Assembly (NCBI GenBank): GCA_030599585.1 | Contig: JAUVNS010000004.1 | Location: forward strand, 192,001 to 256,000 | Length of the DNA: 64,000 bases | Origin: Promethearchaeota archaeon | GTDB taxonomy: Archaea; Asgardarchaeota; Lokiarchaeia; Sigyniarchaeales; SOKP01 | Reading direction: 5' to 3' | Shown: piece after piece, positions 1 through 64,000 of the stretch | Position numbering within the stretch: the stretch's first letter is position 1 | Layout: each line of letters begins with the position of its first letter | Made by a program: the position numbers and the translations under genes | The notes under the pieces: generated by a model | Told to the model about the DNA's origin: nothing | Databases searched by the model: none | The model's input: the letters and a program-made list of their open reading frames with translations, nothing else

Positions 1-3000
1 TTGGAACGCTATGAATGTAGAGAATAGAATAATATTCTTTGATTTTTTTTCTATTGTGCGATTTAAAAAGCCATTTAATAGAAACATGAGTAATGAAAAG
101 ACAGAAAGAAAGAAACTAAATGAAGGAATTCCAATTAGTAATGGGTTGTAAGCTAGTAGAAAGTCAGTCAATAACAGAGAAAGGTAAAAACTAATCACAA
201 GAAAAATAATATTCAGTAAAATTGCTTGTAATTGATTTTTAATTTCCTTTATTCTATTAGCATCGTATTTAGTTATTACTTCGATATAGTAAGATAAGTA
301 ATGTAATGTATAGAACTGTAATATCAAGAATATAACTAAATTTAAAACAAATAATGTGGCATCATTTCCTGTAAGTTGGGCAAAGTAAATTAATCCACCA
401 ATCGTTATAACAAGAAATGCTATGATATTTAACAAATAAGTGATCTTTTCTATAGTTCTCTTTAAAACATGGATGTCTAATAAAATGGAGAGGAAAAATA
501 TGAAAACGGATAACAATATAGCTCCATATAAGTATAAGCTAATATCTATTAACTCCTGGATCAATCCAAAGCTCAACAAACCAAGTGCAAAATAGGATAC
601 TAATGACAGAATTGAATCAAATTTCGTCATACCATAATCTTTTTCAGGCTGTTGTTCTTCGATTTTCTTCATAAATAAGAATCTTGCTACCGAAAAGTAA
701 GCAGAATAAATCAAAAGTGAAAGTAGAACTATAAAATAGAGCGAATGAAATAATTCTATCAATAGTATAAACTGTAAAGTTAATAATGTTAATGCTAAAG
801 GAGAAATATACCATAGAATAAAACGGTATTCATATAATGCTGATCTAAGAATAATCAAATTGACAGTTATGAATATCGCAGACACTAAAAAGATAGATCC
901 AGGGAGGAAAATATAAACCAAGAACGATAAGGTAAGTGATATTCCAATCGATAAAATTGATAGTGGAAATATTTTTTTAAGAGGTAATATCATTCGAAAT
1001 TTATTAAATACAAGAGTGGAACCGCCAAAAACCGTAATTGCTAAAGATAAAGCGATGAACTCGATATTAGGAATCAATATGAATGTGTTGTAGGTAAAAA
1101 AGGAGAAATTTACGACTAATATTGATGAGATTATAATGTTAAAAAAAGTCCTGCTGAGCTTAAGGAGTCTTGAAGAAAATAGACTGAAAGCGAGTATTAT
1201 AAAAGAGAGGTTAATAGATATAAAGAAATTTAGAATTATTGAATTAATGATCAAGAAAATTGTTAAAAAGATACCTGTCAGAGAAAGAAAATAGGAACTT
1301 ACAAGTAAAATGTTTTTTAAATTTTTTAAATTGGGGAAAAATGATAAAATGACGAAAAAGAATCCCAATACAATTAAATTGATTGATAAGTTAATTTCCA
1401 AGGGTAACAAGATTACTTGGAATAATATAACGAGGAAGCTTACATTTATAAAAATGTAAAATAGCCATAATAGAGTAATGATTTTCCACATTTTCATTCT
1501 ATAAAACACCGGCATTAGAAGAGATACTGCGAAAACAAAAAACACTATATTAGTAATTACTAGATTTTCAGTAAAAACATTTTGACTAAACCAGTATAAG
1601 AAGAACAAGCTAAAACTCCAAACTATTAGTAGAATCCTGGAGAAATGTTTTTTTATCCATGTGTACCAAAAGGGTAGAGAAAGCAAAACACAAATTGTGA
1701 AAGATATTATAAATGAACCACTAATTTGAATCCCAAAGAAATTTAATGCGTTCGTATAAATATTAACATCGGTAAAACTCTCGTTGATGATATAAAAATT
1801 TACAAAGGGAACTATAATCCATAACCTCCACCCCGTTTTCCATATTACCCAAGAGAATTTCCAGTAGTAAAAGCCTACTGATAAGTAGAAAAGAAGGACG
1901 CCAATATTGATGGTTATAATAAACAGGAAAGGGTCCCATATAGGTAGATTAAAAAAGACATTCAAGAAAAAATACATAAAAGTTGGAATAGAAAGAATAT
2001 AGGATGAAAAAGCGATATAAAAAGAAAGGCGCCTGAAATTTTCTGGCGCTTTATTATAAGTCCATACATAACTAATACTGGTAACGCTTAAAGTTAGTGT
2101 AAATGTCAGTATTGGATTAAATTCTATAAAAAATGGATTATTAAACAGAATATTATAAGACAGGAAACTAATGAGGTTAAATACCATAAGCAAAACACCA
2201 GGTCGGATGAACCACTTGTAAATATCATTTTTTTGCTTGTAGTAGAAATTCCCTGTTAATAATAAAAATAGGAATAGAGAGAAAGTAATGATATATATTA
2301 AAGGAATTATGGTATTGTAGAGTAGTAAAAGAAAGGTTATAATCGATATTAAAGTATATAAAGTGAATTTTTCGATTACATTTACATTCCGTATGTTTAA
2401 CACAATAGAAAAGAATAAGACAATCATTAACGAAAGACTGAAATAAAAAAGATAAAAAGCGAAGTCGAGTAGATCGAATGAAGGAATAAACATATAAAAA
2501 TTCAGTGTGGTAATCAATTTTACTAAAATTAACAAGGTAAGCGAGAAGTAGCTAATAATTCGAAATATAAAATTGCGATTCCGATTGGAAATGAAGAAAT
2601 AAATCATAATAATAAAAAATACATAAGCAAAATATTCGAAAACACCCGGAAATATAGAAAAGAAAGTAAATAGCAGTAGTGATGGACCTAGCAATATTCT
2701 TATTAGTTTGAATTCAGCCACATTCTCAATTCTATCATTGTATTTAACCAGATAGTAATTGATTAACGAATAAATACCACAGAATAAAATTAAAAGTCGT
2801 AGTGGTTGATTTGTGCTGTAAAATGGAAACATTTGACTGGAGTTCCAATATAATTCACTGAATATAATAATTAAAGTAAAATAGAACGTGTAATAGATGA
2901 GTCTTTTGTAAAGTGTTAGAGAATCATCAGAGATAAAAAAGTTATTTCTCAGATAATAAATAGTAATAGGACTGAGGAAGGTTAGAATTAGTAAAGGTAA

Positions 3001-6000
3001 ACCAATCCTTTGTATAAGAGATAACTGGGCAGGAAATATCAAAATATAGAAACACAATAGAAATTTAATTATTAACCATGCGGATATATCAAAAACCCAT
3101 CTGAGTCTCGAAAATTCAATTTCGAATAAGTTACGACTGATTGTTGATACTATTAGGTAAGTTAACAGAAAGATTCCAACATTTGTAGTTAATGTTAATA
3201 GTAGGGACTCTTGAAGCTGAAGAAGTGAATAAATGATATTAAATGGAACCAGAAAAATAGTTAGCGAAGCTATCATAAATTCGATGAAAAAATAAGATAT
3301 GTTTTTAGTATATTCGTATATTTTGTAGATTCTGTAATAATCATATTTAGTAAGATCGTTTTCAAATATCCTCTGCTTGAGATTTTCAAGCGGAATTAAG
3401 ATAACCAGATTTAAAATTAAAAATAATAACGAAGAACAACTGATATTGAATCCAATATTAATAGTGAAAGAGTTTAAAACCACAAAAATCTTCGTAGATA
3501 TAACAAGAGATAAAACAACCCAAGTGATAATCTGGCAAGTTTTAATAGAAACGAAATAGGATTCTTTAAGTTTAGATTTATCAAAAAGAGATTCTAGAAA
3601 AACTAAAAATCCAAAAACTAAAGCAATAACCGAACTATTGATTATATAATAATCTACAGCTATACCTAATCTAATAAAATCTAATCCTATTACATAAGGA
3701 AGCGAAGTAATTAATCCCGATATGACTAAACTGTCTATTGTTAACAATTTCTGCACAAAACTGGTGAAAATATTCTTATTTAAGGAATGGAGTAGAGGTA
3801 ATAACAGTGTTATACTTAAGATCAGCAAAGGAATAATATATTTGTAAACCGAAGTAGGTATAAACAAATATAGATAAAATGAGATGAGGATACTAGTGAA
3901 AAACAAACTTACTATATTAAACCCTGTCGAAATTTTTTCTGAAAATAGAATTCTCTTCTTGGTAAAAAAATTAATAATCAAGCTAATAAGAACGATGGAT
4001 ATATATGCTGAAAAAATTAGGTCCAAATGAAGTTGTTGATTAAAGAATGCGAACATTATGAAGAAAACTTCTAACATTATTAAATAACTAATGTAATTTT
4101 CAATAACAATAATTTTTTCGTGAGAAATTATATCTATTTTATCTCCCAATTTCAAAATGTAGAAACACGCAATAGATATGTAAAGTATATTAAGCACGAT
4201 TAACGAATTTAAGATTGTTAAAAATAAATCAGCAATTAAATAGAAGTTTAATATAAAGACAGACAGAACTATGATGCTGGAGCAAAGAAAATGATAGATT
4301 AGGAAGAATTTTTTATTTATTACATTTTTTTTGTGGAGATAATAAATGGGAATATATGAGAGGACGCTAACTAAAATAAGAGGTATAAAAAATCCGAAGA
4401 ACGAACCCCAAGTGTAAAACGCACTATAATATCCCACCAAAAATAAACCTAAATATAACGTAAATGAATTTAATATCAAGGTTAGGAGCTTAGGAAAGAG
4501 TTTATGTTCTTTTGAATCCGAATACACAATTAGACTCATTACCGTAACAGATAAAAACAAGGATATAAGTAAGTCTAATTCCAAATAAATCAGGAAAAAT
4601 GTAATAAGTATGGCAAAAACTTCGAATACAATGGGATAAGATAGGATGTGTAAAAGAGATTTAGATCGTGATTCTTTGAGCATTCTAATTTTCTTCCCAT
4701 ATGAAATTAGGATTATCAAACAAATGGATATAAACAGTAAGTTAAGGATCGTACCAATAATTAGATGTGCGCTGAAGTATATTACAATTATATAAAAATT
4801 CAAAACGAAAAACAAAAACATGAGCAACCATGAGGAACCATAAGTGTAAATTGCGATGATTTTAGGTTTTAATAATTTTTCACTATATAAATAATAAATT
4901 GGAGCAAAAATCAAGAAGCAAAATACAATCGGTGTGATTAAATAAACAATGAAATCACTTATATTTGCGTTTAAGAAGTAAAACCCCGTAATCACTATAC
5001 TAATAATCAGGATAAGTAATGTCCAAGTTATTATTACTTTTCTAGGAATAAATTTTACATTCGGAGGAAAAAGATTAAAAATGATGCCAATAACGCAACA
5101 AGAAAGGAATAAAGCAAGAAATCCGTCCAAAATAAATAGAATTCTGAATACCGCATAAAATAATAAGAATACTTCAATTAAAAGAGCAAAACTATCAACT
5201 CTAATTATAAAATTGAAAGTAGAATCTTTAACTTTTTTTAGATACTGTCCAAATTTAAGGTTTGCTAAACTAAAAACTGACAAATAAGCCAGATCTAAAA
5301 GCAGAATCACAAAATTATTCCAAAAAATTATGAATATTGTAAAAAAAATCGAGAGTAGTAAAAACCAAAAAGCATAATAGCTATAATTCAAGCTGATTTC
5401 TCGAGAGAATATGTGAATACTATAGTTGAGAAGCACGAATAGTAGGAAAATTATTGGAACTATAATTGCAGATAAAATTAGTTCTCCTTGAAATACCTCA
5501 AGAATTCCAGATGCTAGATTTTTAATATTAACTAATGCAAACCAAGTTATTTCTAATAGTAAAAAGACGATCACGATACAATAGTTAAAAAACTTCCAAG
5601 GTTTATCGTATAACCGAATCCGAGCAAACGAAAAATAAAACGACAATAATGTTATTGCTAAGACGATAAAAGTGTGAATTAATACATTGGAGATAAAACG
5701 TACACTTGGATCTATAATGAACTGTAGATATACAAATTCGATTACAGGGAAGAAAAGATATAAAATCATTGTAAAACTCGCAACAACAAGAAGAGTTTGA
5801 ATAATTAGTACCGTTTTTTCTTGAAAGTACTTAAGCTTCTCAAAAACTTGAAATATTATATATGTAGATAGTGAGAGTAAAAGAAATTGAATTAAAAGAA
5901 ACTGAACATTAAAAAACGTTATGCTCGGAAATGGCAAGATCCAAAAGATTACGATGATTGCCACCCCTAAGCTATTAATTAGATATATAAATCTGCCGTA

Positions 6001-6207
6001 AAGAATAGTGATAAAGTTCGATTTTTCTTCGTAATAGGTAAGAATAGAAATTATTGGTAATGTTATAATACCGATTAAAGAAATATCATTTAGCAATGAA
6101 ATTGAGAGGAATAGAAGAATTAAACTGACTGAGACAATAAAGTTTAGCTTTACATAGGTTTGAATATCACCAACATCAACTTCTTCAGCATTGTTAGGAC
6201 TCGTCAA
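1..6207 (-). CDS. Giant polytopic membrane protein (>2069 aa, C-terminus beyond left edge) with 184-aa internal repeats
   Basis: TTG at 6207 after AGGAGGT SD; reads MTSPNNAEEVDVGDIQTYVKLNFIVSVSLILLF... and still open at base 1 (...KNIILFSTFIAFQ). I translated the N-terminal ~45% and the last codons by hand; absence from the ORF track is consistent with no in-frame stop inside the window. Continuous hydrophobic segments. Confidence 0.9.
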   Translation of the reverse strand, partial: MTSPNNAEEVDVGDIQTYVKLNFIVSVSLILLFLSISLLNDISLIGIITLPIISILTYYEEKSNFITILYGRFIYLINSLGVAIIVIFWILPFPSITFFNVQFLLIQFLLLSLSTYIIFQVFEKLKYFQEKTVLIIQTLLVVASFTMILYLFFPVIEFVYLQFIIDPSVRFISNVLIHTFIVLAITLLSFYFSFARIRLYDKPWKFFNYCIVIVFLLLEITWFALVNIKNLASGILEVFQGELILSAIIVPIIFLLFVLLNYSIHIFSREISLNYSYYAFWFLLLSIFFTIFIIFWNNFVILLLDLAYLSVFSLANLKFGQYLKKVKDSTFNFIIRVDSFALLIEVFLLFYAVFRILFILDGFLALFLSCCVIGIIFNLFPPNVKFIPRKVIITWTLLILIISIVITGFYFLNANISDFIVYLITPIVFCFLIFAPIYYLYSEKLLKPKIIAIYTYGSSWLLMFLFFVLNFYIIVIYFSAHLIIGTILNLLFISICLIILISYGKKIRMLKESRSKSLLHILSYPIVFEVFAILITFFLIYLELDLLISLFLSVTVMSLIVYSDSKEHKLFPKLLTLILNSFTLYLGLFLVGYYSAFYTWGSFFGFFIPLILVSVLSYIPIYYLHKKNVINKKFFLIYHFLCSSIIVLSVFILNFYLIADLFLTILNSLIVLNILYISIACFYILKLGDKIDIISHEKIIVIENYISYLIMLEVFFIMFAFFNQQLHLDLIFSAYISIVLISLIINFFTKKRILFSEKISTGFNIVSLFFTSILISFYLYLFIPTSVYKYIIPLLILSITLLLPLLHSLNKNIFTSFVQKLLTIDSLVISGLITSLPYVIGLDFIRLGIAVDYYIINSSVIALVFGFLVFLESLFDKSKLKESYFVSIKTCQIITWVVLSLVISTKIFVVLNSFTINIGFNISCSSLLFLILNLVILIPLENLKQRIFENDLTKYDYYRIYKIYEYTKNISYFFIEFMIASLTIFLVPFNIIYSLLQLQESLLLTLTTNVGIFLLTYLIVSTISRNLFEIEFSRLRWVFDISAWLIIKFLLCFYILIFPAQLSLIQRIGLPLLILTFLSPITIYYLRNNFFISDDSLTLYKRLIYYTFYFTLIIIFSELYWNSSQMFPFYSTNQPLRLLILFCGIYSLINYYLVKYNDRIENVAEFKLIRILLGPSLLLFTFFSIFPGVFEYFAYVFFIIMIYFFISNRNRNFIFRIISYFSLTLLILVKLITTLNFYMFIPSFDLLDFAFYLFYFSLSLMIVLFFSIVLNIRNVNVIEKFTLYTLISIITFLLLLYNTIIPLIYIITFSLFLFLLLTGNFYYKQKNDIYKWFIRPGVLLMVFNLISFLSYNILFNNPFFIEFNPILTFTLTLSVTSISYVWTYNKAPENFRRLSFYIAFSSYILSIPTFMYFFLNVFFNLPIWDPFLFIITINIGVLLFYLSVGFYYWKFSWVIWKTGWRLWIIVPFVNFYIINESFTDVNIYTNALNFFGIQISGSFIISFTICVLLSLPFWYTWIKKHFSRILLIVWSFSLFFLYWFSQNVFTENLVITNIVFFVFAVSLLMPVFYRMKMWKIITLLWLFYIFINVSFLVILFQVILLPLEINLSINLIVLGFFFVILSFFPNLKNLKNILLVSSYFLSLTGIFLTIFLIINSIILNFFISINLSFIILAFSLFSSRLLKLSRTFFNIIISSILVVNFSFFTYNTFILIPNIEFIALSLAITVFGGSTLVFNKFRMILPLKKIFPLSILSIGISLTLSFLVYIFLPGSIFLVSAIFITVNLIILRSALYEYRFILWYISPLALTLLTLQFILLIELFHSLYFIVLLSLLIYSAYFSVARFLFMKKIEEQQPEKDYGMTKFDSILSLVSYFALGLLSFGLIQELIDISLYLYGAILLSVFIFFLSILLDIHVLKRTIEKITYLLNIIAFLVITIGGLIYFAQLTGNDATLFVLNLVIFLILQFYTLHYLSYYIEVITKYDANRIKEIKNQLQAILLNIIFLVISFYLSLLLTDFLLAYNPLLIGIPSFSFFLSVFSLLMFLLNGFLNRTIEKKSKNIILFSTFIAFQ

Positions 6208-7138
6208 TTTTAAACCTCCTTAGGAATTTGCTGTAGAACGTACTTATGTATAATCTGAATTTAAAGTAAAACGCTAAGAAAATGAGAGATAATACCGTTA
6301 TTTTTATGATTTCTATGAAATCGTAATTTTGAGGAATACCAATATAAAAATAAACGATAACTATAACGAAGGGCATTTGAATTAGCAACACGAATAATAA
6401 GCCTAATAATGATTTTACAAATTTTTTCTTAAAAATTGTCAAATCTACTAGGATCGGTTTCTTACTGTCAATTGAAATCGTAATATTTTTACAGATTTTT
6501 ACACTGAAGAGTCGAGAAATGACATAAAATATAATGTTCCAAATGAGAGGAAATAACCAAGAGACTTTTGTATTAAAAGTATAAGAGAGAAATACGATGT
6601 GAACAATGTAGTTAATGAATATTATGATATTATAAGGTTGTCTAACAATTTGAGAAGAAGAAACTGCGTGATTGAATCTCTCTTCCTCTGGATCATAAAA
6701 ACCAATGGGTTGAAAATAATAATAATAGTATACAATATTATACAAAATACTAAAAGAAATTAAAGGTAAAAGCTCAAAGTAGTCATCTCCTGGAGCAAAT
6801 AACACAAAAATAGGGGTAACGATTAAAGATAAGATTGTAATCAAGAAAACGATATCAATTCTTGCGGATAGATTATTTACTTTGTTGGAAAAAAAAGGAT
6901 TTTTCCTGTATTTGTCAAATGCCTTATAAAAAAATAATAAAACAAACATAAAAGTTATAATAGACAACCCAACTGAGACAATAAGGTCTTTACCTATAAA
7001 AAAATAAATAAAAAAGCCTACAACTGCGATTAATGATGGAACTATTATTAAATAAAAACTGAACCACCAAATCTTCCAGAGTAATTCTGTTGCTTTTGTT
7101 AACTTCTCATCAGAAGAGGTGATTTTATTAGATTTCAT
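6194..7138 (-). CDS. Multi-pass membrane protein, unknown function; stop overlaps start of the giant membrane protein gene
   Basis: 314-aa ORF with ~8 hydrophobic segments. Confidence 0.85.
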   Translation of the reverse strand: MKSNKITSSDEKLTKATELLWKIWWFSFYLIIVPSLIAVVGFFIYFFIGKDLIVSVGLSIITFMFVLLFFYKAFDKYRKNPFFSNKVNNLSARIDIVFLITILSLIVTPIFVLFAPGDDYFELLPLISFSILYNIVYYYYYFQPIGFYDPEEERFNHAVSSSQIVRQPYNIIIFINYIVHIVFLSYTFNTKVSWLFPLIWNIIFYVISRLFSVKICKNITISIDSKKPILVDLTIFKKKFVKSLLGLLFVLLIQMPFVIVIVYFYIGIPQNYDFIEIIKITVLSLIFLAFYFKFRLYISTFYSKFLRRFKIDES

Positions 7139-7304
7139 TTTTACAAAATAGTAATATTCTCTATTTTGAGATAAATAGTCACTTTCATTAAAAAATGTTT
7201 ATATGAAAAAAAGGTGTATTTGTAAGAATTTACCGGTAAAAAAAAGAGTCTATCGTCGAAAGTAGTAAAAGAGATAAAAAGAAACAGTTTAAAAAAATTA
7301 TATC

Positions 7305-8636
7305 TTATTGAAATTTGGGTAAAAATTCACTCTGTAATTCTTTCATCTCGCTGAATATTCTGTCAGCCATCTCAAAACTCCCTACATTAGGATCTATGGC
7401 TAATGCATTTATTGCTACTTCCTTAGATTTAGTAAGAACCGCTTCAACGCACAGATCTTGGATACTCGCTTCGATTCGAAGAAGAGCGGCTATATTTTTC
7501 GGTAAATTTCCCCATTTAACTCCGTGTATGCCAGATTTACTAGCTATTATTGGACACTCAATTATTAAATCTTGCGGTAAATTATCTATTATTCCATCGT
7601 TTGGAATGTTGACAGCACTCTCATAGGATGGTTGGTTAGTTATCATCGCTTCAATAATAGGAACTGCTCGTTCTCCTGATATTCCTTTGGAGAGCATGCC
7701 TTTTTTGAGATACCTTCCCTCTTTAAGGCGTTTATAATTCCTCATAACCTTCCTATAGATGCGTTCACCACCTTTTTCAGTGAGGTCAATCCAATCTACC
7801 ATATCTTGTGTTTCAGTAAATTCTTCACCAAATTGTAAATATTCACCAAGGTGATTATCTCCTACATATGGAAAATAGCCAAATCTTTTAAAAACTTCAA
7901 ATGTTAGTGAAGAAAATTCGAACCTCTCTTCGCGTTGTTTAAAATATTCCGGAGCTACCTTGTTAAATTTCGGCATTAAATCCATTCCTGAAGAGATATC
8001 TTCAATTCCCATCAAAAATCCAAAATGATTTAATCCATAAGGTTTTAGTTTTAAATCCTCTAAGTTCTTATTGAGCATTTTAGGTAAATGGTAATTAAGA
8101 GCTCCAATTTGGTGACAAAGTCCGATAGCTTTAAGATTTGGTGTTGTTCTTTTGATAGCTAAGCATACTCTTGCCATTGGATTAGAAAAATTTATGAAAA
8201 ATGCGTTGGGGCAAATATCATTCACGTCTTTCACAATATCTACAATTGGAGGAATTATTCTAAAAGCATGCATAGTCCCTCCTGGTCCCCCACATTCACC
8301 GAGTATTTGAGTCGATCCATACTTTCTTGGAATTTCGTAATCTTCCCTCCATAATTTGTAACGATCTCCTACTTCAATGGAACTTATTATGAAATCAGCA
8401 CCTTTTAGTGCAGATCTACGGTTTGTAGTATGCTCAATAATAAATTTATCGTTGTGGATCTTATTTTCAGTTGTAATTAATTCATTAATTATATTTAAAC
8501 GTTCTTTATCTATGTCATGTAGAACTATTGTCGATCCATGCAAAATTTCACTCTGAAAGAGATCTAATAAAGTAGAAGGTCCAAAAGATGCGCTAGCAGC
8601 CCCAATAAGTACAATTTTACATTTCATTGTTCTCAA
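7305..8636 (-). CDS. Family 4 glycoside hydrolase (NAD+/Mn2+-dependent alpha-galactosidase/alpha-glucosidase)
   Basis: KIVLIGAAS Rossmann start, GECGGPGG, NFSNPM, GLCH, GLNHF motifs; start may be ATG 8627. Confidence 0.92.
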   Translation of the reverse strand: MRTMKCKIVLIGAASASFGPSTLLDLFQSEILHGSTIVLHDIDKERLNIINELITTENKIHNDKFIIEHTTNRRSALKGADFIISSIEVGDRYKLWREDYEIPRKYGSTQILGECGGPGGTMHAFRIIPPIVDIVKDVNDICPNAFFINFSNPMARVCLAIKRTTPNLKAIGLCHQIGALNYHLPKMLNKNLEDLKLKPYGLNHFGFLMGIEDISSGMDLMPKFNKVAPEYFKQREERFEFSSLTFEVFKRFGYFPYVGDNHLGEYLQFGEEFTETQDMVDWIDLTEKGGERIYRKVMRNYKRLKEGRYLKKGMLSKGISGERAVPIIEAMITNQPSYESAVNIPNDGIIDNLPQDLIIECPIIASKSGIHGVKWGNLPKNIAALLRIEASIQDLCVEAVLTKSKEVAINALAIDPNVGSFEMADRIFSEMKELQSEFLPKFQ

Positions 8637-8816
8637 GTATTATTTTAATAAAATAAGTTTAGAAGTGATATAATATCTTCTGTAAGGTTTAATGAGTTTA
8701 AAGAGTTATTGATTACTATTATTGACGCTATTGTCAAAGATTTTCCAAATAAGTAAACAAATGGGAAATAATACCCGCAAAATTTATTAGGGTACACTTA
8801 TTCTATTCTTATAATA

Positions 8817-8897
8817 ATGAATTTTTCGCGGCATAATACTGATTCATGGGTTGGCTGTAATAAGAAGGCCATTATTCCCTTAGTAACAGTATTATAA
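8817..8897 (+). CDS. Candidate leader peptide 1 (26 aa, MNFSRHNTDSWVGCNKKAIIPLVTVL)
   Basis: ATG ~30 nt after TATA-like TTTATTA (8783); Ile/Leu/Val-rich 3' end; stop abuts a 13-bp hairpin; architecture repeated at 9448. Confidence 0.55.
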   Translation: MNFSRHNTDSWVGCNKKAIIPLVTVL

Positions 8898-8952
8898 AGA
8901 GAATAAATCCTTTTTTCTCTCTTTTTCTTTTAATTCTTTGGATTTATTCTCT
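8898..8952 (+). promoter_or_regulatory. Stem-loop with U/C-rich loop directly after leader peptide 1 (putative attenuator/terminator)
   Basis: Perfect inverted repeat AGAGAATAAATCC (8898-8910) / GGATTTATTCTCT (8940-8952) around a 29-nt almost all-pyrimidine loop. Confidence 0.65.
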
Positions 8953-9045
8953 GCGTATGAAGTCTATTAATTTTTAAGAAAAAGTGGGATAAGGGCTTAA
9001 TTCTTACCGTAAATTCTAAAAAAAAGAATGGAGGTGAAAAAAGAA

Positions 9046-9222
9046 TTGGCAGGCAAAATAGGTCCTGAATCAATATTGGAGTATTATCAAGATTGGAATT
9101 CAGATCTGGCCCCTATCATGATGTCATTTGATCTCTCAGATGCCTATCCGGGTCAAATTGAAAGCGAGGACCAAGAAAAAATGGCTTATCTGAGAAAAAA
9201 ATATCAAAAAATATCAAAATAA
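9046..9222 (+). CDS. Small acidic protein (58 aa), related to 9681..9860
   Basis: GGAGGTGA SD then TTG at 9046 (in frame with track ORF 9028); DLSDAYPGQIESED motif; U-tract after stop. Confidence 0.75.
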   Translation: MAGKIGPESILEYYQDWNSDLAPIMMSFDLSDAYPGQIESEDQEKMAYLRKKYQKISK

Positions 9223-9416
9223 GCTCTAATTTTTTTCTATTTCTTTTTAACTATTATATAACGGTTGTTAAGCTTGAAATTTCGAAGATCCTAGATTTCT
9301 ACAATTTTCAAGTTAATCAGTTTGATTTATACTCAGTTTTAAATAAGGCGAAAAACCATAGTATAAAATTCATTTATTTGTATGATTTATTTATAATTGG
9401 GATAAAAAGTGAAACA

Positions 9417-9430
9417 TTTAAATAGCCTCA
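9417..9430 (+). promoter_or_regulatory. TATA box with downstream GCCTCA element
   Basis: GAAAC-A-TTTAAATAGCCTCA ~24-30 nt before ATG 9448; 13/14 identical to 60944-60957 (-). Confidence 0.55.
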
Positions 9431-9447
9431 TCTTTTTATTTATTCTT

Positions 9448-9540
9448 ATGATCTTAAATAATGCTACTAAATTTTCATTTGTAAAAGCTATAAGCCTTTT
9501 ATTAGGTGTGGCAGTAGTAGTATTATTATTATTATTATAA
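9448..9540 (+). CDS. Candidate leader peptide 2 (30 aa, MILNNATKFSFVKAISLLLGVAVVVLLLLL)
   Basis: ATG at leaderless distance from TATA; ends GTA GTA GTA TTA TTA TTA TTA TTA TAA; stop abuts hairpin. Confidence 0.62.
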   Translation: MILNNATKFSFVKAISLLLGVAVVVLLLLL

Positions 9541-9597
9541 ATGAGAGCCGATCCCTTTCGATCTTCTTTTTAATTTTTCTTGGATTTGCTCTCTCAT
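9541..9597 (+). promoter_or_regulatory. Stem-loop with U/C-rich loop directly after leader peptide 2
   Basis: GAGAGCcgATCC (9543-9554) / GGATttGCTCTC (9582-9593); same GAGA..ATCC / GGAT..TCTC frame as 8898-8952. Confidence 0.6.
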
Positions 9598-9680
9598 CAA
9601 AGAATTTAAATATAATTAAATCGAGATCATAACGGATTCCGGCACCTCAGGAAAAGTAAATAAAAATTGGAGGTGAAAAA

Positions 9681-9860
9681 ATGGAAAAAGAAGTTCTTGA
9701 CGAAATTGAAAGTCAAATTGCCTTAGAAAACAGTATAATTCAAATAAAGGGAGAAAACAAACACGCAAATAAAAATATCTTTTGGAAATACCTAGATTAT
9801 TCAAACTGGGTTCCAGGAGAAATTGAAATTGAAGAAGAAATTAAGAAAGACTATATTTGA
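9681..9860 (+). CDS. Small acidic protein (59 aa, MEKEVLDEIESQ...DYSNWVPGEIEIEEEIKKDYI)
   Basis: GGAGGTGAAAAA-ATG; one codon below the ORF-track cutoff; shares DxSxxxPG[QE]IExE with 9046 ORF. Confidence 0.75.
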   Translation: MEKEVLDEIESQIALENSIIQIKGENKHANKNIFWKYLDYSNWVPGEIEIEEEIKKDYI

Positions 9861-9904
9861 TAGAAAAGAAAATCTATTAAGAAATAGTTTAATATTTAAG
9901 TTTC

Positions 9905-11080
9905 CTAATTGAGAATCTTTTCTATTCTTTCTAAGGCTTCTTTTATTTTATCAATTGGTTGAGTTAAAGCAAATCTAACAAATCCCTCTCCATATGTGCC
10001 AAAACCCGTGCCAGGAGTCAGAACTACTCCTTCGTTAATTAATTTTTTAATGAATTCCATGCTATTTGTTTCTCCTTCCGGAATGTGGGTCCAGACATAT
10101 AAGGTCGCTTTAGGCTTGTCTGTGTTCCAACCGATATCATTAAGGCCCTTCACCAAAACATCACGCCTTTTTTCATATATTTTCATGTTATTTCTTACGA
10201 TATTAGGTTTTTCTCCTGATTTGTACTCATTTAAACCTTTTACTACGGCTTTTTGGATAAAAATTGGGCATCCTGAATCAGTATGAGACTTAACCTTCCT
10301 TAGTCCACTAATAATATCCTTATCTCCCACTGCCCAACCGCACCTAAATCCCGTCATACAGAACATCTTTGACGAGCTATTAATTTCTATGTGATTCTGA
10401 TCTATCTGTAAAAGCGATGGAGCTATATAATCCTCGTAAGTGAATTCTGAATACGGATTGTCATAGACGATGACGAAATTGTAATCTTCTGCGTTATCTG
10501 CGGCTTCTTTTAGAAATTTTTTCGATGCAATTGCCCCAGTTGGATTATTTGGGTAATTTAAATACATTAACTTGGCTTTTTTTAAAATTTCGCTCTCAAT
10601 AACTTCAAAATCGGGTAAAAAATCATTTTCTCTAAGCAAAGGAATCGTATGTATTTTTCCATCACATAATTTAGTGGCACCATTTTCATATACGGGATAA
10701 CCGGGGTTGGGACATAATACAATATCTCCGGGATTGACAAATACTCTCGCGATATTAGCTACCCCCTCTTTTCCTCCTATTAAATTGGTTACTTCATCGT
10801 TAGCATCAAGTTTTAAATTAAACCTGACATCATACCACTTTTGTACAGCTTCTCTGAAATCTTGTTCTCCTTTACTTGAGGGATAATTTTGGTTTTCGGA
10901 GATTTTTACTTGATTAATTAGTTCATTAATAATCAGATCTGGAGTCGTTAAATCCGGGTCACCAATCCCTAATGGGATGATGTTTATTCCTTCCTTTTTC
11001 TTATCGTTGACCAATTGCTCAATTTCTGCGAAAATATATCCTGGTAGCTTATTAATCCTATTTGCATATGTAATTTTAAT
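9905..11080 (-). CDS. dapL: LL-diaminopimelate aminotransferase-like class I/II PLP enzyme; probable ATT start
   Basis: LGIGDPD, NYPNNPTG, YDNPYSE, SSSKMFCMTGFRCG; family-typical N-terminus ANRINKLPGYIFAEI lies upstream of the track start (11014). Confidence 0.8.
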   Translation of the reverse strand: MKITYANRINKLPGYIFAEIEQLVNDKKKEGINIIPLGIGDPDLTTPDLIINELINQVKISENQNYPSSKGEQDFREAVQKWYDVRFNLKLDANDEVTNLIGGKEGVANIARVFVNPGDIVLCPNPGYPVYENGATKLCDGKIHTIPLLRENDFLPDFEVIESEILKKAKLMYLNYPNNPTGAIASKKFLKEAADNAEDYNFVIVYDNPYSEFTYEDYIAPSLLQIDQNHIEINSSSKMFCMTGFRCGWAVGDKDIISGLRKVKSHTDSGCPIFIQKAVVKGLNEYKSGEKPNIVRNNMKIYEKRRDVLVKGLNDIGWNTDKPKATLYVWTHIPEGETNSMEFIKKLINEGVVLTPGTGFGTYGEGFVRFALTQPIDKIKEALERIEKILN

Positions 11081-11322
11081 TTAAAACACCACGTAAATTT
11101 CAGTAAATAAAAAATTGTACTAACTCATTCACAAATAGATAAAAATGTTATGAAATAGATTAAGCAATTAAGCAAGAACAAATCAACTATTATTCAAAAA
11201 AGTCAAAATTTTACCCCTAGAATTTAGCTTAGTTTATATTCTATAACCGATTATTTAAAATCTAATTTTATTTTTATATATATTTATTGAATGATTATTT
11301 GAAAAAAGGTGTAGTATATTAA

Positions 11323-11736
11323 ATGGGTCGTCATACAAGGTTAAGACAGGTAAAGGATCCTCCACATAATTTCTATTTTCAATCTGAGAATGACAATTCT
11401 TCAGTAGGATTAAATATCGCAGAATTTGAAGCCTTAAGGTTAAAACATTACATTTCCTTAACCCAAAAAAGTTCCGCTGATACCATGGGAGTGTCCCAAC
11501 CTACATTTTCGCGAATTTTGGAGAAAGCTCACGAAAAAATAACGCAAGCACTTATAGAAGGAAAAGATATCCGCGTTTATGGGGGGAAAATTAATTTTAA
11601 GCAAGCTTATAGAGGTTATGGATGTTTAGATTGCGACGAAGAGTGGAAAGATGAATTAGCTTCTAAAGATCGTGGTGTAAACTGCCCTAATTGTAAAAGT
11701 AAAAAAGTCTATTTTTTAGTACGAGAACCGCTCTAA
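11323..11736 (+). CDS. DUF134-family HTH DNA-binding protein with C-terminal zinc ribbon
   Basis: EFEALRLKH...TQ..AD.MGVSQPTFSRIL..A..KI..AL.EGK; CxxC...CPxC. Confidence 0.88.
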   Translation: MGRHTRLRQVKDPPHNFYFQSENDNSSVGLNIAEFEALRLKHYISLTQKSSADTMGVSQPTFSRILEKAHEKITQALIEGKDIRVYGGKINFKQAYRGYGCLDCDEEWKDELASKDRGVNCPNCKSKKVYFLVREPL

Positions 11737-11865
11737 TAATAAATGATTAAGAAGCTGAAGCGTAAAAAAATCCTTACATCCCCTTAAACACAGAATTTTA
11801 ATTAAAATAAATACTTATCATTCTAATTATTTTTAAAAGACTTCATTTTAAGTAGATGATAATTT

Positions 11866-12975
11866 ATGGATAAAGAACAAAATAAAGTATGGTATAAAGC
11901 AGCAAGAACTATAGTCAAAGCAGGACAACTTCCTATGGTAGTTAACGATAATCTTATTGAGCTATTGAAATTGATTATGACTGATGAACAAGCTGAATTT
12001 ATAACAGTATTCAAAAAACCATCACTAAGTATTGATCAGTTAAAAGATAAGACTAATTTAGATGAGGAAGCTTTAACCCCGATATTAAACGATTTAATGA
12101 ACAAAGGAGTTATCGTTGGTGTTCCTAGTAGGAGGTCGGGTGTCATGGTGTACAGACTTCTCGGACCTTTTCCTGGTATTTTTGAGTTCCAGTTCATGAG
12201 AGGAGAAACGGGAGAAAAACAAAAGAAACTTGCCCAAATTTTCGACAATCTTTTTAAAGAATTAAGCAAAGGAGCTCAAAAAAATTACGATACCCTCGTA
12301 GAACAATATAAAAAGTTCCCTCCAATAACTAGAGTTGTCCCCGTTGAAGAGGAAATTGAAGATGTTCCCGTTGATAAGATATTACCACATGAAGAAGTTT
12401 CTAGAATAGTAGACAAGTATGATGATATCGCTTTGGTTCATTGTTACTGTAGACATGAAAAGGATTTGCTTGGACACTCATGTACCGTGACAGATGAGCG
12501 ATTAAATTGTTTTCTTTTAGGGAAGAGCGCTCAGTTTGCTATAGAACATAAATTCGGAAACAAAATCTCTAAAAATGATGCGAAAGCAATAATCAACAAA
12601 GCGTCTGATGAAGGTCTGGTTCATAAAGCATTTCATATTCACCTAAAACCAGAATTGGATGAAGAGGCTATCTGCAACTGCTGTAAATGTTGCTGTGGAA
12701 TTTTTTCGCTTTTTTGGAGGGGTATTTCGCCTTACCATTGCTATACTAGCTATTTAGCGGAAGTAGAAGAAGATTTATGCGTAGGATGTGGAACATGTGT
12801 AGAGAAGTGCCCAATGGAAGCAATTGATTTAGTTGAAGATATTGCCGTAATAGATAATAGTAGATGTATTGGTTGCGGTGTATGTGTTCATCATTGCCCT
12901 GAAGATGCAATGAAATTAGACCGAACAGGGAATAGGGAAGTTTTTGTTCCACCACCTAGGATAAAAACAACATAA
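11866..12975 (+). CDS. 4Fe-4S dicluster protein (N-terminal wHTH-like region, CxCR / CNCCxCCC domain, C-terminal 2x[4Fe-4S] ferredoxin)
   Basis: HCYCRH, ICNCCKCCC, two CxxCxxCxxxCP motifs. Confidence 0.88.
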   Translation: MDKEQNKVWYKAARTIVKAGQLPMVVNDNLIELLKLIMTDEQAEFITVFKKPSLSIDQLKDKTNLDEEALTPILNDLMNKGVIVGVPSRRSGVMVYRLLGPFPGIFEFQFMRGETGEKQKKLAQIFDNLFKELSKGAQKNYDTLVEQYKKFPPITRVVPVEEEIEDVPVDKILPHEEVSRIVDKYDDIALVHCYCRHEKDLLGHSCTVTDERLNCFLLGKSAQFAIEHKFGNKISKNDAKAIINKASDEGLVHKAFHIHLKPELDEEAICNCCKCCCGIFSLFWRGISPYHCYTSYLAEVEEDLCVGCGTCVEKCPMEAIDLVEDIAVIDNSRCIGCGVCVHHCPEDAMKLDRTGNREVFVPPPRIKTT

Positions 12976-12992
12976 TCAAGGAGGAATCTGTT

Positions 12993-14087
12993 TTGTCTGA
13001 AAAATTATGGTATCAACTTGCTAGAAATATTTTAAAGGCAGGAGGTCCACCTGTACCCATTAATGAGTCCCTTATTGAATTGTTAAAGCTATTGATAAAC
13101 GATGAGCAATTAAGATTTCTTTTAAAGTTCAGAAAATCTCTTAATTGGGAACAAATTGAATCAAAATTTGATTTAGATGAAGCTTCATTAAATAAAATGT
13201 TAAATGAATTAATGCACATCGGAATGATAACGGCTATACCTAGTAGGACTACTGGTATAATGGTTTATCGCTTAGTAGCTTTTCTACCGGGATTATTGGA
13301 ATTTACTCTCATGCGAGGCCAAACAGGAGTAAAACAAAAGAAACTTGCGAAACTATGGGAACAGTTGTTTAAAGATGAAGCAGAAATAACTCGAAAAAAC
13401 CATGATATTGTAATGAACGCATTTAAAAACGCGCCACCTATCGATAGGGTGATCCCCATTGAACAACAAATCGAACCACATGAAGAATTAACTTTACCTG
13501 AAGAAGAAGTAAGAAAAATCATAGAAAAATACGATACTATTGGCGTTTCACATTGCTATTGCAGGCACTTTAAAGATTTACTAAACGATTCATGTAAAAT
13601 TAATGCACCACGGCAGAATTGTTTAAGTTTTGGCAGAACTGCTAAATTTGCAATCGATCAAAGTTTTGCTAAGAAAATCTCTAAAAAAGAGGCTTTGAAG
13701 ATATTAAAGGAAGCAGAAGATTTCGGGCTAATTCATAAAACCTTTCATGTAAAAGGAGATCCATATTTGGAAGAGCTAGCAATCTGCAACTGTTGTCGCT
13801 GCTGTTGTCAAAATCTTCAAGCCTTTTATAACGGCGCTTCTCCTACACATACTTATACTTCTTATATTGCACATGTTAGTGAAGTCGATTGCGTTGGATG
13901 CAGTACGTGTTTAGAATTATGTCCAATGGATGCAATTGATTTAGAAGATGCTTCCGCTATCGTAAACGAAGAAAGATGTATTGGTTGTGGAGTTTGCGCA
14001 AATAATTGTCCTGAAGATGCTATAGAACTGCAACGGACAGGGCTTAGGAAGGTTTTTATTCCCCCTCCCAAAGTTTCAACTGCTTAA
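12993..14087 (+). CDS. 4Fe-4S dicluster protein, tandem paralogue of 11866..12975
   Basis: GGAGG SD + TTG; HCYCRH, ICNCCRCCC, two ferredoxin motifs; aligned end to end with upstream gene. Confidence 0.88.
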   Translation: MSEKLWYQLARNILKAGGPPVPINESLIELLKLLINDEQLRFLLKFRKSLNWEQIESKFDLDEASLNKMLNELMHIGMITAIPSRTTGIMVYRLVAFLPGLLEFTLMRGQTGVKQKKLAKLWEQLFKDEAEITRKNHDIVMNAFKNAPPIDRVIPIEQQIEPHEELTLPEEEVRKIIEKYDTIGVSHCYCRHFKDLLNDSCKINAPRQNCLSFGRTAKFAIDQSFAKKISKKEALKILKEAEDFGLIHKTFHVKGDPYLEELAICNCCRCCCQNLQAFYNGASPTHTYTSYIAHVSEVDCVGCSTCLELCPMDAIDLEDASAIVNEERCIGCGVCANNCPEDAIELQRTGLRKVFIPPPKVSTA

Positions 14088-14130
14088 AATAGTTCCTTTC
14101 TGCATAAATTTACAACAAATTTAAGGTAAA

Positions 14131-14571
14131 TCATAAATAATTAGCAAAAAAATCAATCACATTAAGCAATTTATTCGTCTTAAGTTCCATCGCTAACCTA
14201 ACACATTCTACTTTAGCAAGCAAAACCATATCAAATTCTCTAAAAATCTCATGTTGAAAAGTAATCGAAGATGTACCAATTTTTTTTATCTGAGTTTCAA
14301 CTATAACATAATCACCAAATTTTGCTGAACCTTCATAAGTTATATCCACTTTCTTAACCCCAAAAACAGTCCCTTCATGGAGAGTATCCTCTATCCTTTT
14401 TGGAGATAAAATATTATTCATAAAACTAACAAATCCATCGTCAAAATAAACAACGTAATTTTTAAAATGAACTATACCCATCGCATCAGTATCATTAAAC
14501 CTTACTTTTACTCTTGTGCTATCCCTTACTTCAATAAGCTTTTCAATTAAATTGTTTTTCATTTTTAACAC
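14131..14571 (-). CDS. Acyl-CoA thioesterase (4HBT/YbgC hot-dog fold)
   Basis: VRFNDTDAMGIVHFKNYVVYFD motif. Confidence 0.9.
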   Translation of the reverse strand: MLKMKNNLIEKLIEVRDSTRVKVRFNDTDAMGIVHFKNYVVYFDDGFVSFMNNILSPKRIEDTLHEGTVFGVKKVDITYEGSAKFGDYVIVETQIKKIGTSSITFQHEIFREFDMVLLAKVECVRLAMELKTNKLLNVIDFFANYL

Positions 14572-14601
14572 ACGTTATAATTATTAATTTTTAATATTTT
14601 A

Positions 14602-16188
14602 TCAAATTAAACTTTCCCCAACAACGCTTGGATGCGGTTTCTTTCCTAATAACTTTAGTAAAGAAGGAACGATATCAGTTATTTTACAATGTGAAACTTC
14701 CTTTCTTGTTATATCTTTTGAACCTCCAATAATTAGTGGAACAACCGCAGATTTTTTAAGACCTATATCGTGCAAATACAAATTTTTATTTTCTTTTTTA
14801 CCGTGTTTCATATTATACGCAACATCACCGCAGGTACTAACTATTATGTCTGCCCTCCTCGGATTTTTAAAGTTTCGCGAAAGTAAATCTGGGTATAATG
14901 GATAGTCAATGTGAAAAGTAGCATCTAACCATTCATTTAACGTGTGAAATTTATTGTCTAATAGCTTACTTGCAATATCGTCGTTGATATAATTAAACAC
15001 GTCCTTATCACCAGTTTCTGTGGAGTACTTAGTTTTAAATTCCTTGCCACTTCCTGTATATTCTATAGAACCTTTTACAATTTTTCCCGTGGTTTGATCC
15101 CTTCTTTTTAAATAGATTTTTCCTTTTTTAGAAGTGTTCTCATCTTCACAGTAATACATTAGACGGGCGCCTTTAATAGTAAACAGCTTTTCTAATAGGT
15201 TAATTTGTTTTGGACCATAGTTCTCCATCTCTGAAATGGAAGGATGATTCCAATTTTGTCCATTACCATTGCTGTTTGATTTAAAATTGAAAAACCCTAC
15301 GCTATTAAATCCACCCAAATTCATATTTCCTTTATTATTCTTTCGTGGGTGGTAATTGTTTAGGCCATTTTCGCTAAAGAAATTTCCAAAATCCCCTAGA
15401 GTTTTTGCTTTATAGTTTCCATGATCAGAGGAGATAGCAATAGCAGTTTCTTCTAAATATCCTAGTTTATCCAATCCTTCGAGTAGTACTCCAAGTACTT
15501 TATCAATGTGAAATAAATTGAGTTTATACAGATTTGAATCAAATCCATAAAGGTGCATTATTATATCTGAAGATAAGAATAAAAGGTTAGAGGCTATTGG
15601 AGCTTCTTTAGTCTCGAAATATTTCTTCGGGTTTTCAAAAGTTTTTAGTAACTTATTTACGGCAACTAAGTTAGCTTTCCTAATGTACCTGTTAACATTA
15701 TAAGAATGTTTTATTAAAAGGTAATACAAAATTAATTTAGTTTTTCTCTCGGGGAAAAGATAACTAACACCCCTACTAATAAATTGACTTATACTTACTG
15801 TGTTTCCTTCTCCGACCATCTCAAATAAAGTTTTACAGTTATTGCCCAAGTCATCGTTTAATTTATAAATCTGAATTCTTTCGTCCGATCCTATAGAATT
15901 ATATGATCTTAAAAAAGGGGGAACCTCGTTTCGTCCCATCCAATGAAAAGAGGGAATTCCATGGCATAATTCTTCCAAGTAATTTCCAGTGTAAGTACCA
16001 GTCATCATTGATACTTGAGTCGGATAGGTCAATGAAGGGAAATCCGTTATACAATTTTTTGAATAAATTCCTTCCTTCATTAACAGTTTAAGATTAGGAA
16101 GTGACCCCTCGTTGATGAGTTTGAAAAATTGATCAGATCGTACATCATCTATGATACAAAAAATGACATGTTTTATCTGATTCATCAA
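14602..16188 (-). CDS. Alkaline phosphatase superfamily, nucleotide pyrophosphatase/phosphodiesterase type
   Basis: IIDDVR, FPSLTYP (Thr nucleophile), DIIMH, SSDHG, late His ligand. Confidence 0.85.
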   Translation of the reverse strand: MMNQIKHVIFCIIDDVRSDQFFKLINEGSLPNLKLLMKEGIYSKNCITDFPSLTYPTQVSMMTGTYTGNYLEELCHGIPSFHWMGRNEVPPFLRSYNSIGSDERIQIYKLNDDLGNNCKTLFEMVGEGNTVSISQFISRGVSYLFPERKTKLILYYLLIKHSYNVNRYIRKANLVAVNKLLKTFENPKKYFETKEAPIASNLLFLSSDIIMHLYGFDSNLYKLNLFHIDKVLGVLLEGLDKLGYLEETAIAISSDHGNYKAKTLGDFGNFFSENGLNNYHPRKNNKGNMNLGGFNSVGFFNFKSNSNGNGQNWNHPSISEMENYGPKQINLLEKLFTIKGARLMYYCEDENTSKKGKIYLKRRDQTTGKIVKGSIEYTGSGKEFKTKYSTETGDKDVFNYINDDIASKLLDNKFHTLNEWLDATFHIDYPLYPDLLSRNFKNPRRADIIVSTCGDVAYNMKHGKKENKNLYLHDIGLKKSAVVPLIIGGSKDITRKEVSHCKITDIVPSLLKLLGKKPHPSVVGESLI

Positions 16189-16327
16189 ATTCTAAAATAC
16201 GGTGCTTTCTTAAAAGTTTTAATATTCACTACCGAATTTTATTTAATATCATTGATATTCATGAGTAATAACTAAAATACAATATTTTTTTTTAATAGTA
16301 ATATAAGAGAAAAAAAAGAGAAGAAAA

Positions 16328-16426
16328 AGCCTCCGGTGGGACTTGAACCCACGACCGGCTGATTACAAATGCAGCAGATTAAAATATTAATCTGTGTCAG
16401 CTGCTCTACCGCTGAGCCACGGAGGC
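16328..16426 (-). tRNA. tRNA-Thr(UGU) with 27-nt intron (16369-16395) at non-canonical position 32/33
   Basis: GCCTCCG acceptor stem, GCTC/GAGC D arm, GGTTCAAGTCC T arm; removing the intron gives anticodon arm GCTGA-CTTGTAA-TCAGC; CCA not encoded. Confidence 0.95.
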
Positions 16427-16578
16427 TTAAATGTTTTATTTAAAAATAATATTACTAGAATTTTTAATTTTGTGGTTTTAGACGCATAAAAAATTCAACA
16501 CAAATAATTAAATGTTAACTTTACTTTTTCTTTAATTAAATACTTAATATTCTGTAGTATCGAAAAGGAGTTTTAATT

Positions 16579-16926
16579 TTGTTTACAAAGGAAGAAGTGG
16601 AAGTTCTGGCTTATCAGCGCTATACCTCGGGAGAAGGTTACGATAAATCCGTTTGGTACTTAGCTGAGCTTGTAGTTAAGATTTTAAAAAATGTAAAAAA
16701 CGGCGGCGACATAAAGCCCCTTGAAACAGACAATCTAGTCTTGTTAATAAACGATGGTGTTAACGGAGAACTTATAGAACCTACTAATGAAGAAATTAAA
16801 GAATTATCTCAAGTTATTTACCACGAACATCCTGAAAAGAGCAAGCTTCACTTTTTTATTGCAGAAAAACAGTTACTTCTTCGTGAAATACAAAAAGTTA
16901 TTGAAGAACATAGTAAAACCCAGTAA
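16579..16926 (+). CDS. Hypothetical protein with two DUF2934-like helical repeats
   Basis: AAGGAG SD + TTG; TKEEVEVLAYQRY...WYLAE and TNEEIKELSQVIY...FFIAE. Confidence 0.7.
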   Translation: MFTKEEVEVLAYQRYTSGEGYDKSVWYLAELVVKILKNVKNGGDIKPLETDNLVLLINDGVNGELIEPTNEEIKELSQVIYHEHPEKSKLHFFIAEKQLLLREIQKVIEEHSKTQ

Positions 16927-17165
16927 TTTTTATTTATTGAGTTGCAGCTGTTAATGTGCAATCCTTTACCTTTATTGTTGGTATAAATGTAGGCGTTATC
17001 GCTTAACAAATTAAGAGAATTTTAGAGTTTCTTAAAAAACAAACAAACCTAATCTGTCTCCTTTTTTAAATTATCTTAATCACTTAACATATTAAACTCA
17101 GAATAGTTCAGATTAAAACCTTAAAAATAATAATTATAAATAGTAAATTAATTGCATTAGTAAAA

Positions 17166-20100
17166 TTGGTAAGTAAAGTGCCTAGTCCAAAAAAACCTAA
17201 GAAAAAAACTCCCCTTGATGATAAGCAAAAATCTCTTTTTTCGTTTGTAGAAAAATCAGAAACTGAGAAAGAAGAAGAAAGCAGTCGGATATTAAAAGAA
17301 GAAATTGTGGAACCAAAAGAAAAATTAAAATCCCAAGCACTTCCTAAAACAAGTGAAGTAAAAGAAGAAATAAAAACTGAAGAAGAGCCGATATTAAAAA
17401 GAGTTCCAAAAAAACTTTATTTCAAAAGTTCAGGCATTCCCTTCGGCCTAAAAGAGGATGGTATACAGTTGCAATTTATTAAAAGAGAATCTGTGAGTTC
17501 GAAATATATCCGTTATTTAATTGAAAAGAGAGAAATCGTAGAAGATTTGAAGAGAGGATTGCTTTTGGATGTAGATTATGATGGTGGAACAAATAAAGCT
17601 TATTGTAAATTTTACGATTTGGACACCGACGAGGTAAAAATATGGATTGATACGACCGACCACGAGCCTTATTGTTTGAGTAAAGAACCAATCTCAATAC
17701 TTGAACAGCTAAATTATACAAATAAAGCGGGGCAAAGAAAAAAACTTGTAGATTACGAGGGTTTTAAAAAGTTTGAAGAAATAAAGCGATTTGAATTACT
17801 CACTGATAAAGAAATACCAATGACGAAGATATTTGGAAAAACTCCCATAGATGTAGGAGGATCGGGGCTCAATATTAAAAATATCTTAGCTGAAAACGAG
17901 AAAAAAGCCTGGGAAGCAGATATAAGGTATCATTTGAATTATATTTTAGATCGACAGTTAATCCCGGGACTTATTTATCGTATTGATAGCGGTAAACTTG
18001 AAAAAATCGATTTTAAAGAAAGTTCTGAAGAAACTAAAAAATTAACAAGTGAACTAAGAACTCTGTTTAAAGATGAAAAACCAGAGATGCAAGAGTTTTC
18101 AGAGAAATTCATAGATATTTTCCTTACTCCAATTCCTGATGTGAAACGTTTAGCGCTGGACATTGAAGTAAAAGTAGGAGAACACGATTATAGGATCCCT
18201 GATGCTCGTCTTGCAAACAAAGAAATAATAAGCATATCATTTGTAGCCTCCGACGGATTAAAATTGGTCTATATCTTGGAGCGCGAAGGTTTCACTTTTA
18301 ATAAACTCCATCCAGACTTCCCAAATGATGCAAAACTTTACTTCTTTAAGTCTGAAAAAGAATTATTAACTGAATCTTTTAGAATTATGTGGGATTATCC
18401 TGTGATCATTACTTTTAATGGAGACAATTTTGATTTAAATTATATGTTTCACAGAGCAGAAAAATTGAAAATAGACAAAGATTTGAATCCAATACATGTA
18501 AAAAGGGGTTTTGGAATAATGGCGAAAGCAGAATGCGATTTAAGGAAAGGAATTCATATAGATGTTTTTAATTTCTTCTTTAATCGAAGTATTTCAGGAT
18601 ACGCCTTTGGTGGATCCTATCAAAGTGCTTCCTTAAACGCTATAAGCGAAGCTTTATTAGGTGAAAAAAAATACGAGCACGAAGAAGATATTCACGATAT
18701 GGAAATTGATATACTCTCTTGGTATAATCTGAAAGATTCAATATTAACTTTAGAGTTAACTAGATTCAATAATTCATTAGTGTGGAATTTGATCATTCTG
18801 CTATGTAGGATAACAAAATTGCCAATTCACGATATGATACGCAGACAAATCTCGACATGGATACAAAATATCTTCTATTTCGAGCATCGGAGAAAGAGTT
18901 TTCTCATTCCTAGAAAATCTGAGATTTCAGAAGCAAAGAAAGGGGGGGAATTAATGTCAAAATTTTTTGATGGTAAATTTCAAGGTGCTTACGTTATCCA
19001 ACCTGTTCCTGGAATTCATTACGATGTGGTTGTTATGGATTTTGCTTCTCTGTATCCTTCTATCATAAAGGAATTTAATTTATCATACGAAACCGTTCTC
19101 TGTTCCCACAAAGATGACGAGGATAACCTTATAAAAGGAACTCCTTATCATATCTGTACTCATAAAATGGGAATCTTTGCTTATGTCGTTGGTTTTTTCC
19201 GGGATACGAGAGTAAAATACTTTAAACCGAAATCAAGCAACAAAAATTTAACTCAAAAACAGAGAAGTTATAATCATACTATCCAACAAGCTCTTAAGGT
19301 GTTCATCAACGCAAGTTACGGTGTTTTTGGATCTCAAAATTTCCCCTTGTTTTGTTTACCTGTAGCAGAAAGCACAACAGGAATTGGCCAATACTCTATA
19401 AAACAAACGATAAAAAAAGCAGAAGAACTTGGAGTTAAAGTGTTGTATGGTGATACGGACAGTGTTTTTCTTCTTAACCCGTCTAGTTTACAGATGAAAG
19501 AAATATCCGATTGGAGCAAAAAAGAACTAGATTTAGATTTAGAAGCAGAAAAGACGTACCAATTCTTAGCTCTATCAAAGAGAAAGAAAAATTACGTAGG
19601 GATATATAAAGATACTAAGTATGTTGATATTAAAGGGTTAGTTGTTAAAAAGAAAAACACACCAGATTTTATAAAAAAGGCTTTTAGTCAATTAATAGAA
19701 ATCCTTAAAGAAATCACTAACGATGAGGAATTTAAACTAGCGAGGAAGAAAATTATTGAAATTGTTAAAAGTAACTTAAATAAAATAGGGCAACCCGATA
19801 CTTTCACACTAGAAGATTACGCCATAAATATCGGTCTGCAAAAAAAACTCAAAAACTATACAAAAGTCATTCCTCAGCACGTTAGAGCCGCTAATGCATT
19901 CATAAGAACAGAGATCAGCAAAGCACAAGCCAATAACGCTAGTGATGCTGAAATTTTAGCAATTAAGAAGACTTATCAAAAAGGAGATGCTGTTAGATTC
20001 ATCAAAAGTAAAGGACCTCTTGGGGCTAAAGTTATTGAAATGGCAAAACTCCAAGATATTGATACTAAGAAATATAAGGAACTCTTAACATCCGCGTTAG

Positions 20101-20174
20101 AACAAGTTTTAGACGCTCTGGATATTTCATTCGAAGAAATAAAAGGCATTAAAAAAATGGATGCCTTTTTCTAG
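17166..20174 (+). CDS. polB1: Family B DNA polymerase, PolB1 type
   Basis: Exo I DIE, Exo II FNGDNFD, Exo III YNLKD; DFASLYPS, KVFINASYGVFG, YGDTDS; PolB1-style N-terminal domain (LLDVDYDG..KAYCKFYD). Confidence 0.95.
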   Translation: MVSKVPSPKKPKKKTPLDDKQKSLFSFVEKSETEKEEESSRILKEEIVEPKEKLKSQALPKTSEVKEEIKTEEEPILKRVPKKLYFKSSGIPFGLKEDGIQLQFIKRESVSSKYIRYLIEKREIVEDLKRGLLLDVDYDGGTNKAYCKFYDLDTDEVKIWIDTTDHEPYCLSKEPISILEQLNYTNKAGQRKKLVDYEGFKKFEEIKRFELLTDKEIPMTKIFGKTPIDVGGSGLNIKNILAENEKKAWEADIRYHLNYILDRQLIPGLIYRIDSGKLEKIDFKESSEETKKLTSELRTLFKDEKPEMQEFSEKFIDIFLTPIPDVKRLALDIEVKVGEHDYRIPDARLANKEIISISFVASDGLKLVYILEREGFTFNKLHPDFPNDAKLYFFKSEKELLTESFRIMWDYPVIITFNGDNFDLNYMFHRAEKLKIDKDLNPIHVKRGFGIMAKAECDLRKGIHIDVFNFFFNRSISGYAFGGSYQSASLNAISEALLGEKKYEHEEDIHDMEIDILSWYNLKDSILTLELTRFNNSLVWNLIILLCRITKLPIHDMIRRQISTWIQNIFYFEHRRKSFLIPRKSEISEAKKGGELMSKFFDGKFQGAYVIQPVPGIHYDVVVMDFASLYPSIIKEFNLSYETVLCSHKDDEDNLIKGTPYHICTHKMGIFAYVVGFFRDTRVKYFKPKSSNKNLTQKQRSYNHTIQQALKVFINASYGVFGSQNFPLFCLPVAESTTGIGQYSIKQTIKKAEELGVKVLYGDTDSVFLLNPSSLQMKEISDWSKKELDLDLEAEKTYQFLALSKRKKNYVGIYKDTKYVDIKGLVVKKKNTPDFIKKAFSQLIEILKEITNDEEFKLARKKIIEIVKSNLNKIGQPDTFTLEDYAINIGLQKKLKNYTKVIPQHVRAANAFIRTEISKAQANNASDAEILAIKKTYQKGDAVRFIKSKGPLGAKVIEMAKLQDIDTKKYKELLTSALEQVLDALDISFEEIKGIKKMDAFF

Positions 20175-20198
20175 ATTTCGTTAAATTCGAGTTAATTT

Positions 20199-21476
20199 TT
20201 ACTTAATTTCCTTTAAATCCACTCCTTTAGTCTCTTTTACAAAAAAGAATCCTAGAGGAATTATCATTAGATTTGCAAATACAAAAATGATAAAAGTTAA
20301 CCCTAAGCCAATCTCTAGAATGATGAAACTACTCGTTAGTAGCCCAATCGTAGTGCCTAAAGCTCCACTTAACCCTCTAATTCCAATCCCGGTACCTCTT
20401 CTATCTGTAGGCATCAGTTCTATCGCAACAATTCTAATAATCCCCCATAATCCCCAAAAAGAGATATGACTTATTGCGTAGCCAATAAAAACTATTAGAA
20501 ACGCATTTTGAGAACTATTAGCCCCCACCACCCACACTACAACGGAAAATGGCAATATTAATGACCATAAACATAGTAATGGTTTCCGTCCAATTCGATC
20601 CGCCAGAAACCCATTAGTCAAATATGCTATCATTACTGTGAAAATTGTTAAGCCAAACATTATGGTTACTTGTGTTGGAGGTATAGTCCCTTCATCCTTA
20701 ATGAATTTCTCAAATAATCCTATAAACAAATTCGAAAATCCAAACAAAAACGATATTACTAATATAATTAGAAATGATTTCTTATTTTCTATTTTAAAAA
20801 CTGACTTTATATCTACAATAAAAGATCTGGAATCTTTCTTCCTAGTTTCTTTCATTGATTGAAATTCGGTAGTCTCTTTGAGAGTAAAATAAATAACAAA
20901 GCTTAAAGGAATTCCAATTATCATTGGGAACAATGTCATTCCCCTCCAATAATTTGAATCTACATCTGGTATAAAGACGAAGCGAGAAATTACCATTATT
21001 ACAGCTCCAAATAATCCCGCCATTAATATAATATTTGTGTTTAACGCTCGTTTATCTTGTTTTGACTCTTCATTCGCATAAATTAACCAAATATCACTCA
21101 TAAAGAAAAAATTCAGGAAAAACGAAAAAGATACATACATTACATAACTCACAGATAAAAACATACCCAATGAGGAAATGCTCATTCCAAGAACAGTGAT
21201 AGCCAACATTCGTTTTCGGCCAATAATATCAACTAAATATTGGTTAAAAAAGAGAAAATACATCCCAATTGATGTAATACTTCCTGCTAAAGCTAAAATA
21301 GAACTTGTTACATTATCTGGCTCTCCAGGAAAAAATTCAGCCATTATATAAGAAGGGATTGAACCGGGATAAAGAGTGCTATATGTATCAAGAATTTGAA
21401 CTAACATTAATACTCCTATTAGATACTTGAAATAAGACTTCGATCTCTTAGCTTGATTATTAGCCGTTTCTGTCAT
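20199..21476 (-). CDS. MFS transporter
   Basis: ~12 TM segments; motif A DIIGRKR and GFLADRIGRK; ELMPTDRRGTG. Confidence 0.92.
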   Translation of the reverse strand: MTETANNQAKRSKSYFKYLIGVLMLVQILDTYSTLYPGSIPSYIMAEFFPGEPDNVTSSILALAGSITSIGMYFLFFNQYLVDIIGRKRMLAITVLGMSISSLGMFLSVSYVMYVSFSFFLNFFFMSDIWLIYANEESKQDKRALNTNIILMAGLFGAVIMVISRFVFIPDVDSNYWRGMTLFPMIIGIPLSFVIYFTLKETTEFQSMKETRKKDSRSFIVDIKSVFKIENKKSFLIILVISFLFGFSNLFIGLFEKFIKDEGTIPPTQVTIMFGLTIFTVMIAYLTNGFLADRIGRKPLLCLWSLILPFSVVVWVVGANSSQNAFLIVFIGYAISHISFWGLWGIIRIVAIELMPTDRRGTGIGIRGLSGALGTTIGLLTSSFIILEIGLGLTFIIFVFANLMIIPLGFFFVKETKGVDLKEIK

Positions 21477-21592
21477 TTTTTTTTCAGCTTGATGAATTAA
21501 ATTTATTTTAATTTATTTATTAGAAATAAGGAATAGATGTTAAACTTCAACATTAATAAAGATATAGGTTCAATAACTGTGATAGCACACCT

Positions 21593-22675
21593 TTACAAAA
21601 TAACGTAAAAGAATGTCATAACTAAACCACAGAAGATTGGATTCAAAATATTATCGTCAATTTTTAAACTTAACAAATCGATTGTTAAAAAAACTAGAGC
21701 TCCACTCAAAGACATAACAATCATTTTTAAAGGTAAAATATGTGGTTCAAATAACCAGAGGGCAAATATACTTACTCCGAAAGAAACAAAAAACCCTGAA
21801 ATATAACCTATTATTGTTTTACTACTTTTTTTCGGAAAATGGTGTCGTCCAAAACTAACTCCCATAATAGAAGCAACACCATCGCCAATACTTGTTATTA
21901 ACGCTACAGCGGTAAAAATTCCAAAAGGAAGGAAAAGTATTGGGATCAGTGAAAGGATTAATACTACATTCTTAGTGAATTCGTAGTTCTCATTCTTTTT
22001 AAGAGTTTTTATTAACATATTTGATAGACTATCGGGTAGAAGATGATATATATTTGAATTCTCGAAAATGAAAGATAAACGAACGAAATCTAAACCTGCA
22101 AATAAGATCACTGCAGTATATCCAATCATCAAGATTAAGAATATTCCATATTCATATCCCGTTAGGCCATATACTTCATCTGCATTCCACAATCCATCCC
22201 ATATATCTATAGCGAAAATCCGTAAGATAATTATGACTAAACCTGGAAGTAAATGAAAAACTTTCCTGCGAACATCGGTCCTTAACGAGTAATACTTGCT
22301 ATTTATTCGATTTACATTCATAATATCGTATTTTTCAAGGAAATTATCAATAGTTCGGTTTTCTTTGAGCTCTGGCTTATCCTTTAAAACAACTTTATAT
22401 TGGTATAATAAAATTAAGAACACCAATAATGGTGCGAAAAGGCATATAATAGACATCGAAAAGGCTTGGTGAAATCGGACGAATTCATTATCTCGTGGGT
22501 AGAATAAGGGAAATAAAATTCCAGAAACGATCCATAGTACAACAATAATGAACGAATTAATGAAACTATGGTCCTTTTTGAACTTCTTTTTCAATTTAAT
22601 CGCAAAAAATAACTGACAAAATCCTAACACAATAAAAAATATTGTAATAGGTAAAGTGATTAAATTGAAAACCAT
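21593..22675 (-). CDS. CTP-dependent polyprenol/diacylglycerol kinase family membrane protein
   Basis: RRKVFH, GDGVASIMG..FG, KT..G, DDNILNP motifs. Confidence 0.82.
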   Translation of the reverse strand: MVFNLITLPITIFFIVLGFCQLFFAIKLKKKFKKDHSFINSFIIVVLWIVSGILFPLFYPRDNEFVRFHQAFSMSIICLFAPLLVFLILLYQYKVVLKDKPELKENRTIDNFLEKYDIMNVNRINSKYYSLRTDVRRKVFHLLPGLVIIILRIFAIDIWDGLWNADEVYGLTGYEYGIFLILMIGYTAVILFAGLDFVRLSFIFENSNIYHLLPDSLSNMLIKTLKKNENYEFTKNVVLILSLIPILFLPFGIFTAVALITSIGDGVASIMGVSFGRHHFPKKSSKTIIGYISGFFVSFGVSIFALWLFEPHILPLKMIVMSLSGALVFLTIDLLSLKIDDNILNPIFCGLVMTFFYVIL

Positions 22676-22778
22676 ATTCTAATTAAATTTCAATATAAAA
22701 AATAAGTTGTGAAATTGTAGAAAAACTATATTTTTATATCGCTTATTACTTAAATTAGAATAAAAAGAAGGAAATAGT

Positions 22779-23216
22779 ATGAAATGGGTAACACGAAGCA
22801 AACCACATGTTGATCGTTGTTCCTCTCTATGGCTTATAAAAAAATATGTTGATCCTAAAGCAGAATTTGCCTTTGTTACACGAGATTATCTATGGAAAGA
22901 AAATGAAATTCCCTTGGTTCTTCCTGGAGCTGAACTAAATCCACAAATGGGAAAAACAACCTTTGAATTAATCGTTCAGAAGTATGAAATTAAGGATAAA
23001 ATCGTACATCAAATTGCATCGATAATTCATGATATCGAACAAGCAGAGGAATCTGAGATTTATAATCTTCCTGAATCAATGGGGATCTTCATTGTTTTAC
23101 GAGGAATAGAGCCATCTTCTCCAAATGATCAAGAAACTGTAGATATTGCATTTACAGTAATAGATGCGATATACACATTTTTACAGAAAAAAAGTCAAGG
23201 CGAAAAATTGACTTGA
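22779..23216 (+). CDS. ChrB (chromate-resistance) domain protein
   Basis: MKWVTRSKPHVDRC..WLIKKYVDPKAEF, TTFE, IIHDI. Confidence 0.85.
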   Translation: MKWVTRSKPHVDRCSSLWLIKKYVDPKAEFAFVTRDYLWKENEIPLVLPGAELNPQMGKTTFELIVQKYEIKDKIVHQIASIIHDIEQAEESEIYNLPESMGIFIVLRGIEPSSPNDQETVDIAFTVIDAIYTFLQKKSQGEKLT

Positions 23217-23280
23217 AGCATTTTGATTTATCTTGAGTGAAGATTCGTTGTTAATCTCATTCACATTCATTAAACCGTAT

Positions 23281-23556
23281 TTATTCCAATGGTATCTCAG
23301 CAAACATTAATGCCATATTTTTAGGAAACAATCCCACTCTATCACCATTTCTAATGTCTTTCCCAATTCCGCAATATTTGCCGTTTACAAATATGTGGCT
23401 AAGTTCATCTTCACTGATTGCAAATTTTTCAATGATATCATAGACAAAATGAACATTACTCTTTTCAATATTTAATGTAACAGGGAGTCCCTTTTCTAAA
23501 TCAACATCTTTCACATTTTTTCTTAATTTTCCATACAGCTTTACTAATATAGGCAT
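23281..23556 (-). CDS. MoaD/ThiS-like beta-grasp protein lacking C-terminal GG
   Basis: VKLYGKLR...IFVNG...NGDRVGLFP; ends NMALMFAEIPLE. Confidence 0.8.
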   Translation of the reverse strand: MPILVKLYGKLRKNVKDVDLEKGLPVTLNIEKSNVHFVYDIIEKFAISEDELSHIFVNGKYCGIGKDIRNGDRVGLFPKNMALMFAEIPLE

Positions 23557-23666
23557 CGCTAAAACACACCCGTTACATCAACAAGTTAAATAAGATAAAA
23601 ATATTTGTTTTATAAAAAATTAAAAGAAAATAATAAATAAGATTAAAAAAATCATTAAAAAAAGAT

Positions 23667-23954
23667 TTAAAGGCCAAATAATAAGAATTCATCTAAGAAA
23701 TCGTGGACTTTTTTCATAGTTTCTTGGCCCAGAGATTTTTCTACTTGGATCTTTAAATCCAAAACTGTGCTCAGAGTCGAAACTACCGTATTTTGAATTG
23801 TACTATTAAATATGGATTTTTTTTCGTTTTGCTTTTTGAAGTACTCCACTCGATCCAACATCGCATTTTGATATTCGTCAGCCGTAGAGGTTTTAAGTTC
23901 TACAAGCTTCCGCAACTTCAATCCGTCTTTGGTTTCTATTACTTCATCGACCAT
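23667..23954 (-). CDS. Hypothetical helical protein, translationally coupled to tes
   Basis: ATG directly follows tes stop; AGGTGA SD inside tes 3' end. Confidence 0.8.
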   Translation of the reverse strand: MVDEVIETKDGLKLRKLVELKTSTADEYQNAMLDRVEYFKKQNEKKSIFNSTIQNTVVSTLSTVLDLKIQVEKSLGQETMKKVHDFLDEFLLFGL

Positions 23955-25697
23955 TTATTTTTCACCTATCTCCGTCTTTCTCATTCCTCCATTCTGTGCG
24001 ACTTGCTGTTGAATCTCTTCTCTCGTTTGACCTCTAGTAGTGTCAAATTCCTCTTTGACTTTAGCCGTTAGTTTTTTAGCTACTTGCTTCTCTATGCTTT
24101 CCCTGTGTAAAGTATTCATAGTACAAAATGAAATTTCACGGACGCTCCCGTCCGGCATTGCTACACCGAAATGCACAATACATCTCTTGACACGCTCTAT
24201 ATCCATGTTATATGCGTCTTGGAAGTGCATGCTAGAGAGAAGGAGTGTTCCGTGAGTAAAAGAGCTAATACTTTCCCAATCACCATTCATTAATAGCCTA
24301 CTGAACATATCCATGAGCTTTCCTGGTTTCTTGGTGTATTGAAGCATCCCTAATAGAAATCTGGCTCTGAGTTGCGTTTTATCTAATAAGTTGAGACCAC
24401 TATCTAAAGTTTTACCAATATCTCCTAACAATCCTTCGAAGAATTCAAGCGGTTGATTTTCTTTATGCTTTATTTTTTCCCAGAATCGGTTAGCAAAATC
24501 GATGATTTTCAGAGGATCGAAATAATCCATTATAGGAACCATTTCTTGCGTGTCGGGATCGACGACCAAATAAGTAGCGAAGCCGCAGTCCGGACTGCAG
24601 GTAAATTCGATTGGATCTACATCAGCAAGGTATGCTATAATTCTCCCGAATTCGACTATTGTCGTTAGTGGGTACCACGCTTCATCCATTCTTATTTTGC
24701 CGCCAGTTTGGTTTTCGATTTCCTTTATCACATCAGCGTTAGTAATTCTTAACTCGTCCATCTCTTCAGCTGTTATACGACCACATAAGGACACAGGTTG
24801 GAAGGTTATCCCTCTTACAACATCAATATTGTCAAGAGCAAACTGGATTATATTCCCAACTTCAATATCTGTAATCCCTTTTACAATCGTAGCAACTAAA
24901 TTAATGGATGATAATCCTGCTTTTCTACAGTTTTCTATGGCGCGCATCTTATATGGCATTAATTTCTTAATACCCCGTGTCTTCTCGTAAGTTTCGTTGT
25001 TTATCCCATCAAATTGTAAATATAGCGTATCTAAGCCCATTTCAAAAACTTTCTTCGTCCACTCAAGTCCACCATTCTTTTTCTGGAATCCATACCCATT
25101 TGTGGCAACTATTACTTCTTTAAATCCATGATCTTTTGCCATTTTACAAATTTCAGGAAAATCTTTTCTGACTGTTGGTTCGCCACCTGTGAACATAATC
25201 GCAACCGCAGGTATTGGTTTGCTTCTGAAGTGCGTCATTATTCTATCAATTTCCTCTAAGGTTGGTTCAATTAGATATCCGCTTTTTTCAATGTTAGCGT
25301 AGCAGAAATTACAATTAAAATTACAGCGATTTGTCAAGTCTATTAATGCCAAAGCACAAGTTGATATGTGTTCGTTGCAAAGACCACAATTGTAGGGGCA
25401 CCCTCTGTCGTCATCTAAAGCACAATCAGCCGGATTACTTTCGCCGTCTTTCTCAAATTGCCAGGCAATTGTTCCGTCTTTGTTTTTCATCTGGAAATGA
25501 GTCCATTTGTAATATTTTGCGCTAGAACTAATGATATCCTTAAAGTCACCGTGTTCTGGGCAGTTTTTAACCATGAAAATCTTTTCATCTTCTTCTTGAA
25601 CTACAGCATCTATCTTTTTCAAACACTCAGGACAGACCGATGAGGTCTTTCTATAGTATTTTTCGTTTAAAACATCTGTTCCGTCTAAATGATACAT
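23955..25697 (-). CDS. tes: Tetraether lipid synthase (GDGT-macrocyclic archaeol synthase), radical SAM
   Basis: N-terminal CPEC...CPEHG, GCPYNCGLCNEH..C, CNFNCNFC radical SAM motif, CSPDCG, MHFQDAYNMDIERVKRCIVH, FCTMN. Confidence 0.92.
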   Translation of the reverse strand: MYHLDGTDVLNEKYYRKTSSVCPECLKKIDAVVQEEDEKIFMVKNCPEHGDFKDIISSSAKYYKWTHFQMKNKDGTIAWQFEKDGESNPADCALDDDRGCPYNCGLCNEHISTCALALIDLTNRCNFNCNFCYANIEKSGYLIEPTLEEIDRIMTHFRSKPIPAVAIMFTGGEPTVRKDFPEICKMAKDHGFKEVIVATNGYGFQKKNGGLEWTKKVFEMGLDTLYLQFDGINNETYEKTRGIKKLMPYKMRAIENCRKAGLSSINLVATIVKGITDIEVGNIIQFALDNIDVVRGITFQPVSLCGRITAEEMDELRITNADVIKEIENQTGGKIRMDEAWYPLTTIVEFGRIIAYLADVDPIEFTCSPDCGFATYLVVDPDTQEMVPIMDYFDPLKIIDFANRFWEKIKHKENQPLEFFEGLLGDIGKTLDSGLNLLDKTQLRARFLLGMLQYTKKPGKLMDMFSRLLMNGDWESISSFTHGTLLLSSMHFQDAYNMDIERVKRCIVHFGVAMPDGSVREISFCTMNTLHRESIEKQVAKKLTAKVKEEFDTTRGQTREEIQQQVAQNGGMRKTEIGEK

Positions 25698-26055
25698 AAT
25701 ATTTCATTTTTTTTTATAACTATACGAATTAATAGGGTTTTAATATAAAAATAAAATCCAATGTTTAATATTATGTCAATTCTCACTAATCATAATATTA
25801 AATGTGGTAAAGTGTTTTAAAAATGCTGAAATCTAAAACTTAATAGGAATTGAAACGAATTTAACAAAATATATGTTTTACTGTTGAAACTCTATTATTA
25901 CCCAGACTCTACTGATTGTTTTCTTTGTCGTTGGCAAGTAATTAAACTATGAAAATTATGTGATTCGGGTTCGATCTTGATTGGAAAAATCGCTTTTAAT
26001 AGGTTTGATTTGATTATGAATTGTACTATTCTCTTTAGTTGTAATCTTTAGATTG

Positions 26056-27123
26056 TTAAACTTCATTATTTCTTCTTTTAGCTTCAATAATTGCTACTCC
26101 CATCTCCAGCACTCTATCAAATGGCTCTTCACAATCTTCTCTTGGTTTCAAGCTTATTGCTTCTTCTGAACAGACACTGGCACATAAACCGCATCCAAGA
26201 CATAAATCTCGATTCACAATTGCAATATCTTCCATAGTTATAGCATTAATTGGACACCTTTCAACGCAAATTTCACAAGCAACACATAATTCTTCATCTA
26301 TGACTGATTCAAACACTGCATTCATGAATTTTTGTTTATCTTGACCAAATTGAGTCATACCTTTCATGGAGACACAGCAACAAGGGCAACAGTTACAGAT
26401 ATTAGATAGATGTTTTGAATTTGCTCCAGCATGAACTAATCCCGATTCATCTGCTTCTTTTAAGATTTGAATCGCTTCTTCAGAAGTTAATTTTCTCCCC
26501 ATTTCATTTTCTATATAATATTCAGCAGCAGTTCCAAAGCTTAAACAAGTTTCCATAGGGTGATCGCATCCTTCACCTAATAACTGTGATTCTTTTCGGC
26601 AAACACAATCAGCTACAGCAATAACTCGAGCGTTCCTTATTGATTCTTCAAGCATCTGATACGGAAAAAGGGTGGTATCCATTTGAATCGTCTCTTCTAA
26701 GGGAATTACTTTAAAACCGGGAATATTGCTTGCTCCTATCTCTTCAAGACCCGCTGCATGGTAATAATCTTTAAAAAGCTGAGCTAATTCTTTATCAATT
26801 TTATTGACAGAGTATTCATACAACCCTATCATAAAAGGGGCCGCGTTATATAGGGTCTTGTTATCTCGTCGTGCTCGAAAAACAAGTCCTTTCTTTGCCA
26901 TTAAATCAAGTTTCTTTTCTATTTCAGCTGAATTCTTTCCTGCTCTTCTTGCAATACTACGGGCTCTTTCAGGTCTTATAGTTAGAAAAGTTGCCAATTC
27001 AGCTTCTTCTTCAGTAAAAAGACGCTTTAAAATTTCAATCTCAACTCCAGATTGAGTTTTCCGGAAGCCAATTGGAAATAGATCAAGGAACTCCCTTAAT
27101 TTCTCATACGAATTTACAGTCAT
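26056..27123 (-). CDS. 4Fe-4S dicluster protein (third member of the family at 11866/12993)
   Basis: DCVCRK, ICNCCPCCC, two ferredoxin motifs. Confidence 0.88.
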   Translation of the reverse strand: MTVNSYEKLREFLDLFPIGFRKTQSGVEIEILKRLFTEEEAELATFLTIRPERARSIARRAGKNSAEIEKKLDLMAKKGLVFRARRDNKTLYNAAPFMIGLYEYSVNKIDKELAQLFKDYYHAAGLEEIGASNIPGFKVIPLEETIQMDTTLFPYQMLEESIRNARVIAVADCVCRKESQLLGEGCDHPMETCLSFGTAAEYYIENEMGRKLTSEEAIQILKEADESGLVHAGANSKHLSNICNCCPCCCVSMKGMTQFGQDKQKFMNAVFESVIDEELCVACEICVERCPINAITMEDIAIVNRDLCLGCGLCASVCSEEAISLKPREDCEEPFDRVLEMGVAIIEAKRRNNEV

Positions 27124-27183
27124 AGCACTAAAATTATTATTTTCTTCTATTATCTAATATTCATTTAAATTTAAAAATAGAAG

Positions 27184-28572
27184 TTATGTATATTTCTCTG
27201 TTAATGAGTTTGTGAGTTCACTCAATTTTTTAGAAATTTTAACATTAAATATATAATTCTCGTCCAATTCTTTAAATTTATTCGGTAATTTTTCGATATT
27301 TTGGTTATAATACTGCTGGATATTATTTAGATTAGGTAATTCCGTTATTAAACTTCCTTCTTTCATCACAAGAGTGAGGAGTGCTTCTGAATTAGGAGGT
27401 GCTGGTTCACTGTCTAACGTTAAAAAATCTTCTCTAAACTCTCCTTGCTTATTGTAAATTCTGTAGATTTGTTTTTTACCAGGATAAGTTAATTTATCTT
27501 CACTAATTTTTATTTTTGGTTTATTGTTATATTCTATGAGCTTATAAACACCCGCTATGGATGGATCGTCCCGAGAAGTAGCTAATTCTGTTCCAATTCC
27601 AAAAGCATCTATGGGGGCGTTGCTCTCTAAGATCTTTTTTATTTTATATTCGTTCAGATCTGAACTCGCAACGATTTGCACTTTTTCACATCCGTTTTTA
27701 TCTAAAATTTTTCTCACTTTTTTAGCGTGTTCAATGAGATCGCCAGAGTCTATCCTGACGGCTTTAATGGTGTTTTTATACTTAGATACCTTTTCAGCAG
27801 CTTTTTCTGTATCAAATGTATCAATTAAGAGAATTGAATTTTTCCCGTAGATGTTATAATACACATCAAAGCTTTCCATTTCGTTATCGAACCTTTGGAC
27901 AAAACTATGCGCCATAGTTCCACTCGAATTAATTCCAAACTCACAATCTGCTATTACATTACTAGTACCATTAAATCCTGCTATATAGCTCGCTCTTGCT
28001 GCGTATACACCTGCGAGCGGACTGTGTGACCTTCTGGTACCAAATTCTAAAAGAATTTTATTTTGGGCAATATTTCTTATTCGAGAAGCTTTCGACGCAA
28101 CAAGAGTCTGATAATTAATAACATTTAAAATGTAAGTTTCAGCTAATTGTGCGTGGAACATCGATCCTTGGATTCTCATAATTGGCTCGTTAGGAAAGAA
28201 GAAATTACCTTCCTTCATTGCCCACACATCTAACTTGAATTTGAATTTAGGTAGGTATTCGTCAAAAAAACTCGAATCGATTTCCTTAAAAACATCTTTT
28301 TTCCTCAGAAATTCTATCGTTTTTTCGGAAAATCTAGCATTCTGTAGATAATGAATTACCTGCTCTAAACCCGCAAAAATTAGGTAATTACGATTTTTAG
28401 GATATTTTCTGATAAAATATTCAAAAACGGCAATATCGTCTTTTTCTTTAATGTGATTATCGAGATTGTACTTATAATAAGCTGCGCCCATTGTGAGTTG
28501 GTAAAAATCAGTACTCAAGATTAAATTTTGGTAGTTAATGAATCCCGATTTTGGATTTTTCATTATCATCAT
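27184..28572 (-). CDS. pncB: Nicotinate phosphoribosyltransferase
   Basis: TDFYQLTM, EFGTRR, GTMAHS, LIDTFD, RIDSGD, GIGT, GVYKL, PGKKQIYR. Confidence 0.95.
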   Translation of the reverse strand: MMIMKNPKSGFINYQNLILSTDFYQLTMGAAYYKYNLDNHIKEKDDIAVFEYFIRKYPKNRNYLIFAGLEQVIHYLQNARFSEKTIEFLRKKDVFKEIDSSFFDEYLPKFKFKLDVWAMKEGNFFFPNEPIMRIQGSMFHAQLAETYILNVINYQTLVASKASRIRNIAQNKILLEFGTRRSHSPLAGVYAARASYIAGFNGTSNVIADCEFGINSSGTMAHSFVQRFDNEMESFDVYYNIYGKNSILLIDTFDTEKAAEKVSKYKNTIKAVRIDSGDLIEHAKKVRKILDKNGCEKVQIVASSDLNEYKIKKILESNAPIDAFGIGTELATSRDDPSIAGVYKLIEYNNKPKIKISEDKLTYPGKKQIYRIYNKQGEFREDFLTLDSEPAPPNSEALLTLVMKEGSLITELPNLNNIQQYYNQNIEKLPNKFKELDENYIFNVKISKKLSELTNSLTEKYT

Positions 28573-28577
28573 CTAAA

Positions 28578-29495
28578 TTATAATTTCTTTAACCCCGTAA
28601 CCCTCTTTAACATAAATCCCAAAAATCTATCTTTATTTACTCCACCGTTGCATGTAATCTTATCTCCTAATTTAAATTTGTCGCTGGAATAAAGTTTTTC
28701 GCTTACTCTTATTTTCAATTCGTCTAAATTTTCTATGTCTTCTTTTCGATAATCGCTTTTTTTTTTCAATTGAGGTCCGAATTCAATATCTTTTAAGGTT
28801 ATTAGATAATATGTGGTTATATTCCCTTGGAAATCATCTTCTTTCTCTTCTATATCTGTTATTTCGGCTTCGTAAAGAGTTATTCTTTTGTGCCTTCCTA
28901 GAAGGGAACTAGGAGCACCTTCATTAATTAACTTTCCATTTTTAATAACTATACTTTCCACATTTTTTTCGAAATCTTTTGGTATAATAGTAAGTTTCCA
29001 ATCTGATAATTTGAAATAATTTTTCTTTAATGAGTAAATAAATCCAACCCAAAAATGGTTACAAAAACCCATATTTGAGCCTACTCTACAATCGCAATCT
29101 CGTTCAGGATCATTAATATTATTTGGAGTTATTGACAAATAGGAACCAGCCTCCCAATTAAATCCTTTGAACTTGAGTTCTATTTCATGGTTTTTATCAT
29201 TAATTATCTTAATATCAGTAATAGATTCTCGATCTTCACCATTAATTTTCTTGAGAGCGGTCTGAATTTCGCCTTTTATTATCTCTATTTCCTTTTGCTT
29301 GATTAAATCTTTTAATTCTTCCTCTGCCAATGAATCAAGAATAAAAGCAATTAATTCCAATTTCTTAAATTTAGAAAAGCCTTTAATTCCAAAGTCTCTA
29401 CAAATTTGTTTTAAACCGTCCGTATTCAAAGATTGGAGGAGGTATTTCATATAAGTCTTATCGTCTAGTTTTTTGCTCAAAATTTCCACTCTCAA
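28578..29495 (-). CDS. Probable nucleic-acid-binding protein: HeH/Rho-N-like + SWIM zinc finger + OB-fold-like
   Basis: LNTDGLKQICRDFGIKGFSKFKKLELI; CDC-x8-CNH; beta-rich C-terminus. Confidence 0.65.
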   Translation of the reverse strand: MRVEILSKKLDDKTYMKYLLQSLNTDGLKQICRDFGIKGFSKFKKLELIAFILDSLAEEELKDLIKQKEIEIIKGEIQTALKKINGEDRESITDIKIINDKNHEIELKFKGFNWEAGSYLSITPNNINDPERDCDCRVGSNMGFCNHFWVGFIYSLKKNYFKLSDWKLTIIPKDFEKNVESIVIKNGKLINEGAPSSLLGRHKRITLYEAEITDIEEKEDDFQGNITTYYLITLKDIEFGPQLKKKSDYRKEDIENLDELKIRVSEKLYSSDKFKLGDKITCNGGVNKDRFLGFMLKRVTGLKKL

Positions 29496-29739
29496 TTTTT
29501 TAATTGTCTGTAAGTTATTTCTATGATGTTTACCAATAAATAAATTATCCTTTCTTATTTAATTATGATTGTCCTAAACCTTATGATTTTATATCTTTTA
29601 TCCTTAATCTTACCAAAAAATGTGTTAATAAGAGAGTGAAAAAAAAAATTTATAATAATTAGATCATCGAATTCTCGTAAAAATTTACGAACTTATCGAT
29701 GGGAAAACTTTCGGACAGCGAATTTTACGTAACATTAAC

Positions 29740-30354
29740 TTACTTTAACATTGTCCCATTAACGAGAATATTTGTTAAATTTTCAATAAGCTCTTCCTCT
29801 TCAAGTTCAAAATCACTCCGAATCCACCAAATAAAGACTCCAAGTACCGTAGATGTCCAAACTCTAGCTGTTATTTTAGGGTTTTGATCACGAGCTCCGA
29901 ATTTTATTAGTCTTGAGATGATTTTTTCTACCTCATTCGTAAAATTGTCAAGAATCTCATTTCTTTTGGCTCGGTATTTTTGCTCCATTCCCCCCATTTG
30001 CTCAAAAAAAATTAGAAATGTTTCTTTTTTTTCCCTAAACATCTTAGCGTATCCTCGAAAAAGATTATTAACCGCAGAGATTGGTGGAATTCTGTTTTGC
30101 TCGAAATAGATAAATAATTCTCTAAATTTGCTTATCATAAGTTCAGTTAATCCACTAATTAATACTTCAATTACGTCCTCTTTTGAATTAAAGTAATTAT
30201 AGAAGTTCCCTACACTCGTATTAGCCCGTTCTGTGATATCTTTTATACGAGTATTATTAAATCCTTTTTCTTCAAAAACAGAAAGAGCTGATATTATAAA
30301 TAAATTTCTTTTCTCCTTCTTTATTATTTCAGACTTCTTCTCTCTTAAAGACAC
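29740..30354 (-). CDS. TetR/AcrR family transcriptional regulator
   Basis: ALSVFEEKGFNNTRIKDITERANTSVGNFYNYFNSKED. Confidence 0.95.
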   Translation of the reverse strand: MSLREKKSEIIKKEKRNLFIISALSVFEEKGFNNTRIKDITERANTSVGNFYNYFNSKEDVIEVLISGLTELMISKFRELFIYFEQNRIPPISAVNNLFRGYAKMFREKKETFLIFFEQMGGMEQKYRAKRNEILDNFTNEVEKIISRLIKFGARDQNPKITARVWTSTVLGVFIWWIRSDFELEEEELIENLTNILVNGTMLK

Positions 30355-30680
30355 CTATGGTCAACTCAAAAAATCATGAACAATTTGTATTATGTTAAAA
30401 TTCAAAAAAATTATTATTACATGTTAAGAAAATATGTTAAAATTTATTACTTATTAATTTTCAATTTTCTATTGATTTATTATGTTTTTGGGGACTCTTG
30501 TATCTGATTATATTTAATGATATGTCTATCTGTAAGAAGTAAGAAGGGAACTACAATTTACGGAGCAGGTAAAAAATACTAATTTAGATGGCGGGAAAAT
30601 GATAGGTATTTTTTAAAAAGTGTTTTTTTTTAATATCTTTCCTATGTTTTTCGTTGAGTAATAAAGATCGATGCAAAATA

Positions 30681-30694
30681 AATGAACGTTCATT
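30681..30694. promoter_or_regulatory. Perfect 14-bp palindrome AATGAACGTTCATT, candidate TetR operator
   Basis: In the divergent intergenic region upstream of the TetR gene; extra half-site TGAACG at 30698. Confidence 0.5.
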
Positions 30695-30845
30695 CAGTGA
30701 ACGAGGATTCGGAGCGCTTTTTTCATACATTTACTCTTAGGAATATTACCAAAATGTTTAAAAGTAAGACAGTCCATTTATGATTTAATTAGATAGATAA
30801 TCATTTAAGTAAAAAAATATACGCATATAAAATGTGATCATAAAA

Positions 30846-31055
30846 ATGAGTAATAGTACACCAGAATATTTGAAATTCTTTGGCGAATTTAAGTTCGCTG
30901 AAGAAAAAAGTTTAAGTGCAAGCGATTTTGAAAGCTCCCTTACAAAACATTTTTCGAAAGAGGAAAAGAGACCAAAAGGACGCTATAAATTTGCTGAACT
31001 GAACAATTCTTACATAAAGGATTTTGAGGATTCCTTTAATAAGTATTTTGAATAA
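30846..31055 (+). CDS. Small protein with two internal repeats
   Basis: GEFKFAE...DFESSLTKHF and GRYKFAE...DFEDSFNKYF; ATG 30846 preferred to GTG 30834. Confidence 0.75.
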   Translation: MSNSTPEYLKFFGEFKFAEEKSLSASDFESSLTKHFSKEEKRPKGRYKFAELNNSYIKDFEDSFNKYFE

Positions 31056-31125
31056 TAGATTAAGATTTTTTTTAATAATATCTTCATACTTTAATTTTTC
31101 TTATTATAATTCTTTATTGCATTTT

Positions 31126-31347
31126 TTAATACTCGAGATCAAAAATTTTATTTATTAATTGACATCCTCTATTATCCTTCACCTCAGAATCGAAAAAGCA
31201 ACGAGCTTTGATGTCATTTTTTTTAGTAGAATATCTCATGCAACCCCAGCACTGCCCTTTAGCGAGACTTATCTTTTTTTTACTATTTCTTTGCCTAACT
31301 AATTCACAGATTTCTAGTGCGATCTGTTCGGGAATAGGATTTTTCAT
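31126..31347 (-). CDS. Small Cys-rich hypothetical protein
   Basis: 73 aa, five Cys including CWGC; GTGA SD. Confidence 0.7.
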   Translation of the reverse strand: MKNPIPEQIALEICELVRQRNSKKKISLAKGQCWGCMRYSTKKNDIKARCFFDSEVKDNRGCQLINKIFDLEY

Positions 31348-31510
31348 TCAAAATATCACATTTTATATCTATTTCTAAGTGAAATATTACCTTAATTAAT
31401 TTAAAAGTTTACGAGTCCATTTATTGAGATACTCTATAGAATCTAAAGGGTTGATTTATATTATAAGAAAGTCAATAGAAATTAGTTATCTCAAAAAAGA
31501 AGGACATATT

Positions 31511-32356
31511 ATGGAACTACTGAATGAAATAGAAGAAAAATTCGTTGAAACCAACAATGTTAAACTCCATACTATTATAGTTGGGGAAGGTCCGCCTTTA
31601 ATTCTGCTCCACGGATTTCCAGATTTTTGGTATGGGTGGAAAAGCGTAATTCCAGGTCTTAAAAGTGATTATAAACTGATTATCCCTGATATGCGTGGAT
31701 ATAATTTGTCTGACAAGCCAGAAGGTGCAGAAAATTATAAGATCGAAACTTTAGTTGAGGATATTAGAGGTTTAATTGAATTCTTGGGTTTAGGAAGGGT
31801 TTTTCTTGCTGGACACGATTGGGGTGGTATTGTTGCATGGGCATTTGCTGAAAAACATCCTGAATTACTACAAAAGCTAGCAATATTAAACGCTCCTCAC
31901 ATGAAAATATTTCAACAAAAACTGAAGACAGACAAAAAACAACAAAAAGCCAGTTTTTACATTTTTGAATTTCTTAAACCTGATGGAGAAAAATTTCTGA
32001 TTAAAAACGACTATCAGTGGTTAAAATTCGCTGTTTTTGAAGGAATGATAAATAAGAAAAATTTTACCGATTTCGACAAAAAGCAATATTTTAGTGCTTG
32101 GACGCAACCGGGGGCAATTTTGGGAGGCGTAAATTATTACAGAGCAAATTTAAGCTTCAAAAACTTGACGGGAAAAATAACCGTGCCTACTTTAGTTATC
32201 CACGGGATGAAAGATGTGGCGGTACTACCATCTGTTTTGGACGAATTATCTAATTATGTGAGCGATTTAAAAGTCATTCGCGCTGAAAATGCGTCTCATT
32301 GGGTTATGCACGATGTTCCTGAATTAATAGTTTCCTCCTTTAAGGAATTCTTCTAA
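31511..32356 (+). CDS. Alpha/beta hydrolase, epoxide hydrolase type
   Basis: HGFP, GHDWG (Asp nucleophile), NYYRA, SHW; ATG 31511 more likely than TTG 31424. Confidence 0.92.
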   Translation: MELLNEIEEKFVETNNVKLHTIIVGEGPPLILLHGFPDFWYGWKSVIPGLKSDYKLIIPDMRGYNLSDKPEGAENYKIETLVEDIRGLIEFLGLGRVFLAGHDWGGIVAWAFAEKHPELLQKLAILNAPHMKIFQQKLKTDKKQQKASFYIFEFLKPDGEKFLIKNDYQWLKFAVFEGMINKKNFTDFDKKQYFSAWTQPGAILGGVNYYRANLSFKNLTGKITVPTLVIHGMKDVAVLPSVLDELSNYVSDLKVIRAENASHWVMHDVPELIVSSFKEFF

Positions 32357-32550
32357 TTTTTCGTCTGAGTTTTCCCTTTCATTAGCCCATTTAATGATTT
32401 CAGTTATTTCTTATTATTATATCAAGGTATATCTCTTTTATTCGATTTAATATAACATAAACCATAGATTTATATGGTTACATTTTCATGAAAAATCATA
32501 GGAAAATATTTAACTTTAATCTAAAATTACAATAATAGAAAAATCACTTT

Positions 32551-33003
32551 TTGAAAAATATGCCAGAAAAAGAAGCTTGGGCTTACCAGCTTGATTGGTT
32601 AAATATTGTAACAATCTTGGGATTAGATTCAATTGACCAGGTCTCCGAAGATAAAAGAATTAGAGTAACCAAAAAGCTCTCTAAACTCTACGATTCAGAA
32701 TCTCTGCTATCGTTTAAACCTCAAGAATTGGATGAGTTAGTCGCAAGTGAATTAAAAAACCTTATGGAAAAAGAATTAAGGATACATGCAAAACAAAAAG
32801 AAAGAATACAGAAACAAATGAAAAATAGAATGCCTTCCTTCAAACAACCAGGCGTAATACCAATTGACATGAACGATTTAAAAAATTTACCTGACGAAAT
32901 AAAAAAAATGCTTTCTAAGATGTTTATGCAGAATGAAGGGGACGACGATAAGGACGATGATGGCGACAATTATAGCGAAGATAATAACTCTTACTATATT
33001 TAA
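32551..33003 (+). CDS. Hypothetical protein with acidic tail ending YYI
   Basis: 150-aa ORF (start possibly ATG 32560). Confidence 0.75.
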   Translation: MKNMPEKEAWAYQLDWLNIVTILGLDSIDQVSEDKRIRVTKKLSKLYDSESLLSFKPQELDELVASELKNLMEKELRIHAKQKERIQKQMKNRMPSFKQPGVIPIDMNDLKNLPDEIKKMLSKMFMQNEGDDDKDDDGDNYSEDNNSYYI

Positions 33004-33031
33004 CCTAAGTTAATAAAATAAAAAAAAGATT

Positions 33032-34654
33032 TTAAGAGATTTTATTTATCAAACGATTTATATCTGCTTTTTTAACTTTTTTGTAGAATATGTAGAATAC
33101 TAGATATATACTAGATGACCATATAATCCAAGAGAGCGCTTGGTATGTATCTATGTTTAAAAAATAGTTAATTAAATCTTCTAAAACATAAAATCCTAAA
33201 TCTGTTAACTTTCCTGGAAAATCAACAATTTTAGGATAAAATTGAATGGCAATGGTTTCGTGTGTGTTGTTTTTTAAGTTCTTAAAAATGTTTGCTATGG
33301 TTTTATTGCTTGGATCATCTAATTTTAATTTGGTAAATGTGTTTAAATCTTCATTAGTGTGAATATCGGACCCTGCTATGCAAATTAAACTGTTATTTTT
33401 GCAAAATTCACGAATTTCTGTGTATTTATTATAGCTTCCCCCGTTGATAATTTCAAAACCGTCAACGCCCCAATCTCTTAATTGTTCAAGAGTATAAGGG
33501 GTACCAAATCCTCCTTCAGGATTAAGTTCATACTGATAATGGTTTACCGTTATAAAACCGCCATTAGCTTTTACATAAATGATTAGTTCTGAAGCATTCA
33601 TAACTTCTGGGCCACCAAGGGCGTATGATTCGGGAGGGACGATTTCTTCTTCTAACCCAAAATAATTCATATGAATTTCGGGGTCAGGTTCGTGATTTGT
33701 CCATTCTTCCGCAATCCAAACTGTAAAATCCAATCCGTTCTTCTCTACGAATTCGCGAGCAACTAGAGCCCCTCTAATATTATCGTGATCGGAAAAAGCA
33801 GCTCCTGAAATTCCATGTTCAATATACCACAAAACTCTCTCCTCGGGAGTAAGCCACCCATCGGAAAAAGTCGTGTGAACGTGAAAATCAAATAAAAACT
33901 CATCGTCCTCTAGAGATGTGGTGGGCACGATTCTGTGAGGAGGAAATTGTATTGACAATAAAATAACGTTAGAACCAAGTAGTAAAAATATAATCCCGGT
34001 AAAATAGACTAACTCTTTTTTCAAATTATAGGTAATTCGTGTATTTTTTGACTTCGCCCGACGATTGTTATTTTCGATTTTTCCAGCAAGGTTAAGGTTC
34101 AGTCTAGGATGGATTAGCTTTAATAACGTGTATCCAACCTTTATTCCAAGTAAAATAAAGCATAGGTGTATTCCAACTTGAACAGGAACCATGAAATACC
34201 GGCTGACAAAGAAAAAGCCTTGGATTAAGTACCCTATTATGATTATTAATAAGATTACTACAAGCGTTATTGAAAAGATTTTAAATGCAAAATAAATGAT
34301 GTCATTCAAAACATGCCTAACTTGGTTGTATTTTTTTGAATGCAGTTTACCCCTCTTTCTTAAGAACACATAAACAACTCGTAGAATTGGATAAATTATT
34401 AAGAATAGCAAGAGCCAAGTAAATTCATATTCCAAGATAAAGGCAATTATTGCAAAAGGTTCGATGACGTATCTAAGCCATGGTAAAATACTAGAATATT
34501 CGGAAGAAACATCGATTTGTCCAAGAGCATCGTAAAAAACGATCTCTCTCGTCCCTACTACAGCTAAAACAAGCAAGATAGCAATCCAAATAGAAAAGAG
34601 TAATGATATTACTGAAAATACTTTATTTTTTAATAAAAAAGACTTTAGACGCAT
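33032..34654 (-). CDS. Membrane-anchored PHP-domain metallophosphoesterase
   Basis: N-terminal TM segments; DFHVHTTFSDG, SDHD, GSDIH; C-terminal TM. Confidence 0.88.
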   Translation of the reverse strand: MRLKSFLLKNKVFSVISLLFSIWIAILLVLAVVGTREIVFYDALGQIDVSSEYSSILPWLRYVIEPFAIIAFILEYEFTWLLLFLIIYPILRVVYVFLRKRGKLHSKKYNQVRHVLNDIIYFAFKIFSITLVVILLIIIIGYLIQGFFFVSRYFMVPVQVGIHLCFILLGIKVGYTLLKLIHPRLNLNLAGKIENNNRRAKSKNTRITYNLKKELVYFTGIIFLLLGSNVILLSIQFPPHRIVPTTSLEDDEFLFDFHVHTTFSDGWLTPEERVLWYIEHGISGAAFSDHDNIRGALVAREFVEKNGLDFTVWIAEEWTNHEPDPEIHMNYFGLEEEIVPPESYALGGPEVMNASELIIYVKANGGFITVNHYQYELNPEGGFGTPYTLEQLRDWGVDGFEIINGGSYNKYTEIREFCKNNSLICIAGSDIHTNEDLNTFTKLKLDDPSNKTIANIFKNLKNNTHETIAIQFYPKIVDFPGKLTDLGFYVLEDLINYFLNIDTYQALSWIIWSSSIYLVFYIFYKKVKKADINRLINKIS

Positions 34655-34712
34655 AAATATTACTTTGTTCTTATCCTTTAAAATATAAACTATACCAAGT
34701 TCTTTCTAAAAT

Positions 34713-35906
34713 TTAAATAAAAGTATCCAATGTTTTTAGAAAATCGGAAAACTTTTGATATATTCTTACATCAACTACAGGTAAGTTTTCACATATTAGT
34801 TGAGTTAATTCCTTCTTATCTATTTTACATCTATAAAAAGGCTTTTTACCTTTCAACAGAAGAAAAAGTACTGGAGTCTGGATATTTGAAGGATTAAAAT
34901 CTAAATTTTTGTCTAATTCGAAAGACTTTTTTAACTTTTGAATAATGCATTCATACATTTTTTCTTTTGTTCTAAATTCTGTTTTAAAATAGATGTGTTC
35001 CCATCGAGAGGTTCTATTTGGTAATCGAATTTTTTTAACACATTTGGTATAGATCTCGTTTTTAGTTATTGAGACTAAAAATATTCCTCTTATGAATGAA
35101 AAATCCGAGGAACACGCGGCTTCAGATGATCCCGGATTAAAAATCCAGTCGTCCAAGATAAATTGTAAGTGAAAATGACCAAGTGCTAAATAATTTACTC
35201 TCTCCTTTAGCATTTGGATTCTTCGGTAATCAACACCAGGAACATGTTCCATTTGGCCTTTAATTCCAAAATGCTGAAGAAGAATGTGAAAAAAATCGTC
35301 GTCTTTTACGATTCCGTTGTTCAGCTTTAAAAGATATTCCTCTGGATTTTGCCCTAAGTATCTCGTACCGTAAATAACTACATTTTTTATTCTGATCTTG
35401 CCACCTTTCCGAGCTTTGAAATCGTATTCTTTAAACATTTCGTCCGGCGGTAATTCTACATCCGCATCAAGCAAAATGATTAATCCTAAACTCGCTAATA
35501 ACTTTAACCAAGACTGACCCCGCTGCTTAAACCTTTGACCTCTCGAAAATTTGCGAATATCGTGGTTTCCTTCAATTGCTATTATTAAAATTTGGTTTTT
35601 CGTGACTTTTTTAAAATTTGTCAGAAGATTAACTATTTTGGTTAATTTCCCCGGTAGCATTTCTAAGGATGTAAAAACATCTCCCCCTAATAACAAAAAA
35701 TCTACTTGATGGATAATAGCTAAAGATAAAATTTCCTCAAAAGCAAAAATAAAATCGTTCGCACGATAATCGTTACGATATTGGTGACTGCCTAAATGAA
35801 TGTCACTAGCGTGGATAAATTTTATTGAGTGCTTATTATCGCATGGAATTATTGTTAGATTCTCTAAATTTGGGTCAAATACTTTGGCACTCGTCATTAA
35901 CATCAA
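34713..35906 (-). CDS. Mre11/SbcD-like metallophosphoesterase (DNA repair exonuclease family)
   Basis: HASDIHLG, GGDVF, GNHD, LALGHFH, NPGSSE. Confidence 0.88.
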   Translation of the reverse strand: MMLMTSAKVFDPNLENLTIIPCDNKHSIKFIHASDIHLGSHQYRNDYRANDFIFAFEEILSLAIIHQVDFLLLGGDVFTSLEMLPGKLTKIVNLLTNFKKVTKNQILIIAIEGNHDIRKFSRGQRFKQRGQSWLKLLASLGLIILLDADVELPPDEMFKEYDFKARKGGKIRIKNVVIYGTRYLGQNPEEYLLKLNNGIVKDDDFFHILLQHFGIKGQMEHVPGVDYRRIQMLKERVNYLALGHFHLQFILDDWIFNPGSSEAACSSDFSFIRGIFLVSITKNEIYTKCVKKIRLPNRTSRWEHIYFKTEFRTKEKMYECIIQKLKKSFELDKNLDFNPSNIQTPVLFLLLKGKKPFYRCKIDKKELTQLICENLPVVDVRIYQKFSDFLKTLDTFI

Positions 35907-36005
35907 TTAAAAGACATTATTTTGATATAAGGATAAAGTGTCAATGAAAACATATAAACCAAAAAGGACTATAAAAATAGTAAAAAAAAGAGGTAAAAGT
36001 TTATT

Positions 36006-37265
36006 TCAAGTAAAGTACAGCTTTTCTTTTAATGAACTATTTATTTGTTTAAGCAGTTGTCGTTTAACTCCGCTGTCAAACTCATAATGTCTCGTATTTA
36101 AAAATTCTTCAAGTAATTCTTTATTAAGGTTTGGATATTCGTTAGTTTTTACCCAGCTAATTGCTTCTTCTATTAACTTACCATCTCCACCACCAACAAA
36201 AGGGGGTAAGTAAAAGTCTGCAATTATTTTAGAAGAATAGAGCGTTCTAACATATAACCCTTTATGCTCTAAATTACGATACAAATGAGGTACTTTTTCC
36301 GAAAGGGTATCTATTACAACATTTTTACCTGCTTTTTGGATTTTTTTGTACAGAGGGATCCATTCTTCTGATCCTTGCGGCTGTCGACCTGCTCCTGATA
36401 CCCATTGGATACCCGTTAAGTGAGAGATTGATAAAAAATCATCTAAAAACGGAATTTGATAGGGACCATCCATATGATAAATTCCATAATCCATATGTTC
36501 AATTTGAGTAATTATATCTGGTAAAGCAAACCTTTTAAACCATTTTGGATTAAGCATTGCGATAAAGTCACATTGCACAGGATACCAACTTTTCCTACAC
36601 CAAATATTAAGCCAAGCATTAAAGCCTTTGCAATCCCTCTTAATCATTTCATAAAGCTTGTCGTAGATTTTTAATAACTTTTCAAGAATTATTTCTCGGC
36701 AAGTATCTATTATGTGTGGTTTACGTTTCATAGTTAGTAATAGATTAGTTGGCCCTAAGAACGATGAAAGAATATCTAAAACACCTCCAAGATCTGTAAT
36801 TGAAATCTGATAATTCTCTTTCGCTCTCTTCACAGCATACTCTGTAATTCTAAGAATCCTTGAATACCATTCGTTATTCTGGTTTAATTTTACACTTTCA
36901 AGGAGAGATATTATTTCTTCTGGTTTGGTTGGGCGACTGAACCAAACAGTTTCAGATTTAAATTCAGGTTCAACGCCAAAAATAGCTGCAACTACGCCCG
37001 GTCCGTAATTTGGAAAATAAGAAGGTATTGCTTCTCCACCATAAAATGTTTTTTCCGCAGTTTTCTCAAATTTATCAAGAGCTTCCTCGATACTCTCTGG
37101 GTTTTTTGCTAACCTCCAATCTTGCCCTAAGGCGTCTAAATAACCTCCAATGGATGACCTTTTCTTCGAAAAATAGTACGATATAACCGGACGATCAATT
37201 ACCTCGTGATCCCACCACGCATCCATGCGTTCTTTCGATTCTTCAATATCTTCTTTTAATAACAT
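36006..37265 (-). CDS. Uroporphyrinogen decarboxylase / cobamide methyltransferase (URO-D-like) family protein
   Basis: DILSSFLG, QCDFIAMLNPKWFKRFALP, YHMDG, IQWVSG. Confidence 0.75.
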   Translation of the reverse strand: MLLKEDIEESKERMDAWWDHEVIDRPVISYYFSKKRSSIGGYLDALGQDWRLAKNPESIEEALDKFEKTAEKTFYGGEAIPSYFPNYGPGVVAAIFGVEPEFKSETVWFSRPTKPEEIISLLESVKLNQNNEWYSRILRITEYAVKRAKENYQISITDLGGVLDILSSFLGPTNLLLTMKRKPHIIDTCREIILEKLLKIYDKLYEMIKRDCKGFNAWLNIWCRKSWYPVQCDFIAMLNPKWFKRFALPDIITQIEHMDYGIYHMDGPYQIPFLDDFLSISHLTGIQWVSGAGRQPQGSEEWIPLYKKIQKAGKNVVIDTLSEKVPHLYRNLEHKGLYVRTLYSSKIIADFYLPPFVGGGDGKLIEEAISWVKTNEYPNLNKELLEEFLNTRHYEFDSGVKRQLLKQINSSLKEKLYFT

Positions 37266-37365
37266 AATAATAAACCTACCATCAAATTGAATATTTCATA
37301 TGCCAAAATTATTAATCTTTTTTGAATTATTCGAATTATTTTATTACGACAAATAGATAATTAGA

Positions 37366-37950
37366 ATGAAGCAAGTTAAAGGAACACAGTTCGAAACTGG
37401 TGTAATTCACGGAAGATTTCAAATACTTCACAACGATCATGTGAAATTTCTCCTAGCAGGAAAAAAACTATGTGATCATTTAATTGTGGGAATTACCAAT
37501 CCTGATCCTAGCCTCACTAAAGCTCACGATTCAAATCCTCATCGCAGTACGCTTATCGCTAACCCTATGACATATTATGAACGATATGTAATGGTAAGAG
37601 AAACTTTATTAGAAAGTGGTTTAGAATTATCAGATTTCTCTATTGTGCCGTTTCCTATTAACGTTCCTGAGTTAATAAAATATTACGTCCCCATGGATGC
37701 GGTGTTCTTCCTCTCGATTTACGATGGTTGGGGTAGACAAAAAAAAGAGTATTTAGAGACGTTAGGGTTGAAAGTTCATGTTCTATGGGAAGTATCGTTG
37801 GAAGAAAAGGGATTGAGTGGAAGCGATATTCGCAATTCAATACTAAAAGGAGAACCTTGGGAACATTTCTTACCTGCTGCGGTAGTAAAACTCGTAAAAA
37901 AGTGGGACATCATTACTCGAATGAGTAAATCAAGCAAACAAGAATTTTAA
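37366..37950 (+). CDS. nadM: Nicotinamide/nicotinate-nucleotide adenylyltransferase (archaeal NadM-like)
   Basis: HGRFQILHNDH, NPMTYYER, SGSDIR. Confidence 0.8.
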   Translation: MKQVKGTQFETGVIHGRFQILHNDHVKFLLAGKKLCDHLIVGITNPDPSLTKAHDSNPHRSTLIANPMTYYERYVMVRETLLESGLELSDFSIVPFPINVPELIKYYVPMDAVFFLSIYDGWGRQKKEYLETLGLKVHVLWEVSLEEKGLSGSDIRNSILKGEPWEHFLPAAVVKLVKKWDIITRMSKSSKQEF

Positions 37951-37995
37951 TCGATCAAGATATTTATTTTTAATTAAACATTGAAAGAAAAAATC

Positions 37996-38391
37996 ATGAA
38001 TGATACTGAAACAATTAAAGCTCTAACCCAACTAAAAGATGGTAAAAATATTAACATAAAGACCTTCCGTAAGAATGGGGAAGGTGCAGCTACCCCCGTC
38101 TGGTTTGTGGAAGATAAAGATTTTTTTTATATTTGTACGGGAGGGGCAACTTACAAAGTTAAACGAATTCGCAATAATCCTGAGGTTCAAATTGCTGCAT
38201 CTGATGCGAGTGGAAACCCCAAAGGTAAGTATTTTGAGGGAAAAGCTAGAATTCTGGAAAAAGACGAGGTAGATCCCTTTTATTCATTATTTCGGAAGAA
38301 GTACAGTGGATTTAGAATGTGGAATTTCTTTGCAAATTTAGGAAAAAAGGAAGAAAAGAAGCAAGTTTATCTAGAAGTCACATTAAAGTAA
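37996..38391 (+). CDS. PPOX-class F420-dependent oxidoreductase
   Basis: TFRKNG..TPVWF, KVKRIRNNPEV, KKY. Confidence 0.88.
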   Translation: MNDTETIKALTQLKDGKNINIKTFRKNGEGAATPVWFVEDKDFFYICTGGATYKVKRIRNNPEVQIAASDASGNPKGKYFEGKARILEKDEVDPFYSLFRKKYSGFRMWNFFANLGKKEEKKQVYLEVTLK

Positions 38392-38655
38392 ACTAAGGAG
38401 AATGTAATAACAAAAAATGTGTTTTTCAAAACCAAGTAATATTAAGCAAATAGCAGATCAAAATGTGGAGAGCCTGCTCTTAGTCATTAAAAAGATTAAG
38501 TATTTGTGAAATAGAAATGATTAAGACGACTTGATTATTTTTATTAAAACTCTTTAAGTAAGGCATTTTCAGCATAATTTCAACTGGTACTTAAAGAAAA
38601 TATGTAAGTCCTTTAGGCTAAATAAATAAATATTTAGTCTATTTCTTAATATCAA

Positions 38656-39120
38656 ATGAAATTAATACAAAAAATAATACAAAAAAAGGAAACTATCAAG
38701 GAAAGTTTCTTTAAAAGCGTAATATACAGGATTATAACAATATTTCTTGGGATGCTCGTTATATTTATAGTTACTGGGAATGTACTTGCTGCTTTTTCTA
38801 TTGGATTTGCCACAGAAACAGTTCAATTTGTTTATTATTTTTTCTACGAAGCTGTATGGACTCATTATCACGACAAACGATTAAGAATCAAAATTGAAAG
38901 AACGAGGAAAGTCGATATTAAATTAGATTTTGACCTTTTAAAAGAAATTTCTTTCGAATTCTCTCAAACAGATACTTATGTCAAAGAACCATATGAGTCT
39001 ATAATGTCTTTTTTTGAAAATTTATTACAAAACGAGAATTTAGCAGAAATACACGAGGAAATTCAAAGAGACAGGATATATTTTGAATTGAAACATAAAA
39101 ATCGGGAATTTATGAAATAA
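38656..39120 (+). CDS. DUF2061-domain membrane protein with soluble C-terminal extension
   Basis: ESFFKSVIYRII...YYFFYEAVW. Confidence 0.8.
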   Translation: MKLIQKIIQKKETIKESFFKSVIYRIITIFLGMLVIFIVTGNVLAAFSIGFATETVQFVYYFFYEAVWTHYHDKRLRIKIERTRKVDIKLDFDLLKEISFEFSQTDTYVKEPYESIMSFFENLLQNENLAEIHEEIQRDRIYFELKHKNREFMK

Positions 39121-39135
39121 TTTTAAAATTTAAGC

Positions 39136-41289
39136 TTAATAAGCTAAATCTACCTTTTTGTTTCTCCTCAAACTTCTAAAAACAACTACGCATGAAATAC
39201 CGAAAAGAAAAACTAGAAGCGTTGATAATACGACTATAGGAATAAAACTCAAAGGGGTTTCTATCTTGAAACTAATTATTTGATTGCCAATTACCGTATT
39301 ATTACAATAATCACGAGCTACAAACATCATGATATAATCGCCAGGTTGTAACTTATTTAATGTAAAACTAAATCTATTTCGATTCTGATCCCATGAATTG
39401 AGATATTGGTAGAATTCGTACGTCGCCATATTGTTTGTAGAAATTAAGAGAAATAAACTTTCTATTCCCGATTCATTATCGTTCAATCTTATGTCGAATT
39501 GCATGTTGTCCGAAACAGTTGGTTCAAGGGGAAAACTATACACATTCGCAATTTCTGGCTGAATCATGTCGGGAATCGTACTAAAACTAAAGTTAGAGGG
39601 GATTAAATTGTGTCCGGTGATAACAACGCTATAATTTTCGTACGGTCGATCAGGCAACCTAATGATAACATCACCATTCTTGTCGGCATATTCCGTGTGA
39701 TAACTACCATTAAAAGACTTAAAATGGACTCGTGCGTAAGGTACAGGTTTAGAATTAATGTTTTTTATTGACGTGTTTATCATCTGTCCTGAGAAATAAT
39801 AATCTGTAAAAGGATTTTGGGCATTTGTGGGCTCCTTGGTATAAATATCGACTATCGGATCTCCAAGCAAGTTATAAGAAAGAAGATTTTTTCTCTCATA
39901 TTCGTATCGAATTGAACTTCTATAGGCTCTGTCTCCAGTAAAATAATCGCTCTCTAAATACGCTACTTTAGAATCGAATAAAGCTTGACCTTGACGAAAC
40001 TTTTTCTCCTCAAAGAACTGCTGCCAAAATAGCTTAGCGTTACCCCTGTTGAGTTTTTCTAAAGGATAATCCTTTTCTAAATACCATGTTACGCGAAGCC
40101 CGCCAATAAATCCAATAGCACCAGAGTTCATTTGTTTAATAAGAATTTCTCCTATGCTACCATCTCCTACGTCGTACGAGGATGTTGTACACGCGTCGGC
40201 GTAAAACAAAGAGGACATATTTAAATTACCACTCGATGAAGCGTCAGCGGTATTGTAGTAGTTGCCAGGGAAGGGCAAGGAGCTTGCATCTTTAATCTGA
40301 GATGGATCTGCATGTCCAGCAATAATCACTGTAGAATAACCAGAATTAAATTCATCACGAAAACTTGTTATAGTAAGATCGCCAAGGGAATTTGGCGCAG
40401 GTGGAACGCTTGGCGTAAAATTAGACGTTGTTTTTGCTAAATGAGTAAAATTCATTTCTGAGATTGTGTAATTTTGCCAAATTTTTTCCATCAAACGAGC
40501 TTCGTCTTCAGGTGGAGAATACGAAGAGATACCACCTGCTAGTAACATTCGATTCATCCAATCACCCAAATATGGGTCGCTTTCGTATTTAAGAGTTTTA
40601 TTAATCATATGAGCTAATTCGGTCGGACTACTCGCAGGGAATCTGCCAACGTACACGTCTGGAACCCAGGTTATCTCGTCAATTCCGTTATCGTTATAAT
40701 CTTCCGATTCTCCGTAGTCTCCATCTCCATCTTGGTCCCAAGTGCCAACAAGCGCTGAATAATAGAAATCCGTTGGCTTGTAATACTCGTTCCAGGAGGC
40801 GTGCTCTGTTCCCTCATATTCAACCGTATCAGGATTATACACGTATCTTATAGGGATTAAACTCTCTTCAGCGTCGCCGGCTAAAAGAACCCATTGGATA
40901 TTTTCTTTGTCGTAGAACTCTTTTATCATGTTCCGTATCTTCTCAGCGGTGTCAACGCCATCGTACTCCGAAAAATTCGAAAGAATTTGAGTTTTTACCC
41001 CAATACTATCTCTCCATTCTTTTAAAGGTCTGACCGCGTCAATATATTGACTGTCATTCGGAGTAATTATTAGCATTTCCGTTTTAGGATCGCTCCAAGA
41101 AATTTGATTAATATCAGGAAGATGTGTGAGATCGAGCGTAGAGTTATTACTGGTGAGAGGAATTATACTTGCAACAACTGGTTTATCATTTTTAATAAAC
41201 GTTTGAGAAATTGTTAGCATCGAGGGAAAAAACAGCATCAATAACAAGATGATGGAACTTCTTCTCCTCAAGGAATTAGGCTTTTTCAT
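39136..41289 (-). CDS. C25 family (gingipain-like) cysteine peptidase, secreted and C-terminally anchored
   Basis: Signal peptide; VLLAGD, TDFYY, DVYVGRFP, AGHA (His), DACTT (Cys), YNLLGDP; C-terminal TM + basic tail. Confidence 0.9.
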   Translation of the reverse strand: MKKPNSLRRRSSIILLLMLFFPSMLTISQTFIKNDKPVVASIIPLTSNNSTLDLTHLPDINQISWSDPKTEMLIITPNDSQYIDAVRPLKEWRDSIGVKTQILSNFSEYDGVDTAEKIRNMIKEFYDKENIQWVLLAGDAEESLIPIRYVYNPDTVEYEGTEHASWNEYYKPTDFYYSALVGTWDQDGDGDYGESEDYNDNGIDEITWVPDVYVGRFPASSPTELAHMINKTLKYESDPYLGDWMNRMLLAGGISSYSPPEDEARLMEKIWQNYTISEMNFTHLAKTTSNFTPSVPPAPNSLGDLTITSFRDEFNSGYSTVIIAGHADPSQIKDASSLPFPGNYYNTADASSSGNLNMSSLFYADACTTSSYDVGDGSIGEILIKQMNSGAIGFIGGLRVTWYLEKDYPLEKLNRGNAKLFWQQFFEEKKFRQGQALFDSKVAYLESDYFTGDRAYRSSIRYEYERKNLLSYNLLGDPIVDIYTKEPTNAQNPFTDYYFSGQMINTSIKNINSKPVPYARVHFKSFNGSYHTEYADKNGDVIIRLPDRPYENYSVVITGHNLIPSNFSFSTIPDMIQPEIANVYSFPLEPTVSDNMQFDIRLNDNESGIESLFLLISTNNMATYEFYQYLNSWDQNRNRFSFTLNKLQPGDYIMMFVARDYCNNTVIGNQIISFKIETPLSFIPIVVLSTLLVFLFGISCVVVFRSLRRNKKVDLAY

Positions 41290-41544
41290 TTTCGAATCCT
41301 AAGAGTCAGTATCTTAATTTAATATTGTAATAATATAATAGAGCTATTTAATTATAACTTCTTTAATTATATTTGAAAGCTCTATTGTTTAAAAATAACC
41401 AATACTCGCAGATTGAATGTTTCAAGATATCGACATAAGTTTTAAAAAAAAGTTTAGTCTGACTCAGAGTTATGTGATTGATTTATCATCAAAAATTTAA
41501 TCAAATTGACAAAAAATAGTAAAAATAAAATAATAAAAGATTAG

Positions 41545-42975
41545 TTATTTCTTCCGTTTTGGTTTTGAGTCAATCTTCTTGATTATGATTGTCTCTGCGT
41601 GAATCTTACAATTCTTTAGAATGATTTTAAATCCGCCCGCGCCACCTACTCCCGGAATTGTAAATGCCTGCGTACCCATTGGAACCATTGCGCCTTCAGC
41701 TTCCCATTCGCCTTCTTCTTCTTCTTCACCTAAGGCTTCTGCCCATGTCTTCACTATAGGATGATCCACTTCCTCTAACCACTTCTTTAAGTTGTTAATG
41801 TCGGGAACATCTTCTTCAGTTGCGATTTTGGGTAAAAGGTCTTTCGGAAGGAATTCTCCGACTCTATCCTTTACTCCCTTGTTCATCCACACGACAGTTT
41901 CAATTCCTTTGCTCAATCCTTGGGTAATTCCATCATATTGCTGATATTTCGGGGATACGATGTATTGTATGCTGATTCCATTGAAACCGGGCATCTGTTT
42001 ACCGCCTCCGGTCTGATTGGCCATTGCACTGAACGGTAACCCGTTAATTGCTACATCGCTATAGTTTCGATCAACAATTCCGTGTCCATTTACTTCAGGA
42101 ATATAAAAGTCAATAGCTTCGAAACAACCGCACGATGTATGAGGGAATTCCATCCCTGAAAATAGAAAAATTCTATCAATTTCACCTAACGAGCGCTTTT
42201 TTATCATTTCGTTTATTCCTTGGTATTCTCCTGCATCCTTGTTATAACATTCTCCAGGTGGAATTTCGAATAGTGGTCCTTTAGGATCAACTTTTGCCGC
42301 TGCTCTGGCGTCAAACCAATTAATTGAGCCACATAAACTTGTTCGGTCAGGAGTGATACAACACGCGTGAGTGGGAGCGAATGATTGGCACAAAACGCAT
42401 CCATAAAACATGTCTACGTCGTCATCGTGAATTGTTCGAGCTCTTTCGTCTCTTTTGTCGTAAATGCCCATCGCAAATTCGTATGGTTTCAAAATTTCTT
42501 TCGCTTCAGTATAAAAAGTTATTTGTGCTTTCTCGATTATAGGGAGTTCTGCTTTAAAGAGTCTAATCATAATTGTACCTAACATTTGGAAAGAATTGAA
42601 GCCTTTTTCGAAAGCTGCAGTAGAAATGCGCATCCAATTTGTATATCTTTGATTTAAATGCATAATCCCATTAACAAAATTGCAAAATTCGTGAACCCGT
42701 CGTTCGAAGACTGCTTCTAAATCTTCTTCGAGCTCTGGCCCGGAAACTTCAACTAAAATTCCGATTGGGTGAGTTGAGCCCTTTTCCATGTCTTTAAGAT
42801 CAAGACCATGTATTATTACCTCACCATCTTTGATTTCCTTAGCAGGTTTTACTCGAACGAGCTCGAAGTGCTTTTCCATCTTGGGACCGCCTAATTCTAC
42901 ATACATTTGCTTAGCCCTGATGCGTTCCCCTTCGTAAACGGGACCAACATCTACAGGCATGTCTGAAAAACTCAT
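41545..42975 (-). CDS. cdhC: CO dehydrogenase/acetyl-CoA synthase beta subunit
   Basis: FERRVH, FYGCVLCQSFAPTH.C..TPDR.SLCG, PHTSCGCFE. Confidence 0.97.
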   Translation of the reverse strand: MSFSDMPVDVGPVYEGERIRAKQMYVELGGPKMEKHFELVRVKPAKEIKDGEVIIHGLDLKDMEKGSTHPIGILVEVSGPELEEDLEAVFERRVHEFCNFVNGIMHLNQRYTNWMRISTAAFEKGFNSFQMLGTIMIRLFKAELPIIEKAQITFYTEAKEILKPYEFAMGIYDKRDERARTIHDDDVDMFYGCVLCQSFAPTHACCITPDRTSLCGSINWFDARAAAKVDPKGPLFEIPPGECYNKDAGEYQGINEMIKKRSLGEIDRIFLFSGMEFPHTSCGCFEAIDFYIPEVNGHGIVDRNYSDVAINGLPFSAMANQTGGGKQMPGFNGISIQYIVSPKYQQYDGITQGLSKGIETVVWMNKGVKDRVGEFLPKDLLPKIATEEDVPDINNLKKWLEEVDHPIVKTWAEALGEEEEEGEWEAEGAMVPMGTQAFTIPGVGGAGGFKIILKNCKIHAETIIIKKIDSKPKRKK

Positions 42976-43014
42976 TTATTTATTCTCCTCTTAGTTCTTA
43001 TTTATAATTTAATT

Positions 43015-43545
43015 TTATAAATTTTCAATTAACTTTTCTAAAAAATCTTTCCAATCGTCGTCACTCAAATTTGGAAGGCTAAATCTGGCATTTGGATGAG
43101 AAAATTTATCCAACTCAACGAGTCGTAAGTGATTTTGAAAGTTCTTTAATCGACTTAAGGTTTGACTCACATAGTATACGAGATGTCCACCAAAAATAGC
43201 CATACGATATTGACCTTCGCCATCAAAACCTTTCCAATCTTTATCAACTAATCTACCGGTTATATTTATAAGCGACATATCCCATAATTTATCGAGAGGG
43301 AGTTTATCTTTAAGATATTTGTAAGTATGACCTGTAGATACGATGTGACAATTTAGTTTCTTAGCAACTTCGATGAAATAGTCGACTACTTTTTTTCCAC
43401 TAAGCTCCCAAGTTAAAGACTCGGAACCTATGACAAAAATCTTCTTTTTATCGTCCTTTAAGAGGTTTGCCATAATCTTAGGATCGTAAACGCTGGTTCC
43501 TTGCTCAGGTCCTGGGATATTTGCTTTTTGATACGGTCTTGCCAT
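43015..43545 (-). CDS. cdhB: CO dehydrogenase/acetyl-CoA synthase epsilon subunit
   Basis: WKGFDGEGQY, YYVSQTLSRLKNF, HPNARFSLPN; directly upstream of cdhC. Confidence 0.93.
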   Translation of the reverse strand: MARPYQKANIPGPEQGTSVYDPKIMANLLKDDKKKIFVIGSESLTWELSGKKVVDYFIEVAKKLNCHIVSTGHTYKYLKDKLPLDKLWDMSLINITGRLVDKDWKGFDGEGQYRMAIFGGHLVYYVSQTLSRLKNFQNHLRLVELDKFSHPNARFSLPNLSDDDWKDFLEKLIENL

Positions 43546-43699
43546 ATTTTCATCAATTTCCTCTGTTAAAGATTTTACATGTAAGTTTTTAAATAATTGC
43601 TTTATTTTATTTTATTAACCGTATTTTAAAAAATTTGGTTTTATTTAATTTAACCAATTTAAATGGTGCTAATATTAAATTTAAGGAGAAATTTCTGGC

Positions 43700-44002
43700 A
43701 TGTGTGAATTTAAGGTAATAAAGAAAAACGATGGCTCACAGATATTAGAGGATATTGTAATTTTATCATATACGGAAGATAATGAATTATTATTCAAAGA
43801 TATCCTTGGCATGGGTGAAATTTTAAAATCCGCCCTTATAGTTGATGTAAATACTTTGAATCAAACTTGCGTTGTTTTGGAGCATCCTCTTATACAAAAT
43901 TTCGTTAGGATGATAGAGAAAATTAATTCTAAAACGATTTCAAGAGAAGATATTGAAAAGTTTGAGAAGCAGCTTACTAGTCTTAAAGAGCGCATTCTCT
44001 AA
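43700..44002 (+). CDS. cooT: CooT-family nickel-binding protein
   Basis: N-terminal MCE, DILG, LEH; divergent from cdhB. Confidence 0.75.
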   Translation: MCEFKVIKKNDGSQILEDIVILSYTEDNELLFKDILGMGEILKSALIVDVNTLNQTCVVLEHPLIQNFVRMIEKINSKTISREDIEKFEKQLTSLKERIL

Positions 44003-44059
44003 GTAGGAAACGAGATCGTTCGTTAATCTTTTTAAATTAGCAAATCTTCTTATAAGAGC

Positions 44060-44926
44060 ATGGATCCAAGATTTTATGAAGATATTACTGAATTTTATAA
44101 AGTAGCATATCCTTTTTTGTTGGAACATGAGGCAGAAAATAATCTCCCGTTAGCTATTCTTATTTCTCTAAAAAAAAACATAGAAGTATATGGAGAAGAG
44201 AAGCCTCTTTTATTTTCGCTAACTGACGCTGAAATTGTGAAGTTAATCGCTATAAGAACGCCACCACACGATCTAATAATATCCTACACTGATGATTTAA
44301 GCACAATTGAAGTGCTTACTGAAGAGCTTACAAAGCGAAGTGAAGAATTGCCAGGTGTGTTAAGTTTTAAAGATGCCGCAGATAAATTTGCCGAGCGATG
44401 GTGTGAAAAAAATTCGTTAAAATATAATCTTCTTAGGAAAGAGAGGATATATAAATTGGTAAAAGTTTCAGAAGAAACCCTTGGACACAGAAAGTTCTCA
44501 GTTGCTCTAAAAGTTCATCAAAAATTAGTGTTCCAATGGGCACGTGAAATGATGAAGGAGGCATTAATAGATACAACTGAAGACAATATTCAAAGAATGA
44601 TTGAAATTTTAAGAGAAGAATTTGAGCTGGATAAAAGTCGTATGTTTTTACTATTTGAAAATAATGAACCCATTTCAATGGCGAGGAAAGCAGGTAAAAC
44701 ACCAAACGGTGTTTTTGTGAACTTCGTTTATACTCCAATTCCCTTGAGAAGGAAGGGGTATGCGACTGAATGCGTGGCAAAACTAAGTAACCACCTTTTA
44801 AAAGCAGGGAATAAGTATTGCTTTCTTTTTACAGATTTGAGTAATCCAACCTCAAATAGCATATATCAAAAGATAGGATACAAGCCAGTAATTGATGCAA
44901 ACCACTATAAATTCTTGGAAAAATAA
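44060..44926 (+). CDS. GNAT family N-acetyltransferase
   Basis: VYTPIPLRRKGYA, LFTDLSNPTSNSIYQKIGY. Confidence 0.92.
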   Translation: MDPRFYEDITEFYKVAYPFLLEHEAENNLPLAILISLKKNIEVYGEEKPLLFSLTDAEIVKLIAIRTPPHDLIISYTDDLSTIEVLTEELTKRSEELPGVLSFKDAADKFAERWCEKNSLKYNLLRKERIYKLVKVSEETLGHRKFSVALKVHQKLVFQWAREMMKEALIDTTEDNIQRMIEILREEFELDKSRMFLLFENNEPISMARKAGKTPNGVFVNFVYTPIPLRRKGYATECVAKLSNHLLKAGNKYCFLFTDLSNPTSNSIYQKIGYKPVIDANHYKFLEK

Positions 44927-45033
44927 TTAAAGATATTGTTTGAGGAATATCATGTGATTTGATAGAAGTATTAAATCTCATATCTCCTTTTAATAAAAAA
45001 TTATAATAATCCAAGAATTCATAGAGAATAATA

Positions 45034-47082
45034 GTGAATTCGTTGAAAAAGAAGGACTTAAAGAAATCGCTGAATCTTAAGAAAACTTTTGTTTCTATTA
45101 ATAATCATTTATATGGGAAATTAAAATATGCTGATACAGACACTCGAGCACGTTCAAAAGAAATAATTAATCTTTTATTGTGTAAATTAGTTGATGAAAT
45201 AAATAAGTCCCCAGAAGATGAAATGGAGATTTATGTAAGAGAAGGAGAGACAGAAAAAGAGCTACTTGAGCGGATTCAAACCTTTTTTCAACTGAATGTT
45301 AAGAAGAAATATCCTAATATAATGGGGGAAAACGAGCAAATAACTTTGAATAAGGATTTGCTATTCATTATTATTAAAGAACTGGGAAAAATTTCACTTC
45401 TTGAATCATCTAAAGATATTTTAAGCGATGCCTTTGAAATTTTTGTAAGTAAAATGTTAAAAGATGAGGGTGGGCAATTCTTTACCCCTCCAAATATCGT
45501 AAAATTTATGGTAAATTATTTAGATCCCGAAGAAGATTCAAAAGTATTAGATCCTGCATGTGGACATGGTGGATTTCTTCTTGAAACAAAGGAGTTGCTA
45601 TGGTCCAAGATAGATAATGAGCAGAAAAAAATAAGCGCAATTTCTAACTTACACGGTATAGATAAAGACTTATTCTTAGCAAGAATTTGTAAATTATACT
45701 TAGAAATCTTAAGCAGTGGCAAATCTAATGTATTCTGTGAAGATTCGCTAGACCCCTTTAGTTATAGGGAACAGGCAAAGAAAACAATAAAAAATAATTA
45801 TTTTGATTCTATACTAACTAATCCCCCATTTGGGGCAAAAATTCCAATAAATAATAAAGAAATATTAAATGAATACGAATTCGGGCATATCTGGAAGAAT
45901 ATTGATGGAAATTGGCAAAAACAAGAGAAGCTTGTTAAACAACAACCCCCACAGATATTATTTATTGAAAGATGTGTTCAACTCCTTAAGGATGGTGGAA
46001 AATTAGGAATTGTTTTGCCAGAAGGTATTTTTGGAAACCCCTCAGATAGATATATATGGGATTTTCTTAAATCAAATGGTAAAATTTTAGGAATTGTATC
46101 CTTAGATCAAAATACATTTCAACCCTATACTTGTAATAAAACTTCAATACTGTTCTTTCAAAAGTTAAAGGATATTCCAGATGATTATAAGATTGATTTT
46201 ACTATAGTTAATAATGTGGGGCACAATAAGGACGGTAAAACTCAATATATTTTGAATAAAGATGGAACTAAGAAATTAGATAAGGATAAAAATCCCATAA
46301 TAAATGATGATTTAATCAATCTCCATATAAAATTAAAGAATGCTGAAGATTTTAACTACCAAAAAGAGCAAAAACTCTTTAAAATTAATTTTAGTCAGAT
46401 TAAAAATAGTATTTTTATCCCCTCTTATTATATTGGCGTCGAAAAACCATTAAAGGCTCTAGAAAATAACGGTGATTTTCAGTTAATTTCTATAGGCGAT
46501 CTAATTAATAAAAAAATAATATACACAAAAAATAGAGATTTTCTTCCTAGAGGTGTCGAAATTGGTTCTAGCGTGTATGGGTTAGGCTCTATTCCTTTCA
46601 TACGGACCAGTGATATAAACAATTGGGAAATTAACTTAGATTCCCATAAGAAAACCTCTGAAGAAGTTTATAGTCAGTTTAAAACCAAGCAGAATATAGA
46701 AGTTGGGGATATCCTCTTGGTTAAAGATGGGGGACCAAACCTTATTGGGAAAAATGCGTATATCACCAAATTAGACACTAGAATCATTATTCAGAGTCAC
46801 ATTTTCCAAATTAAAATCATTAAAAACAGTGAAAACATCGATGCATATCTTATTTTGCACCTTTTAAACTTAGATATCGTTCAAAAACAGATTAGAGCAA
46901 TAACATTTGTGCAAGGAACTATTTCTACTATCGGTAATAGAATTTTAGATGTTAAATTGCCACTACCGACTGATCTAAGTAAGAGAATAAAAATTTCAAA
47001 CTATATTAAAGATATTATTAAAGATAAAACTGAGGCAAGAAAGAAAATATATAATCTCTCTCTAAATTCTTTCGACGATTAA
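45034..47082 (+). CDS. N-6 DNA methyltransferase (HsdM-like) fused to a target-recognition domain
   Basis: GQFFTP, VLDPACGHGGFL, NPPFG, GIVLPEG; C-terminal HsdS-type TRD (IPFIRTSDI, GDILLVKDG). Confidence 0.9.
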   Translation: MNSLKKKDLKKSLNLKKTFVSINNHLYGKLKYADTDTRARSKEIINLLLCKLVDEINKSPEDEMEIYVREGETEKELLERIQTFFQLNVKKKYPNIMGENEQITLNKDLLFIIIKELGKISLLESSKDILSDAFEIFVSKMLKDEGGQFFTPPNIVKFMVNYLDPEEDSKVLDPACGHGGFLLETKELLWSKIDNEQKKISAISNLHGIDKDLFLARICKLYLEILSSGKSNVFCEDSLDPFSYREQAKKTIKNNYFDSILTNPPFGAKIPINNKEILNEYEFGHIWKNIDGNWQKQEKLVKQQPPQILFIERCVQLLKDGGKLGIVLPEGIFGNPSDRYIWDFLKSNGKILGIVSLDQNTFQPYTCNKTSILFFQKLKDIPDDYKIDFTIVNNVGHNKDGKTQYILNKDGTKKLDKDKNPIINDDLINLHIKLKNAEDFNYQKEQKLFKINFSQIKNSIFIPSYYIGVEKPLKALENNGDFQLISIGDLINKKIIYTKNRDFLPRGVEIGSSVYGLGSIPFIRTSDINNWEINLDSHKKTSEEVYSQFKTKQNIEVGDILLVKDGGPNLIGKNAYITKLDTRIIIQSHIFQIKIIKNSENIDAYLILHLLNLDIVQKQIRAITFVQGTISTIGNRILDVKLPLPTDLSKRIKISNYIKDIIKDKTEARKKIYNLSLNSFDD

Positions 47083-47083
47083 T

Positions 47084-47521
47084 ATGAAGATAGAAAAGTT
47101 TAAGATTGAATATTACGACGATGTTTTGAAACTCTGGAGAAAAGCAGGAATTGAAGTAGTGTCTTCAGACACGATTGATGAGGTAACAAGAGTTCTTAAC
47201 AGAAATCCCGATCTCTTTTTGATAGGGAAGATAAAAGAAAGAGTAATGGCCATTGCGATGGGTGCGTTTGATGGAAGGAGGGGTTATGTTCATCACCTTG
47301 CAGTAGACCCAGATTACCAGAAGAGAGGTTTTGGTAAAACTATTATGGATGCGTTAATCGAACAATTTCGAAAAATGAATATCCACAAGGTTCACTTATT
47401 CATCGAAAAATCAAATAGAAACGTTGTAGAATTCTATAACAATTTAGGTTGGGATGTGAGGGAAGATCTTATCATGATGAGCTATGTACCGGATAAAAAG
47501 TTATATAAAAGGCACATGTAA
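47084..47521 (+). CDS. GNAT acetyltransferase (YpeA-like)
   Basis: FDGRRGYVHHLAVDPDYQKRGFG, FYNNLG. Confidence 0.92.
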   Translation: MKIEKFKIEYYDDVLKLWRKAGIEVVSSDTIDEVTRVLNRNPDLFLIGKIKERVMAIAMGAFDGRRGYVHHLAVDPDYQKRGFGKTIMDALIEQFRKMNIHKVHLFIEKSNRNVVEFYNNLGWDVREDLIMMSYVPDKKLYKRHM

Positions 47522-47551
47522 TGTTTAAAACTTGTAGTGTGAATTAAAAAA

Positions 47552-47803
47552 TTATTTTTTAAGACTGATTAATTTTATTGCGTTATTTGGACACCTGTGA
47601 TAACACACAGAGCACCCCCCACAAATATAATCAGAAGTAATTGTGATAGCTTTTCCTTGGTCATTCAATTTTCTGATGTTTAATGGACAAAACTTTATAC
47701 AAGTACCGCACGATTTACAGTTCGGTAGTATTGTTATGGCTTTATATGTTAATTTAGATAATTCCTTGATTTTTTTTTGTAACCTAGACGAGGTTGATTT
47801 CAT
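47552..47803 (-). CDS. 2x[4Fe-4S] ferredoxin
   Basis: CKSCGTCIKFCP and CGGCSVCYHRCP. Confidence 0.9.
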   Translation of the reverse strand: MKSTSSRLQKKIKELSKLTYKAITILPNCKSCGTCIKFCPLNIRKLNDQGKAITITSDYICGGCSVCYHRCPNNAIKLISLKK

Positions 47804-47840
47804 TAACTAAAAAAAAGAATTATTGTTCATAAAAAGTTTG

Positions 47841-47869
47841 AAAAAAAAAATTAGGTTTGTTGCCTAATC
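47841..47869 (-). terminator. Hairpin plus U-run after the FabK/NMO gene
   Basis: minus strand ATTAGG-CAACAAA-CCTAAT running into a T10 tract. Confidence 0.65.
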
Positions 47870-47871
47870 TT

Positions 47872-48894
47872 TTAAGAGATATTTGCACATAACTTTTTTA
47901 ATATTTCTTCCGCTTTTTTTGAGAAAGTAGTTATAATATCGCCAACATCTATTATGGAATCGATCATTCCACAAGTTTGCCCAACAGGTATTGCTCCATC
48001 TTCTACATCTCCTTTAGTATACACGATCTCGTAGCGATAAAGATCTTCTAAAAATGCATCCATATCTAATGATAATTCTTGAGCGATTTTCTCTTCTTTT
48101 GTGATGAGTTTTCCATGTTCAAGGCAATATTTATTTTTCAATAACCTAATCGGACCAAAACCACCAGTGGTGAGCATAGTATCTCGAGCTGTTGCTGGTG
48201 GAATTAAAGCTTTGTAATTTGGGTGGAACTCGCTTTCAGTAGAAGCGATAAACCGTGTTCCCATTGCAACTGCATCTGCCCCCATAGCTATTCCTGCGGC
48301 TACACTTTCCGGATTTGCAATCCCTCCGCAAGCAACTAACAGTTTTTCGGGGTATTTTTGAGCAACTTGTGAAACAAGAACCATTGTAGTAATTCCTTCA
48401 TAGCTCTGATGACCGCCCCCTTCAGTTCCCGTCGCACATACACCATCACAGCCCGCTGCAAACGATTTATCTACTAACCATAAAGCAGGAGAAACGTGGA
48501 AATGTTTCACATCTGGAGTTTTCTCTTTCAACAACTTACTTGCAAATTTTGAACCTCCAGCACTCGTAATAATGTAAACTAATTGTTCGCGAAGTTTTGG
48601 ATTTTGTTTAATATTTTGAATAATTTTCCTTAACATTATTTTATGATCAGTTTGTATTCGAGCTGTTCTAACATTTACACCAAACGGTTTATCGGTGTGT
48701 TCAAGCACATATTCTAACTGTGCTATCATGTCTTTAACAGAATTTTTCCCCCGTAAAGTCGCATGACTTAATACTCCAAGCCCCCCTACTTCAGAAACGG
48801 CAACAGTTAACTTAGTGGTGTAAAAAGGTCCCATCGGAGCGCTTATAATAGGATATTTGATCCCAAATAATTCAGTTAATCTTGTCTTTATCAT
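47872..48894 (-). CDS. Nitronate monooxygenase / FabK-like FMN oxidoreductase
   Basis: YPIISAPMG, GTEGGGH, ACGGI, MGTRFIASTES. Confidence 0.92.
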   Translation of the reverse strand: MIKTRLTELFGIKYPIISAPMGPFYTTKLTVAVSEVGGLGVLSHATLRGKNSVKDMIAQLEYVLEHTDKPFGVNVRTARIQTDHKIMLRKIIQNIKQNPKLREQLVYIITSAGGSKFASKLLKEKTPDVKHFHVSPALWLVDKSFAAGCDGVCATGTEGGGHQSYEGITTMVLVSQVAQKYPEKLLVACGGIANPESVAAGIAMGADAVAMGTRFIASTESEFHPNYKALIPPATARDTMLTTGGFGPIRLLKNKYCLEHGKLITKEEKIAQELSLDMDAFLEDLYRYEIVYTKGDVEDGAIPVGQTCGMIDSIIDVGDIITTFSKKAEEILKKLCANIS

Positions 48895-49057
48895 CTTTTT
48901 TCCTACATAGATTTCATTATATGATAGTTAATACTACCCTTTTGGGATTAAAAAATCTTTTTTATATCTCTATAAAATTGTCTAAAATTAGTAAAAAATA
49001 TTTTAAGGAATAAAAATTGGATGTTATTAACTAAGCTTACTATCATAAGTGATTTTA

Positions 49058-50473
49058 ATGGAGTATGAAGAAATACAAGAACGATTAAAAATAATAACGA
49101 ATACCCCTATCAAACTAATTCCAGATGACGATATGGCAAAAATCCGTAAGGATATGGCAAAAAAATGCCCGATTACAAAAGAAATGGACAAACAATTTAG
49201 AACACACATTGCGGGGGGAACAGAACATCAATTAGCAATTAAAGATCCATTCGTTCTTACTATCAAGCGTTCTTCTGGAACTCGAATGTGGGATATGGAT
49301 GATAATGAATACATTGATTGGTTGATGAGCTCGGGAGCTTGTATGCTGGGACACAATTTTCTTCCATTAAAAGATGAAATAATCAAAGTCTACCATGATT
49401 TAGACCCAAACATTTATTATAATAATGAATGGGAAATAAAATCGGTAGAGATGATAAAAAAGTATGTGCCATCTATAGAATTAATGCAGTATTTTCAATC
49501 GGGCACTGAAGCCGATATGGCAGCTCTTCGAATAGCAAGAGCCTTCACAAAAAAGGAGAAAATTATTAAATGTGCAGGTTCTTATCATGGTTGGTGCGGA
49601 CAATTATGTGTAGATATGCATGTTCCCTTTTCAGGCGCCATGGAGGCACATGGTATTCCTAGTGGAGTTTATAAAAATACGCTAGTAGTTCCTTTGAATG
49701 ATGTTAAAGCTCTCGAAGATTCCTTAAAGAAGTGGACAGAGAAAAGAAGTGGGGTAGCAGCCGTATTAGTTGATCCTCTGGGAGGTGATGCTGGTGGCTT
49801 AGCAACGAAAAAAGATTGGCTCAGATCGGTAAGAGAGTTATGCGATAAATATAATGTTCTTTTGATTTTTGACGAAGTAATCACAGGATTTAGGTTAGGC
49901 ATGGGTGGAGCTCAAGAATATTTCAAGATAAAACCAGATTTAACTCTTTTTGGTAAATTACTTACGCATGGGTTTCCAAGCTCCGGAGCTGTTGGTGGTC
50001 GTAAAGATGTTATGAACAATTTGACCATAAGTGTGGAACCTGGAGGAAATAAAGCTTTTGTGGGTGGAACCTTAAGAGGTAACCCCTTAACCGCAGCATC
50101 TACCTATTGGACATTAAAACTTATGGAGGAACATAAAGCTCACGAGAAAGCTAAGAATGCCGCGGAAGATCTTGTTAAAAAATTGAACCTTTTATTTGAA
50201 AACGACGGAAGACCATATTTTGCACACAATATCGAATCTATAGTTCATTTTGAAACGTTTTCTCCTTTAGCTTTGGACCTTTCAGACATAAACAATGTTG
50301 AAATTATCATGAAGCGAGCAGAAGGGGTCGATCGTATAGCAACAGCTTTACTCTCTCAAGGAATTATAACAAAATATGGAAATCGAGGTTTTACCTGTAT
50401 GCAACACACAAATGAGGAAAACGATAAATTTATCGATGCCTTTGAAAATGTATTACAAATGATTCCTAAATAA
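49058..50473 (+). CDS. Class III PLP aminotransferase, glutamate-1-semialdehyde aminomutase-like
   Basis: SGTEA, GSYHG, LIFDEVITGFRL, PDLTLFGK, GTLRGNP. Confidence 0.88.
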   Translation: MEYEEIQERLKIITNTPIKLIPDDDMAKIRKDMAKKCPITKEMDKQFRTHIAGGTEHQLAIKDPFVLTIKRSSGTRMWDMDDNEYIDWLMSSGACMLGHNFLPLKDEIIKVYHDLDPNIYYNNEWEIKSVEMIKKYVPSIELMQYFQSGTEADMAALRIARAFTKKEKIIKCAGSYHGWCGQLCVDMHVPFSGAMEAHGIPSGVYKNTLVVPLNDVKALEDSLKKWTEKRSGVAAVLVDPLGGDAGGLATKKDWLRSVRELCDKYNVLLIFDEVITGFRLGMGGAQEYFKIKPDLTLFGKLLTHGFPSSGAVGGRKDVMNNLTISVEPGGNKAFVGGTLRGNPLTAASTYWTLKLMEEHKAHEKAKNAAEDLVKKLNLLFENDGRPYFAHNIESIVHFETFSPLALDLSDINNVEIIMKRAEGVDRIATALLSQGIITKYGNRGFTCMQHTNEENDKFIDAFENVLQMIPK

Positions 50474-50572
50474 CTCTGAATAGCTCAAGCTTAGGTCGTA
50501 AATTCTAAAGATTTGAGGCATAAAAGGGAAATAAAATGCAACATCTTCCATAAATCGATTCTTTTTCGTTAA

Positions 50573-51364
50573 TCAAATGTATTTCTGATGTAACTCTCTT
50601 ATAAAATCATCTATTTCCTTTAAGTCTTTAACGCTGTTATCATACGCCACCTTCCCGCATTCATCTTCTAAGTCAAAATATGCTTTAATACGACCTTTTT
50701 CCATAATAGTTAGCATTGATTTTAAGAAGATTGAGAATTTTGGTTGATATTTACTGATTTCTTTTGCAAAAGCAACGGTTTCTGTGTCCAATTTATCGAA
50801 TGGAAAAATTCTTGCAGGGAAATTAATATTTTTTAGTTCTGTTACTCCTATTTTATCTGTAGTATAAAGCAAATTTTTAGCATAGTTGAAACCAAACGCC
50901 ATTAAAGGCAATAATGTTGCTCCCGTCTGTGGAAATGCTGAAATTGCAAGTTCTGGTAACCTTAAATATAAATCTTCTATTGGCCTGTCTGCAAACACCT
51001 TCAAATCAGAAGCTAATATCATCATTACTCCAAAACCAATGGCAATGCCCTGAATTTGCGTAATTATCGGTTTTTTCATAAGAAGCATTGTTTCATTAAC
51101 CTTTCTTCCCCACTGTTGAATAATAGCGACATTTAATGGATCACCCTGAATTTCTTTTAAATCGTAACCCGCAGAAAAGAATCTTTGCCCAGTACTTTTT
51201 ATCAAAATACATCTAACTTTTTCATCGTCATCTGCTTTAATCAACTTTGCGTGAAGAGACTTTAACATATCCCCGTTAAATGAATGTGCTTTTTCTGGCC
51301 TGTTAATTGTGATTATTGCGATACGACCTCTCAATTCATACAAAATTAAATCTTGATTGCTCAT
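50573..51364 (-). CDS. Enoyl-CoA hydratase/isomerase (crotonase) family
   Basis: ITINRPEK, FSAGYDL, KPII..I.G.AIG.G, LPE. Confidence 0.9.
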   Translation of the reverse strand: MSNQDLILYELRGRIAIITINRPEKAHSFNGDMLKSLHAKLIKADDDEKVRCILIKSTGQRFFSAGYDLKEIQGDPLNVAIIQQWGRKVNETMLLMKKPIITQIQGIAIGFGVMMILASDLKVFADRPIEDLYLRLPELAISAFPQTGATLLPLMAFGFNYAKNLLYTTDKIGVTELKNINFPARIFPFDKLDTETVAFAKEISKYQPKFSIFLKSMLTIMEKGRIKAYFDLEDECGKVAYDNSVKDLKEIDDFIRELHQKYI

Positions 51365-51511
51365 ACGATTAGTAAATTGAAATTTTATTTAAAAGATATC
51401 ATTAAGAAGCTAATTTAGTCTTCACCATAAATAAGTTTAATTTTAAATATGGATGAAAAATTGACATAAATACCAAAACAAATTTTAAGCAATATTATCT
51501 TCAGGACGATA

Positions 51512-52207
51512 ATGCGTAAACTGACGAAAAATCGAGTAATCAAATTCATTCGAGATAATGGTGGGTATTTTGGAATTATAGGAGCAATATCGATGGCACT
51601 ATCGGCTGTAATATCATATTTTTTGAACTCTTCTGTGAATCATAGTTTCAATATAGTATCATATGCAGTGAGCGATTTAGTATCAGGACCAATGATCTCA
51701 AGTGTTATTTTCACTGTTGGAATATTGATCTCTAGCTTTTCTCAAATACCTACATATATCTCTTTAATAAATTATTTTAAATATAAGGAGAGTTCCATTA
51801 TTTTGTTCAAAGTTATCGTACTCAGTTCCCTAATTTCAGTTATTAGCCATAATATCTTAAGTTTAGTTCCTTTAAATAGGAATGTTTTGCCTTTATTCCT
51901 AACTCATGGGATTGCTGCAGGAATTCACTATGTAGTAGGTTCAGTATCTTTAATTTTAATTGGTATAATTGAACTTCTAAAAATAATGTCTTCCAAGATT
52001 TTAGTGGTTATATCATTTATATCTGGGGCATTATATAGTATGGTTTGGATAAGATATTTTATTTCTTTGATAGTTGGAAAACCAGATATTTTGATGAATA
52101 ATTCGATTCAATGGTTCACACTTGCTGGAATTATCCTATGGTCGCTATTTCACGGTATATTTTTAATCAAAGCTAAAAAGCGAGACTTCGACAATACAAG
52201 AATTTAA
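51512..52207 (+). CDS. DUF998-like membrane protein
   Basis: AVSDL after first TM, TH..AA, late QW; ~6 TM. Confidence 0.65.
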   Translation: MRKLTKNRVIKFIRDNGGYFGIIGAISMALSAVISYFLNSSVNHSFNIVSYAVSDLVSGPMISSVIFTVGILISSFSQIPTYISLINYFKYKESSIILFKVIVLSSLISVISHNILSLVPLNRNVLPLFLTHGIAAGIHYVVGSVSLILIGIIELLKIMSSKILVVISFISGALYSMVWIRYFISLIVGKPDILMNNSIQWFTLAGIILWSLFHGIFLIKAKKRDFDNTRI

Positions 52208-52321
52208 GAAATCTCTTTTTTATATTCAATTTTCATGTCGTTATAACATTAATTAACTAACGAATCTAATATAAATATATTTTAAACCAAATTAAACAAA
52301 AAATAAATATATGTGAAAAAT

Positions 52322-53578
52322 ATGAAGAAAGTTGCGATAATCGGGATAGGTATTACTCCTTTTAGAGCGCGCTATTTAGATAAAACATACTTTGAGCTCG
52401 CTTACGATGGGACAAAGCTTGCTTTGGAAGATGCGAACAAAAATGGGGCGGAAATCACCCATAAAGATTTAGAATCTACGGTATATGGTATATACAACGA
52501 GTTATTTGAGCGACAATTCATGCCAGATATCTTTATAAATTCTTACATCGGTATGAACAATAAACCAGGAACTCGAATAGCTTCTGGGGGCGCTACTGGC
52601 GGTTATACAGTGAGAATGGCTTACGCGGAAGTAGCCTCAGGGCTGTCTGATCTATGTCTTTGTCTTGGAGTGGAGAAATGTAACGATTGTTATGACGAAC
52701 AAACTGGTGTAACTACCCCTGAAGTTTTAAACGCAATCGCTTATTCAGCAGACATGACATACGAATATCCAATGGGCATGATGGCAGCTAGCTCTTATGT
52801 TTCAATGGTTAACGCCCATTACGAAGAATTTGGAAACCCGACCGAAGAACAAATGGCATATGTGAGTATTAAAAATCACGGAAATGCCATGTTAAATCCT
52901 AAAGCTCAATCTCCTATGCTTGTGACCGTGGAGGAGGTCTTAAACTCCCGAATAATATGTTTCCCTTTCAAGCTGCTTGACTGTTGCTTGTACTCCGAGG
53001 CTTCAGCTGCACTGATTTTAGCAAATGAAGATAAAGTGAAAGAGTTAGGGGTTGAAAATCCTATTTGGATTACGGGGGTAGGTGCAGCTAACACTGATTG
53101 TTTTATTGGAAATCGAGAAGATATGGGGCGGCTATATTCGAATATCTATGCAGCGAAAGCAGCATACAAAATGGCTGGTTTGGATTATAACAATATTAAG
53201 AGCCAGATTGACTTAGCAGAGCTACATGATGCTTTTTCTGGTCAAGAAGTTATAAGTTATGAGGAGCTTGGATTCGTACCTTTCGGAGAGGGTGGTTCGT
53301 GGATAAAGAAAACATTTGAAAAACCTGGAGAGGGCCCTTGGTTGGAAGGGGAACTCCCTTGTTGTCCTTCAGGGGGTTTGATAGGTTGCGGACACGCTGT
53401 TGGTGCAACTGGGATTATGAGTACTGGAGAGGCTGCTCTTCAATTAAGAGAAGAAGCTGGAAAGCATCAAGTATCAATTGAAAAGGGTCGAGCGATATCT
53501 CATTCAATAGGAGGTCCTGGTGCAGCTTATGCTGCCGTAATTGTAATGACAAACGAGGAGGGGTTGAAAAAACCATGA
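52322..53578 (+). CDS. SCP2-type thiolase-fold protein lacking the nucleophilic Cys
   Basis: KNHGNA..NP.AQ, DCC..SE, AELHDAF, SGGLIG.GHAVGATG; SGGATG where thiolases have ACASG. Confidence 0.9.
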   Translation: MKKVAIIGIGITPFRARYLDKTYFELAYDGTKLALEDANKNGAEITHKDLESTVYGIYNELFERQFMPDIFINSYIGMNNKPGTRIASGGATGGYTVRMAYAEVASGLSDLCLCLGVEKCNDCYDEQTGVTTPEVLNAIAYSADMTYEYPMGMMAASSYVSMVNAHYEEFGNPTEEQMAYVSIKNHGNAMLNPKAQSPMLVTVEEVLNSRIICFPFKLLDCCLYSEASAALILANEDKVKELGVENPIWITGVGAANTDCFIGNREDMGRLYSNIYAAKAAYKMAGLDYNNIKSQIDLAELHDAFSGQEVISYEELGFVPFGEGGSWIKKTFEKPGEGPWLEGELPCCPSGGLIGCGHAVGATGIMSTGEAALQLREEAGKHQVSIEKGRAISHSIGGPGAAYAAVIVMTNEEGLKKP

Positions 53579-54069
53579 GTGAAGAGTTTCAAGACCATCA
53601 AATTCGGGATGTAATAAAGATTAATTACAAATATACGATGGGGGGGCAATCAAAGTTTTTTATAGAGTTGAAGAATAATAAGCGATTGTTAGGTACAAAA
53701 TGTACAAAATGCGGTAAAACTTGGATGCCACCTAGGATTAATTGCTCGGATTGTTACGAACCTGCAGATTGGGTGGAACTTAAACAAGCTGGAACTATTG
53801 AAGTGAGCACTATAGTATGGTATACTACTTCCGCTTTTATTAAAGCAATACCTTACGGCATTGGATATATAAGATTAGATGGAGCGGAGACCGCATTACT
53901 TCAAGGTATTTTTTCAGAAAATTTGGTCCCTTCAAAAATCAAAAAAGGCAAACGAGTTAGAGCAGTATTTAACAAGCAGAGGGATGGGAAAATGACGGAT
54001 TTCTTTTTTGTTCCAGAGGATGAGTATGATAATTGGATTTTAAAACCAGAATACGAGGGAGGCGTGTAG
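53575..54069 (+). CDS. DUF35 zinc-ribbon/OB-fold protein
   Basis: GTKCTKCG...PPR..CSDC; ATGA overlap with thiolase gene. Confidence 0.92.
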   Translation: MSEEFQDHQIRDVIKINYKYTMGGQSKFFIELKNNKRLLGTKCTKCGKTWMPPRINCSDCYEPADWVELKQAGTIEVSTIVWYTTSAFIKAIPYGIGYIRLDGAETALLQGIFSENLVPSKIKKGKRVRAVFNKQRDGKMTDFFFVPEDEYDNWILKPEYEGGV

Positions 54070-54071
54070 AA

Positions 54072-54443
54072 ATGGGACAAGCAAAAGAAAACTTAATGAA
54101 AATCGTTGAGAAAATGAACGAAAATCCAAAAGCTCAAGCCGTATTTGTGACGAATATTGCTGGGAAAGATGTAGATTGGGAGATGTCTTTCCAGTTTAAT
54201 CTTAATAAAGACGAACCCTTCTCTTTGGAAATAAAAAACCAAAAAAGTAAAGTTTTAGACGGAACCAAATCTGAAGCACTTATAATAATGTCTGGAAAAT
54301 CTGATGCTATCGTGAGAATTTGTGAAGGAAAAGGAGATTTTACGCACGCAATATCTCGCGAAGAGATTTTAGTAGAGAAAGGTAGTGTCATGGATGTAAT
54401 TCGTCTTACAAGAGCAATCACAATCGTTCTAAAAACTAGATAA
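54072..54443 (+). CDS. SCP2 sterol/lipid-binding domain protein
   Basis: GGAGG SD + ATG 54072; SCP2-like pattern and context. Confidence 0.75.
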   Translation: MGQAKENLMKIVEKMNENPKAQAVFVTNIAGKDVDWEMSFQFNLNKDEPFSLEIKNQKSKVLDGTKSEALIIMSGKSDAIVRICEGKGDFTHAISREEILVEKGSVMDVIRLTRAITIVLKTR

Positions 54444-54561
54444 CAGCGAAAGTTTGTTTATATCCAAATTCTCATTTTTTTTCCATAAAAATGTCTATTT
54501 TTTTTTAACAAATTATATTTGAAGAATTATTGGAAGATTTAGTTTATTTATAAGAACGATT

Positions 54562-54590
54562 AAAAAAAAAAACGAAATGGATTCATTTCA
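54562..54590 (-). terminator. Hairpin plus U11 closing the arg operon
   Basis: minus strand GAAATG-AATC-CATTTC-G then T11. Confidence 0.7.
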
Positions 54591-54613
54591 TTTATAAATT
54601 GAGGATCAAAGAA

Positions 54614-54904
54614 TTAACCAGGATAATCATTTTTGGATCCCATCAGAGTGGTTGTTTCTTCGATCCATTTAGATAGGTCTTTATCAATTCGACAAAAGGT
54701 AACAATTTGGTCTAAATCCTTAAGTTTATTAAACGAACATTCTACGATCACATCCCAGGCACCATAAAGCGGAGTGGCATATGTAATCTTCCAATCCTCT
54801 TCTAGTTCTGTTGATTTTAGACCTTGTAGTTTATCTACAACCTTCCACTCAGTACCAATTACTTTTAATCTTATTAATATATACCCACGATAATACATTT
54901 TCAT
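54614..54904 (-). CDS. Stand-alone Lrp/AsnC ligand-binding (RAM) domain protein
   Basis: GYILI...LYGAWDVIV...IEETTTL, no HTH; AGGTGA SD 16 nt after argG. Confidence 0.8.
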   Translation of the reverse strand: MKMYYRGYILIRLKVIGTEWKVVDKLQGLKSTELEEDWKITYATPLYGAWDVIVECSFNKLKDLDQIVTFCRIDKDLSKWIEETTTLMGSKNDYPG

Positions 54905-54920
54905 TTTTCACCTTCTTTTC

Positions 54921-56237
54921 TTATTTTTTAACAAATTTATTTTTTCTTATATACTCGTAATTTAATTTTGTTGCTTGAGAATTTTTTTTTAACTTCTCTA
55001 TTGAATTAATTGTGTTTTTGACTTGAAATCCAATCTCACTTTGTAAACCCCATAAAGGTATAAACCCATAACTATATTTTTGATTAAAATTACTGTTCGT
55101 ATCGTAAGTCGCCAAATTTAAATCATATAACCCATAAGGAGATTCTCTGGAAACAACAGTAGCACTCCCTTTATATAATTTCAATTTTACATTGCCGGTC
55201 ACTTTTTGATTAACAACGTTAATGAAAGATTCTAATGCGTCTCTTAATGGGTCGACCCATAAGCCCTCATAAATTAATTCGGTCCATCTTTGATCAACAA
55301 TAGTTTTAAATGAATTTTCATGTTTTGTACATACAAATTTTTCAAGATCTTTATGAGCTTTAATTAAAATTGAAGCTGCAGGAACTTCATATACTTCTCG
55401 TGATTTTAATCCAATTGCGCGATCTTCCATATGGTTGACCCTTCCTATTCCATGTTTACAACCAATATTATGCAAATTTCTGATTAATTCAACACTATTA
55501 ATAGTTACACCATTTAAACTGACTGGTACGCCTTTTTCAAAATCAATTTGGATATATTCAGGAGTATCCGGAGCATTTTCTGGTGATGTTGTCCAAGCAT
55601 TACAATCTTCTGGCGGTTCAATTTCAGGATGTTCTAAGATATCACATTCTGCACTCCTTCCAAAAAGATTCTCATCAATACTATATTTTTTATTTTCCTT
55701 TTTAATCGGAATTCCATGGTACTGGGCATATTTTATTTCTTCGTCTCTGCCCATATCCCATTCAATTAAAGGTTGCAATATTTCTATATCAGGAGCATAA
55801 GCTCTTATTGTCACATTAAACCTTATTTGATCATTTCCTTTACCCGTGCATCCATGAGCTATTGTTTGAATTTTCTCCTGCTTTGCTATTTTTATTGCTT
55901 CTATAGCTATTAATGGTCTTCCTATTGCCGTACTTAGAGGATAAATTCCTTGGTATAAACCGTTTGCTTTAATAGTTGGAAAGACAAATTCATTTACAAA
56001 TTTATCTTTTAAATCAATCGTGAAGTGTTTAACTGCACCTAAGTTAGCGGCTTTTTCTTCAATTTCGTCAAATCTGGAAGGATCGGCAAATTCTTGGCCG
56101 AGATCTGCTGTGAAAGTATAAATTTTTGATTTATAATTCTCTTGTAACCACTTTATCATACAAGAAGTATCCAACCCCCCAGAAAACATTAACAATATTT
56201 TCTCATACTCTTCTTTATTAGGTCCTAATTTACTCAT
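54921..56237 (-). CDS. argG: Argininosuccinate synthase
   Basis: FSGGLDTS, YPLSTAIGRP, HGCTGKGNDQIRF, YSIDENLFGRS. Confidence 0.97.
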   Translation of the reverse strand: MSKLGPNKEEYEKILLMFSGGLDTSCMIKWLQENYKSKIYTFTADLGQEFADPSRFDEIEEKAANLGAVKHFTIDLKDKFVNEFVFPTIKANGLYQGIYPLSTAIGRPLIAIEAIKIAKQEKIQTIAHGCTGKGNDQIRFNVTIRAYAPDIEILQPLIEWDMGRDEEIKYAQYHGIPIKKENKKYSIDENLFGRSAECDILEHPEIEPPEDCNAWTTSPENAPDTPEYIQIDFEKGVPVSLNGVTINSVELIRNLHNIGCKHGIGRVNHMEDRAIGLKSREVYEVPAASILIKAHKDLEKFVCTKHENSFKTIVDQRWTELIYEGLWVDPLRDALESFINVVNQKVTGNVKLKLYKGSATVVSRESPYGLYDLNLATYDTNSNFNQKYSYGFIPLWGLQSEIGFQVKNTINSIEKLKKNSQATKLNYEYIRKNKFVKK

Positions 56238-56287
56238 AATTACTCAATTTTTCTCAATTTTTAAATTTTCCTTTAAAAAATCATTTT

Positions 56288-57337
56288 TTAAACAGGAAAC
56301 ATAGGAATTGATTTCAATCCCATATTCTCTCCTAAGTTAAACATTAAATTCATATTTTGAACAGCCTGTCCTGCTGCCCCCTTAACTAAATTATCAATTG
56401 CTCCTATAATAATTATTTTATTGGCACTTTTATTTAATGTAAATCCTATATCACAATAATTTGAACCCTTAATCCATTTTGTTTCAGGAAATACACCTTT
56501 CTTTGTCAAACGAATAAAAAATTCATTCTGATAATATTTTTCGTAGAATTGTTCAATTTCATCGTAACTAAATGAATTCTTGAGATTTCCATAACATGTA
56601 CATAAAATTCCTCGATTCATTGGTATAAGATGCGGCGTGAAAGTTACTGATATCTCATTTCCATATAATTCACTTAGTTGTTGTTCGATTTCTGGTGTAT
56701 GTCGATGAGAATTTACACTGTAGGCTTTTATAGATTCGTTACATTCCGAGAAATGTGTTGTAAGATTTAAAGAACGCCCTGCTCCTGATACTCCTGATTT
56801 TGCATCAATAATTATGCTATCATCCTCTAAAATTCCTTCTTTGATAAGAGGTAGAAGGCACAGTAAAGCACATGTTGGATAACAACCAGGGTTGGCAACT
56901 AATCTTGATTCTTTTATTTGTTTTCTTTTCCATTCACTAAGCCCGTAAACAGCCTGATTCAACAAATTTTTATTATTATGTTTAATCTTATACCACACCT
57001 CATATACTTCTTCAGATTTTAATCGAAAATCGGCACTCAGGTCGATAATCTTCACATTTTTTAAAATGGAATCTGATAATAATTTAGAAGTAACTCCATG
57101 AGGCAAAGATAAAAAAATAACGTCAAGTTGTTTCGCTATAGTTTCGAGTTCATTCTCTTCACATTTCAGTTCGCATATTTTGTCAAAATTTCCATAAATT
57201 GAATTATAAACTTGACTATTGTGTTTATTAGAAGACAATACTTTAATCTCTACTTCAGGATGGTGATATAATATTCTTACTAATTCTTGTCCTGCATATC
57301 CCGTTGCTCCCAATATACCTGCCTTAATCATCCTCAT
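56288..57337 (-). CDS. argC: N-acetyl-gamma-glutamyl-phosphate reductase
   Basis: GATGYAG, IDLSADFRL, ANPGCYPT, DNLVKGAAGQAVQN; start may be 57331. Confidence 0.97.
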   Translation of the reverse strand: MRMIKAGILGATGYAGQELVRILYHHPEVEIKVLSSNKHNSQVYNSIYGNFDKICELKCEENELETIAKQLDVIFLSLPHGVTSKLLSDSILKNVKIIDLSADFRLKSEEVYEVWYKIKHNNKNLLNQAVYGLSEWKRKQIKESRLVANPGCYPTCALLCLLPLIKEGILEDDSIIIDAKSGVSGAGRSLNLTTHFSECNESIKAYSVNSHRHTPEIEQQLSELYGNEISVTFTPHLIPMNRGILCTCYGNLKNSFSYDEIEQFYEKYYQNEFFIRLTKKGVFPETKWIKGSNYCDIGFTLNKSANKIIIIGAIDNLVKGAAGQAVQNMNLMFNLGENMGLKSIPMFPV

Positions 57338-57346
57338 AAACCTCTA

Positions 57347-58540
57347 TTATTTTTGATACTGTTGTAATACTTCATTCAAAATACCTATGCCTTTATCAAT
57401 CTCCTTTTTTCCAATAATCAGAGGTGGGACAAACCTTAAAACATTTTCGCCAGCACCTAATAAGAGTAGACTTTTTTCCATACAATCTTTAACTATATTT
57501 TTGACTGAGCAATTTAATTCAATCCCGAGCATTAAACCTTGTCCCCTTACATCTATTATCATTTCATATTTTTCTTGTAATTCTATTAGCTTAATTTTGA
57601 GGTAAGCTCCTACTTCCTGTACATTTTTAAGAACTCCTCCATATAATAGCTTTTTTAGAATTACTTTGCCTGCAGTACATGCCAAAGGATTACCCCCAAA
57701 AGTAGACGCGTGATCACCTGGTTGCAAAGCATCGGCCTTATTCTGAGTAGCCAACATTGCTCCAATTGGGAAACCACCACCTAACCCTTTCGCTAATGAT
57801 ACTACATCTGGTTTTACATCAAATAATTGATAGGCAAAGAGTTTACCTGTTCTCCCTACTCCACATTGAACCTCATCAAATACAAGGACAATGTCATTCT
57901 TATCGCAAAGAGATCGAACTTTTTCTAGATAAGTCTTCTCAGCAGGATGAATTCCACCCTCTCCTTGTATAGGTTCAATAATAATTGCACACGTGTTTTC
58001 ACTAACTGCCTTCTCTAACTCATTAAAATTATTAAATTCTACGTAGGAAAATCCAGGCAATAACGGATTATATCCTTTTTGATACTTAGTTTGTCCTGTC
58101 GCAGTAACAGTTGCCATCGTTCTTCCATGAAACGATTTTTTCATTGTGATGATTTCATAGCAATTTTCTCCACGAACCTTCTTTCCATATTTCTTACTTA
58201 ACTTTATTGCCGCTTCTACCGCTTCTGCTCCACTATTACAATAAAAAACTTTGTCAAAACAACTGTTTTGAATTAAAATTTCACCTAATTCAATTGAAGG
58301 AGGCATCCAATACAGATTTGAACAATGCTGCAATTTTGCCAATTGAGTAGATATCTCTTTTACATAATCACTATCATTATAACCTAGTACGTTTACAGCT
58401 ATGCCCGCGACAAAATCTAAATACTTCTTTCCATTATTATCCCAAAGATATACTCCATTACCTTTTTCCAAAACAATAGGGAATTGGCTATAGGTGTTCA
58501 TTATAACTTTGGCACCCCTTTCAATCCATTCATTCGTCAT
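57347..58540 (-). CDS. argD: Acetylornithine aminotransferase
   Basis: NSGAEA, SFHGRT, EPIQGEGG, FDEVQCGVGRTG, AKGLGGG, HASTFGGNP. Confidence 0.95.
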   Translation of the reverse strand: MTNEWIERGAKVIMNTYSQFPIVLEKGNGVYLWDNNGKKYLDFVAGIAVNVLGYNDSDYVKEISTQLAKLQHCSNLYWMPPSIELGEILIQNSCFDKVFYCNSGAEAVEAAIKLSKKYGKKVRGENCYEIITMKKSFHGRTMATVTATGQTKYQKGYNPLLPGFSYVEFNNFNELEKAVSENTCAIIIEPIQGEGGIHPAEKTYLEKVRSLCDKNDIVLVFDEVQCGVGRTGKLFAYQLFDVKPDVVSLAKGLGGGFPIGAMLATQNKADALQPGDHASTFGGNPLACTAGKVILKKLLYGGVLKNVQEVGAYLKIKLIELQEKYEMIIDVRGQGLMLGIELNCSVKNIVKDCMEKSLLLLGAGENVLRFVPPLIIGKKEIDKGIGILNEVLQQYQK

Positions 58541-58578
58541 TATTCTTATCTCTTTTTTATTTCATTCTATTTTTGATT

Positions 58579-59442
58579 CTATTTTATAAACATCGTACCT
58601 ATTCCATGTGGAGTAAAAATTTCAAGCAATAAACTATGCTCTACTCGTCCATCGATAATATGGACTGTATTCACCCCATTTTGTATTGCTTCTACGCAAC
58701 ATTTTACTTTAGGAATCATTCCATTAGTGATAATCCCATCCCCTATATAGGATAACGCTTGATCGACATTCATCTCTGAAATTAGCGTTGTATGATCATT
58801 TATATTACTAAATACGCCAGATACATCTGTTAGGAAGACCAATTTTTCAGCATTTAATGATTTTGAAATTGCAGATGCTACATCATCGGCATTGATATTA
58901 TATGTGTTGCCTAAATTATCCTTGCCAATAGGAGCAATCACAGGAATTATGGAATTTTTTAATATATCTTTTAAAAGGCTAGTTTTTACATTTATAACCT
59001 CACCAACGAAACCCAAATCTTTTCCTTCAATTATCTTTTTCTTAGCATCCAATAAATCCCCATCTTTTCCACATAATCCTAAAGCATCTACACCTTGAAG
59101 TTGAATGTCGTTAACAATCCCTTTGTTAACACTACCTGCTAATACCATCTCTACAACTTCCATGGTTTCTTCATCAGTAATTCTAAGTCCGTTGAAAAAT
59201 TTTGGTTCGATACTCAGTTTTTTTAGCATTTTGTTGATTGAATGTCCACCTCCGTGTACTACTATAACATTAATACCAACTAAATTCATGAAAGCAATGT
59301 CTTCAACAAAAGTCTTCTTTAATTCAGCGTTTTTCATTGCACTCCCTCCATATTTTATTATTATCGTTTTTCCAGAAAATTTTTTAATAAACTGGAGTGC
59401 CTCAACTAAAATTTTTACCTGCTCTGTTTTTTCAATAATAAT
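58579..59442 (-). CDS. argB: Acetylglutamate kinase; probable ATT start (59442 or 59439)
   Basis: IKYGGSAM, VHGGG, GLRITD, NINAD, GMIPK; AAGGAGGT SD follows argJ stop; track ATG 59484 lies inside argJ. Confidence 0.93.
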   Translation of the reverse strand: MIIEKTEQVKILVEALQFIKKFSGKTIIIKYGGSAMKNAELKKTFVEDIAFMNLVGINVIVVHGGGHSINKMLKKLSIEPKFFNGLRITDEETMEVVEMVLAGSVNKGIVNDIQLQGVDALGLCGKDGDLLDAKKKIIEGKDLGFVGEVINVKTSLLKDILKNSIIPVIAPIGKDNLGNTYNINADDVASAISKSLNAEKLVFLTDVSGVFSNINDHTTLISEMNVDQALSYIGDGIITNGMIPKVKCCVEAIQNGVNTVHIIDGRVEHSLLLEIFTPHGIGTMFIK

Positions 59443-59452
59443 AAATACCTCC

Positions 59453-60694
59453 TTATGATCTATAATCACCATTAATTCGTACATATTCGTAGCTTAAATC
59501 ACAGCCCCATGCGGTTGCTTCACCAGTACCCTCCTTCAAAAGTAATTCAACTGTAATTTCATTTTCTTTCAAAATTTTTAATGCTAATTCTTCATCAAAT
59601 TGTAGAGGTGTTCCTTCTTGCATGAGCATAATCGAATGAGCACCATTATGAAAATTGATTGAAACTCCTGTAGGATTAAAATTTGCTCCAGAATATCCCA
59701 TGGCTGCTAGAATTCTACCCCAATTAGCATCTTCTCCAAAAAAAGCTGTTTTTACTAAATTTGAAGTAATAACTGATTTGCTCAAGAGTCTAGCATCTTT
59801 TTTTGATGCGGCACCTGAAACTTTTACCTCAATAAATTTCTTAGCACCTTCTCCATCTTTTACAATTTCTTGGGCTAAAAAAAGATTAACTAAATGAAGA
59901 GCTTTCTTAAATAAATAATATTCCTCATTTTCTTCCTTAATTTCTGTATTTCCCCCACATCCATTAGCTAATAGAAGCACTAAGTCATTTGTACTTGTAT
60001 CACCATCTACAGAGATCATATTATATGAGTCATCGACACTTTTTTTCAGAGCTTTATTTAATAACTCTCTTGAAATGTTGATATCCGTAGTAATGAAGGA
60101 AAGCATAGTTGCCATATTGGGATGAATCATTCCAGAACCTTTAGCCATACCTCCAATTCTGACTTTCTTATCGTCGATAGAAAACTCAACTGAAATTTGT
60201 TTTGGATAAGTATCAGTGGTCATAATTGCTTGGGCAGCCAAAAATGCGTCTGAAGTTGTATTTCCCAATTTTTCGTATGTATTATTAATTCCTGCAACTA
60301 TAGTATCAATTGGGAGCGGAACTCCAATTATTCCAGTAGATGCTACCAGAACCTGATTTTTATCTACCCCCAAACAAAATGCTAACTGATTTGCTATTGT
60401 TTCTGTATGTTTAGCCCCAACTTCCCCTGTACAAGCATTTGCATTTCCACTATTAATAACAATTGCTTTTACTCCATTTGGATTTTGAATAAGGTTCTGA
60501 TTCCATAAAATTGAGGACGCTTTAACTACATTCGTCGTAAAAACGCCAACTGCCTTAGCCGGAACTTCACTAAATATCAAAGCTAAGTCTTTTTTGCGCT
60601 CTTTAATTCCAATATGGCTACCAGTAGCACGATATCCCTTTGGACTTGTAATACTTCCACTTAATTTCTTTATACCTGTGTTGTTTATTTCCAT
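59453..60694 (-). CDS. argJ: Ornithine acetyltransferase / glutamate N-acetyltransferase
   Basis: NSGNANACTG, KGSGMIHPNMATML autoproteolysis site, DGDTSTND, DGEGA. Confidence 0.97.
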   Translation of the reverse strand: MEINNTGIKKLSGSITSPKGYRATGSHIGIKERKKDLALIFSEVPAKAVGVFTTNVVKASSILWNQNLIQNPNGVKAIVINSGNANACTGEVGAKHTETIANQLAFCLGVDKNQVLVASTGIIGVPLPIDTIVAGINNTYEKLGNTTSDAFLAAQAIMTTDTYPKQISVEFSIDDKKVRIGGMAKGSGMIHPNMATMLSFITTDINISRELLNKALKKSVDDSYNMISVDGDTSTNDLVLLLANGCGGNTEIKEENEEYYLFKKALHLVNLFLAQEIVKDGEGAKKFIEVKVSGAASKKDARLLSKSVITSNLVKTAFFGEDANWGRILAAMGYSGANFNPTGVSINFHNGAHSIMLMQEGTPLQFDEELALKILKENEITVELLLKEGTGEATAWGCDLSYEYVRINGDYRS

Positions 60695-60723
60695 TTCTTT
60701 AAACTCTTTATGATTTTTATTTT

Positions 60724-60800
60724 AATATCCTCTTATAAAAAAATAATAAATTAGAAGAAGTGAAGAAAGAAGAATATCTCCTCAATTCTTATTATTATTA
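60724..60800 (-). promoter_or_regulatory. Putative attenuator of arg operon: hairpin + U-run with an alternative pairing
   Basis: minus strand AATAATAagAATT-GAGGAG (60796-60778) can pair with TTCTTC-t-AATT-TATTATT (60759-60742), running into a U-tract to 60737; alternatively GATATTCTTCTT (60778-60767) pairs with AAGAGGATATT (60734-60724). Confidence 0.5.
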
Positions 60801-60805
60801 TAGAA

Positions 60806-60901
60806 TTAAAGCCGGAGCCGTGCCGGTCTGGGATTGTGCGGTGCTTCTAGAAATTGTATACTTACAATTTCATTATTCAAATGAGGATCAAGTGAGATCA
60901 A
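60806..60901 (-). CDS. Candidate arg leader peptide (31 aa, MISLDPHLNNEIVSIQFLEAPHNPRPARLRL)
   Basis: TGGTG SD-like 9 nt before TTG; ends CCC AGA CCG GCA CGG CTC CGG CTT TAA, a GC-rich patch in an AT-rich intergenic region. Confidence 0.6.
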   Translation of the reverse strand: MISLDPHLNNEIVSIQFLEAPHNPRPARLRL

Positions 60902-60943
60902 CCTTCATAACACCAACGCAATATTATTATTAGTATATAGAAG

Positions 60944-60957
60944 TGAGGCTATATAAA
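60944..60957 (-). promoter_or_regulatory. TATA box with GCCTCA element, likely arg operon promoter
   Basis: TTTATATAGCCTCA; matches 9417-9430. Confidence 0.55.
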
Positions 60958-61044
60958 TTAAATGAATTTTAATTGTTTTATTCCATCTAAAAAACACGAT
61001 AAGGTATTTTCATATTTTGTTAAAACTTTTCAAAAATTCAAATA

Positions 61045-62529
61045 TCAGGAGATAAGATTCTTAATTGTTTTTTTCCTAAGAATGGTAGCTTTTCTTATCA
61101 TTTCTAGTCTTTTCAAAAACAAATTGTGTAATTTTTCTTTATTATTTATTAATTTTTGAATGTTAAGTCTGACTTCTTTCTCAGCTGGAGAACCTTGACT
61201 AATTCTTCTTTCTAAACAAAGATCTAATTTTCTTAAGGTTTGAATTATGTTATCTGATATTTTTATTTCCTCATTTATTACATCTAAGATACATTTCTCA
61301 ATTTTTTCTTTATTTAACATATCTTCTGGTTTTTCTGAATTTTTTACTAAAAGTGCGACAATTTTATGTGATTGTCTAAAAGGGATGTTATAATTTTGAA
61401 CTAATAATTCTGCTAAATCTAATGCCAAAATGAAACTCTCATTAACAGCCTTTCTCAAATTTTCTTTATTAATTGATATAGTTGAAAATATTCCCGTAAA
61501 CATTTCAATTATCGAAAGAAGTAACTCGAATGAACTTTCTAATAATGGTTTCAAATCTTGAAAATCTCTAAAATATCCTGTTGGAATTGATTTAACGACC
61601 ATTACGGCATTAAATAGGTTTGATGTAATTTTAGAACTCTTACTCCTAATTAATTCCAGTGTATCGGGATTTTTCTTTTGAGGCATAACACTTGAAACTG
61701 AACAATACGCATTATCTAACTCAATAAAGTTAAATTCGCTTGTAGACCAAATAATCAGATCTTCTGCTATTCTTGAAAAATGAATTGCTAATGAGGAAAG
61801 TCCCATTAAAGTTTCGTATATATAATCTCGCGAGCTAACAGCATCAATAGAATTATAAACAATTCCATTAAAACCTAATAGTTCTGCGGTTCGAAGCCTA
61901 TCGATGCTAATACTTGTTCCTCCAATAGCACATGCTCCAAGAGGGTTCTTATTAACTCTTTTATAAATTTCTTCTATTCTTTCAAGAGATCTTAAAATTT
62001 GTGCAAGATAATTATTGATATAATGTGAAAATACTCCTAGCTGCCCCTTTTGCAGATGAGTATATAATGGCATGTATGTATCAATGTTTTTCTTAGAAAC
62101 ATCAAGTAAAACTTCAATTAATGTGAATAATTCTTTAGTGATATTATTTAATTCCTTTCTTATTTTTAATCTTAAATCAACTGAGATTTGATCATTTCTC
62201 GATCTACCTGTGTGTATTTTTCCGCCTATTTCAATACCAATTTTATCAATAACGCTCTGTTCTATAAAAGGATGAATATCTTCAAAATCTTCGTTTAATT
62301 CAATCTGATTCGTTAATATTTTTTCTCTTATCTCTTCAAGGGAAGTTAAGATCTTTTTGATTTCAATTTTATTAAGCAAATTTTGTTCAAAAAGCATAAT
62401 ATCATGCACTTCCGTTCCTATAATATCTTCTTCAGCAATCCATAAATCCTCTTTTAAAGATGAAATAAACTTCAAGGCTTTTTTATCAAGCGGAATATCT
62501 AATCTTGTTCTAAATAAATTTTTAGGCAT
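61045..62529 (-). CDS. argH: Argininosuccinate lyase
   Basis: FEDIH, HTGRSRNDQ, YTHLQ, SSVMPQKKNPD. Confidence 0.97.
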   Translation of the reverse strand: MPKNLFRTRLDIPLDKKALKFISSLKEDLWIAEEDIIGTEVHDIMLFEQNLLNKIEIKKILTSLEEIREKILTNQIELNEDFEDIHPFIEQSVIDKIGIEIGGKIHTGRSRNDQISVDLRLKIRKELNNITKELFTLIEVLLDVSKKNIDTYMPLYTHLQKGQLGVFSHYINNYLAQILRSLERIEEIYKRVNKNPLGACAIGGTSISIDRLRTAELLGFNGIVYNSIDAVSSRDYIYETLMGLSSLAIHFSRIAEDLIIWSTSEFNFIELDNAYCSVSSVMPQKKNPDTLELIRSKSSKITSNLFNAVMVVKSIPTGYFRDFQDLKPLLESSFELLLSIIEMFTGIFSTISINKENLRKAVNESFILALDLAELLVQNYNIPFRQSHKIVALLVKNSEKPEDMLNKEKIEKCILDVINEEIKISDNIIQTLRKLDLCLERRISQGSPAEKEVRLNIQKLINNKEKLHNLFLKRLEMIRKATILRKKTIKNLIS

Positions 62530-62598
62530 GATTAATCTGAAAAATTGTGATATAAATTATAAATATATTTATTTTCCACTTTTTAATATTTTTAATAT

Positions 62599-63603
62599 TT
62601 AACCTCGGTAATATTTCAATAATCCTTCTAGGATTTTAGGAGCATCATCTATAATACAATAATCAGCAGTTTTAAAAATAGGGGCGTTTGGATCTTTATT
62701 GATTGCAACTATCGTTTTTGATTTTGTTATTCCAACAATATGTTGAATTGCTCCAGAAATTCCAAATGAGAGATATAAATCAGGAAAAATAGTTTCACCA
62801 CTTATGCCAATTTGCAGGTGTTCTGGCATCCACCCATCCATTATTGGACGTCTGGTTCCACCTACTTGTCCGTTTATGTTTTTTGCCAATATGAAAATTT
62901 TGTCAAAGTTTTCCTTTGACATTAAACCATGTCCTCCACCTATTACAAATTTCGCATCTGATAGAGTAGCGGAAGGCTTATCTTTACGGGTTGGGTTTCC
63001 AATTATTTTAATTCTGAGTTTAATTGGATCAAAATTATATTGAACTTTTTCTCTTTCTAAATCCAATTTTTTCAGTCTATTCTTTTGAAATGTGCCCATA
63101 GTAACAGTACACATCTGGGGTCTTGTTTCTGGGCAAATAATTTTCACTATTATATCCCCTAAATATGCTGGTTTATCACTTATTAAAAGATTATTCTCTT
63201 CTTTCTTTAACTCTAAATTTAGAATATCACTTACCAAACCAGTACGACAACGGTATGCTAAACGTGCAGCTAGTGCATTACCTGCCTCTGTTGATGGAAA
63301 TAAAAAGATTGAAGGTTTATACTTTTTAATAAGGTCAAAGATAAGATCTGTAAAAATTCTCTCTTGATAATGTTTTAGATCACTATGACTTATATAAATG
63401 GTTTTATCAACACCATGTTCCTCAATTGTAGGTATGTATTGTTCTGCATCAAGGGCAAGTAAAATTCCTACTAATCTTTGTCCTAACTTATCAGCAATTT
63501 CTCTTGCTTTTCCTAATATCTCCAAAGCACAATCATGGACTTGGACATGATCTTTGATTTCTGTAAAAACCCATACATCCTTATAGGTATTTAATTTACT
63601 CAA
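62599..63603 (-). CDS. etfA: Electron transfer flavoprotein alpha subunit
   Basis: RPQMCTV, QIGISG, GISGAIQH..G, AINKDPNAPIF. Confidence 0.95.
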   Translation of the reverse strand: MSKLNTYKDVWVFTEIKDHVQVHDCALEILGKAREIADKLGQRLVGILLALDAEQYIPTIEEHGVDKTIYISHSDLKHYQERIFTDLIFDLIKKYKPSIFLFPSTEAGNALAARLAYRCRTGLVSDILNLELKKEENNLLISDKPAYLGDIIVKIICPETRPQMCTVTMGTFQKNRLKKLDLEREKVQYNFDPIKLRIKIIGNPTRKDKPSATLSDAKFVIGGGHGLMSKENFDKIFILAKNINGQVGGTRRPIMDGWMPEHLQIGISGETIFPDLYLSFGISGAIQHIVGITKSKTIVAINKDPNAPIFKTADYCIIDDAPKILEGLLKYYRG

Positions 63604-63617
63604 ATTTACCCCTTCTT

Positions 63618-64000
63618 TTATTTTTGACCGGAATAAACATTATTAATTCCATTTTCTTTCATAATCTGAATTAAACTCTTTATCTTTTCATTTACAGAGC
63701 CTTCTAAGATATTATTTTTTCTTTTTATCTCTACTTTCTCAATTTTAACCATTTTTGTAGGAGATTTAGTGTATCCATCAATATATTTTGGAAAATTGAA
63801 TGTTTTATAATCAAAGATTTGAATTTTCCTTTCAAAGGCTTTTTTGATTCCTGATAATGATACAAACCTAGGATTATTAAAATTAGTTACAGTTCTTAAT
63901 AAAATAGGTAACTCTACTTCAATATTTTGCGATTCATGCCCAAAATTGCGATGACATTTAATAATATGATTCTCAATTTCCAAAGTAAAAATATCTGTAA
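63618..64000 (-). CDS. etfB: Electron transfer flavoprotein beta subunit, 3' part (5' end beyond window)
   Basis: LPILL...NNPRFVSLSGI...SPT; frame open to the window edge; upstream of etfA. Confidence 0.85.
   Translation of the reverse strand, partial: TDIFTLEIENHIIKCHRNFGHESQNIEVELPILLRTVTNFNNPRFVSLSGIKKAFERKIQIFDYKTFNFPKYIDGYTKSPTKMVKIEKVEIKRKNNILEGSVNEKIKSLIQIMKENGINNVYSGQK

Follow-up and report, generated by a model that had tools for sequence, protein, structure and literature searches.

At one end of the window, by which we mean the whole 64,000-nt stretch of Lokiarchaeia DNA analysed here, lies the larger part of a gene for a giant membrane protein, with the gene for a small partner protein directly upstream on the same strand. 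The features are listed below, residue numbers being those of the giant.

1..6207, minus strand: giant membrane protein gene, first 2,069 codons; start codon TTG at 6207–6205, frame open to window base 1
6194..7138, minus strand: gene for the 314-aa, 8-helix partner (P0076); its final 14 nt are shared, in a different frame, with the start of the giant
6214..6219, minus strand: Shine-Dalgarno-like GGAGGT, 6 nt ahead of TTG 6207 and within the end of the partner gene
4843..5394, minus strand: 184-aa module, copy 1 (residues 272–455; EVF at residue 345, nt 5175)
4291..4842, minus strand: 184-aa module, copy 2 (residues 456–639; EVF at residue 529, nt 4623)
3739..4290, minus strand: 184-aa module, copy 3 (residues 640–823; EVF at residue 713, nt 4071)
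808..2457, minus strand: the family's most conserved core (residues ~1251–1800), non-repeat and rich in Trp, Pro, Asn, Gly and Ser
58..819, minus strand: older ~260-aa repeat, copy 1 (residues ~1797–2050; QFYT at 1964)
almost wholly past the window edge, minus strand: older ~260-aa repeat, copy 2 (residues ~2052–2310; QFYT at 2222)
Neighbours of the giant: a GH4 glycosidase, a GyrI-like protein and, both without a Pfam family, the partner and a 184-aa protein

The initial annotation had proposed a protein of more than 2069 aa that the ORF track missed. The frame is indeed open for all 2,069 codons from TTG 6207 to window base 1, with no in-frame stop, and it continues for 1,950 nt past the window edge to a TAA stop at C40:190051-190053. 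The complete gene, recovered from the adjacent sequence, encodes 2,718 aa; it matches its own genome at 100% and contains no internal stops. Its absence from the standard ORF list arises only because it runs off the window, and it becomes visible once open-ended ORFs are allowed. Comparison with a 90%-identical orthologue gave an overall dN/dS of 0.20; the repeat zone stood at 0.19 and the core at 0.12, and all segments fell within 0.12–0.29. The giant is a real gene, present in single copy and subject to purifying selection. Rfam and tandem-repeat scans of window bases 1–9000 and 1–7200 returned nothing relevant.

Topology was assigned with a hydropathy segmentation of our own making instead of a trained predictor. 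This gave ~87 TM helices for the giant which, with the 8 of the partner, makes about 95 in about 3,030 residues; ~67 of those of the giant fall within the window, against the earlier estimate by eye of around 60. Dynamic programming placed 86 segments in the giant with Lys/Arg confined to alternate loops, and a register slip at residues 2174–2253 was settled as two helices by the repeat alignment. The protein proved to be all-membrane, as had been claimed: a soluble domain is absent and the longest loop in the segmentation is 41 aa. The hydropathy power spectrum has peaks at ~30 and ~62 aa, and the basic unit of the pattern, a hairpin of two helices, spans ~62 aa. These hairpins are tight and antiparallel, with outer loops of 1–10 residues that are free of Lys/Arg and cytoplasmic loops of 8–41 residues that are rich in them. 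At 23 positions a polar or charged residue is conserved at ≥90%: 15 are in cytoplasmic loops, two at the cytoplasmic interface, five in the membrane core and one outside; by this crude segmentation none of the five in the membrane core is acidic and only K1048 is basic. The outer face is the least conserved, N1543 being its only polar position conserved at ≥90%. With the conserved polar positions mainly cytoplasmic and those of the membrane core not acidic, a pore-like signature is absent.

Giant and partner together comprise an 8-helix N-module (here the partner), the 6-helix 184-aa module, the non-repeat core and a C-terminal third. The giant had been described as built from an exact 184-aa repeat. 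The three EVF motifs lie precisely where the initial annotation placed them, 184 codons apart, and their KFG/SYG/KLG flanks and the three P..P helices are found at corresponding offsets. (One further EVF, at residue 237, does not share this spacing; composition predicts about 0.5 EVF.) Self-alignment at this period is strong: over residues 250–900, the BLOSUM autocorrelation reached z = 9.2 at lag 184, with a harmonic at lag 368 (z = 5.1). The units (residues 272–823) align without gaps at 17–28% identity, and the Smith–Waterman scores between them were 4.6–10.4 SD over hydropathy-preserving shuffles, exceeding all 300 shuffles. The units are predicted to hold 6, 6 and 5–6 helices, in line with the ~6 proposed. 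‘Exact’ thus applies to the period, which is 184 throughout, and not to the sequence, which is only 17–28% identical between units. ‘Built from’ is too strong, as the units cover only 552 of the 2,718 residues (20%) and profiles made from 3 or 54 units found no further copy elsewhere in the giant.

The 184-aa module is ancestral to the family. Its copy number is 1, 2 or 3 according to lineage, with three here, and the repeat zone is the family's least conserved part as judged by coverage by distant homologues. A word-indexed search, of limited sensitivity, found no free-standing relatives of the module (101–322 aa). The AF2 model of residues 1–830, which include the repeats, was poor (18 orthologues; pLDDT 50, pTM 0.27).

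The older repeat, with ~8 helices in each ~260-aa unit, sits in the C-terminal third. Family-profile windows 2041–2290 matched residues 1797–2014 with i-E values of 2e-18 to 5e-11; reversed and locally shuffled controls reached 1e-4 at best. Weak cross-matches between residues 781–1150 and 2392–2484 (i-E ~2e-5) and among other windows of the giant (1e-3) were at or near this control level and were not counted. Outside the 184-aa and ~260-aa zones, no repeat was detectable in the giant.

Between the two repeat zones lies the core, the region that distant homologues cover best. In an alignment of 58 sequences, 19 core positions are invariant and more than 50 are nearly so; the invariant residues include S1452, W1456, G1459, P1467, N1470, P1512, W1530, N1543, P1566, W1574, W1581, P1625 and S1679. 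The AF2 model of residues 1156–1860 (pLDDT 79.8, pTM 0.63) is all helical, with ~25 membrane-length helices compared with 24 by segmentation. The non-repeat core (residues ~1250–1800) is probably the functional part of the giant. Its conservation exceeds what a passive scaffold would seem to need and could reflect a binding or catalytic site.

We found 73 homologues of the giant, with E-values down to 0 and orthologues covered at 100%. Matches occurred in 58 of 301 phylum genomes, all belonging to two sister families of one Lokiarchaeia order; across 226 other genomes of the phylum, no member of the family was found. There were 55 family representatives among 1.84 billion proteins. Predicted helix counts of family members range from 76 to 115, the ORFs of the sister family are 3,938–4,296 aa long, and other members carry strong repeats with periods of 128–134, 179, 250–261, 289 and 387 aa. 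On the basis of full-length homology and the shared Trp/Pro/Asn-rich core, the giant can be assigned to an unnamed all-membrane family of Lokiarchaeia.

The partner matches residues 1 to ~305 of 36 of the 73 giant homologues, which then continue directly into the N-terminus of the giant, the fusion junction falling exactly at giant residue ~2–5. With one fused homologue (P0050), the partner shares 50% identity (E 2e-95). Because the partner is fused as the N-terminus in these homologues, we regard the locus as a split gene. Fused forms occupy every outgroup in the phylogeny, and split forms are confined to one clade (SH-aLRT 100). Partner and giant represent the halves of a single ancestral gene, the partner being its detached N-terminal module. 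The partner has eight helices and, judged by Lys/Arg, both its termini are inside; stand-alone partner-like proteins of 310–317 aa form more than 100 clusters.

The GGAGGT at 6214..6219, by its sequence and position, marks the presumed re-initiation site of the split gene. At the orthologous loci L004 and L008, (A)GGAG and ATG occupy the corresponding site, with an identical 14-nt overlap, and the 90%-identical orthologue likewise begins with TTG. A programmed +1 frameshift within the overlap is less likely than re-initiation, since a strong GGAGGT and a start codon are correctly spaced, both here and in orthologues. When the partner was modelled in complex with residues 1–350 of the giant, the prediction scored 0.45, against 0.02 for the best control; the runs shared ≥74% of contacts and the pLDDT of the partner was ≥72. 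Of 80 solved complexes, 58 attained the 0.45 mark, as did 2 of 110 mismatched pairs; among those that attained it, however, only seven of the 80 solved complexes but both mismatches scored ≤0.60. The model thus weakly suggests that the partner associates with this part of the giant, an association for which the prior is high because fused homologues exist.

Searches against known families were uniformly negative. Pfam at E ≤ 0.1 gave no family for P0001, P0002 or the partner, and NCBIfam and PADLOC gave none for the giant or the partner, so the giant has no full-length match to a characterised family in these collections. Sequence searches of the PDB, whether with the whole protein or with profiles of the core and of the partner, returned nothing at E ≤ 1. 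With the core model, Foldseek found no convincing match in the PDB (best E 0.87, TM 0.13), its weak top rows being mostly alpha-solenoids with TM-scores of 0.09–0.16, and a wide VIA search reached at best Z 8.9 over 125 residues, all hits being generic helical bundles. The ESM atlas gave nothing meaningful for the core model by shape and only unnamed clusters by features (score ≤0.91, low recognition). Homology to DUF2339 was considered and rejected: PF10101 was negative on the protein, on the genome in six frames and on 151 phylum genomes, with control genomes positive. A language-model search placed a DUF2339-bearing cluster at rank 28 with a score of 0.83, under lead level. A full-text literature search found no description of the family. 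The giant family is without a detectable relative in sequence or fold and belongs to no known family. Taken as one, the description of giant and partner given to this point is, in our judgement, very probably correct.

We tentatively propose, as a possibility that falls somewhat short of probable, that giant and partner form a membrane-embedded helical array, or ‘transmembrane solenoid’, that would organise or stabilise the lipid membrane. On its cytoplasmic side the array would offer a conserved surface for contact with partners or the inner leaflet, the two polypeptides would reassemble within the membrane, and the giant would be neither a pore nor a pump nor an outward-facing enzyme. We infer the array geometry from two things, the topology of hairpins and the fact that Foldseek weakly favoured alpha-solenoids. 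Soluble alpha-solenoids (HEAT, TPR, armadillo) similarly consist of tandem antiparallel helical hairpins and vary in repeat number between orthologues, although the TM-scores given above amount to no real match. The solenoid-like membrane scaffold suggested at the outset agrees with the architecture: an array of hairpins that varies in module number and tolerates a split fits a modular scaffold better than a fixed enzyme or channel.

An alternative that we consider unlikely is that the giant handles lipids or protects the membrane, its dense helices sequestering or turning over damaged lipids or shielding the bilayer from the lipases or toxins of neighbours. The model here is bacterial Arc3A (PA5114; DUF2339), a ‘massive polytopic’ protein with 35 predicted helices and no catalytic residues, which blocks the accumulation of lysophospholipids under attack by the phospholipase Tle3 and whose unusual helix density was linked by its authors to its mechanism (Ting et al. 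2022, eLife, PMC8926400). It is the only functionally studied protein of this style. Like Arc3A, the giant consists almost only of dense TM helices, lacks a soluble domain and evident catalytic residues, varies in helix number between species and has a small partner gene beside it; it is also conserved in the membrane core and at the inner face. Lokiarchaeia, moreover, live as syntrophs in dense consortia. Against this, the two proteins have no sequence relation, PADLOC finds nothing, and archaeal ether lipids, in contrast to bacterial ester lipids, are not substrates of ester phospholipases. Arc3A also has far fewer helices than the about 95 of giant and partner, and its own partner is a periplasm-spanning lipoprotein; no lipoprotein of this Arc3B type (PF13163) occurs among the giant's neighbours, where the partner is a detached 8-helix piece of the giant itself.

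The gene neighbourhood bears on a further reading. Sugar-metabolism genes lie directly upstream of the giant in three unrelated contexts, and a pure scaffold leaves them unexplained: a GH4 glycosidase in the source genome and at loci L004, L005, L007, L008 and L009, UxaE and UxaC at locus L006, and a GH13 alpha-amylase-family gene in the sister family (loci L011 and L013). This recurrence, on the same strand, would suit a carbohydrate-linked membrane machine that takes up or exports oligo- or polysaccharides or glycolipids together with the adjoining glycosidase, a reading that we nevertheless think decidedly improbable. The order aminotransferase–GH4–giant may simply be inherited synteny within the giant's own family, L009 has a toxin–antitoxin pair between GH4 and the giant gene, and other sister-family loci carry flotillin, rhomboid or unknown genes upstream. 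By eye, there are oligo-T runs after the GH4 stop codon and a TATA-like box ahead of the partner gene, suggesting that the two genes are transcribed separately. The giant matched no family of transporters or glycosyltransferases, GT-C glycosyltransferase and polysaccharide polymerase profiles in Pfam and NCBIfam included, and its outer face, with a single conserved polar position, lacks the conserved acidic outer-loop residue of the GT-C type.

Similarly doubtful is a reading modelled on Piezo or NuoL/Mrp, in which the giant would be an ion channel, a mechanosensor or a transporter of the cation/proton antiporter type. Piezo1 and Piezo2, with 38 helices per protomer and nine 4-helix units, are likewise record-size helical membrane domains of repeated units. 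The giant, however, has ~2.5 times more helices, lacks a pore module, extracellular cap, beam or any soluble part, and repeats its hairpins in modules of 184 aa (6 helices) and ~260 aa (~8 helices) instead of 4-helix blade units; the Piezo family was unmatched in Pfam at E ≤ 0.1, and the comparison stays an architectural analogy only, as the initial annotation had presented it. NuoL and MrpA, too, are long helical subunits that cross the membrane many times and contain internal 5-helix repeats. Weak rows to complex I subunit L and Mrp came from VIA (Z 7.2–8.0 over 80–133 of 705 residues, rmsd 3.4–4.5 Å) and from Foldseek (E ≥1); by VIA's own account such Z scores are common for helical models. 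Proton_antipo families, Proton_antipo_M among them, did not match, and the membrane core of the giant lacks the conserved mid-membrane Lys/Glu chain of these subunits. A pore of fixed geometry would in addition be hard to square with whole-module variation in copy number.

A chance or decaying open frame, in which T-rich codons of AT-rich DNA merely mimic hydrophobicity, is refuted for practical purposes: the 27% GC of the locus and the T excess of the coding strand do favour Phe, Ile and Leu codons, but stop codons are abundant in such DNA and yet 2,718 codons stay open on the minus strand, intact homologues of 2,400–4,300 aa occur in dozens of genomes, dN/dS is low in every segment, the family alignment has invariant columns and the positive-inside pattern is strict.

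Returning to the helical array, a bolder version, which we consider speculative and rather unlikely, is a new class of membrane protein, an in-plane solenoid of ~95 (up to ~130) helices that forms a ribbon or ring and fences lipid domains or shapes protrusions. To our knowledge, no characterised protein comes near ~95 helices or is made solely of membrane hairpins, and we know of no described solenoid that lies within the plane of the membrane. If this were true, the closest archaeal relatives of eukaryotes would possess a membrane-organising device whose length is tuned by module duplication, and the ribbon or ring would shape and stabilise the thin membrane protrusions typical of these cells. 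The giant raises questions of membrane-protein biogenesis, namely how ~95 helices are inserted and how cuts and lengthening by whole modules are tolerated. The natural split site and the lineages with one, two or three copies of the 184-aa module provide ready-made experiments on modularity and, since the order includes cultured Asgard species, the proposal is directly testable. The giant may also be relevant to the way in which the unusual membranes of these archaea are built and maintained.

The open frame described in the initial annotation, running from a TTG to the window edge, contains no stop in its 2,069 codons inside the window (27% GC); it ends only when followed further into the contig, C40, whose positions 192001–256000 make up the window, giving a protein of 2,718 residues, 46% of them leucine, isoleucine or phenylalanine. 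This gene was indeed missed by the ORF track, the sole reason being that its frame runs off the window. It is directly preceded by a second gene, here called the partner.

Giant gene and partner gene
TTG 6207 to window base 1, then on to a TAA at C40:190051–190053, minus strand: open frame of the giant protein
6194–7138, minus strand: partner ORF, 314 aa, overlapping the start of the giant gene by 14 nt in another frame

The hydropathy power spectrum of the giant protein showed dominant periods of ∼30 and ∼62 residues, and dynamic-programming segmentation divided it into 86 membrane-length segments. Lysine and arginine are nearly exclusive to alternate loops, which have 8–41 residues; the intervening loops, of 1–10 residues, are essentially free of them. 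The sole slip in this register (residues 2174–2253) corresponds to two helices when aligned with the earlier repeat copy. Segmentation and repeat alignment together give about 87 helices, with the N-terminus inside and the C-terminus outside. As the longest loop has 41 residues, the protein has no soluble domain. An AF2 model of residues 1156–1860 (58-sequence alignment; pLDDT 79.8, pTM 0.63) contained ∼25 membrane-length helices, compared with 24 by segmentation.

The initial annotation had the protein built from a 184-residue repeat marked by an EVF motif. The motif stands at residues 345, 529 and 713 (nt 5175, 4623 and 4071), and these positions, together with flanking motifs at corresponding offsets, match that description exactly. 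A further EVF, at residue 237, does not fit this register; ∼0.5 occurrences are expected from composition. Over residues 250–900, the ungapped BLOSUM autocorrelation was maximal at lag 184 (z = 9.2), with 22% identity against a background of ∼11%; a harmonic was present at lag 368 (z = 5.1). The lag-184 signal was limited to residues ∼270–824, where three units were delimited.

Units of the 184-residue repeat in the giant protein, minus strand (gap-free alignment, 17–28% identity)
Residues 272–455: first unit
Residues 456–639: second unit
Residues 640–823: third unit

Unit alignment scores lay 4.6–10.4 SD above shuffles preserving local hydropathy and exceeded all 300 of them. No fourth copy was found in the giant protein with profiles of three units or of 54 (three units from each of 18 orthologues). 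The three-unit repeat is real; because of the missing fourth copy, and because the repeat covers only one fifth of the protein, its use to describe the whole protein was too strong.

When family members were searched with the 54-unit profile, most had exactly one copy of this module. Two copies were seen in the homologues P0039, P0042–45, P0050, P0051 and P0064, and three in the clade of the giant protein, P0035 and P0030. By this distribution among lineages, the module is ancestral and was amplified independently. Two phenylalanines, one glutamate (the E of EVF), one serine and one proline are invariant in 54/54 units, and a glycine (53/54) and a tyrosine (52/54) are nearly so. Profiles made from windows of the family alignment also detected a second, older repeat, in which residues ∼1797–2050 match ∼2052–2310 (i-E 2e-18 to 5e-11, compared with 1e-4 at best for reversed or locally shuffled controls); each copy carries QFYT, at residues 1964 and 2222. 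Strong repeats of other periods (128–134, 179, 250–261, 289 and 387 aa) occur elsewhere in other members.

The 184-residue zone is the region least covered by distant homologues. Coverage was best at residues 50–350, 800–1850 (1250–1800 above all) and 2000–2700. For the core, residues ∼1250–1800, an alignment of 58 sequences shows 19 columns to be invariant and more than 50 others nearly so, many of them tryptophan, proline, asparagine, glycine or serine. Across 36 divergent members, 23 positions with Asp, Glu, Lys, Arg, His, Asn or Gln were conserved at ≥90%. Fifteen of these are in cytoplasmic loops, two at the cytoplasmic interface and five in the membrane core (K1048, N1434, N1470, Q1839 and Q2069, none acidic); the outer side, the least conserved face, has one. 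The inner face and core are conserved, the outer face is minimal and variable, and the number of modules varies.

The partner has eight predicted helices, with both termini on the Lys/Arg-rich side. Its sequence is fused into the giant polypeptide in 36 of the 73 homologues, where it makes up residues 1–∼305 (in P0050, for instance, with 50% identity across 310 aa and E 2e-95) and the equivalent of giant residue ∼2–5 comes directly next. The split state was confirmed in DNA for the source genome and the loci L004 and L008. In the source genome, GGAGGT lies 6 nt before TTG 6207, and an orthologue of 90% identity likewise starts with TTG; L004 and L008 share the 14-nt overlap and carry (A)GGAG and an ATG there. 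Stand-alone partners of 310–317 aa form more than 100 clusters. In a quick, midpoint-rooted tree of the core, every outgroup is fused, and all split forms fall in one clade (SH-aLRT 100) that also holds six fused forms. From this pattern, the fused state appears to be ancestral, with at least two or three changes of state.

Binding of the partner to the giant protein was likely beforehand, since fusions exist. A complex predicted for the partner and giant residues 1–350 scored 0.45, compared with 0.02 for the best control; at least 74% of contacts were common to the runs, and partner pLDDT was at least 72. In the benchmark, 58 of the 80 solved complexes attained the mark, as did two of 110 mismatched pairs, scores of 0.60 or under accounting for only seven of the 80 solved complexes and for both mismatches. 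The prediction thus lends weak support to binding. Given the fusions, the functional unit would comprise 314 + 2,718 = 3,032 residues and ∼95 helices. The protein is split and modular, consists of tight hairpins and follows a strict positive-inside pattern.

The survey of Asgard genomes proposed earlier placed orthologues in two sister families of one order. Within the window's own family, 51 of 68 genomes matched the core profile, as did 6 of 7 in the sister family; across 28 other families sampled in the phylum the count was 0 of 226. Most genomes had one match, and two were seen where the gene is fragmented over contigs. Searched exhaustively by profile, 1.84 billion representatives yielded only 55 proteins, all family members or fragments. 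Submitters' labels of Hodarchaeota, Thorarchaeota, Odinarchaeota and Nanopelagicaceae on some MAGs are at odds with this GTDB-based distribution, probably through loose naming or mis-binning. P0013 and P0145, clear Lokiarchaeia family members labelled 'Candidatus Nanopelagicaceae bacterium' (an actinobacterial MAG) at NCBI, are probably from mis-binned contigs. For the source assembly, completeness is reported at 100% and contamination at 8.9%. The 351-kb contig of the giant gene carries typical archaeal genes (PolB, RadA-like, and TBP in orthologous loci), which makes its assignment look sound. Two sister-family homologues are longer, and BLAST aligned them with the giant protein in the core (28% identity, ∼390 aa) and at the C-terminus only.

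Sister-family homologues
L011:4155–17045, minus strand: 4,296 aa, no Pfam domain; closed single-contig 4.36-Mb genome
L012:861–12677, minus strand: 3,938 aa, no Pfam domain

No match to the giant protein was found in Pfam, NCBIfam, PADLOC or, by sequence, the PDB, and no description of its family was found in the literature. With the core model, Foldseek gave a best E of 0.87 and TM-scores of 0.09–0.16, the matches being chiefly soluble alpha-solenoids and subunit L of complex I; VIA gave a best Z of 8.9 over 125 residues, and an atlas fold search gave nothing. None of these model-based matches was convincing. The family is unrelated to anything characterised.

We tentatively favour a reading in which the membrane-embedded helical array would organise or stabilise the bilayer and offer a conserved cytoplasmic surface, rather than act as a pore, a pump or an enzyme facing outward. 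What speaks most strongly against a purely passive role is how exceptionally the core is conserved. The observation in the initial annotation is upheld, and its interpretation as a solenoid-like scaffold, or a membrane-bending or mechanosensory protein, is supported in part.

An alternative that we consider rather unlikely is lipid handling or protection of the kind performed by Arc3A (PA5114), a bacterial protein of 35 helices that lacks catalytic residues and keeps lysophospholipids from accumulating when phospholipases attack (PMC8926400). Membership of its family, DUF2339, was rejected: the PF10101 profile has no match in the giant protein, the source genome or 151 genomes of the phylum. 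The two proteins are thus alike in kind but do not belong to one family.

The gene neighbourhood raises the less probable alternative of a carbohydrate-linked machine. The minus-strand order in the window (aminotransferase-like gene, GH4 glycosidase at 7305–8636, partner, giant) is kept in L004, L005, L007, L008 and L009, interrupted in the last by a toxin-antitoxin pair ahead of the giant gene. In L006, UxaE and UxaC replace GH4, and in the sister-family loci L011 and L013 a GH13 alpha-amylase-family gene lies upstream. A sugar-metabolism gene on the same strand directly upstream is thus seen in three unrelated contexts. Either inherited synteny or a functional link could account for this recurrence, which is a lead rather than evidence of function. 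The spacer that separates GH4 from the partner (166 nt; 7139–7304, minus strand) has, by eye, four oligo-T runs directly following the stop of GH4, and a TATAAA-like box ∼60 nt before the partner ATG, which suggests a separate transcript; it has no Shine-Dalgarno motif before that ATG, compared with a strong one before the giant TTG. The remaining sister-family loci have flotillin or unknown genes upstream, with a rhomboid gene nearby in two; Band7/flotillin and rhomboid proteins are membrane-organisation or membrane-proteolysis proteins.

Other neighbours of the giant gene
L012:12964–14202 (minus strand), L014:11080–11745 (plus strand), L015:8065–8763 (minus strand): Band7/flotillin (SPFH) or rhomboid protease neighbours, other sister-family genomes
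L001:10715–11269 (minus strand) and orthologous positions in L004, L008 and L010: conserved ∼180-aa ORF of no Pfam family, then a GyrI-like protein, downstream of the giant gene; seen at several loci of Lokiarchaeia

A channel or antiporter is about as improbable as the carbohydrate-linked machine; complex I subunit L was among the fold matches, and the conserved polar positions of the membrane core include no acidic residue. An artefact is hardly conceivable; overall dN/dS against the 90%-identical orthologue was 0.20, with values of 0.12 for the core and 0.19 for the repeat zone.

The window's locus contributes a demonstrated gene fission, an ancestral 184-residue module in one to three copies, a second repeat of ∼260 residues, the sidedness of conservation and a narrow phyletic range.

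Follow-up and report, generated by a model that had tools for sequence, protein, structure and literature searches.

Enterobacterial leader-peptide attenuators include ilvL of ilvGMEDA, ivbL of ilvBN, and leuL. Bacterial leader control can also be factor-dependent, as at mgtL/mgtA and tnaC, where Rho takes part. The general mechanism of leader-peptide transcription attenuation has been summarised elsewhere (10.1101/834739), and the same work describes the mycobacterial poly-Cys attenuators, a 'ribulon' of leaderless sORFs at which a stalled ribosome blocks an SD-hiding helix. In archaea, aCPSF1 terminates transcription at U-tracts (PMC8716108). In the structure of FttA, a U-rich segment trails the RNA 3' end by 30-36 nt; the factor has a preference for U-rich RNA, and a coupled ribosome has been hypothesised to exclude it (PMC11616081).

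The original prediction for the locus studied here knew of no described leader-peptide attenuator in Asgard archaea. Our literature search, with most subscription papers outside its reach, found no archaeal case at all. The literature searched held no report of uORF-gated aCPSF1 termination, and the archaeal Ribo-seq papers in it mentioned only candidate uORFs. Here we analyse two tandem units in a 64,000-nucleotide stretch of a Lokiarchaeia genome (the window). Judged from comparative sequence evidence, each unit would be, with a probability of roughly 0.7, an attenuator that acts in cis, is read by the ribosome, reports the supply of charged Leu/Val/Ile-tRNA and turns its small protein ON when these amino acids are scarce. 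It would probably act through a U-tract and aCPSF1, without a bacterial terminator hairpin.

Results

Layout of the two units

The units lie on the forward strand, flanked by a GH4 glycosidase gene (divergent) and an LL-diaminopimelate aminotransferase-like gene (convergent). They had been described as a tandem cassette of TATA box, uORF at leaderless distance, stem with U-rich loop, SD and small ORF, and all of these parts are in place in both units. In unit 1, the TATA box (8783-8790) stands 34 nt before the ATG of uORF1 (34-36 nt in most orthologues), and uORF1 (8817-8897) has 26 codons with an end that reads Ile-Ile-Pro...Val-Leu. Inside uORF1, positions 8832-8841 pair with 8887-8896 in a hairpin that we call P1. 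Downstream follow arm A (8898-8910), which can take either B or C as its partner, a U/C-rich loop (8911-8939), arm B (8940-8952), which forms a perfect 13 bp stem with A, and arm C (8976-9004), which complements the U-loop plus A to give an alternative helix (duplex z about -6). The U/C-rich loop, single-stranded in A:B and paired in A+U:C, is a candidate termination/aCPSF1 tract. The SD of p1 (9030-9037), present in 35/35 orthologues, precedes the small protein ORF itself (p1, 9046-9222, 58 aa, TTG start).

Unit 2 repeats this order. Its TATA box (9417-9424) lies 31 nt before the uORF2 ATG, a distance kept in 10/10 orthologues, and uORF2 (9448-9540) has 30 codons with a Val/Leu run at its 3' end and its own P1 (9457-9469 pairing with 9515-9527). 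Arm A (9543-9554) pairs with arm B (9582-9593) across a U-rich loop (9555-9581), and arm C (9616-9648) ends 3' in CACCUC, which doubles as an anti-SD. The SD of p2 (9669-9676) is followed by the p2 ORF (9681-9860, 59 aa), a paralogue of p1. The whole module measures about 230 nt; counted from the uORF stop, the U core occupies +22 to +36, arm B follows at about +45 and arm C at +75 to +85. The distance from TATA to ATG is 31-36 nt in most module members, which suggests that the uORFs are translated in a near-leaderless manner.

Just 5' of the first TATA box is a TGGG-N-CCC(A) inverted repeat (8762-8776, forward strand) that is kept in orthologues and is a possible transcription-factor site. 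The box is common to the divergent GH4 promoter region, and in some clades direct TGGG repeats take the place of the inverted repeat. Assembled RNA contigs of a relative (X3, a hydrothermal-vent metatranscriptome, share 0.10) cover 9446-9566 and 9537-9754, although such contigs cannot show starts, strand or level, and the contig edge at 9446 is a weak hint only of the 5' end of a uORF2 transcript. Two further runs, X1 and X2, are probably DNA rather than RNA.

The small proteins p1 and p2

Clear homologues of p1 occur in 35 of 41 same-genus genomes and, elsewhere in the family, in about nine genomes from other genera, without exception at this locus, and p2 homologues were found in nine same-genus genomes. 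The paralogy of the two proteins is evident from profile comparison (hhalign probability 89%, E 2.4e-6) and from a shared motif, D-x-S-x3-P-G-E/Q-I-E. Metagenome contigs contain fused two-repeat p1/p2 forms of 105-114 aa; those read carry the same leader, and the fused forms appear to sit at the same locus, with a GH4 neighbour named for two of three. Of 41 loci, 15 have TTG as the p1 start at SD spacing, 16 have ACG and 8 have ATG. In 16 p1 orthologues (among L050-L067) an in-frame ACG follows a strong SD by 6-7 nt, with ATG there in one, and this ACG is predicted to be a conserved non-AUG start.

Searches of Pfam, NCBIfam and the ESM Atlas returned no match for the p1/p2 family or fold, and Foldseek returned nothing for a low-confidence p1/p2 model (pTM 0.33). 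A profile search of 1.84 billion representatives recovered only the p1/p2 family itself and one spurious ankyrin protein. Our guess, a doubtful one, is that a shortage of branched-chain amino acids induces p1 and p2 as short-motif inhibitors or adaptors.

Frame, peptide and codons of the uORFs

The original prediction hung on conservation of the uORF frames, and the frames are conserved. Wherever a same-genus locus has a full leader (35/35), uORF1 keeps its ATG and an open frame, and its gap events are multiples of three in 6/6 cases, against 4/18 downstream (Fisher p=0.0016). Variants within uORF1 number 10 synonymous and 50 non-synonymous, and the middle of the peptide drifts freely. Since the middle drifts while indels stay in frame, selection seems to act on the frame and end of uORF1 and not on its peptide. 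uORF2 is open in 10/10 orthologues, with a Val/Leu tract of varying length.

Two statements about the ends of the uORFs need revision. The N-termini had been called unrelated; they are related, since both uORFs build the 5' arm of P1 from [HN]-N-[TA]-T codons, codons 5-9 pairing with the last codons. The shared ending is present here as described, but its TAA stop is incidental, as relatives mostly use TGA in copy 1 and TAG in copy 2. In several lineages (L051, L065, L069, L127) the stop is shifted into arm A, and it is never far from A.

The two uORFs differ in the strength of their composition. Orthologues of uORF2 have Leu, Ile or Val at a median of 8/8 last codons. The last ten codons of uORF1 hold on average 1.4 Leu, 2.1 Val and 1.7 Ile (about 5 in total), and in genera g7 and g11 a different frame runs through its 3' end. 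As a sensor, copy 1 appears weakened or broad. Val and Leu codons in both focal uORFs are almost all GTA and TTA, with length variation of the form (GTA)n(TTA)n, and because these codons double as a P1 arm, the argument for a sensor is weaker when made from the focal uORFs alone. Read in either of the other two frames, this stretch is poor in Leu/Ile/Val or closed. In most leader classes the cognate codons adjoin the stop, with frequencies of 0.8-1.0 at positions -1 and -2.

Two mutually exclusive helices

Compared with shuffled sequences, the leader windows have folding z values of -3.3 (unit 1) and -2.7 (unit 2). A strict stem pattern matches only these two sites in the 4.85 Mb genome, and the leaders are conserved at 40 (unit 1) and 10 (unit 2) orthologous loci. 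The pairing of uORF codons 5-9 with the last codons in P1 has median energies of -13 to -18 kcal/mol across all classes, against -6 to -8 for the null, and for uORF1 the median is -15 against -6 kcal/mol. The A:B helix begins at the uORF stop and encloses a U/C-rich loop of 26-31 nt. Double-sided changes occur in 10/13 of its pairs, the observed pairing was reached by 0/500 shuffles, and slid controls scored lower.

Arm C pairs with A plus the U-loop, which excludes A:B. Among 41 non-redundant leaders, A+U:C has a pairing energy of -24.3 kcal/mol with the leader's own C and -16.0 kcal/mol in cross pairings. When centred, the advantage of self over cross is -8.1 kcal/mol (permutation sd 0.6), and the own C ranked first in 20/41 leaders; an upstream control segment gave only -0.7. 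The advantage also holds within classes (p<=0.0002 in three of four). Related leaders are not independent, and this and the other p-values given here therefore overstate significance. Both A:B and A+U:C thus covary, covariation being a point on which the original prediction could have failed. Its two-element model was right about the stem and the U-loop, but it missed the downstream arm C, with which the switch becomes a two-state one. In copy 2 of L008 and L009, the inner half of arm B is lost to an 11-nt deletion and arm C is retained, which makes these two natural switch mutants.

A search for hairpin-plus-U-tract terminators gave 0 terminator-like sites in the leaders, where the U-tract sits inside the A:B loop. 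An Rfam search of the leaders gave no credible match, none coming near the gathering score. A candidate fifth helix, between the 3' arm of the uORF and the segment after B, proved weak and confined to certain clades (median z -1.3 and +0.6), and was set aside.

Distribution of the module

We built a covariance model, R1, on the A-U-B-C module and searched it in 60 same-family and 40 more distant genomes. It matched in 54/60 same-family genomes, with four matches in this genome, and in none of the 40 genomes outside the family. A genome-wide search upstream of other genes had been proposed as a check, and a de novo scan found A-U-B-C before leuS, which encodes leucyl-tRNA synthetase, and before a gene for a Fer4-FrhB-TrmB-HTH fusion protein (G000:C20:393149-394582, minus strand; also L077:8150-9583), a possible redox-sensing regulator. 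The leuS leader, with its terminal Leu run, is present in 28/29 informative loci, and it includes Leu codons that lie outside P1. The FrhB-TrmB gene has Ile/Val uORFs with the module in at least 10 genomes.

In other genera the module, with Val/Leu uORFs, also stands at this GH4-dapL locus, before small proteins that resemble p2. In one genome it precedes an acyl-CoA dehydrogenase/ETF pair (Val run), and in one (G048, L205) a leuS that, judged by eye, looks bacterial-type. A second, similar synthetase in this genome (C11:94398-97193) has no module leader. All R1 matches have a Leu/Ile/Val-rich uORF ending at arm A except L193, where our script found no ATG-started uORF. A Val/Leu leader at L210:2300-2500, upstream of a fused small protein, has by eye no ATG; it starts directly behind the stop codon of a gene that has been inserted upstream.

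Codon identity and the downstream pathway

The codons at the ends of the uORFs follow the gene downstream. The last ten codons hold on average 6.7 Leu at leuS, 6.9 Leu at leuA, 6.9 Ile at cimA, 5.0 Ile plus 2.0 Val in the FrhB-TrmB uORFs, and 4.7 Val plus 4.5 Leu in the p2 uORFs of copy 2. A check of codon identity in relatives had been suggested, and there the uORF codons match the downstream pathway at leuA, cimA and leuS, with synonymous Leu codons mixed in the leuA and leuS uORFs. This match across leuS, leuA and cimA is the strongest argument for reading the codons as amino-acid sensors.

Two of these cases are leaders outside the R1 family. A Leu-run uORF and hairpin lie upstream of leuA-leuC-leuD in about 24/30 loci, a second family included (G000:C24:120100-120282, plus strand; also L078, L081-L110), and the leuA uORF was the top match of an unbiased scan of 3697 uORFs (p=1.7e-9). 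Upstream of cimA, the citramalate synthase gene, an Ile-run uORF and a pyrimidine-loop hairpin are found in about 10/13 loci (G000:C40:257668-259317, minus strand; also L079, L141-L152). Four same-genus genomes have an Arg-tailed uORF upstream of argJ, a candidate arginine leader; in the window it lies at 60904-60806 on the minus strand, with argJ at 60694, an Arg-rich tail with rare CGG codons, and a TTG start that is ATG in three relatives. Elsewhere in this genome, an Ile-rich 24-codon uORF and then a hairpin precede an ileS-like gene (G000:C28:118560-118769, plus strand), and a Val/Ile-rich uORF precedes a gene whose N-terminus is, by eye, MeaB-like (G000:C22:170030-170259, plus strand; L080). 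No cognate uORF was found at valS, ilvD or the four ilvB-like genes of this genome. Query TIGR00465 gave no ilvC match in this assembly, which is 100% complete and has ilvD, leuACD and cimA; a non-orthologous reductase in its place is possible.

Discussion

Several lines of evidence support reading the leaders as leader-peptide attenuators, as originally proposed: the frames are kept, the exclusive helices covary, leuS reuses the module, and the codons match the pathway, with the qualification that in the focal pair the Val/Leu codons are partly forced by P1. Against the attenuator stands the fact that p1 and p2, downstream of the focal leaders, are not amino-acid genes. The mechanism that we propose would run as follows. 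The transcript would start at the uORF, and P1 would pace RNA polymerase and ribosome. With plentiful amino acids, the ribosome would finish and leave, A would pair with B, and the U-tract would be exposed; the uncoupled polymerase would then be released, or the RNA cut at the tract by aCPSF1/FttA, which this genome encodes, giving OFF. At hungry codons, the ribosome would dwell on the last codons, cover A and block A:B, so that transcription could reach C. C would then lock the RNA in the U-hidden form, in copy 2 also freeing the SD, giving ON. That starvation means ON would follow, by established logic, from the presence of the same module before leuS. About 50 nt separate the U core from the start of arm C, and with the U segment 30-36 nt behind the 3' end the arm would be made too late to protect the U-tract when FttA acts; C more likely locks read-through RNA than blocks a co-transcriptional cut at the loop.

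The same sensor could also run with the opposite polarity, a variant within this explanation that we consider a serious contender at clearly less than even odds. Here a free arm A would mean ON: A:B would first shield B from FttA threading, and A+U:C would then take over. A ribosome at the stop would cover or unwind A and give OFF, a step likened to the bacterial antiterminator that is destroyed at the leader stop, and starved ribosomes would stall earlier and leave A free. The FttA geometry fits this order, as B falls within the cleavage window once the U core has reached -30 to -36. So does the Ile run of the FrhB-TrmB leaders, which peaks upstream at codons -6 to -9, and both helices could be conserved without conflict, with the stop always within a few nt of A. 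Equilibrium folding in which the ribosome footprint was masked could not tell one polarity from the other. We lean slightly towards A:B as OFF, because leuS, leuA and cimA leaders retain cognate codons at positions -1 to -3 even where these are unpaired, and a stall there would cover A.

Other readings give up more of the proposal. Control could be post-transcriptional only, by SD sequestration or mRNA stability and with no premature termination, as in the mycobacterial poly-Cys attenuators. The p1 start codons are weak, C comes too late to block co-transcriptional FttA action, and the anti-SD at the 3' end of C in copy 2 has z < -1.5 in 9/10 orthologues, all of which would suit such control. 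Yet copy 1, leuS and FrhB-TrmB leaders show no anti-SD above the level of shuffles, and an SD is present in just 3/31 leuS leaders, while all three kinds of leader keep the U-loop and C, and we think this reading improbable. We rate as equally improbable that the switch is thrown by a protein or another ligand or reports on general translation capacity, the Val/Leu codons being a by-product of P1 and of trinucleotide slippage. The GTA/TTA bias, the (GTA)n(TTA)n length variation, the weak composition of uORF1 and its frame-shifted ends in g7 and g11 would all be expected from it, but it leaves unexplained the pathway-matched codons across leuS, leuA, cimA and FrhB-TrmB with their synonymous mixing, the presence in leuS leaders of Leu codons outside P1, and the other frames, which are Leu/Ile/Val-poor or closed. 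Very unlikely, finally, is the alternative raised in the original prediction, that the uORFs encode hydrophobic peptides, either type I toxin-like or membrane peptides, and that each downstream ORF is an independent gene with a promoter of its own. The hydrophobic tail of uORF2 (about 17 residues) invites it, as do genera g5, g9 and g10, where p1 has its own promoter and no leader. However, a toxin of a type I toxin-antitoxin system is a conserved hydrophobic peptide paired with an antisense RNA, and the peptide of uORF1 is not conserved, is not hydrophobic enough and has no membrane-length segment; the same leader precedes leuS, and arm C connects the leader with the SD region. The internal promoter proposed for it (TTTAAATA, a TATA-like site at about 9604) is present in only 4/10 orthologues.

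On the attenuator reading, we suggest more tentatively, and at somewhat less than even odds, that the uORF-plus-RNA module gates aCPSF1/CPSF73-type cleavage-termination at a U-tract, and that it makes up a portable, ribosome-read amino-acid regulon in Lokiarchaeia comprising leuS, an FeS/F420-linked TrmB regulator and new small effectors of branched-chain amino-acid starvation. If this is true, the module would be functional evidence that transcription-translation coupling is used in regulation in the archaeal lineage closest to eukaryotes, and a natural substrate for testing the exclusion of FttA by the ribosome (the hypothesis of PMC11616081). It would be a leader-peptide attenuation built on archaeal/eukaryote-type termination machinery, linking bacterial attenuation with eukaryotic uORF control, and the new small-protein family and the Fer4-FrhB-TrmB protein would be likely branched-chain amino-acid starvation genes.

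How does the module compare with known systems? Like the enterobacterial attenuators, it has a short uORF, whose codons at leuS are cognate to the pathway, a hairpin inside the uORF, and exclusive downstream helices. Unlike them, it has an archaeal TATA box, a uORF predicted to be near-leaderless and a codon run adjoining the stop. It has no GC hairpin and U-tract terminator, the U-tract lying instead in a 27-29 nt loop that is hidden by a distal arm; it has no Rfam match, and its focal targets are small proteins that match no known family. The module works like a leader-peptide attenuator and, as it has neither an intrinsic terminator nor an Rfam match, falls outside the classical bacterial family. 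T-box riboswitches are likewise a poor comparison, with no Rfam match for the module and a dependence of the module on an open frame. Nascent-peptide arrest leaders (TnaC, SecM, fungal AAP) need a conserved peptide, which uORF1 does not have.

The Rho-dependent leaders mgtL/mgtA and tnaC, together with archaeal aCPSF1/FttA termination, share with the module the principle that the ribosome and alternative helices set access to a single-stranded factor-loading tract, although the timing of arm C does not fit a co-transcriptional protection from FttA. In the same clade, the Lokiarchaeia leuA leader also has a Leu-run uORF directly followed by a hairpin; it differs in having a single hairpin with a pyrimidine 5' arm, is non-homologous, and is unmatched by R1. 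The closest design is that of the mycobacterial leaderless poly-Cys attenuators, which have leaderless uORFs with a cognate run, as predicted for the module, act at several loci as a regulon, and resemble copy 2 in its anti-SD. They belong to another domain and respond to another amino acid. Copy 1 and leuS are without SD sequestration, and in the archaeal case one homologous RNA module is reused. What appears to be new here, on the sequence comparisons, is this covarying two-state module, reused at leuS, at the FrhB-TrmB gene and at the small-protein locus.

Follow-up and report, generated by a model that had tools for sequence, protein, structure and literature searches.

We analyzed a 64,000-nucleotide stretch of DNA, referred to here as the window, from a Promethearchaeota (Loki) genome whose 16S gene is archaeal and whose named close ArgJ relatives are Promethearchaeota or Lokiarchaeota. 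Its arginine biosynthesis genes lie on the minus strand in the order argH (61045..62529), a 350-nt gap, and argJ (59453..60694, with its start at 60694), followed by the argB-argD-argC-argG block (54921..59484), in which argB occupies 58579-59484, argD 57347-58540, argC 56288-57337, and argG 54921-56237. All of these genes scored above their NCBIfam cut-offs, and the assignment of argJ is additionally backed by a tree. The gap between argH and argJ holds a short upstream open reading frame (uORF) that ends in arginine codons, argJ being the first gene under this leader. Since argH lies upstream of the leader's promoter, this last step of the pathway would escape control by the Arg leader; argH itself has no leader and follows an etfA gene at a distance of 70 nt. 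Directly after argG, a 96-amino-acid standalone protein of the Lrp/AsnC-type ligand-binding-domain kind is encoded (54614-54904, minus strand; atlas score 0.96, no Pfam match), with look-alikes directly upstream of argG in genomes G159, G058, G057, and G060; it is a possible second arginine-linked sensor. At the far end of the window, an ORF of more than 2,000 codons (1-6207, minus strand) runs off the window and has no Pfam match.

ArgJ is scarce in this group, being found in 12 of 161 genomes of the class and 14 of 400 of the phylum, and argG occurs in 54 of the same 161 class genomes, compared with only 12 for argJ. Judging from this gene content, most argG-bearing Loki presumably must obtain ornithine by another route or by import. 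In a quick ArgJ tree, most Loki ArgJ sequences form one group (support 95) that has one bacterial sequence inside and adjoins Defluviitalea-like Bacillota and Melainabacteria. This suggests that the Loki argJ operon was gained by transfer from bacteria, the donor indicated by so quick a tree being indicative only. In bacteria, arginine biosynthesis is usually under the control of ArgR, and an earlier note on this locus, made from the sequence alone, had framed its reading in these terms. That framing does not carry over, since the organism is an archaeon and its 100% complete genome gave no match to the ArgR N-terminal domain (PF01316), for which 8 of 14 controls scored above the cut-off. The genome does encode aCPSF1/FttA. 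Only one tRNA-Arg (UCG) was detected genome-wide; in the window, a tRNA-like gene with an apparent intron (16326-16426, minus strand), probably Thr(UGU), was missed by ARAGORN in both modes.

The leader starts with a TATA-like box (60950..60957), from whose position we infer a transcription start near 60931 and thus a 5' leader of ∼30 nt. Of 11 leaders checked, 10 have a TATA-like element 45 to 63 nt ahead of the uORF start, although such matches come easily in AT-rich DNA. A Shine-Dalgarno (SD)-like TGGTG (60911..60915), whose GGTG core is complementary to the 3' end of the 16S rRNA, precedes the uORF start by 9 nt. The uORF itself (60806..60901) has 31 codons, a TTG start, and a TAA stop, and its arginine codons are confined to positions 25 (AGA), 28 (CGG), and 30 (CGG), forming a cluster over codons 25 to 30 (60812..60829) with Arg28 (60818..60820) as the putative sensor codon. 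The end of the uORF is a patch of 73% GC within a spacer of 26% GC. A U-rich tract with a run of seven U (60737-60743) follows at 60737..60750 and was kept in an alignment of related leaders (A1). The earlier note had described all of these elements, and we found each of them, from the TATA box to argJ, where it had placed them. Three Arg codons among the last ten have a P value of 0.005 among 338 candidate uORFs. Within the window alone no feature of the uORF or of its folds beats chance, and the case rests on conservation. Rfam and covariance-model searches of the leader, including T-box, riboswitch, and Rfam leader families, gave no match, and a genome scan found no paralogues of the Arg leader in the source genome.

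To collect related leaders, we fetched loci by ArgJ similarity only and inspected the upstream region afterwards. The Arg leader was present in eight of the eight other genomes of the family that have argJ, and in three further assemblies found through ArgJ (L131, L134, and L136). Metagenomes were searched with a DNA pattern in which the SD and codons 11 to 17 were set and both the Arg end and the next gene were left free. This yielded 17 related matches, of which 16 run into argJ and 1 stops at a contig edge; seven other matches were discarded as unrelated chance matches. All 25 related leaders examined are open and carry Arg28 or its equivalent (CGG, CGT, CGC, or AGG). This position is arginine in 22 of 22 rows compared (CGG in 15, CGT in 6, CGC in 1), and it is also kept in L131 and, as AGG, in L134. 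Several relatives have a run of three to five Arg where the uORF of the window has Arg25, Arg28, and Arg30.

The reading frame is conserved as well. In-frame stops are absent from 21 aligned rows, compared with 44 and 58 stops in the two other frames; the start alternates between TTG and ATG, and the stop falls at codon 32 in 20 of the 21 rows. Codons 1 to 30 are free of indels in alignment A1, whose flanks contain many, and the only internal deletion, in L136, removes exactly four codons and leaves the frame intact. The SD-like site is invariant in A1, whose metagenome rows were selected on it, and was found in every leader fetched through ArgJ. When the observed differences were scattered at random, the product probability that all ten frames remain open was 2.5e-5 and the probability that Arg28 is retained was 0.003, both of which overstate the case because the loci are kin. 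Arginine accounts for 42 of 96 terminal codons and for 10 of 262 elsewhere in the leaders, a contrast whose independence is inflated by the same kinship, and CGN makes up 31 of the 42 terminal Arg codons versus 38% of Arg codons genome-wide. A profile of the leader reached E<1e-12 only in the source genome and the 8 family genomes, all of which were in its training set. Held out of training, the leader L005 (genome G003, ArgJ 58% identical) outscored all 22,044 non-self start-anchored ORFs of the source genome, and the L134 leader scored more weakly than L005 (46 of 22,045).

Unrelated leaders that end in Arg precede arg genes in L133 and in G047, a genome of another family. The G047 leader (L185:7780-7842, minus strand) has 20 codons, ends with five Arg among six codons, and lies before argG-argJBDC; the gap between argG and argJ of that genome contains another short ORF, which has two Arg codons. 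No leader was found at the arg genes of four Asgard argJ loci (G053, G038, G398, and G399), none was seen upstream of argS, argF, or pyrB in the source genome, and none that was convincing was found upstream of argG in 30 loci of the class. Descent of the leader from a bacterial donor was rejected, given that 81 bacterial argJ loci contain no homologous ORF (best score 3.3, within the null); Arg-ended ORFs at these loci are mixed chance ORFs, and a few of the loci have ARG-box-like sites. The earlier note had proposed comparing argJ upstream regions among relatives, and this comparison bore out its expectation that the coding features would survive sequence drift. Given that Arg28, the frame, and the SD-like site are all kept while the sequence drifts, we count the feature as real and conserved in spite of its insignificance in the window alone, and we judge it very likely that the uORF is translated and senses arginine.

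Other leaders in the genome were sought by ordering 2,759 short upstream ORFs according to how enriched their ends are in an amino acid, leaving gene function aside. A first scan that required an SD missed these sister leaders and was relaxed, the relaxed scan being unguided in its ranking and not in its design. Ranks 1, 6, and 7 were Leu before leuA, His before hisIE, and Leu before leuS, and ranks 20 and 21 were Ile before ileS and Ile before cimA; the Arg leader itself was outside the top 70. Together with a leader of three Trp before trpB2, a TrpB2-like gene with a PALP match, the amino acid of the leader thus matches the downstream gene at six further loci (leuA, leuS, hisIE, ileS, cimA, and trpB2). 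The bodies of the Leu, His, Ile, and Trp leaders are unrelated, with the cognate codons at their ends. Across several genera, 29 of 30 leuA loci have a leader that ends in a Leu run, and in these a stem starts ∼2 to 7 nt from the stop and varies in sequence on both arms. Some further loci have a similar layout. Two uORFs of the window that end in Ile/Leu/Val (8817-8897 and 9448-9540, plus strand) have a stem at the stop and a U-rich loop, as in the layout of leuS, and precede unannotated ORFs of 58 and 59 amino acids (9046-9222 and 9681-9860). Elsewhere in the genome, a 28-codon Ile/Leu-ended leader with a leuS-like stem (L172; G000:C20, upstream of 394582, minus strand) precedes an F420-hydrogenase beta-like gene. 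In the ileS leader (L170; G000:C28), the SD region of the uORF could pair over a long range with the stem behind the stop, being complementary to both its loop and its 3' arm, an extra pairing that is not seen in the Arg leader.

Having considered the uORF, we turned to the RNA that follows it. In the source genome, a long interrupted stem (60743..60801) begins 5 nt after the stop, encloses a U/C-rich loop, and has the distal U-rich tract as its 3' arm. Most Arg leaders, as well as the Leu, His, and Ile leaders, have a stem of this kind whose base lies 0 to 10 nt past the stop, with a U/C-rich loop inside it in most cases. Single-sequence folds in the window are not better than those of shuffled sequences (z of −0.6 to −1.3), and the fold after the stop has a mean z of −2.6 over 23 Arg leaders and −0.9 in the source genome. 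In a 10-row alignment, 88% of stem cells are paired, compared with 49 to 62% when the stem is slid along the rows. Covariation is limited to three pairs with double changes, a count equaled or exceeded in 27 of 500 shuffles, and the RNAalifold consensus on a MAFFT alignment amounts to no more than 4 bp, as a result of misalignment of the AT-rich arms.

We then compared the folds with the position of the ribosome, which in archaea protects 15 to 16 nt from the P-site (PMC7261190), and with the preference of FttA for U-rich RNA at −30 to −36 and for U at −23 from the transcript end (PMC11616081). Opening FttA-footprint windows on the distal U-tract costs 5.7 kcal/mol with the ribosome stalled at the Arg codons versus 2.9 kcal/mol with the ribosome at the stop. 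In 21 of 21 leaders stalling makes the tract harder to open, an effect to which the calculation itself contributes, as an arm that is blocked tends to release its partner. The real 5' arm masks the U-tract better than shuffled arms do (z>1) in 11 of 15 leaders, with a z of 0.7 in the source genome. For the proximal U/C loop, the effect on accessibility is reversed in 15 of 22 leaders.

Our preferred reading, which we hold tentatively and rate somewhat short of even, is that the leader is a ribosome-read arginine gauge for argJBDCG that acts by premature termination through masking of the U-tract. A ribosome translating the uORF while charged tRNA-Arg is short would wait at Arg28 to Arg30, reaching 60802 at most, and would leave the 5' arm of the stem, from 60801, free. 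The long stem could then close over the U-tract and RNA polymerase would read into argJ (ON). With arginine plentiful, the ribosome at the stop would cover ∼60796-60805 and open the base of the stem, and the bare, single-stranded U-tract would permit intrinsic or aCPSF1/FttA termination (OFF), the tract being a putative archaeal termination or FttA signal. The long stem would thus be the antiterminator and the bare U-tract the terminator. Given that the stem is predicted to form in the starved state, which should be ON for a biosynthetic operon, ribosome geometry suggests the opposite of the terminator role that the earlier note had assigned to the hairpin. The output is the weakest step of this model: the proximal loop behaves in the reverse way, and in the leuA leaders the stem comes without a clear U-tract, so that the leaders may not all share a single output.

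The same arginine sensor could also work with a bacterial-style geometry, in which a stop-overlapping hairpin (60780..60811) is the antiterminator and the inner stem (60755-60790), aided by the run of seven U, is a terminator that forms with the ribosome at the stop. The alternative pairing of which the earlier note had spoken does exist. It joins the last codon and stop (60802-60811) to 60780-60789 in a hairpin of 10 bp and −7.5 kcal/mol, it excludes the inner stem in the source genome, and no other fold ranks above it in L002 and L096; moreover, the inner stem is the best-kept helix across leaders. Against this geometry, a pattern scan found no bacterial-type terminator, the inner stem ends 11 nt before the U run, and the leuA stems have no U run behind them. 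The stop-overlapping helix is also weak or absent in the sister genus, in most of which, as in L005, L131, L134, and L136, it is outranked by the long stem. We therefore consider this geometry unlikely. What stands of the attenuator proposed in the earlier note is the Arg-codon sensor for argJBDCG, with cognate leaders before six other genes; the reading of the fold as a terminator is not supported.

A second alternative keeps the sensor and places the output after transcription, with the freed pyrimidine arm covering the argJ ribosome-binding site, by analogy with the mycobacterial poly-Cys leaders, or with the fold setting mRNA stability, by analogy with Salmonella speF. With the ribosome at the stop, the argJ start is ∼4 kcal/mol harder to open in L005, L010, L011, and L136, and the loop of the cimA leader is complementary to the cimA SD. 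Over 22 Arg leaders, however, the mean shift in opening the argJ start region is 0.65 kcal/mol, no higher than the 0.76 kcal/mol obtained with foreign start regions, and it is negative in the source genome, where the long stem ends ∼45 nt before the argJ start. Occlusion of the argJ SD was thus rejected as a general output, and we regard a posttranscriptional mechanism as distinctly unlikely.

A further question is whether the leader is read as codons or as a peptide. The earlier note had offered arrest by the nascent chain as an alternative. In such a mechanism the peptide would respond to free arginine or ornithine inside the exit tunnel by arresting the ribosome, as do AAP, SpeFL, and TnaC. 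In favor of this idea, E11, F17, A20, and P21 are kept among leaders, F17 lies 11 residues before Arg28, which we take to be a tunnel-like spacing, and in L005 codons 2 to 23 by themselves score above every non-self null ORF except one, although 47 bases differ. The pN/pS (dN/dS) of the uORF, however, is 0.60 to 0.76, no lower than in some wrong frames, and we discarded it as proof of selection at the protein level, being weak and not frame specific. In L136 the four codons around E11 are missing, as are both E11 and F17 in L134, the leaders of L133 and G047 encode unrelated peptides that end in Arg, and the sister leaders reach their Leu, His, Ile, or Trp ends through unrelated bodies. The constant feature is Arg near the stop, which, with a dN/dS of only 0.6 to 0.76, favors sensing by decoding speed and makes an arrest peptide improbable. 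Least probable of these readings is a conserved noncoding leader whose GC patch reads as Arg by chance, with control left to a protein such as the standalone Lrp/AsnC-like one behind argG (54614-54904): the weak TTG start, the 4-base SD core, the modest dN/dS, and the insignificance of the uORF on its own would fit it, but base changes, among them one from CGN to AGG, leave the frame, the start, the place of the stop, and Arg28 intact, the sole internal indel is in frame, Rfam has no match, and the amino acid fits the downstream pathway at six other loci.

Leader-peptide attenuation, which requires translation to act on a transcript during its synthesis, is textbook knowledge in bacteria. As in the bacterial attenuators trpL, hisL, leuL, thrL, and pheL of E. 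coli, the leaders described here place a uORF with cognate codons before a biosynthetic operon or an aminoacyl-tRNA synthetase gene, have a helix at the leader's stop codon, and occur as several amino-acid-matched leaders per genome. The Arg leader differs from them in its archaeal promoter and polymerase, in lacking a terminator made of a GC hairpin plus a U run, in packing its sensor codons into the last positions of a 30-codon frame, in its target, arginine biosynthesis, and in having no Rfam or sequence relation to them. It thus appears to work like a bacterial leader-peptide attenuator while standing outside the strict trpL/hisL class, since the hairpin-plus-U terminator was looked for and not found. 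The fungal arginine attenuator peptide (AAP; CPA1/arg-2) is likewise a uORF that controls arginine synthesis. AAP arrests at high arginine through its peptide sequence and blocks scanning, whereas in the Arg leader the Arg codons, and not a fixed peptide, are constant.

Sets of predicted leader-peptide attenuators have been described in Deinococcus deserti (PMC4007540). The poly-Cys short-ORF attenuators of the mycobacterial "ribulon" (bioRxiv 10.1101/834739) share with the leaders reported here the C-terminal sensor codons and the many independent leaders read by pausing. In that system the stalled ribosome frees the SD of the next gene, whereas SD occlusion was unsupported across our loci, and the Arg leader has an SD rather than being leaderless. 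The leader of Salmonella speF (orf34) and its E. coli counterpart SpeFL (PMC6386406) resemble the Arg leader in length (30 to 34 codons), in that pausing at Arg codons alters the RNA fold, and in that the position of the stop matters, but orf34 controls ornithine decarboxylase via Rho and RNase G, and here the target is an archaeal arginine biosynthesis operon under Arg codons clustered at the leader's end. Termination by aCPSF1/FttA (PMC11616081, PMC13675443) uses U-rich RNA as its signal, as proposed here, and the factor is encoded in this genome; these reports describe it for the ends of genes and operons, and we found in them no case in which a leader ribosome gates it. An interplay between FttA and the ribosome in archaea has been put forward as a hypothesis (PMC11616081). 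In the literature that we covered, from which most subscription journals are absent, we found no case of archaeal leader-peptide attenuation.

A wider interpretation, which we offer as possible and with less confidence than the gauge itself, is that Lokiarchaeia use ribosome-read amino acid attenuators genome-wide, of a type peculiar to them, in which a ribosome at the stop codon would open a stem and so hand the U-tract to the CPSF73 homologue aCPSF1/FttA, and that one of these took the place of ArgR at an arg operon obtained from Bacillota. Because the cassette is short, natural, and provided with a single invariant sensor codon, the tightness of archaeal ribosome-RNA polymerase coupling becomes directly testable, and with it the gating of FttA by the ribosome. 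The locus also indicates how an operon gained by horizontal transfer can be regulated by its new host when the original repressor is absent, and it extends amino-acid-sensing uORFs to the closest prokaryotic lineage to eukaryotes. If the model is true, ribosome-gated cleavage-termination would exist in the prokaryotes closest to eukaryotes.
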